Shown here: piece by piece, positions 1-27,577 of the stretch | Position numbering within the stretch: position 1 is the stretch's first letter | Layout: the number at the start of each line of letters is the position of its first letter | NCBI GenBank assembly: GCA_963617295.1 | Contig: CAVEOW010000001.1 | Span: 1 to 27,577, forward strand | Reading direction: 5' to 3' | From: a bacterium | GTDB taxonomy: Bacteria > Cyanobacteriota > Vampirovibrionia > Gastranaerophilales > Gastranaerophilaceae | DNA: 27,577 nucleotides | The notes under the pieces: generated by a model | Seen by the model: the letters and a program-made list of their open reading frames with translations, nothing else | Databases searched by the model: none | Told to the model about the DNA's origin: nothing | Program-made: the position numbers and the translations under genes

Positions 1-1
1 G

Positions 2-100
2 CATACAGCTAAAGCACACGTTTGCAGTATTCTTCAAAAACTTTGCGTTGATGACCGAGTGCAGGCTGCAGTAAAAGCAATTCAAGAAAAAATTATATAA
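2..100 (+). CDS. 3' end of NarL/LuxR-family response regulator (HTH), truncated by window start
   Basis: Frame 2 reads HTAKAHVCSILQKLCVDDRVQAAVKAIQEKII*, matching the LuxR HTH C-terminal pattern (TVKxHVxxILxKLxVxDRxQAA). Confidence 0.85.
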   Translation, partial: HTAKAHVCSILQKLCVDDRVQAAVKAIQEKII

Positions 101-104
101 TAAG

Positions 105-145
105 TAAAAAGATTTATACATTTTGTATAAATCTTTTTATTTTTT
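105..145 (+). terminator. Intrinsic terminator after the regulator
   Basis: Perfect inverted repeat taaaaagatttataca-ttt-tgtataaatcttttta (105-139) followed by a T tract. Confidence 0.75.
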
Positions 146-147
146 GC

Positions 148-179
148 TTTACAAAAAAATATTTTTTTATTAATATAAT
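148..179 (+). promoter_or_regulatory. Putative sigma70 promoter for tRNA-Ser
   Basis: TTTACA (148-153), 17 bp, TAATAT (171-176), overlapping TATAAT (174-179) just upstream of the tRNA; AT-rich context lowers specificity. Confidence 0.45.
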
Positions 180-189
180 ATTACGCAAC

Positions 190-276
190 GGAGGAGTGCC
201 GGAGCGGTTGATCGGAGCGGTCTTGAAAACCGTCGTACGTGCGAGCGTACCGTGGGTTCGAATCCCACCTCCTCCT
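190..276 (+). tRNA. tRNA-Ser(TGA)
   Basis: Acceptor stem ggaggag/ctcctcc, anticodon arm gcggt-ctTGAaa-accgt, long variable arm gtacgt-gcga-gcgtac, T arm gtggg-ttcgaat-cccac; no encoded CCA. Confidence 0.95.
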
Positions 277-280
277 AATA

Positions 281-317
281 AAAACGGGCTAGCATTTGTT
301 AGACCCGTTTTTATTTT
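281..317 (+). terminator. Intrinsic (probably bidirectional) terminator after tRNA
   Basis: aaaacgggctagca...tgttagacccgtttt hairpin flanked by A and T runs. Confidence 0.75.
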
Positions 318-359
318 GCAATAGTATAACTAGACATGTAATTTAATGAGTAGTTTGGT

Positions 360-573
360 TTGCACGGGAAGTGTGGTATTTTTGTGAAATGAGGCTACAC
401 AAGGGCGTTTTCACGGTCGGAAAAACCATACCATTCGTTACACAAAGTACTCCAAAAGTCCCATTTTGTACTCACTAACGGAAATGTTCTCATGGGGTTT
501 TAAAGAGAGATATAGCCTGTGTTTTAGCGTTTATTTATCTTTGCACGGATAAAATGATTATTTCCGAAATGAG
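360..573. repeat. Imperfect direct repeat TTGCACGG-N17/18-GAAATGAG (360-393 and 541-573), candidate transposase-binding sites
   Basis: Both 8-mers recur at matching spacing; tccgaaa also recurs at 563, 589 and 601. Confidence 0.45.
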
Positions 574-819
574 ACATTTGAAATTTGAGTCCGAAAGAGT
601 TCCGAAAAATTAGGAAAAAATTTTTTTCAAAATTCCTGTGGCTTGGATTTTTTAATTGATTCAGAAAAGACGCAAAGGCTGGAATTAATATTCTATAAAT
701 TTTTATTTAAAATTTATTTTAAGTTATTTTGCGCATAGATTTTAAAATTATACAACATGTAAAAAGTGGTTTTATTTTTTCTTAGAAGTTGTTATTCTTA
801 TTTCAAAAGGAGAAATATA

Positions 820-1134
820 ATGAGTTGGATATATTTAATACTTGCAATTATTTTTGAAACAATTGGAACAACTGGATTAAAACTATCAAACGGTTTCTCA
901 GTTTTATTGCCATCTGTGGGAACTGTTGTTTCTTATATTCTTTGTTTTTTATTTCTTTCCTATGCTTTAAAAACAATAGATATGAGCGTGTGTTATGCAA
1001 TTTGGGGTTCATTAGGAATCTTATTAATTAGTATAATTGGAATGGTATTTTTACACGAGTCTATAAGTTTTATAAAAATAGCATCTATTTTATTAATTAT
1101 TCTTGGGACGATTGGTTTAAGACTTGCTAATTGA
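820..1134 (+). CDS. SMR (DMT superfamily) multidrug/quaternary ammonium efflux transporter, EmrE/QacE-like
   Basis: 104 aa, four hydrophobic helices, WIYLILAIIFE with the conserved membrane Glu, LKLSNGF, YAIWGSLG; RBS aggag (808-812) favours ATG 820 over GTG 766. Confidence 0.9.
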   Translation: MSWIYLILAIIFETIGTTGLKLSNGFSVLLPSVGTVVSYILCFLFLSYALKTIDMSVCYAIWGSLGILLISIIGMVFLHESISFIKIASILLIILGTIGLRLAN

Positions 1135-1199
1135 CAATTGATTCGGAAACGACACAAAGGTCGGAATCGATGTTCCAATTTTTCTGATTCAGAGGTAAT

Positions 1200-2474
1200 G
1201 TGTCAGTACCATGGCGGATTTTGACAAGGCTGAGCATAGCGAATGCCGTCCCTGTGAAAAATCTGTCGGAATGGAGTTTTTACGAAAGGAAAAACGTAAT
1301 GGAGTGCAAAGATTTAGAACCGTCAATAATCCAAGACGAAAAACTTAGAGAGGGTAATCCAAAATCAACATCACTTGTACCACTCAATTATCAACCGACA
1401 ACATTTGTATCAGAGAGTGCAAGATTAACTTCCCTTGCAAGATTAGATATTGTAAAAGCACTTTTAAATTATCGCAAGAGATTTACAACTAAAAAAGAAG
1501 CCGATTCAATGTTTTTGGATTTGTACAATTCTGGAATGTACTTACCTAAAGTTTTTAAATTTATCGGAACAATATCAATCGGCACACTTCACCGTTGGGT
1601 TAAAAGTTATGAAAGATATGAAAACGCAGAGTGCCTTATTCCACAGTATAAATTTAATAAACAGGGTGAATACAACACAATTCTAACTGATGAAATGAAA
1701 CACGTTTTACTTCGTTTTTTACTTCATCAAAATAAATTTAACTATGGAAAAGCAATTAAACTAGCAAAAGAAATATTGAGAAAACAAGGATACGAAAATC
1801 TACCTTGTGATTTAACATTCAAAAGATATGCTGAAAACTTCAGAAAAAATAATTATGCTGAGTGGGTTTTAAAAAGAGAGGGTATGAAAGCATATCACGA
1901 TAAAATTGAACCATATATTGAAAGAGATATTTCAAAAATTGAAGTGGGAGATATAATCATTGCTGATGGACACGTTTTAAATTTCCAAGTTATCAATCCA
2001 TTTACAGGTAAGCCAACGAGAGCAACTCTCGTTGGCTTTTTAGATTGGAAATCAACAGCACTTGTTGGTTATGAAATTATGATGACCGAAAATACTCAAT
2101 GTATTGCATCAGCACTTCGTAACTCAATCCTTAATCTCGGAGTAATACCTAAAGTAGTTTATCAAGATAATGGTAGAGCTTTTAAGAGTAAATTCTTCCA
2201 AGGTTGTGACTTTGACGAAGATGGATTTAATGGGGTTTATGCAAATTTAAATATACATTCAGTTTTTGCTAAACCATATAATGCCAGAGCAAAAGTAATT
2301 GAAAGATTTTTTAAAGAGTTCCAAGAAGAATTTGAAAAAATGATGCCAAGTTATATTGGAACAAGTATTGAAGATAAACCAGCTTGGATGAAACGTGGTG
2401 AAAAATTACATTTAAAATTACACGAAAATGAAACTAATAATCACATACCAACAGTACAAGAATTGAGATTTTAA
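1200..2474 (+). pseudogene. Mu-type DDE transposase, C-terminally truncated (start uncertain)
   Basis: HTH (SIGTLHRW), DDE motifs ADGH / YQDNG / IERFF, KPYNARAK; ends abruptly at HIPTVQE without the Mu C-terminal domain. Confidence 0.8.
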
Positions 2475-2782
2475 GGGATATTCAAGATAACACAGGCACA
2501 CCAATAGTTTTGGTTGGAATGGGATTTGTTGATAAGAAAATATCTAGATTTAAACATTTTGAAGATAGAATTTACAAGAAAGTTAAATTTGAACATTTTG
2601 ATGAAAATGATATCAAAGAAATTCTTGAATCAATGACGGAGCTTAATTTTACGGATGATGCCATAACTTATCTAGCAACTCGAACAAATCAGTTTAGACA
2701 ACTAGTAAAACTAGTCAATAAAATCGAAAAGGTTGGTATTGGTGCGACGGTATTATTTGGGATGATTACGCAATTGATTTAA
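2462..2782 (+). pseudogene. C-terminal fragment of MuB-like AAA+ ATPase
   Basis: Frame from 2462 reads IEILRDIQDNTGTPIVLVGMG...RIYKKVKFE, the post-Walker B and sensor region; Walker A/B are absent; residues after ~2730 come from the phage gene in another frame. Confidence 0.75.
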
Positions 2783-3606
2783 TCCAAAACCATAAATGGA
2801 GCGTATCTTGTTCTTATGATGTAACTATGGCAAACGATGAGGGCGGCAGCGAAAACAACATAAAATACGATATAGAAATATTGGACGGGGTATTTAAACA
2901 TCTCGCAATTGTAGATAAGCCACGATATGAAAAGGCAAATATTATTTTTAACAGTAAAACGGTTGTTGTGAATGATGCCGATTTTGAAAGTAAACACCCA
3001 AGAGATGAGCAGGGTAGATTTACTAACATCCCGACAGACAATTACGGTTATTCAATAAAATTAATAAAATCTCAAAGAGAAAGTATAAATATGGGAAAGG
3101 CAATGTCTCAAGGTTTTTATCCCGAAGAACAAGTTAGAATTACCTTGCCCGGAAATACAAAAAAAGGTAAAGATTTACAACGTTTATTTGATGAAAATAA
3201 AAAATATAAAACTAATTACAGAATAAAATTTGCTTATAAAGACAATGAGTACAACCAATGGGTATGGGATGACGAAGCAGGCGATTTTATACCGAGTGCA
3301 AAGCCTATGTATTTCGATACGGAAGAACAAGCAAATGAATGGATAAAATCACAAGGTGATAATATTGTAAATCCAAAAACAAAACTTGTAGAAGAATGGC
3401 ATCATATTTCAGGAGGGGGAAAAAATAAACTTATTGATATTAACGACCTGGTAAAATTAGGGTTTAAAGTTGATACTTCAACCGCTAATAAAGAATTTAA
3501 ATTAAAAATAGTAAATAGTAATCCCATTTCATTTGAACAAGAATTTTTAAAAACCTTTTGTGAAGCGTTGACGGAGGTACTCGAAGAACAACGCTTGGGG
3601 GAGTAA
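2731..3606 (+). pseudogene. 5'-truncated DUF2213-type prohead protease with C-terminal cargo extension
   Basis: Frame is open from 2722 and reads GWYWCDGIIWDD...WSVSCSYDV...FKHLAIVDKPRYEKANIIFNS (DUF2213 C-half) upstream of and through ATG 2827, then FESKHPRDEQGRFT plus an unknown domain. Confidence 0.75.
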
Positions 3607-3656
3607 ATAACTCTTGCATAGATGCAACAGACCACTTCATTAGTCAATCCTTTTAT

Positions 3657-3684
3657 ATTATACCTAATTTAATCAAAAATTAAA
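3657..3684 (-). promoter_or_regulatory. Putative antisense promoter firing into the protease/cargo gene 3' end
   Basis: Minus strand TTTAAT-N16-TATAAT then ataAAAGGAttgactaATG. Confidence 0.45.
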
Positions 3685-3700
3685 TATAATATTAAACAAC

Positions 3701-3728
3701 TTTAAAAATAATAATTTAGAGCTATAAT
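3701..3728 (+). promoter_or_regulatory. Putative promoter of the 3759 gene
   Basis: TTTAAA-N16-TATAAT, RBS aaagga before ATG 3759. Confidence 0.5.
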
Positions 3729-3758
3729 TCACAATGCAATAAATAAAGGAAACATAAA

Positions 3759-4370
3759 ATGGATGAACTAAAAGAAAACTTAAAAACTTTACTTAGAAAA
3801 GCAATAAACAACGAAAAAGGCGACGACGAAAAAGGCGAGTGGATAACCATAAAAGGCACGCACGTTTTTATTCCCGAAGGTAAAACCGCTGAAGATGTCA
3901 TAAAAGAAAAAGGGTGGAAAGAAAAAGGGAAGTCAAACGAATTTAATCCCTCAGAAGGAAAGAAAGGTTATTCATTATCAAAAGAATATAAAAACCACGT
4001 TCAATTTGAAGGTGACAAAGAGTCGGGCGGATATCCGAGAAAAATACACAAAGATTTAGAATCAGCAAAGAAATTTTATGAATATAAAAAAGAAGGACAA
4101 GAAGGGGCGGAGAAACAAAACCTAAAAGAAAAAGGGAAACGAGGAGTTCCTGTTCGTGATTACCCTGTAATTGTTAGGAATCCACTTGGTGACGGCTTTG
4201 TTGTTGCAACTCATGGATTAGCTCAAAAACACGATTTAATTGAAGTTTATCCTGTAAATAGAGAAGATAACGTTAAAAACGGACTTTCAGAAATAATTAA
4301 AACCTGTAAACCGAATGCTCATGATTTAAAGATACTTAAAGGATTAGAAAATATTTTAAGCAGTAAATAA
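3759..4370 (+). CDS. Hypothetical head-associated cargo/moron protein
   Basis: 203 aa, good RBS, GEWITIKGTHVFI motif, terminal amphipathic helices. Confidence 0.75.
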   Translation: MDELKENLKTLLRKAINNEKGDDEKGEWITIKGTHVFIPEGKTAEDVIKEKGWKEKGKSNEFNPSEGKKGYSLSKEYKNHVQFEGDKESGGYPRKIHKDLESAKKFYEYKKEGQEGAEKQNLKEKGKRGVPVRDYPVIVRNPLGDGFVVATHGLAQKHDLIEVYPVNREDNVKNGLSEIIKTCKPNAHDLKILKGLENILSSK

Positions 4371-4407
4371 CTTCATTCTTCTATACTTTACTGATAACCC
4401 TTTCTTT

Positions 4408-4442
4408 ATATGCCTTGTTAGTTATGCGAGGCGTATTTTTTT
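4408..4442 (+). terminator. Intrinsic terminator after the 3759 gene
   Basis: atatgccttgt-loop-gcgaggcgtat (with G-U pairs) then T7. Confidence 0.65.
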
Positions 4443-4488
4443 AGAAATTTAATTTTACAAAATAATAGTAAGCAAAAAGGAGTAAAAT

Positions 4489-4980
4489 ATGGCATTACTT
4501 GATGACATTAAAGACCTCATTTTCAAAGTTGAAAATGAAAAATCCGAGGACAACAAAGATAAGGAAAAGGAGAAAGTCGATAACGAAAAAGTTGACAAAC
4601 GCAAACTTATTGACGAAGTCGGCGGCATTTTAAAAGGAAAAGTTGATGATGAAATTATACGTACAGTAATCGGTAAACTTGAAAAATTATCTTATGACGA
4701 GTCCGAAGATAGCAAAGTTGACAACAAAAAAGTTGACAACGAAGATGAGGACAAAGACAAACAAGAAACAAAAGATTTAAAAAAAGATGTCAAAGAAGAC
4801 GTTGAAAACAAATGCAAAAATTCTCTTGATAATTCAATTAATAATTCAAAAGGAGAAGATTTTTACGGCAAATTGATGAAAATTTATAATTCTTCGGTGG
4901 CTGTAAAAGAAGCTGACTCCGAATATATTTCAAGAGTTGACAGAGAAAAAGCAGCAGAAGATTACTTTAAAAGATCATAG
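4489..4980 (+). CDS. Putative head scaffolding protein
   Basis: Highly charged, repetitive (KVDN) 163 aa protein between protease and decoration/capsid genes; RBS aaggag. Confidence 0.6.
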   Translation: MALLDDIKDLIFKVENEKSEDNKDKEKEKVDNEKVDKRKLIDEVGGILKGKVDDEIIRTVIGKLEKLSYDESEDSKVDNKKVDNEDEDKDKQETKDLKKDVKEDVENKCKNSLDNSINNSKGEDFYGKLMKIYNSSVAVKEADSEYISRVDREKAAEDYFKRS

Positions 4981-4994
4981 AGGAGATTATAAAA

Positions 4995-5465
4995 ATGGTA
5001 CAACTTAATCAATTCGCACCGAATGAGCCTGTTGACGGGTTATATGTGTATCAAGCCAATTTGCCGCAATTACATAACCCGATTATATCAAACAATCAAA
5101 CTACGGCTCTCACTTATGGTGCTGTTATCACACTGGACTCTGCGGTAACAAATGCAGACGCACCTGTAATTAAACAAGCAGCCGTTACGGATGATGTATT
5201 CGGTATTATTGCATTCACCCCTGTTAAAGCCCAATTTGCAGCAGGTGAAAGAGTCGCTATTGCAAGAGTCAATGACATTATCTGGAAGAAAAAAGCTACC
5301 GGAGCTATCACAATGGGTGCTGCATTATACTTTAATGCCAATAACGAAGTTACTGCAACCGCAACCGCAGGTAATACAATAATCGGTAAGGCTATTACAT
5401 CAGCCGCAGCAAACGACAAGTTTGTACAAGTTGAGTTAAGCTTTGTAAAAACAGAAACTAATTAG
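4995..5465 (+). CDS. Capsid decoration/cement protein
   Basis: Ala/Thr-rich beta protein (GAITMGAALY...IIGKA) directly before the major capsid gene. Confidence 0.7.
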   Translation: MVQLNQFAPNEPVDGLYVYQANLPQLHNPIISNNQTTALTYGAVITLDSAVTNADAPVIKQAAVTDDVFGIIAFTPVKAQFAAGERVAIARVNDIIWKKKATGAITMGAALYFNANNEVTATATAGNTIIGKAITSAAANDKFVQVELSFVKTETN

Positions 5466-5476
5466 GGGGGATAAAA

Positions 5477-6502
5477 ATGACAAAAGAAATAGGAATTCTT
5501 TCAAAAGAAGAGTATAAAAATCAATTCCGTATAAATAACGCTGTCGCTTTTGCAAGCCCTGCTAATTACGGATTAGAAAAAACTTTAACAACTCTTACTC
5601 AAATTGTAGCAGGTGTTCAAAGACAAAAATTCTACACGGTTGACGGTGCATTAACCGACTATGTACCTATGGAATTAGGAACAGGAGCTTACGGGCAAGG
5701 TTTATTTCAATATACCGTAGCACAAGTCGGAGACCAATTTGAAACAGGTATTGTTCAACCCGGAAACGGTATCAACAAAGATGCAAACGTTGATATCGTA
5801 ATAGACGGTATAACAATTAAAAATAATTTCTGGAGAATGAAATATCAAGCTACAAAAGAGCTTGTTGAAATGGCTAGAGCAAATGCCGTTAACTTCTCTT
5901 ATATCGAAGAGCAAGAAACGGCAAGACTTAAAACCTATCAATTAGGTATTCAAAAAATAACATTCTTAGGAACTAACGACGGCTTGAATTACGGCTTGTT
6001 GAATAACCCTGATGTAACGGTAAATACATCTTTGTTACCTGCAAACTTAGGGACAATGACCACTGAACAATTATTCAACTTTGCAACAACCGCAGCTTCT
6101 ACTTTTTGGGCAAATTCAAACAGTACGGTATTCCCGAATACACTGTTAATTCCTACTCAACAATTAGGCGGTATTGCTGTTCCTATCAGCCAAACTTATC
6201 CGGTAGGAGAAACAAAACGAGAACTTATAGAAAGAGCATTTAAAGCAGCAGGAGCACCGCAAGACTTTAAAGTTCTTCATACTGCTTATAACAATAATGC
6301 AGGTACAGGCGGTACACAAAGATACGTATTGTATAATAGAGACCCCGAAGTTCTCAAAATGTATTTACCTAAACCTTATACACCTTATCCTTTATTCCCG
6401 ACAGGTGCATTGGATATGATTTCCGATGCGGAAGCACAATTTACAGGCGTATGGGTAAAACGTCCGAAAGAAGTTCTTTATTTGGATGTAACAACAGGTT
6501 AA
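5477..6502 (+). CDS. Major capsid protein (DUF2184/encapsulin-like HK97 fold)
   Basis: 341 aa; FLG...GLLNNPDV, PNTLLIP, RYVLYNRDPEVL..YLP, GVWVKRP motifs; position in operon. Confidence 0.85.
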   Translation: MTKEIGILSKEEYKNQFRINNAVAFASPANYGLEKTLTTLTQIVAGVQRQKFYTVDGALTDYVPMELGTGAYGQGLFQYTVAQVGDQFETGIVQPGNGINKDANVDIVIDGITIKNNFWRMKYQATKELVEMARANAVNFSYIEEQETARLKTYQLGIQKITFLGTNDGLNYGLLNNPDVTVNTSLLPANLGTMTTEQLFNFATTAASTFWANSNSTVFPNTLLIPTQQLGGIAVPISQTYPVGETKRELIERAFKAAGAPQDFKVLHTAYNNNAGTGGTQRYVLYNRDPEVLKMYLPKPYTPYPLFPTGALDMISDAEAQFTGVWVKRPKEVLYLDVTTG

Positions 6503-6508
6503 TGATAA

Positions 6509-6535
6509 AGGGGGATAATTTCCCCCCTCTATTTT
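6509..6535 (+). terminator. Hairpin after major capsid gene (terminator/attenuator)
   Basis: ggggga-taatt-tccccc followed by a T-rich stretch. Confidence 0.6.
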
Positions 6536-6557
6536 AAAGAAAAAGAAAAGAGGAAAA

Positions 6558-6839
6558 ATGCTGGTTAAAAATAACGCAAAAAGACCGATACAACATACTT
6601 TTTATAACAACAAACAAGGCTTACAGGTAGTTGAAATTGCAGGCGGCGAAATAAAAGAGATTGCAGATGATGTAGCGAAATTATGGCTTAAACATGGTTT
6701 AGTAACCGAATATATCGAACCGAAAAAAGCAAAAGAAGAAAAGGAAGAACTCCTTGAAAAAATTGCAAAATTAGAAGCTGAAAATGCAGAACTGAAAAAA
6801 GCAAAAGAAGAAACAAAAACATCTAAAAAAGGTAAATAA
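6558..6839 (+). CDS. Small phage head-region protein with coiled-coil C-terminus
   Basis: 93 aa, RBS gagga, coupled to next gene (taatg). Confidence 0.75.
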   Translation: MLVKNNAKRPIQHTFYNNKQGLQVVEIAGGEIKEIADDVAKLWLKHGLVTEYIEPKKAKEEKEELLEKIAKLEAENAELKKAKEETKTSKKGK

Positions 6840-7402
6840 TGACTTGTATTAATCCTACAGTAGAAGGCTTCAAAGCTCAATTTCCCGCACTCCCATATCT
6901 CCCCGAATACATATCGGGACAAGCCTATTTTAAAGGCGATATCGTTTATGTATATCCTAACTTTTACCAATCACTAACGGATGAAAATTTAACGAATGTA
7001 ACCGATACACAAAATTGGAAATTATATAATGATTCTGTCAACAATTATGTTACGGATGAACTTATATCAGAGGCTATCGGGGAAGCATCCATAAATTTTA
7101 ACTCAGATTTGTTTCCTGATAGCAACATGGCAAACAGAGTTTTTTATTATTTGGCGGGACATTATTTGGTTGTTGATATTAATAATTCTGTTACTCCGTT
7201 TAATATGGGATTTATGGGTTTTACCCAAAGTAAAAGTGTCGGGTCCGTGTCCGAAAGTTACGGAGTGCCGCAATGGATGTTAAACAATCCTATTCTGTCA
7301 GGGTACGCTCAAACGGGCTTTGGACGTAAATATTTAAGTCTTATTATGCCTTATTTGGTAGGAAACATTATTTATACCCAAGGGAGAGTTTATTTTGGCT
7401 AA
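6839..7402 (+). CDS. Head-tail adaptor (DUF4054-like)
   Basis: FKAQFP, YLAGHYL, SKSVGSVSESY, QTGFGRKYL motifs. Confidence 0.8.
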   Translation: MTCINPTVEGFKAQFPALPYLPEYISGQAYFKGDIVYVYPNFYQSLTDENLTNVTDTQNWKLYNDSVNNYVTDELISEAIGEASINFNSDLFPDSNMANRVFYYLAGHYLVVDINNSVTPFNMGFMGFTQSKSVGSVSESYGVPQWMLNNPILSGYAQTGFGRKYLSLIMPYLVGNIIYTQGRVYFG

Positions 7403-8078
7403 ATACGGGAAAAAAGTTAATAAATTCGGAAGAATAAACAAAGTTAGAGTTAATTTGGGCGGACTTGATGAACTGCTCGATAGCCTTAATAAAAAATATT
7501 CCGTAAAAGTTGGGATAATAGGTGAACACGCAACACAAAAGCACCCCGACAGCGATTTAACAAACGCTGAACTCGGGGCAGTACATGAATTTGGTGCAAC
7601 TATTAACGCTACAGAAAAAATGCGTGGGTTCTTTTGGCATAAATGGGGTATCCATAAAAGCAATAATCCCGTTGTAATTCCCACAAGGTCATTTTTGAGA
7701 ATGCCACTGCTTACTGCCGAGGGCAGAAAAGCAATAATTAAGAAAGTTATTGAGGCAAGTAAAGGAGATGAAGCATTAGCAGAATTTCTGACCACTAAAA
7801 ACAAAAAAGTATTCAATGAAAATGATGCAGCCGATAACTATCTGAGAGAAAAAATAAAAGGATATATAAACAAAGACTTTTTAGGAATGCTGGCTGAGCA
7901 AATAGGCATTGCTGCAGTTTCAAGAGTACAAGAAGCCTTTGAAACAAGCGGTTTTGGTAAATGGGCTCCGATAACTGATTTTACTAAAAATAACAGAACA
8001 GGTGATGCAAATAACCCCCCGTTACAAGATACAGGTGATATGTTAGAGGGGATACATTCTGAGGTTGTAAAACATTAA
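7395..8078 (+). CDS. Neck/virion morphogenesis protein
   Basis: VKVGI, NAELGAVHEFG, IPTRSFLR, WAP, PLQDTGDM motifs; TTG start. Confidence 0.8.
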   Translation: MAKYGKKVNKFGRINKVRVNLGGLDELLDSLNKKYSVKVGIIGEHATQKHPDSDLTNAELGAVHEFGATINATEKMRGFFWHKWGIHKSNNPVVIPTRSFLRMPLLTAEGRKAIIKKVIEASKGDEALAEFLTTKNKKVFNENDAADNYLREKIKGYINKDFLGMLAEQIGIAAVSRVQEAFETSGFGKWAPITDFTKNNRTGDANNPPLQDTGDMLEGIHSEVVKH

Positions 8079-8470
8079 TGTCATTAAATTTTAGCAGAAA
8101 CAGAAGCATAAGCAGTATGCTTTCTTCGGGCATGCCAAATATGGCTAACACTCTCAACGGGTGGGAAGTTCCGCTCACTCTTATAAAAATTATTCAAGAG
8201 GTAGATGAGGGAGATTTTTCTTATAAAGACCAAAAGATTAACTTTATGGGAGTAATCCAGCCGTTCTCTATGCAACAATTAGCACTTCTCCCCGATGGAC
8301 AGAGAAGCTGGAGCCATTATTGGATACATTGCAAAAGCGGAGCATTAAACCTTAATACTGCGGATAAAATTATTTTTAACAATAAAATGTTTAAAGTAAT
8401 TGGGAAAAAAGATTATTCACTAAACGGATATGTTGAGTATCACGTTATAACAGATTATACAGATGAATAA
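8078..8470 (+). CDS. Head closure/stopper protein
   Basis: GVIQP...LALLPDGQR, ADKIIFNNKMFKVIG..DYS.NGY; position in operon. Confidence 0.7.
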   Translation: MSLNFSRNRSISSMLSSGMPNMANTLNGWEVPLTLIKIIQEVDEGDFSYKDQKINFMGVIQPFSMQQLALLPDGQRSWSHYWIHCKSGALNLNTADKIIFNNKMFKVIGKKDYSLNGYVEYHVITDYTDE

Positions 8471-9085
8471 ACAAGATAAACAAATACTTAACGGACTGAA
8501 AAAATTATAAACAGCATAGACGGAAAGTTAAATAAATCTGATATATGTTTGTTAAACGGTATTTATACAATATTAAATACATTCCCGCAACACCTGGGTA
8601 GACCCGGACAAGTGGGCGGAAGTTTGCCCAGAAACTTAATTGATTGGAGTAACAAATCTAATTTATTAAAAGATAGTAATGCAGTAAACCAATACATTAA
8701 AAACTTACATAAAGCAAATATAGGAAGTTTTAAGACGTTAGACCCTAATTGGGAAATTGATATACAAGTTAATCCAGCAAGTAAAGTTTCTCATATCACT
8801 TATGCTAAAGGTTGGCAAAAGATGTCGGATGCTGAAAAGCAGAGGCATAATAAATATGCAAAAGAATTTAAATATTTAATTGAACATGCAAAATATTTAT
8901 ATGCATCTCAAAATAAAACACCAAACAACCCTAAAAAAAAGAATGTTGCTAAATACCATTATTTCGAAGTATTGGTTAAAACAAAAAAGAAAGTCTACAA
9001 GATTATACTTGATACTGAGGAATATATAGAAGATATTAAGACAAAACCTCAGAAAGTACATTTATATAACATTCATGAGCAATAA
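8463..9085 (+). CDS. LPD3/BECR-fold-like putative ribonuclease with phage leader; leader (ATG 8463) out of frame at A6 run 8499-8504, TTG-started ORF 8549-9085
   Basis: LIEHAKYL...N...KKNVAKYHYFEVLV...YKIIL..EE...HLYNI resembles LPD3; QHLGRPGQVGGSLP motif near N-terminus. Confidence 0.6.
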
Positions 9086-9152
9086 AAAAGATGTTCCACG
9101 GTTAAGCACCATTTAAGGGCATTTAAAATATACCATCAAGGGAACATCCTTT
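9084..9152 (-). ncRNA. Putative small structured RNA convergent with the LPD3-like gene
   Basis: Minus-strand promoter upstream; 8-bp closing stem gatgttcc (9090-9097)/ggaacatc (9141-9148) followed on the minus strand by U6. Confidence 0.5.
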
Positions 9153-9158
9153 AATATC

Positions 9159-9186
9159 ATTATACCCGATTATCAGAATTTTTAAA
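9159..9186 (-). promoter_or_regulatory. Putative antisense sigma70 promoter
   Basis: Minus strand TTTAAA-N16-TATAAT (plus strand attata 9159-9164, tttaaa 9181-9186). Confidence 0.55.
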
Positions 9187-9203
9187 CCCCATTATTAAGC
9201 ACT

Positions 9204-9770
9204 ATGAATAAAAGTATTGAAAAAATATTAGTAGATATAATAACTCATGAACTCGATTTGCCGCCATTTTACGGTAAAAATGAGCGTGGCGATATAATTC
9301 CTTGTGTTGTTATATATTCACAAAATATCAAATTATTTAATACCGATAAAATGCAGATAACGGTAAAGGCTACTAATTTTAAAACATATTCAAATCGCAA
9401 TGAATATAAAGAAGAAAACGGAATTTTTAAAGAAATACAAGATTTAAACCAATCTTGTATGATACAAATTGATTGTTATTCTCGGAATAATGAGGCTCGA
9501 AACAGGCACCCCGAAATAATAATGGCGATGAACTCAGTATATGCACAAGAACAAATGGATTTGTATAATTTCAAACTGGGATTAATCGGCAATACTGTTA
9601 ATATATCAGGCGTTGACGGCGGAAGTGATATCAACAGATATTCTATTACATATAACGCTATAATTCATCATCATAAAGAGAAAGAAATTACTTACTACGA
9701 TAAATTTAAAATCCAAACCTATAATGAACAAGGTTTGATTAATGAAATTGACAATTACAATAATATCTAA
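9204..9770 (+). CDS. Tail terminator/neck protein
   Basis: 188 aa immediately before sheath; IQIDCYSRN motif. Confidence 0.65.
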   Translation: MNKSIEKILVDIITHELDLPPFYGKNERGDIIPCVVIYSQNIKLFNTDKMQITVKATNFKTYSNRNEYKEENGIFKEIQDLNQSCMIQIDCYSRNNEARNRHPEIIMAMNSVYAQEQMDLYNFKLGLIGNTVNISGVDGGSDINRYSITYNAIIHHHKEKEITYYDKFKIQTYNEQGLINEIDNYNNI

Positions 9771-9788
9771 TAAAAAGGAGATTTAAAA

Positions 9789-11273
9789 ATGGTAACAGCG
9801 TATTCTTACGAGGTGCCGGTATCCTATACGATTAATGTTACTTTGGCTGCAACTCCTACAGGGATAGCAGAATACAACACTAATAATATAGCGATATTTT
9901 CAAACGAACCCGCATCTTTTTCAGAATCATTTAAAGCTTATTTAGGACCAAGCGAAGTTGAAGCGGATTTTGGGACTTCTTCATTGACTTATAAAATGGC
10001 TAATGAATTATATAATCCAATCCCAAATTTTGTCAGTGGGGGCGGAAACTTGTATGTATTCCCGTTTAAAGGAACAAATGCAACTGCTGCAACTTTAACA
10101 ACGGGTAGTATTTCTTCTAACCTTACGTCTTTAAAGGCAGTCAATGACGGAAGTTTAAATATTTCAATAGACGGAACTTCCCACGAACTTTCTGGTATTA
10201 ATTTTTCTACAATTTCCACCATTACGGACGTTGCAATTATTCTTAATAACCTAAATTTGGACGTCAATATTGAAGCGGTGGATGATACAATATTATTTAC
10301 TTCTCGTCATCCGGGGTTAACATCCGGGGTACAGATAAGTACAATTTCTGACGAGGGCAGAATTGATTTATCTGCAGCAAATTATTTGAATGTTGCAGCA
10401 GGAAGTACAACAAACGGGCAAGATGCAGCCGGAGAAACTTTAGCGGATGCAGTAGAAAAAGCCTTAAAACAGGTTTATTTTGGCGGAGTTCTAACTACAC
10501 AAACTACCGATTCTGATACAAGAAAAGAAAACGCAACCGCCATACAATCTTTAGATTGCATTTATTACGATAATTTACAATCGTTATCGGATATTTTTAA
10601 AGTAGGTAAAAACATTAAGGAAGCAGGTAACAGCAAAACAAGAACACTTGCTTATTCCGTAAGCGAGGAGATAGGGAAAACAGCCGCTGCAGGATATGCA
10701 TCCATTGCAAAATCTGTTAACTATTCCGGAACAGATACTGCCAATACATTAAATTTAAAAACCATAACAGGTATTACGGGCGATACTAATTTAAACTCTA
10801 CTTATGTTCTTGGTGCAAGTGCTAACGGAGTAGATATATATGCAATTACAGGCGGGTTATCCGTTATTTATTCTAATGATAATAACGGATATACAGATGA
10901 CGTTGAAGCTAATTTATGGCATAAAAAAGCAACTGAGGTCGCAGGCTTTAATTATTTAAGACAAACAACAACTAAAATTCCTCAAACGGAGTCGGGTATG
11001 GCAGGATTAAAAAATGCCTATGCAGGAGTCTGCGAACAAGGAAGAAGAAACGGGACAATTGCCCCCGGAACTTGGAAAGGCTCTATACCGTTTGGTGATC
11101 CTGAAACTTTTAAGCGTAATATCGAAGAAACTGGCTATTACATATATTCATCTCCAGTAGCACTCCAAAACCAAACTGAAAGAGAAGCACGTAAAGCACC
11201 TGTTATTCAGATTGCTATAAAGAGATCGGGTGCTTTCCATTTTTCAGAAGTTATCATAAATGTACAGAGATAG
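9789..11273 (+). CDS. Contractile tail sheath (DUF3383 family)
   Basis: 494 aa; VEADFGTSS, TLNLKTITG, KIPQTESG, NGTIAPGTW, GYYIY, REARKAP, GAFH motifs. Confidence 0.9.
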   Translation: MVTAYSYEVPVSYTINVTLAATPTGIAEYNTNNIAIFSNEPASFSESFKAYLGPSEVEADFGTSSLTYKMANELYNPIPNFVSGGGNLYVFPFKGTNATAATLTTGSISSNLTSLKAVNDGSLNISIDGTSHELSGINFSTISTITDVAIILNNLNLDVNIEAVDDTILFTSRHPGLTSGVQISTISDEGRIDLSAANYLNVAAGSTTNGQDAAGETLADAVEKALKQVYFGGVLTTQTTDSDTRKENATAIQSLDCIYYDNLQSLSDIFKVGKNIKEAGNSKTRTLAYSVSEEIGKTAAAGYASIAKSVNYSGTDTANTLNLKTITGITGDTNLNSTYVLGASANGVDIYAITGGLSVIYSNDNNGYTDDVEANLWHKKATEVAGFNYLRQTTTKIPQTESGMAGLKNAYAGVCEQGRRNGTIAPGTWKGSIPFGDPETFKRNIEETGYYIYSSPVALQNQTEREARKAPVIQIAIKRSGAFHFSEVIINVQR

Positions 11274-11281
11274 GAGGAATA

Positions 11282-11737
11282 ATGGCAACGTATGCATTAA
11301 CAGGGAATGATACTTTAATTATAAATAACCGTGTGTATAAAGATTTTGCGGACGGCAGCACTATTACAATAGATTTCCCAAATGAAAGAACAGGAAAAAC
11401 TACAGGCAAAAACGGAAATACAATATTTTCTACAAATAAACAAGGTGAAAATGCAACTGTAGAATTAAGGCTTATTGCTGCAAGCTCTGATGATATTTAT
11501 ACTAACGGACTTTCAGTACAACAAGAAAGAGATTTGCCTACATTTACCCTGCTTACGGGAAGGTTCTCTAAACGGGTAGGGGACGGACAAGGTAACGTTA
11601 AATTTGTTAATTATATTCTTGCAGGGGGAGTATTTGACAATAATGTAAACACAAGCGAAAACTTGCAAGGTGAAACAGAGCAGGGAATTGCAAATTACAG
11701 ATTATTCTTTGCCCAAGCACAAAGGGCAATAGGCTAA
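11282..11737 (+). CDS. Tail tube protein
   Basis: 151 aa after sheath; DFADG..ITI, GKNGNTIF, VELRL. Confidence 0.8.
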   Translation: MATYALTGNDTLIINNRVYKDFADGSTITIDFPNERTGKTTGKNGNTIFSTNKQGENATVELRLIAASSDDIYTNGLSVQQERDLPTFTLLTGRFSKRVGDGQGNVKFVNYILAGGVFDNNVNTSENLQGETEQGIANYRLFFAQAQRAIG

Positions 11738-11752
11738 TTATTTGGAGGTTAT

Positions 11753-12181
11753 ATGGAATTTACAACTCAAAACGGAAAAAAAGAGTGCATAATTACAACT
11801 GCATCTTTTAAGGATGCAGTTGATTTAAAAAAAGCAACAATGAAATGTTTACTTAATACAAATGTATTGAAAGACATTGATTTAGATAACTTAAAAGGCT
11901 CGGACACAACTAAAATATTAGATGTTGTAGGACAGCTCATATTAAATATGGATGTTTCCGAGGACTTTGAGAAAGCAATATTCAAATGCCTTGCAAACTG
12001 TACCTATGACGGATTTCATAAAATTACAATGCAACTGTTCGATGACAAACCCGAAATAAGAGAGGATTACTACGAAATTGTTTCTAAGTGTTGCGAGGTT
12101 AATCTCCGCCCTTTTTTCAGGAGTCTTGTTTCAGAGTTGAAACAAAGATTCCAAACAATGACAGAAAATGTCCAAGAGTAA
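11753..12181 (+). CDS. Tail assembly chaperone (G-like)
   Basis: Between tube and tape measure; NLRPFF encodes slippery cct ttt ttc. Confidence 0.8.
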   Translation: MEFTTQNGKKECIITTASFKDAVDLKKATMKCLLNTNVLKDIDLDNLKGSDTTKILDVVGQLILNMDVSEDFEKAIFKCLANCTYDGFHKITMQLFDDKPEIREDYYEIVSKCCEVNLRPFFRSLVSELKQRFQTMTENVQE

Positions 12182-12366
12182 CGATTACCGCTGATAATGA
12201 TACATTAATTGTCTGTACTCTTGCTAAAGCAAAATATTATAACGGTAACCCCGATTTGATATGGGACAGCCCCATTGACAGAGTATTAACAATGTATGAC
12301 TTTGAAATGTTTTCAAATGATTACGAGAGTGTTTATATTGAATTAAATAATAAAATGGAAAAATAA
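12109..12366 (+). CDS. -1 frameshift extension of the tail assembly chaperone (GT-like)
   Basis: -1 frame is open from slippery site CCCTTTTTTC (12109-12118) to TAA 12364-12366, abutting the tape measure ATG; reads ...RVTITADNDTLIVCTLAKAKYYNGNPDLIWDSPIDRV... Confidence 0.75.
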   Translation, partial: PFFQESCFRVETKIPNNDRKCPRVTITADNDTLIVCTLAKAKYYNGNPDLIWDSPIDRVLTMYDFEMFSNDYESVYIELNNKMEK

Positions 12367-13779
12367 ATGGCGAGTTTAGGTGAATTATTTATTGAATTAG
12401 GTGTACTCGGAGATGATGAGGGTGCTAAAAAAATGGCGAAATCGATGGATGAAGTTATCAAAAAAGCCACTAAAGCAGCTAAAGAACTCAAAAAACAGGA
12501 TGACAGCACAAAAGACTTAAATAAATCCAGTAGGGAAATATCTAAAAAAATAGCAGAAACAGTTACTAAAATCGGCGGACTTATTACTGCTGTCAGCGGT
12601 GCAGTAATTATCCTAAACAAACTGACAGACGGCTTAGTTAAACAAAATCAATATTGGGTTAATCTTATCAGAAATTCTGATATTGCTCTTAATTCGTTTC
12701 AAAAATGGGGACAAGTCGGAGCTGCAATCGACTCTTCTCTCGGAGAACAAGGTGCAGCAGGGGCGATAGATGAGTTAAATAAAAAGTTGTTTGAGATGAA
12801 ACTAACAGGCAACGGTTACGGCGGTTTTTCACTTGCAGGAATAATGCCTACAAATGCAGAGGACGTGTTAGAACAATTAAGAGAAAGAATAAAAGGTTTA
12901 AACAATACGTCCGCAACTTATTTGTTGGAACAAATGGGCATTGACTCAAGAATGTTACCCTTATTAAGGATGACAAGAGAGGAATTCGAAGCCTTAAATA
13001 AAGAAATGGAAAAGTACAGGCTTACGCCTGACCAATTACAGACAATACAAGCATTCCATAAACAAATGAGTATTGTAAATGTAAAAATGCAATATTTTAA
13101 AGACAGAATTATTTTAAAAATTATGCCGCATTTTCTTCGATTTATGCAAAATGTTGAGTTTATTACCGAGAAATTATTTAACTTTGCTAAATCTGTTAAT
13201 AAATTGACAGGCGATTTTAAGCCTTTGATATTAATTATCTTAGCATTTGTTGCAAAGATTAAACCTATCGCAAAATTATTAAGCGGTTTAAATGTCGCAT
13301 TTGGCGGTCTAATTACTAAAATCCCTGTTTTAGGCAGATTATTTGTAGGGTTAGGGGGTATTATCGGCAGGGCATTTTTACCGTTAACGATACTTTACTT
13401 TTTAATAGATGATATTAGGGCATTTTTACAAGGCGGCAGAAGCGGTATCGGGTACTTAGTCAGTGCGTTTGAGGCTCTGAAAGATAAAATGCACTTTAAA
13501 ACTCCCGAATGGATGGAAAACTTAATGTATATCATTAGTAACTTTTCCGATAAAGCCGTCCGTGTGCAACAACTTAAAGGCGAAGATACACCCCCTATTA
13601 GAACCCCGGAAATAGATTTATTGTCCTCTATGGGAAATAATCTCGACAGAAATATAATAAATGACAATAAAAACCAATCAAAACAATTTAACCAGTACAA
13701 TACAATTAATACAAGTCAACCGATATCACAAGCAATAATGAATGAATTACCATTTATGAATGCTTATTTTTCTTCTTAA
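12367..13779 (+). CDS. Tape measure protein (short, 470 aa)
   Basis: MASLGELFIELG start, helical/coiled-coil, hydrophobic segment, YFLIDDIRAFLQGGRSGIG. Confidence 0.85.
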   Translation: MASLGELFIELGVLGDDEGAKKMAKSMDEVIKKATKAAKELKKQDDSTKDLNKSSREISKKIAETVTKIGGLITAVSGAVIILNKLTDGLVKQNQYWVNLIRNSDIALNSFQKWGQVGAAIDSSLGEQGAAGAIDELNKKLFEMKLTGNGYGGFSLAGIMPTNAEDVLEQLRERIKGLNNTSATYLLEQMGIDSRMLPLLRMTREEFEALNKEMEKYRLTPDQLQTIQAFHKQMSIVNVKMQYFKDRIILKIMPHFLRFMQNVEFITEKLFNFAKSVNKLTGDFKPLILIILAFVAKIKPIAKLLSGLNVAFGGLITKIPVLGRLFVGLGGIIGRAFLPLTILYFLIDDIRAFLQGGRSGIGYLVSAFEALKDKMHFKTPEWMENLMYIISNFSDKAVRVQQLKGEDTPPIRTPEIDLLSSMGNNLDRNIINDNKNQSKQFNQYNTINTSQPISQAIMNELPFMNAYFSS

Positions 13780-14623
13780 TATTATGAATATTTCAAACAT
13801 AAAAGACAAAATAAAAAGCAAAAGCAAAACATATTACGGGAGTATTGTAAAGACTGCTCAAGACGATTCTATCAGCAATGAAACAGCATTCTACTTTGAT
13901 GTAATTACGGAACACTCAATAACTGTTTCAAATAACATTACAGACAATTATCTTGAGAATAACACCGCTATCCATGACGCAATTGCTCATGCCCCGATTA
14001 CCATAACATTAAACGGTATGGTTTCAGAGTTGGTTTATGTTCCAAGCACAAATAATCCGAAATTTTTAAGCCGTGCCTATGACTTTATTAATAATAAAAA
14101 CGGACAAGCCCGAGATTATGCCGTTACGAATAAATTAAGCTCAATCGGGCAATTATACCCGCCGGTTGATAATCTTACTCAATTAGCTAAGAATGCCGTT
14201 GTATATGTAGAAGATACAATTGACAGATATTACAAAATCTATAAAAATCTGACAAAAAATATTAATGACAGAACAAGGCTTGAAGATGTATTTTCTAAAT
14301 TAATGGTTTTAAGAGAGGGAAATAAAGAAATGATTGTAACAACCCCCTTTAAAACCTATCAAAACATGTATATCCAGAATATACAATTTACGCAAGGCAA
14401 TGAAAACCACATCGGAAGTATAAGTTTGACACTCAAGCAATTAAATTTTACCGATATTAAATATACGGAAGCCGATAAAGATGTACTATCTAAATATAAT
14501 TCTTATGCCCAAGCAGAAACGGAGAATAACGGAAAGGCAGACGGCACAATACCGGATGATAGTGAAATCGGTAAATTGATTTATAAATGGACAGGTAAAG
14601 AACCTTACAGGCTGAATAAATGA
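13760..14623 (+). CDS. Baseplate/tube initiator (Dit-like) protein; alternative start 13784
   Basis: FDVITEH...ITDNYLE..TAIHDAI..P..ITL.G, VTT..KTY.NM.I motifs after tape measure. Confidence 0.7.
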   Translation: MLIFLLNIMNISNIKDKIKSKSKTYYGSIVKTAQDDSISNETAFYFDVITEHSITVSNNITDNYLENNTAIHDAIAHAPITITLNGMVSELVYVPSTNNPKFLSRAYDFINNKNGQARDYAVTNKLSSIGQLYPPVDNLTQLAKNAVVYVEDTIDRYYKIYKNLTKNINDRTRLEDVFSKLMVLREGNKEMIVTTPFKTYQNMYIQNIQFTQGNENHIGSISLTLKQLNFTDIKYTEADKDVLSKYNSYAQAETENNGKADGTIPDDSEIGKLIYKWTGKEPYRLNK

Positions 14624-14964
14624 AACAAATTACAACACTGACAGCAGCACCAAAACAACAACATACTTTAATACTAGAAAGTAACGATTCCGTTGATTTT
14701 CACCTTGAATACTGCGGAAGAATGCAAAGTTGGTATTTTAACATAGCTTACAAAGATATTGAACAGAAATGCATTAAAGTTGTATTGACACCAAATGCAT
14801 TAAGACATTTACGCAAAATTATCCCTTTTGGTATTGCTTTTATTTCAGAGGGAAATGTAGAACCGTTTCGAATTGATGATTTCGCTACAGGGAAAGTACA
14901 AATGTATGTATTAAATAACGATGATGTAGTGACGATTGAATCTGAAGTTTATAACTTAGAATGA
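14620..14964 (+). CDS. Small baseplate (plug-like) protein
   Basis: 114 aa, PKQQ.TL.L...W.FNI; position between Dit-like and hub. Confidence 0.65.
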   Translation: MKQITTLTAAPKQQHTLILESNDSVDFHLEYCGRMQSWYFNIAYKDIEQKCIKVVLTPNALRHLRKIIPFGIAFISEGNVEPFRIDDFATGKVQMYVLNNDDVVTIESEVYNLE

Positions 14965-16337
14965 TAAAAAAAGATCCTATATATAAAATTACTGTTTATA
15001 CACAAGATAAAACAATCACCATAACTTCTCCTATTACTTGTCAAATGCAAATAAGCAGAAGTGTTCATACTACCGCTTGTAATGCAACCGTTCAATTATA
15101 TAATCTTGCCGCATCGACGAGAGAATATATATTCCAAGATGTTTTTACATTTGATAAAACAAAATGGAAGTATTTACAGGTAGAAGCAGGATACAATGGC
15201 TTAATGAGTCAGCTATTTATGGGAAGAATTTTACAGGCATATTCTCATAAACAAGGCGGAGCAACAGATATAATTACGGAAATACAAGCTCAAGCTCTTG
15301 ATTTATTGGATTGTGATACTTCTCATACTTTTGAAGCAGGTACAGATTATAAAGAAATATATAATACAATAGCAAAAGATTTACCGAATTGCATAATCGG
15401 TAATACGGGAGCATTAGAGGGAGCAATAAGATCAGCAACTACATTTGACGGAAATGCCTTTGATGAACTGAATAAATTATCGGGCGGAAATACATTTATT
15501 GACAATGGGGTAATTAATACCATTATGAATAATGAATGTATAGACGTGCCTGTTCCCGTAATATCAGACGATGCAGGATTGCTTGAAACTCCGATGAGAA
15601 GAGATGCAAGTTTATTTATCAAAAGTATATTTATACCGGAGTTGATAATCGGACAATTATTGGAAATAAAATCGGGATTATTTACTAATTTTAACGGACA
15701 ATATAAAGTTATGGGTTTTACTCACAGCTGTTTATTTTCTCCTACTCGGGCAGGTAGTAGAATTACAGAAGTAGAATTATGGATCGGGCCATTATTACCG
15801 GGGTCGGTTATAACAACAACTGATAATAAGGTTGAAAATAACTTTAATAAAGTAAAAAATGATAAAATTTCACCTGTTGAAACTTCCGTTCCGGGGAACG
15901 TCAGGGAACTTTATAAGATAATTAAACAAAATAACGGAATTGTTCCAAATGTAATGATGACCAAAAATATAAATTGGAGAGACCTGTTAGTTAATAATAA
16001 CAGCCCGTCTGATGTTATGAAAGATTTAACGCTGGAAATAATGGCAAACGTTTATCAAATCGGGGTATATTTCCAATCTGTTTTGGATAAGTACTTTGCA
16101 GGTCATACTGTTAAATTTAACTCGGGGTTTAGAACCGTACAAAATAATAAACAATGTAAAGGGGCTGCAAACTCAAAGCATTTAAAGGGGTTAGCAATTG
16201 ACTTTAATATTAATGGAGTTCCTTTAATTAAACAAGTAAACATTTTTAGGAACGTATGGAATGGTAAAATAATACCATATAATACATTTATACATGTTCA
16301 ACTCGGGAATAGCCAAGGAAGAACCAACGACAAGTAA
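14961..16337 (+). CDS. Baseplate hub protein fused to C-terminal peptidase M15-like domain
   Basis: VQLYNL, VEAGY...LFMG.I, GLLETP, NGQYKV hub motifs; C-terminal NSGFR...N...GAANSKHLKGLAIDF...FIHVQ zinc peptidase motif. Confidence 0.8.
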   Translation: MIKKDPIYKITVYTQDKTITITSPITCQMQISRSVHTTACNATVQLYNLAASTREYIFQDVFTFDKTKWKYLQVEAGYNGLMSQLFMGRILQAYSHKQGGATDIITEIQAQALDLLDCDTSHTFEAGTDYKEIYNTIAKDLPNCIIGNTGALEGAIRSATTFDGNAFDELNKLSGGNTFIDNGVINTIMNNECIDVPVPVISDDAGLLETPMRRDASLFIKSIFIPELIIGQLLEIKSGLFTNFNGQYKVMGFTHSCLFSPTRAGSRITEVELWIGPLLPGSVITTTDNKVENNFNKVKNDKISPVETSVPGNVRELYKIIKQNNGIVPNVMMTKNINWRDLLVNNNSPSDVMKDLTLEIMANVYQIGVYFQSVLDKYFAGHTVKFNSGFRTVQNNKQCKGAANSKHLKGLAIDFNINGVPLIKQVNIFRNVWNGKIIPYNTFIHVQLGNSQGRTNDK

Positions 16338-16339
16338 AC

Positions 16340-16939
16340 ATGAATATTCAAAATAAATTTAATCAATTATCGGGCAAAGCCGATTTAACAACAATTCTTG
16401 AAAGTGTTATAAACAAAGTCGGCTTGGAATTAAATTGTATCAGAGTCGGTATAATCCAATCTTTCAATGATAAAGATTTAACAGCTGAAGTATTAATAAG
16501 TAATAAAAAAAATCTCGGAATAAATAAAGACGGTACGCAAAAATCACGCAATTATGCACTTATAACCGCTAAGATATGTTACTGCTGCCCATTTATTACA
16601 TACCCGATACAAAAAGGAGAAGAATGTGTTCTGTTATTTAATGATAGGGAGTTAGAGAGTTGGTTTATATCAGGGGAAGTTTTGCCCGAAGCCTATACAA
16701 GAATGCACGATTTTACCGATTGTATTGCAATTGTAGGAATGAGGTCGCTTGCAAAGATGATACAAATTTCTCCCGATTTACTTCATATTTTCTATAAAGA
16801 AAACAGCATTAAAATATCAAAAACTGACATACAAGCTGATAATTTTAAAGCTACAAACGGATCAACCGGAAGTATTATTGACAGTTACGGAAAAACTCTT
16901 GCAACTGTTAAAAGTGGGATTATTACAGAGATATTTTAA
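16340..16939 (+). CDS. Central spike protein (Gp138 N-terminal-like)
   Basis: PIQKGEECVLLFNDRELESW, RMHDFTDCIAIVG. Confidence 0.8.
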   Translation: MNIQNKFNQLSGKADLTTILESVINKVGLELNCIRVGIIQSFNDKDLTAEVLISNKKNLGINKDGTQKSRNYALITAKICYCCPFITYPIQKGEECVLLFNDRELESWFISGEVLPEAYTRMHDFTDCIAIVGMRSLAKMIQISPDLLHIFYKENSIKISKTDIQADNFKATNGSTGSIIDSYGKTLATVKSGIITEIF

Positions 16940-16946
16940 ACTTAAA

Positions 16947-17309
16947 ATGAGAGTACGAATAACAGACAATAACGGCGATTGGACTTTTGGACAAAGCCAA
17001 TTAAATTATGCAACAAAACAAAAAGCTATTGAATATGACATTCAACAAAAAATAAGAGAATGGTTTCAAGATTGTTTTTTTGCTCTTCAAAACGGTATCC
17101 CTTGGAGTATAAGGCTCGGAAACCACAATCAAAAAGAATTACTGGATAATGACTTAATTGAAATTATTCAAGATGTTGAAGGAGTGCTTGATATTCTGAA
17201 TTTTGAGAGCTTGGTTAATGAACGCAGATATAGAGCTCAAATTTCTATTTACACCATTTACTCAACTACTCCTTTGGATTTAACAATTGACAGTAAAGGA
17301 ATAATTTAA
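16947..17309 (+). CDS. Baseplate wedge/sheath initiator (gp25-like)
   Basis: MRVRITDNNGDWTFG..., EWFQDCF...GIPW, IQDVEGV; ATG 16947 follows the spike stop. Confidence 0.75.
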   Translation: MRVRITDNNGDWTFGQSQLNYATKQKAIEYDIQQKIREWFQDCFFALQNGIPWSIRLGNHNQKELLDNDLIEIIQDVEGVLDILNFESLVNERRYRAQISIYTIYSTTPLDLTIDSKGII

Positions 17310-18523
17310 TGACACAAGGAATAACAGAGGGCATAAGCTCCACAGGGCTTACATTATCTGATTACAATACTGTTCTTAGCACGCTGCAAAGTAATATGAA
17401 TACCATATATGCAGCTGACGGAGAAGAAATTAATTTTGACAGTTCCAGCCCCGACGGACAATTAACTAATATTTTAGCCCAGTTAATTAGTGATAATAAA
17501 GAGTTAATAAGAGAAGTTTATAATTCATTTAACCCCGATAACTGTTCAGGCACAGTTCAAGATAGCCGTTATGCACTTAATTATATAAACAGAAAAGGCG
17601 GAACTTTTACAATCCAAAATATAGATGTAACAGTAACCCAAACCGTAACATTGGAAGGACTTGACGGAAATTACAATGATATAAATGCCGCAAGCTATAC
17701 AGTATCTGACGATGCAGGGAATTTATGGTACTTAATCGACAGCGTAACACTTACTGCCGGTACAACCTCACTACCGTTTAGAAGCAGATTAACGGGTGAT
17801 TTTACACCTGTAATCGGTACAATCCAAAACCAAGTAACGAAAGTTCTCGGCGTTACTGCGGTTAATAATTCCATAGCACCGACAAGTAAAGGACAAGAGC
17901 AAGAACCGGATAATCAGTTCAGAATAAGAAGAAATCTTTCAACGGTTGTCAAGGGACAAAATACATATGATGCAATGAATGCCCAATTGTTAGAGTTAGA
18001 CGGGGTAACGGATGCAATAGTTCACGTAAACAATACGGACGAAAAAGATTCTACAGAAACAAATGCTTATTCAATCTGGGCAATAGTTGAGGGTGGAGCA
18101 AATGATGAGATAGCAACCGTAATTTATCAGAATGGGTGCGGGCTTAATACAAAAGGCTCTATTTCAATAAATACAAGAAATATCGCAGGCAAAATTGTTA
18201 CGGTAAACTTTGACAGAGATAATCCGGTAAGATTATATGTTAAATTTGATGTTAAAATTGTTGATTCTGACTTTGAATTAAATACTTCTAATTTAGCTCA
18301 ATTAGTTTCAGATAATTTATATTTTAATTTAAATGCTCCTGCCGAAACATCATATATAACAGATGTTGTAGCTAATCAATTATTAACAATCGGAACAGGT
18401 GCTTACGTATTAAATGTACAAGTTTCGACGGATAATGCGAACTGGCAAGATTTTATCGCCTCTTCCAGCCTTAATAACAAATTTACTGTTGCTGCTACAG
18501 ATATAACTATTACTACGGTATAA
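17309..18523 (+). CDS. Baseplate J/gp47-like wedge protein
   Basis: SPDGQL, YNSFNPD, VTAVNN, GQEQEPDNQFRIRR, LDGVTDA, IVEGG. Confidence 0.88.
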   Translation: MTQGITEGISSTGLTLSDYNTVLSTLQSNMNTIYAADGEEINFDSSSPDGQLTNILAQLISDNKELIREVYNSFNPDNCSGTVQDSRYALNYINRKGGTFTIQNIDVTVTQTVTLEGLDGNYNDINAASYTVSDDAGNLWYLIDSVTLTAGTTSLPFRSRLTGDFTPVIGTIQNQVTKVLGVTAVNNSIAPTSKGQEQEPDNQFRIRRNLSTVVKGQNTYDAMNAQLLELDGVTDAIVHVNNTDEKDSTETNAYSIWAIVEGGANDEIATVIYQNGCGLNTKGSISINTRNIAGKIVTVNFDRDNPVRLYVKFDVKIVDSDFELNTSNLAQLVSDNLYFNLNAPAETSYITDVVANQLLTIGTGAYVLNVQVSTDNANWQDFIASSSLNNKFTVAATDITITTV

Positions 18524-18525
18524 TA

Positions 18526-19218
18526 ATGAACTACGCTGAAATTACAAAAGAATTACAAGAATACTACAGCAACCTGCTTATAATACAATATAACGGAAAA
18601 CCAAAGGCAAAAGCGACAATTGAACTGTTGGCACAGCTGATATGGTCAAATATGACTTTATTACAAATTAGGGACGGTTTCGATTGGAGAACAGCAAAAG
18701 GGATACAGTTGGATATTATCGGACAATGGGTGGGGGTATCAAGACGTTACACTAAAAATAACACTTGGAACAATACTTATTTAAGTTACGTTGCCTATGG
18801 CCAAGAATCAGATGCAGAAACAGATCTTCAAATGGGCGGATATTCTGATTATTCTAATTTTAACTCATTAGCAGGCGGAGTTTTAACTTACAACGATATA
18901 CAATCAAATAAACAAAAATTAAGCGATGAAGATTATCGACTAATTATTGGTTTAAAGATAATAAAAAACAATATTATTCAAAATCAGGGTAATATTGATA
19001 GAGCAATTTCTTTATATTTTGCGGAAAAGGATGCAGACGGAAACGTAATATATAATCAAGACGGATATATTAAAAATCCTATTGTATATACTACTTGGAA
19101 ACCGCATGAAATTACTTACCATTATCCACAGAATTTATCAACTATTATTAATGTTTGTCTGAATAAAGAAGTATTATTAACCCCGACGGGAGTTTCAATA
19201 CGATTATCAAGTTATTAA
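18526..19218 (+). CDS. Baseplate protein (DUF2612-like)
   Basis: LLIIQY..KPKA, AKGIQLDIIGQWVGVSR, LSDEDYR. Confidence 0.85.
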   Translation: MNYAEITKELQEYYSNLLIIQYNGKPKAKATIELLAQLIWSNMTLLQIRDGFDWRTAKGIQLDIIGQWVGVSRRYTKNNTWNNTYLSYVAYGQESDAETDLQMGGYSDYSNFNSLAGGVLTYNDIQSNKQKLSDEDYRLIIGLKIIKNNIIQNQGNIDRAISLYFAEKDADGNVIYNQDGYIKNPIVYTTWKPHEITYHYPQNLSTIINVCLNKEVLLTPTGVSIRLSSY

Positions 19219-19230
19219 AGGAAATAAAAA

Positions 19231-20283
19231 ATGGCATTAAAAAGAGTAACCGGGGTTGTGTTCGCAGGGAATGCAGCATTAACCAACCTTGGAGAATTTG
19301 GGAGTGCTGCAGACGGGCAGGGGATTAACCCTACTAATCCCGTTAACCCGACAGACCCGAGCATAGAAGAACAAATACAAACAGAAGACTATAAAGACGG
19401 ATGGACTAAAGCTGTTATTACATCTAAAAACTTTCCACCGGTAGAAGAAGTAAACGGAGTTCTAAGAACAATTAGTCATCAATGTTGTTATCTTCTTCAA
19501 GAGGGATTACCTGAATGGGATAAAGACACTGTATATTCTAATACATCTATAGTTAAAGTAATTAACGGAAATGAACTTTCATTTTATTTATCGTTGGACA
19601 ACGATCAAAAGGGAAACCCGCTCAACGATACTTCTAAATGGACAAAAGCTATAATTACGGGAGATAGAAGTATCGGAGTACCGCAGATAACCTTAGACTT
19701 TAACAGCCCGTTACCAAATAATTGCGTTGATTTAGTCGGGCAGGAAGTTCTGATTAACAGTAATTATTCAACTTTATATAGCATTTATGGAACAACTTAT
19801 AATGACGGAACAGAAACCGCAGGTTATTTCAGGCTGCCTGATTTCCGAGGGAGAGCAATTTACGGCGGTGCTACAAGCGGATATGTAACCGAGGGTTTAC
19901 CCGATTTAGGTTTAACAATTGCCGCAGGCGGCACTCATACGCATTCAAATACAGTGTCAACAGAAGGTATTCACTCTCATACTCGAGGGACAATGAATAT
20001 TACAGGCACTCTTAAAGGAATGTGGGGAGGCTCTGGTGCTTTTTCGAAATCGAGTACTAATAGTATGGGTTCCGGTGATTATGACACTTGGAATGCAACC
20101 TTTAACGCAGCCAACAGTTGGACAGGAAATACGTCCGAAGAGGGAGCTCACACTCACACAGTAACGGTTAATAACGGAGGTTCACACACACATGCTGTCA
20201 CTTATTCTAATTCTGCAATCGGTTCATCTTCTAAGATACAAACAGACGGAATTAAAGTACGTGTATATACGAGGTACAAATAA
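19231..20283 (+). CDS. Tail fibre protein with collar domain and HxH metal-binding motifs
   Basis: YLLQEGLPEW; Y.TLYSIYGTTY..G...FRLPDFRG collar; GTHTH, HSH, GAHTH, GSHTH. Confidence 0.85.
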   Translation: MALKRVTGVVFAGNAALTNLGEFGSAADGQGINPTNPVNPTDPSIEEQIQTEDYKDGWTKAVITSKNFPPVEEVNGVLRTISHQCCYLLQEGLPEWDKDTVYSNTSIVKVINGNELSFYLSLDNDQKGNPLNDTSKWTKAIITGDRSIGVPQITLDFNSPLPNNCVDLVGQEVLINSNYSTLYSIYGTTYNDGTETAGYFRLPDFRGRAIYGGATSGYVTEGLPDLGLTIAAGGTHTHSNTVSTEGIHSHTRGTMNITGTLKGMWGGSGAFSKSSTNSMGSGDYDTWNATFNAANSWTGNTSEEGAHTHTVTVNNGGSHTHAVTYSNSAIGSSSKIQTDGIKVRVYTRYK

Positions 20284-20906
20284 TGTTTACTTATAATTAT
20301 GACCCTAAAACTTTAGAATTTACGGCAGAAGAAACTGCCTTTATTGATCCTGTAAGTAATACTTACATATTGCCTGCTCATTCAACTTTTACAAAGCCGA
20401 ATTTAAGCAAAAACAAAACGGCTATTTATCAAAAAGAAACTGACGATTGGAAAATAGTAACTGATTACAGAGGTTCATTTATTGTTGATGAAAGTATGAA
20501 TGTAAAAATACAAACAGAGCTTGGAGATATACCCGCAGGCTATGTTGTAATTACCGAAAAACAAGCATTACAAATACAAGAGGACCCAATTTATTATGTA
20601 ATAGATAACGGAAGATTAATCAAAAACCCAAATTACAAGGAGCAAAAGGAACAAATTGAGTTAGAGAAAATTTACAAACTTTCGATGACTAAATATGATT
20701 TTTATAAAGTTATTTGCAAACCGAATGGGTTAGATTATAAACAAATTATGTCTTTTATAAATGCAGATGATGACATTGCTGCCGCTTGGAATTTCTGCGA
20801 ACGTGTTTATCGTGGAGATGAAATCTTAAATAATTGTATTAAAAAGCAAATCCCAACAATAACTGATGAACAATTAAATCAAATATTCAAGGAGTATGGC
20901 AGATAA
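20283..20906 (+). CDS. Tail fibre assembly protein-like
   Basis: YNYDPKTLEF...LPAHSTFTKP...WKIVTDYRG...LGDIP follows the fibre gene. Confidence 0.75.
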   Translation: MFTYNYDPKTLEFTAEETAFIDPVSNTYILPAHSTFTKPNLSKNKTAIYQKETDDWKIVTDYRGSFIVDESMNVKIQTELGDIPAGYVVITEKQALQIQEDPIYYVIDNGRLIKNPNYKEQKEQIELEKIYKLSMTKYDFYKVICKPNGLDYKQIMSFINADDDIAAAWNFCERVYRGDEILNNCIKKQIPTITDEQLNQIFKEYGR

Positions 20907-21211
20907 TGATTTATAAAAATGATGATATGGGGGCTTTTGGCGGACAAATTACAGTTAATTTCTCCGGTCCGGAAGGAACGGTAATTACAAGAGCGGAATT
21001 TCAGTGCGGCAATTTTTACCGCAATATTGAAAACCCCGTATTTCCTCTTGTATTTAAGCCCACTAGAGAGGATACAGCAAAGTTTAGTAATAATAACCTT
21101 TGTTATTTAAGGATTTACGACGAAAACGGACTTAGAAAAACCTGCAAAGGAACAATGAATATACCGGCACAGAATGAGGTAATTAATGACAGATTACATT
21201 GCGGATTTTGA
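20906..21211 (+). CDS. Hypothetical structural protein (fibre attachment?)
   Basis: 101 aa, translationally coupled on both sides. Confidence 0.65.
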   Translation: MIYKNDDMGAFGGQITVNFSGPEGTVITRAEFQCGNFYRNIENPVFPLVFKPTREDTAKFSNNNLCYLRIYDENGLRKTCKGTMNIPAQNEVINDRLHCGF

Positions 21212-23147
21212 ACTTAAAGAAGAAGAATATAATGCATTATTGGAATTAAATGTAGTAGGTGCATTATGGGGAAATATTACAGGCAATATTGAAAACCAAA
21301 AGGACCTGCAAGAGGCACTAAATAATAAAGCCGATGTAAATTATGTTGACAATATCCAATCGGTTTTAAATGATAGCATAGTTGCGGTTTCAGATGATAT
21401 TAAAGAAGAGGCTGCTACAAGAGCCGAGAACGATACTTTATTGCAAAATAATATAAATACTCTATCTGATAGTTTAACGACTGAAATAAATGAACGTGTA
21501 ACCGCTGATACAACATTACAGAGTAATATTAATTCATTAACCGATACCTTAAAAGTTAATTATGATACTCTTGATGATAAAATTAACAATGTAAACGACT
21601 CTTTATCCGATAGTATCACGGCACTTGATAGTGTTGTCAGTTCTAATTTTACGACTTTATCCGATAGTATTACGGCTATTGATAACACAATAAACAATTA
21701 CGGCGACATTGTTAAATACAATGCTGCAGACTTTGCAACAAAAAATCAAGGACTCTTGGCAGAAAGTGCTTTACAACCAAAGAGTAATATAAGCGAGTTA
21801 ACAAACAATATCGGCTATATAACTGCAGCTTCCTTGAACGGCTATGCAACAGAAACTTTTGTTACTTCACAAGGCTATATAACGGAAATAACTGCTACTG
21901 ATGTAACAAATGCGTTAGGTTATACCCCTTACAATTCATCTAACCCAAACGGCTATATAACTGCAGCTGCACTGCCGACAGTTAACAATCCTACAATTAC
22001 TATACAGAGAAACAATACGGCAATTGATAGCTTTACTCTCAACCAAGCCGATAATAAAGAAATAAATATTATTGTTCCGACACAAGCATCTGATATTGGA
22101 GCGTTATCTAATACAACTACTATAAATGATTTAACTACTCCCGAACAACAAAACGCAATTAATTCAGGGGCAAATGTTACAAATATCGAACAAATTACAA
22201 TTAATTCAAACGATATTTCCGATATAAAAAGTTTAATACCTATAGAAGCAACATCTGATAATAAACTTGCAGATAAAAACTTTGTAAATAGCTCGATTTC
22301 AACTAACACAGCTTATTTTATCGGAACATTTGACAGTTTGGATGATTTGGAAGCATATACAGGCACTTTAACCAATAATGATTATGCTTTTGTTATTAAA
22401 GTTGACAGTGCGGGGAATACACTCTATGACCGTTACAAATGGAACGGTACGGAGTGGCTGTTTGAGTATGAACTTAATAACTCGTCTTTCACCGCAGCAC
22501 AATGGGCAAGTATAAATTCGGGAATTACTAACTCTGATGTTACTCAAATAGGAGCTAATACCTCTAATATTGCACTAAAACAAGACATTATAAACGACCT
22601 TACAGATATTAGAGCCGGTGCTGCATTAGGTGCAACAGCGTTACAAGACGGTGCTGATATCAGCAGGCTTACTAATAATACAGGTTATATTACAGGCATT
22701 ACGACTTCGGATGTCACAACCGCATTAGGTTATACCCCGTACAATGCAACAAACCCGAACGGATATACTTCCAATATTGGTACGGTTACATCCGTAAATA
22801 ATACTAACCCCGACGTTAACGGTAATGTTACTATTACCATTCCTGATAGTGCTACTTGGGGTAATATTACAGGTGACATTGAAAATCAAACAGATTTAAT
22901 TAACAAGTTTAATACAAAAGTTGACAAAGTTGAGGGTAAATCTTTATCAACAAATGATTTTAGTAACTTTTATAGAAATGCATTGGAGCTTATCCCTTTT
23001 GAATATGTAAGTGAAGATAAATTTGATGATCAAATTAGAACAAAGCAAGATATACTTACAGCAGGTACAGGAATTATAATCGAAAACAATACTATTTCTT
23101 CTACTGTAACAGGGGCAACTATTACCTATTGGGGAGATACTGATTAA
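21186..23147 (+). CDS. Long fibrous structural protein with internal repeats
   Basis: Coiled coil (E...R...D..LQ), duplicated WGNITG.IENQ.DL and ALGYTPYN..NPNGY, KVDKVEGKSLSTNDF, KQD.LTAG.GI.I. Confidence 0.75.
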   Translation: MTDYIADFELKEEEYNALLELNVVGALWGNITGNIENQKDLQEALNNKADVNYVDNIQSVLNDSIVAVSDDIKEEAATRAENDTLLQNNINTLSDSLTTEINERVTADTTLQSNINSLTDTLKVNYDTLDDKINNVNDSLSDSITALDSVVSSNFTTLSDSITAIDNTINNYGDIVKYNAADFATKNQGLLAESALQPKSNISELTNNIGYITAASLNGYATETFVTSQGYITEITATDVTNALGYTPYNSSNPNGYITAAALPTVNNPTITIQRNNTAIDSFTLNQADNKEINIIVPTQASDIGALSNTTTINDLTTPEQQNAINSGANVTNIEQITINSNDISDIKSLIPIEATSDNKLADKNFVNSSISTNTAYFIGTFDSLDDLEAYTGTLTNNDYAFVIKVDSAGNTLYDRYKWNGTEWLFEYELNNSSFTAAQWASINSGITNSDVTQIGANTSNIALKQDIINDLTDIRAGAALGATALQDGADISRLTNNTGYITGITTSDVTTALGYTPYNATNPNGYTSNIGTVTSVNNTNPDVNGNVTITIPDSATWGNITGDIENQTDLINKFNTKVDKVEGKSLSTNDFSNFYRNALELIPFEYVSEDKFDDQIRTKQDILTAGTGIIIENNTISSTVTGATITYWGDTD

Positions 23148-25381
23148 TGCCTTTTATTTATAACAACAAGACTTATAACTTGGTGGGCAATAAAGTAAAA
23201 ACACACTCTAAAGGTGATTGGAAACAAAATTTCCAGTTCCAAAAAGTTGACGGAGCTTGTACTATTTTAAACGGGGTTGCTTCCGGGTTCACTTCTGCAA
23301 ACAGAATAAGCCCTTATGGCGGTAATAACAAGTTTGCTCCCGATTCTGCAAGTGTTAATTGGGAGTGGGTAACAACAATTGAAACGGCTGGTGATATTAC
23401 AACATATCAAGTTATACAAAAGATAAATGTGTCTTATGGAACTTCAATATACATAGATACAGATAGTTACATATATTTCCGCCCGAGTTCATCAAATAAA
23501 TCTTTTAATATTGGAACTTTAAAGAGTTTAAACCCTGTTGAGGCGAATACTAAATATAAAATAACTGCAAAATACAATGATGGGGTATTTTCCCTGTTAA
23601 TTAATGATATTGAACAAGCTACACTTGAAAGCAGTGCTAAAATCTATGCAGGAGATTTAAGATTTGCAATAAATAACGGAAGTAATACAGATATTTTTAA
23701 AGGTAAAATTTACCTAAAAGAATCTTCTCTTACTATAGATAATAGTAGTTTTTGGAATTATGAAACAGACGGAATATGTTATGTCGGAAACTGTTTTAAT
23801 TATGATACAGAAGAACACACATACTCCGGAACAAATAAAAATGTTGTTATTTCAGGAAAACCGTTTAATGTTAGTTATAACCCCTGGATAATGAGATGTA
23901 AGTTTAAACCAAGTATTGACTTTTCCCAAAATCAAAATTTATTCGGAGCACCTAACTCTGAATTAAACTATAAAATGCCTAACTTGCAAACATACACTAA
24001 AAAATTTAGACTACTATTGAGTTCTGACGGTTCAAGCTGGGATATAACAACAAGTAGTGGTGTTACAGGAAACTACACTTTTGATAAAGAATCACGCAAA
24101 AACACATATAAAATTGAATTGGGGTGGACAGGTGAAACATACTATCTTAAATATAAAATTAATAACAGTGGGGAATGGGTAACAGATATTTCATTTGAAT
24201 CTACAACACCTGTATATTATGAAGCAAATGCTCCGTTTGCAATTGGGAACAATTTTTATAGTAGCAGTTCTAATCCATGGCTTGGGAGAATTTATTTAGA
24301 AGATGTTGAACTGTTAACCAATGTAGTATTTGATGAAAACAATAACCCCATAGCATGTAATGGTATATATGCTAATGAATATCTTAAAGATGTATATACA
24401 GAGAGTTCACGTTCTTTAATAACTCCAAAGCTAGGGAAGAAATGGCAAGTTGCTAATTCAGGCATAAATCAATCTGTTATTGGTTCAGCATTTTTAAATA
24501 ACAAATTTTTAGCTATTACTTCAAATGTTGAAAACCCTATATACAGTTCTTCCAATGGTATTGATTGGGAATTATCAAATAGCATTCTGCCAGAAAATTT
24601 TACAGGTGTTTTTACTAAAGTAATTGCTGGAGGTGATAAATTTTTATTGTGTTCTAATACTAACTTATATTACTATAAACCTGAAGAATCAAAAATTCAG
24701 AATGTTACATTAAACTTCTTAGACTCCGATGACGATGACGATGAACCAATATTATGGGATATTGCTTATAAAGACGGGGTTTATATCTTAATCTATAATT
24801 TTGATGCTGCTAGTTCTACAGATGGTATTAATTGGGAACCTTGGAGGTCAACAATAATACCCTATAATGGTGATGTTTCTTTAATTGGGGTTTCAGCTGA
24901 AAATTTCTGGTGTTTTTCGCTTGATCCTCCTGACGTAAGGATCCATATATTAGACACGGTAAATAAAACAGTTGAAATGACTTCATTATATGATACTGAA
25001 TCTGATTCGGTAATATATGGAGCAGATAAGTTTATAATAATAAATATGGGTGAAACTACTAACTCTTATCTCTATTCAAAACACTATTCAGAAATAGGTA
25101 TTATAATGCAAACTGGAAATTTCCCTCACAATATTCTCCCCACATCAGCTATTTATGCAAATAACCAGTTTATTGTGTTTGACTATTTAGCAGGTCAAGT
25201 ATTAATTTCTACAGATGGGATTAATTGGGATATTGAAAAAATGGACTTTACAGCAGACTATGAAGCTCCTTGTGTTTCAAGTGACTTAATTGTTGCATTT
25301 GCAATGGCTCCAAATGAGGGAAAAGTTACTTATAGAACTGATGAACTCTTTAAAGTTGATGGACATAAAAAGACTTACTAG
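23147..25381 (+). CDS. Putative receptor-binding protein: two LamG/concanavalin-like domains plus propeller-like repeats
   Basis: Two beta-sandwich units ending FKGKIYL and WLGRIYL, then three S(S/T)(N/D)GI(D/N)W Asp-box-like repeats. Confidence 0.6.
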   Translation: MPFIYNNKTYNLVGNKVKTHSKGDWKQNFQFQKVDGACTILNGVASGFTSANRISPYGGNNKFAPDSASVNWEWVTTIETAGDITTYQVIQKINVSYGTSIYIDTDSYIYFRPSSSNKSFNIGTLKSLNPVEANTKYKITAKYNDGVFSLLINDIEQATLESSAKIYAGDLRFAINNGSNTDIFKGKIYLKESSLTIDNSSFWNYETDGICYVGNCFNYDTEEHTYSGTNKNVVISGKPFNVSYNPWIMRCKFKPSIDFSQNQNLFGAPNSELNYKMPNLQTYTKKFRLLLSSDGSSWDITTSSGVTGNYTFDKESRKNTYKIELGWTGETYYLKYKINNSGEWVTDISFESTTPVYYEANAPFAIGNNFYSSSSNPWLGRIYLEDVELLTNVVFDENNNPIACNGIYANEYLKDVYTESSRSLITPKLGKKWQVANSGINQSVIGSAFLNNKFLAITSNVENPIYSSSNGIDWELSNSILPENFTGVFTKVIAGGDKFLLCSNTNLYYYKPEESKIQNVTLNFLDSDDDDDEPILWDIAYKDGVYILIYNFDAASSTDGINWEPWRSTIIPYNGDVSLIGVSAENFWCFSLDPPDVRIHILDTVNKTVEMTSLYDTESDSVIYGADKFIIINMGETTNSYLYSKHYSEIGIIMQTGNFPHNILPTSAIYANNQFIVFDYLAGQVLISTDGINWDIEKMDFTADYEAPCVSSDLIVAFAMAPNEGKVTYRTDELFKVDGHKKTY

Positions 25382-25395
25382 AATGGAATAAATAA

Positions 25396-25800
25396 ATGTA
25401 TACACAAAATCTAACAAATATTAATTTTCTTACAAAGTCACAGTATGATAATATTACTAATCCAAGTTTATCTAATTTGTTCGCTGTAGAAACTCCTGCA
25501 GTTATAACTCAATGCTATAGTTCAGGAACAGAAGGTTATATTTTATTTTCTAACGGGCTTTGCATACAATACGGAAAACACGCAAGAATAACACAAGAAG
25601 ATACAATTACCCTTTATAAAGAGTATTCAAACTTAGACTATATAGTTCAAGCAACTTTTTATAATACAGCACTTAACACAGACGGTCGCCCATTATTAAC
25701 ATACGAAACTAATAAAACAGTAAACAGTTTTGTGTTTAACAGTTATACAAGCTATACGGGTTGTTACTGGATGACAATCGGATATGTAGATTTAGGATAG
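25396..25800 (+). CDS. Small fibre-tip protein (gp53-like domain)
   Basis: GYILFSNGLCIQYG...ITL...Y...YWMTIGY. Confidence 0.65.
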   Translation: MYTQNLTNINFLTKSQYDNITNPSLSNLFAVETPAVITQCYSSGTEGYILFSNGLCIQYGKHARITQEDTITLYKEYSNLDYIVQATFYNTALNTDGRPLLTYETNKTVNSFVFNSYTSYTGCYWMTIGYVDLG

Positions 25801-25809
25801 GAGCTTTAC

Positions 25810-26253
25810 ATGATATTGATAGCAGAATTAACAGAGCCATATACGGAAGAGGAAAAGTTTAATTTTCTTGTAACTAATAAAGACAAAATTATACGTTTTG
25901 AGGGTAATTCTATTAAGGTATATGAATTAACAGAGGAAGAAAAACAAACGGAAAAGCTAAGGCAATTTAATAAGGACTTTTTTAATACAAGTTTGGGGTA
26001 TGTACGCCGAAAGGTAACAATGAAAGACGGAACGTTTAAAGATTTCTTAACGGACATTGTACCGCTTTTACAAGTCGGGGTACAAATAATTACTTATACA
26101 TTGAACGGTACGGAGCTAACGCAAAATACAGGTGTAACCGTAACTGAAGATTTTATAAATGAGTGTAAACAACAAGTATTTCATGATTTTTACGGAATTT
26201 CGGACGGACAAAGTCCGGTAAGCGAATGCGAAGCTGACGTCAGCGGAGTGTAG
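25810..26253 (+). CDS. Hypothetical phage protein; C-terminus apparently altered by a small insertion
   Basis: 147 aa; last ~16 residues are encoded by a GC-rich palindromic insert. Confidence 0.7.
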   Translation: MILIAELTEPYTEEEKFNFLVTNKDKIIRFEGNSIKVYELTEEEKQTEKLRQFNKDFFNTSLGYVRRKVTMKDGTFKDFLTDIVPLLQVGVQIITYTLNGTELTQNTGVTVTEDFINECKQQVFHDFYGISDGQSPVSECEADVSGV

Positions 26254-26299
26254 TCAGCGACAGCAATAAGCAAAAAGAAATTCCAAGAAGCGGAATTTC
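26193..26299. repeat. Small palindromic insertion flanked by 9-bp direct repeat cggaatttc
   Basis: cggaatttc at 26193-26201 and 26291-26299; internal cggac/gtccg, gctgacgtcagc and gaaattcc. Confidence 0.55.
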
Positions 26300-26517
26300 C
26301 GTAGAATAAAAACACTTTTTAGACTGACTATTTAGTGAAAAATAACATTTTTTAGAAGAAGTTTAGACTTAATTATCACCCGGCGGAAAGCTGCAAGTTA
26401 TCTAAAGTACACAGATGTAAAACGAGGAAACAAGACCTCACCTTGACTATTAGCACATTATAGGGGTTTGAATGCGGGAGAGTGCTAGCTCCCCATTTAT
26501 CAACAAGAAAGTTCTCA

Positions 26518-26877
26518 ATGCTAAATTTTAACCCTACTTTTGGTTATTCCCACAAATTAAAAACGTTATATAAACAAGGTAAATTACCTACAGTTACACA
26601 TGGTTTATACGGTAAAAAATTGTCGATAGATAGTGTTTCATTAGAGCATATAGTACCACATTCAAAAGGCGGTAAAACTGTTTTAAATAATTTAGCCTTA
26701 GCAGATAAAACAGCTAATTGTATGAGAGGGTGCGAAGATATAAAAAATTTTTTAACCGTTGAAATGATACAAGATTATTTAAAGCAGTTTGAACATCTTA
26801 ATTTAAAGAATTTCAACGGGAATCAATACATTAAAGTTATAAAGAAAACCTTTGAAAAGTTAGGTTTTAAATTATAA
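26518..26877 (+). CDS. HNH endonuclease
   Basis: SLEHIVPHSKGG.T...NLALA...AN..RG; ATG 26518 preferred over GTG 26482. Confidence 0.85.
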   Translation: MLNFNPTFGYSHKLKTLYKQGKLPTVTHGLYGKKLSIDSVSLEHIVPHSKGGKTVLNNLALADKTANCMRGCEDIKNFLTVEMIQDYLKQFEHLNLKNFNGNQYIKVIKKTFEKLGFKL

Positions 26878-26889
26878 AGGAGATAGAAA

Positions 26890-27069
26890 ATGTTTAACTT
26901 TATCGAGAAATTTTTAATTAAAAAATTGGCAAAAAAGGTTATTAAAACCATTCCTGAATTGAAAGAAAAAGGAGTTAAAATAATTGAAAAACATTCGGAA
27001 GAAATTTTTGAAAAACTCGAAATCCTTATTATTCAATTTATTGAAAAGTATGAGAATAAGCAAAAATAG
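26890..27069 (+). CDS. Small amphipathic hypothetical protein (59 aa)
   Basis: Not in ORF track; RBS aaggag, MFNFIEKFLIKKLAKKVIKTIPELKEKG...ENKQK*. Confidence 0.75.
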   Translation: MFNFIEKFLIKKLAKKVIKTIPELKEKGVKIIEKHSEEIFEKLEILIIQFIEKYENKQK

Positions 27070-27087
27070 AATAGGCTTTTTGTTTAA

Positions 27088-27570
27088 ATGGAAGATATAA
27101 ATATGATTGTATGGTATGAAGATGATAAACTTAAAATTGAATTTGACAGAGAGCCAAAAGTAGGGATATCATACCCTTATCCTTTTTATTCTAAACGTGA
27201 AAATAAAACATTAATTGAAAAATGCTTTACGCTTAAAAATGATATTAATGTATTTATAACTTACAAAGGTAAAAAATACTCTTTTGGAATAAAAAACGGT
27301 TATTGTTGGGACGGGGCAACTATCCCACGCTTATTTTGGAGAATAATCGGAAGTAACACTGACCCGCATTTTATCATAGCTTCAATGTTGCATGATGTTT
27401 TGTGCGAAAATCATTACTATATTCAAAATAACCGCTATCTATCTACTTTAGTACTTGAAAAGTGTTTAAAAGTCGGCGGAGTCGGAAGTTTTAAACGCTG
27501 GTTAATGAAACATTCCGTTGATAATTTTCAAAAACTTTTTGGCAGAGATTTAAACAAAAGAAAGTGGTAA
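27088..27570 (+). CDS. DUF1353-domain protein
   Basis: GYCWDGATIPRLFWRIIG...ASMLHDVL motif. Confidence 0.8.
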   Translation: MEDINMIVWYEDDKLKIEFDREPKVGISYPYPFYSKRENKTLIEKCFTLKNDINVFITYKGKKYSFGIKNGYCWDGATIPRLFWRIIGSNTDPHFIIASMLHDVLCENHYYIQNNRYLSTLVLEKCLKVGGVGSFKRWLMKHSVDNFQKLFGRDLNKRKW

Positions 27571-27577
27571 TAATGAC

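Follow-up and report, generated by a model that had tools for sequence, protein, structure and literature searches.

A small RNA encoded antisense behind phage LPD3/PBECR-type nuclease-like domains, a candidate RNA antitoxin

Introduction

A precedent for a protein-binding RNA antitoxin is ToxIN (PMC8860590). In ToxIN, TenpIN, CptIN and AbiQ, the toxin-antitoxin (TA) systems of type III, an endoribonuclease is paired with a family-specific structured ncRNA, sometimes in tandem units, and toxin and RNA share one operon, in which the RNA forms an array of tandem pseudoknots upstream of the toxin and a terminator separates the two (PMC8860590). AbiF, a prophage RNase toxin of the Abi_2/AbiD/F type with Cas13-linked ancestry and a role in anti-phage defence, is neutralised in cis and in trans by direct binding of the hairpin ncRNA RCd22 (10.1101/2025.04.15.648962). 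In the convergent type I systems of RatA and SR4, small hydrophobic peptide toxins are paired with antisense RNAs of 180-220 nt, transcribed from a convergent promoter over the 3' end of the toxin mRNA with overlaps of ~120 nt (PMC4152353).

MuF polymorphic toxins (PMC5576092) and the PBECR and LPD domains of polyvalent proteins (PMC5512222) are toxin-like domains joined to head proteins in temperate phages, and injection has been proposed for them; in both, variable cassettes occupy one slot and orphan modules occur. A small immunity ORF comes next in 89.4% of 191 MuF toxins (PMC5576092), and the available text of Iyer 2017 (PMC5512222) describes neither an immunity factor nor an RNA for PBECR or LPD3. 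According to the same paper, up to 26% of polyvalent proteins contain PBECR domains. Elsewhere, a polyvalent protein of this general class has been detected in phi24B virions. Colicin-like BECR RNases such as colicin D and the CdiA-CT tRNases combine a helix and a meander sheet, have a His in the short pre-alpha helix while further conserved residues lie on the last strand, and are neutralised by immunity proteins (10.64898/2026.08.28.747851).

Here we analyse a stretch of 27,577 nt (the window) from contig C1 of a 1.7-Mb draft genome, in which an earlier note, made from the letters alone, had suspected a toxin with an RNA antitoxin. As far as sequence comparison can tell, a separately transcribed small RNA tied to a nuclease domain is well supported at this locus.

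The LPD3 gene of the window and its neighbours

The plus strand of the window carries a myovirus-type cluster of head, neck, tail and baseplate genes, which includes a stand-alone LPD3 gene with the following surroundings and protein features.

8078..8470, plus strand: upstream neighbour, head/neck protein (phrog_939)
8463..8510, plus strand: 15-codon ATG ORF that overlaps the stop of the upstream gene, in a frame different from that of the LPD3 ORF
8549..9085, plus strand: stand-alone LPD3 (PF18798) gene, 178 aa from TTG, domain at about aa 27-178
9204..9770, plus strand: downstream neighbour, neck/tail terminator-like protein of 188 aa (PF23961, E 0.004, below the cut-off)
aa 15-25 of the LPD3 protein: short G-R-P-G-type motif
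His82 (short helix) and His171 (last strand) of the LPD3 protein: candidate catalytic residues with putative roles; His100 is conserved

The window ORF scored 27.6 bits against Pfam LPD3 (cut-off 27), its sole Pfam match above a cut-off, and its relatives score 35-43 bits. In BFVD the matches, with E down to 1.7e-5, were to LPD3 and polyvalent proteins, and in the Atlas to LPD3 at 0.92. By its Pfam score and by a fold common to LPD3 proteins, the window protein is a member of the LPD3 family. It stands alone, without a MuF domain.

The earlier note had found no immunity gene beside this ORF and had taken its neighbours for neck genes, which agrees with our annotation: no small gene lies between the LPD3 gene and its head-closure-like and neck-terminator-like neighbours, the next ORF downstream is the 188-aa neck-terminator-like gene 118 nt away rather than an immunity ORF, and no small ORF is common to the 29 stand-alone domain ends listed. 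The LPD3 gene putatively begins with TTG, without an obvious ribosome-binding site, and a relative of 204 aa (P0002) has a longer N-terminus. The ORF at 8463-8510 is possibly the detached N-terminus of the LPD3 gene, which may be damaged at its 5' end.

Elsewhere in the window, a gene for an SMR/QacE-type transporter, a Mu-type transposase and a short transposition-protein fragment lie at 766-2782, directly before the head genes. Since these transposition genes precede the head genes and no terminase or portal match was found within the window, the prophage may be rearranged or decayed. Three ORFs at 2827-4980 have no Pfam match; by eye they resemble a DUF2213 protease tail and the scaffold region that bears LPD3/PBECR3 in relatives, here split and with other inserts, and no antisense unit passed our detector in this interval. 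A baseplate hub with a C-terminal M15 peptidase fusion is encoded at 14961-16337.

Predicted fold and cargo context

The window protein is basic and globular, and its AlphaFold model (pLDDT 86.9) consists of helices followed by a meander sheet, the order of elements expected of a BECR RNase, in which a helix precedes a meander of 4-5 strands. Foldseek found nothing in the PDB at E 0.001, and the top eight VIA rows comprised BrnT, RelE, CdiA-CT, YxiD, colicin D and a Salmonella TA complex, with Z 3.4-4.0, rmsd 2.9-4.6 and 68-99 aligned residues; structural matching, with Z up to 4.0, thus gives a weak call of the BECR fold. His82 lies in helix 78-84 at a position occupied by His in 26 and by Lys in 7 of 38 aligned rows, and His171 on the last strand is invariant (13/13). 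A histidine in the short helix together with His171 on the last strand fits the colicin-like layout, and on the basis of the model the protein is likely a colicin-like BECR RNase. The earlier note had called LPD3 a predicted BECR RNase domain; the coherent though low-scoring structural matches and the histidine pattern lend this some support, but in its available text Iyer 2017 (PMC5512222) does not list LPD3 as BECR, and the main text of the BECR preprint (10.64898/2026.08.28.747851) does not mention LPD3.

Relatives are fused to DUF2213, portal, MuF_C, PBECR3 and giant cargo proteins. PADLOC gave no match for 5/5 proteins.

The antisense unit of the window

Behind the LPD3 gene, minus-strand positions 9186-9084 carry a unit of a sigma70-type promoter, a predicted stem-closed RNA and a U6 tract.

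9181..9186, minus strand: -35 box TTTAAA of the antisense promoter, position kept in relatives
9159..9164, minus strand: -10 box TATAAT of the antisense promoter, invariant in the four closest relatives
9084..9153, minus strand: predicted small RNA of ~68-70 nt, its start placed from the -10 box, comprising an 11-12 bp closing stem, a bulge, an AUGGU/ACCGU stem, a U-rich asymmetric loop, a terminal hairpin and the 3' U6 tract

The promoter TTTAAA-N16-TATAAT lies at 9186-9159, where the earlier note had placed it, and scores 10/12. By itself it is not above chance, with 18 such sites found in 3 kb against 13.8 expected in this AT-rich DNA, and the case for the unit therefore rests on its relatives. 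An 8-bp inverted repeat at 9090-9097 and 9141-9148, which flanks 43 nt, matched once in the window and in 0/100 shuffles. It corresponds to the 8-bp stem first described, which turns out to be part of a closing stem of 11-12 bp, and the 43 nt that it encloses, previously read as a very large loop, are structured rather than open. The AUGGU/ACCGU pairing, two copies of UUAAAUG and the U tract on the stop codon (U6 at 9089-9084) are all present, as first described. Folding energies are -22.7 kcal/mol for the minus strand (z -4.5; 0/200 shuffles as good) and -13.4 for the plus strand.

Three other loci (L011, L015 and L023) carry the same RNA subtype, with an invariant -10 box and RNA core and a drifting spacer. 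A nested fold (closing stem, 4-nt bulge, AUGGU/ACCGU stem, asymmetric loop and terminal hairpin) has 20 pairs, all of which form in the four closest relatives; over the window and these three loci it shows four two-sided changes, and 3/500 shuffles were as good. A three-way junction with a tRNA-Lys-like 5-bp/7-nt arm, which is the MFE fold and 2.7 kcal more stable in the window alone, has two broken cells among the four relatives and loses its 7-nt loop in L015 and L023; it was rejected, as the nested fold suits all four better. Rfam gave no match over the element for the window, nor for 20 + 16 related loci, in which it recognised only tRNAs.

At every locus the RNA is perfectly complementary, by construction, to the mRNA of the opposite gene. 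The earlier note had pointed to the near absence of overlap with the coding sequence; this does not speak against antisense action, as the window RNA has full complementarity to the late mRNA directly 3' of the stop codon. The RNA could thus act by cis-antisense control, of a type I-like or RNA-OUT-like kind (IS10 RNA-OUT being a rod of ~70 nt), pairing with the mRNA 3' of or inside the domain, provoking RNase III decay and silencing leaky expression in the lysogen. Its position at the 3' end of the toxin gene is that seen in txpA/RatA and bsrG/SR4 (PMC4152353). Yet both ends of the RNA are sequestered in a long stem, and pairing would also hit the essential downstream neck genes on the shared mRNA. 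With the comparative evidence given below, we regard such control, the main rival of the explanation favoured here, as unlikely.

Linkage of the unit to LPD3 domains

A profile-library search gave 98 relatives, and the 67 loci that were fetched, together with genome matches, yielded 61 distinct LPD3 domain ends. A unit was scored where a promoter of at least 9/12 preceded a stem-closed RNA of 40-85 nt with dG <= -15 and four U. Antisense units were found at 53/61 LPD3 ends, against 0/61 sense windows and 0/183 base shuffles; the loci are kin, so that these counts show consistency, not independent trials, and overstate independence. With relaxed criteria, a stem is visible in seven of the eight misses and a promoter alone in the remaining one. 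Ends of other ORFs in the same loci had a unit in 2/78 cases, one of which is another LPD3. In ORFs of 2714 aa and 2682 aa the sole antisense unit comes after the LPD3 domain; one ORF contains two LPD3 domains, and there two units are present. A stricter detector run over the 1.7-Mb host genome returned three units, namely that of the window, that of a second phage fragment (C16, described below) and a plain hairpin, so that two of them lie behind such domains.

Among LPD3 matches picked through Pfam, the unit was present in 18/31, about six of which overlap the first set, the window included; 2/61 upstream controls passed, one of them being the unit of a second LPD3 domain. Twelve of the 13 misses have a 10-12/12 promoter within 400 nt, and five have a stem. 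Genomes reached via elusimicrobial and alphaproteobacterial loci had the unit in 11/13 matches. None of six GC-rich proteobacterial LPD3 loci passed the strict scan at the domain end; a relaxed scan, run without controls, suggested units weakly in 4/6, with a fifth by eye. Close homologues with named records come mostly from Gastranaerophilales/Melainabacteria and otherwise from Elusimicrobia and Alphaproteobacteria, so that the host of the prophage is probably a gut bacterium of the Gastranaerophilales. No relatives of the window protein were found among cultured phages, either with this protein, with three other LPD3 queries or with one weak PBECR query, and a single-protein viral scan found none.

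In fused homologues the whole unit sits within the ORF. A linker of 15-25 aa comes after the domain, and then I-I-x6-[FVI]-[NK], which is the protein imprint of the antisense TATAAT-17-TTGA promoter. In 20/61 LPD3 domains the loop before the last strand bears an insertion longer than 25 residues, and in those loci the cassette maps there. Such placement speaks for the cis-antisense explanation, as an mRNA paired and cleaved inside the ORF, ahead of the last strand, would encode no more than an incomplete domain.

One LPD3 subfamily (L109, L110, L114 and L121) has antisense promoters of 11-12/12 at 170-250 nt past the domain with no short stem resolved; its RNAs are probably longer or multi-unit. 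tRNA genes lie near cassette-bearing genes at L010 2713-2786 and L103 815-887, perhaps as prophage integration sites. A promoter with a stem-closed RNA and a U tract but without a convergent ORF, near 14333 of L092, may be an orphan or an unrelated sRNA.

Units behind other domains

Behind PBECR3, MuF_C and LPD13-like domains of the host family, the antisense unit was found in 15/17 cases, against 0/34 controls (PBECR3 over the cut-off 5/5, weaker PBECR3-like 8/9, MuF_C 1/2, LPD13-like 1/1). The portal-fused PBECR3 of the cultured phage phiE131 likewise has the unit behind it, and one faecal phage contig contains it too. The detector did not find it behind 2/2 PBECR4, phage Mu MuF_C (called inactive in Iyer 2017, PMC5512222), 1/2 other MuF_C or an Azospirillum PBECR3. 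A Rhizobium phage has the promoter without a unit by the detector, and KHP30, negative by the detector, shows by eye a doubtful degenerate version with a stem and a poor -10 box. Similar units follow further domains near position 970 of L138 and in the upstream control window of L116. Five weak PBECR3-like loci (L163, L165, L166, L169 and L172) share a strongly conserved RNA core of ~80 nt that is recognisable at ~29% protein identity.

The second phage fragment of the same genome, C16, carries a close copy of the neck gene at 9204-9770, preceded by the same antisense promoter, but with a different nuclease gene and RNA: a split gene with an LPD13 match (L002 677-1518) and a stem-closed multibranch antisense RNA of 106 nt that differs from that of the window. 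With neck gene and promoter kept and gene and RNA exchanged, the slot is polymorphic, nuclease and RNA changing together. A 1416-aa RTX-repeat protein is encoded nearby.

Promoter-like sites are common in this AT-rich DNA, which would speak for a chance promoter in front of an ordinary terminator. The linkage (53/61, 15/17 and three units genome-wide) and the covariation described next rule this out, and we give it practically no weight.

RNA structure, covariation and diversity

We extracted 55 distinct RNAs of 51-75 nt, 46 of them with a 17-nt promoter spacer. Their closing stems average 12 nt and have 49 different 5' arms, which pair with their own 3' arms at -16.9 kcal and with those of others at -4.1, values of which only the divergence is informative since the folds were pre-selected. 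A structure-blind alignment of 25 RNAs recovered a 12-bp stem and a 5-bp inner stem with 83.5% of cells paired and 94 two-sided changes, and a model-fitted alignment of 40 gave 87.3% and 144; slid controls reached 37-49%, and 0/500 shuffles were as good. The covariation is accounted for by the nested stems. A conserved reverse promoter and a covarying stem beside homologues, which the earlier note had proposed as a check, are thus both found.

Might the act of transcription or a DNA structure be what matters, with convergent promoter and terminator as an insulator against read-through in the late operon, or with a DNA hairpin for recombination or mobility? Promoters of 11-12/12 persist even where no short RNA was resolved, and cassettes duplicate and swap, as such explanations would have it. 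Against them, the antisense strand gives the more stable fold in 48/55 cases, and this asymmetry and the G-U pairs favour an RNA; the conserved two-helix architecture with its asymmetric loop exceeds the needs of a terminator; and the unit is confined to one domain class. We consider an insulator or DNA hairpin very improbable.

U-U-U-N-R-A is the favoured sequence on the 5' side of the internal loop (22/52 against 6.9 expected), an enrichment that argues for protein recognition over mere antisense pairing. The motif resembles positions 33-38 of UUN anticodon loops, which makes anticodon mimicry a lead only. Other protein subfamilies have other RNA shapes, from 45-nt rods to multibranch RNAs of 80-106 nt. 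The nearest RNA belonged to the same protein subfamily in 81/87 cases (null mean 33, with analyst-assigned labels), and none was shared across families; this concordance could follow from co-inheritance or linkage alone. Within the main subfamily, RNA and protein identity are weakly correlated (rho 0.26), which disfavours strict one-to-one pairs, and proteins that are 70-86% identical often carry RNAs only ~60-65% alike.

In L011 just the final 42 codons of the gene are left, outside a neck context. Between the window and L011, the RNA is identical at 65/67 nt, the coding end at 91/120 and the promoter region at 28/41. Two dissimilar cassettes stand in tandem behind one domain at eight loci, and L033 and L065 have an extra 3' gene fragment with its own RNA, L011 likewise being an orphan module of gene end and RNA. 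At L017 (1672-1792) and L049 (1315-1443), two RNA units lie head to tail almost without a gap and may share a promoter, like a small array.

A first covariance model with six pairs (R1) was left out. At E 1, a second model (R2) misses the RNAs of the window, L011, L015 and L023, which are a divergent subtype, linked to the others by architecture and position and not by this model. Over 151 genomes R2 gave five matches, three at known LPD3 loci; the two others, which are weak (E 0.004 and 0.008) and away from such loci, look like chance.

Together, sequence comparison establishes a predicted promoter-RNA-U tract unit with a conserved structure, a tight and specific linkage to LPD3/PBECR-type domains and RNA types that are specific to protein subfamilies.

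Proposed role of the RNA

The reading that we hold to have somewhat better than an even chance is that the small RNA binds and inhibits a virion-carried, colicin-like RNase. The locus would be a two-part cassette of a phage RNase-like domain and a cognate small RNA, the latter encoded on the opposite strand under a strong host-type promoter of its own. In the lysogen the RNA would be transcribed constitutively, and from incoming phage DNA without delay; as a structured substrate mimic, with its rigid stem and U-rich asymmetric loop, it may bind the domain and block it. Whether by itself or as a fusion with head cargo proteins, the nuclease-like protein would be packaged and injected, and the RNA would be the immunity component that such domains otherwise lack. 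Giant polyvalent ORFs would offer no room for an immunity ORF, and the antisense placement in a linker would let a toxin domain take its antidote along when it is shuffled among them.

Fast turnover of RNA sequence among close proteins fits cis-antisense control, which, however, would need neither sequence conservation nor family specificity. We favour binding because the RNA is conserved above its flanks between the window and L011, because the RNAs are family specific with none shared across families, because dissimilar tandem and orphan cassettes exist that would be useless in cis, because no immunity ORF is present, and because antisense pairing cannot stop an injected protein and would leave the cell unprotected from it.

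The same linkage (53/61 and 15/17) and family specificity would also fit an RNA that is a working partner of the domain, as cofactor, specificity subunit or product, for instance in a small RNP directed against host CRISPR or other defence RNAs, or a domain that chaperones a decoy RNA. RNA turnover faster than that of the protein within a subfamily suits a specificity element, and Lys in place of His82 in 7/38 aligned relatives also agrees with a partnership. Iyer 2017 (PMC5512222) proposed that PBECR domains spare tRNA and rRNA and may hit CRISPR RNAs. On the other hand, the RNAs have no long unpaired variable segment usable as a guide, the best partner of the window RNA within the window is no better than those of shuffled RNAs, and a constitutive promoter suits immunity better than it suits a partner of a late gene. 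We judge a working partner to be quite unlikely.

Extending the binding and inhibition proposal, LPD3/PBECR RNase domains could form a large, undescribed class of virion-delivered polymorphic toxins, with family-specific small RNAs, antisense in a linker or loop, as their immunity. Such self-contained modules would be shuffled within giant polyvalent proteins, and foreign RNA cassettes would be collected as orphan immunity arrays; an incoming genome would have to transcribe the antidote right after injection, so that a host that destroys phage DNA would be left with an active nuclease. We put this wider scheme forward as possible, somewhat short of an even chance.

Should the RNA bind the protein, it would represent a new kind of RNA antitoxin, acting on a nuclease superfamily whose inhibitors known to date are proteins, and many natural orthogonal RNA/protein pairs with RNAs of 45-110 nt would be at hand; should it act in cis, the result would be an antisense gene of wide distribution that lies within coding sequence. 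In both cases, seemingly low-complexity linkers of polyvalent proteins would conceal RNA genes, for which I-I-x6-[FVI]-[NK] after the domain offers a simple marker of the antisense promoter. The subfamily of L163, L165, L166, L169 and L172 is a good model pair for bench work.

Comparison with known systems

We found no description of such an RNA in the literature, although supplements of Iyer 2017 and of the BECR and Minerva preprints could still list them; polyvalent, BECR, LPD and MuF are all absent from the main text of the Minerva ncRNA preprint (10.64898/2026.09.22.753630). From these comparisons, an RNA class tied to phage LPD3/PBECR domains appears to be real, widespread and undescribed, with a putative function in immunity. 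How phages survive or aim PBECR domains is a question to which the available texts of the papers cited here give no answer, and the RNA cassette would be a precise and testable one.

The locus resembles MuF polymorphic toxins and PBECR/LPD domains in its setting, but the window gene has neither a fused MuF domain nor a downstream immunity ORF, and a small RNA takes the position of that ORF. As with RatA and SR4, complementarity is encoded in cis at the 3' end, but in place of a hydrophobic peptide the partner is a globular domain of 110-150 aa and the type of RNA is specific to the domain family. The AbiF/RCd22 system differs in its protein, and neither the Abi_2/AbiD/F family (Pfam, PADLOC) nor the Rfam abiF motif gave any sign in the window or the related loci tested. 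Colicin D and CdiA-CT, top structural neighbours at low scores with a similar order of fold elements and a possibly matching histidine pattern, differ in that proteins confer their immunity.

Type III TA systems, to which the earlier note had likened the locus, share with it the pairing of an endoribonuclease-like protein with a structured, family-specific RNA, sometimes in tandem, and here inhibition by binding is proposed. The analogy fails in layout, as here a single stem-closed RNA lies downstream on the opposite strand under its own promoter, often inside the ORF, and the protein is of the LPD3/PBECR type in virion gene clusters, a ToxN-, AbiQ-, CptN- or TenpN-type toxin being absent.
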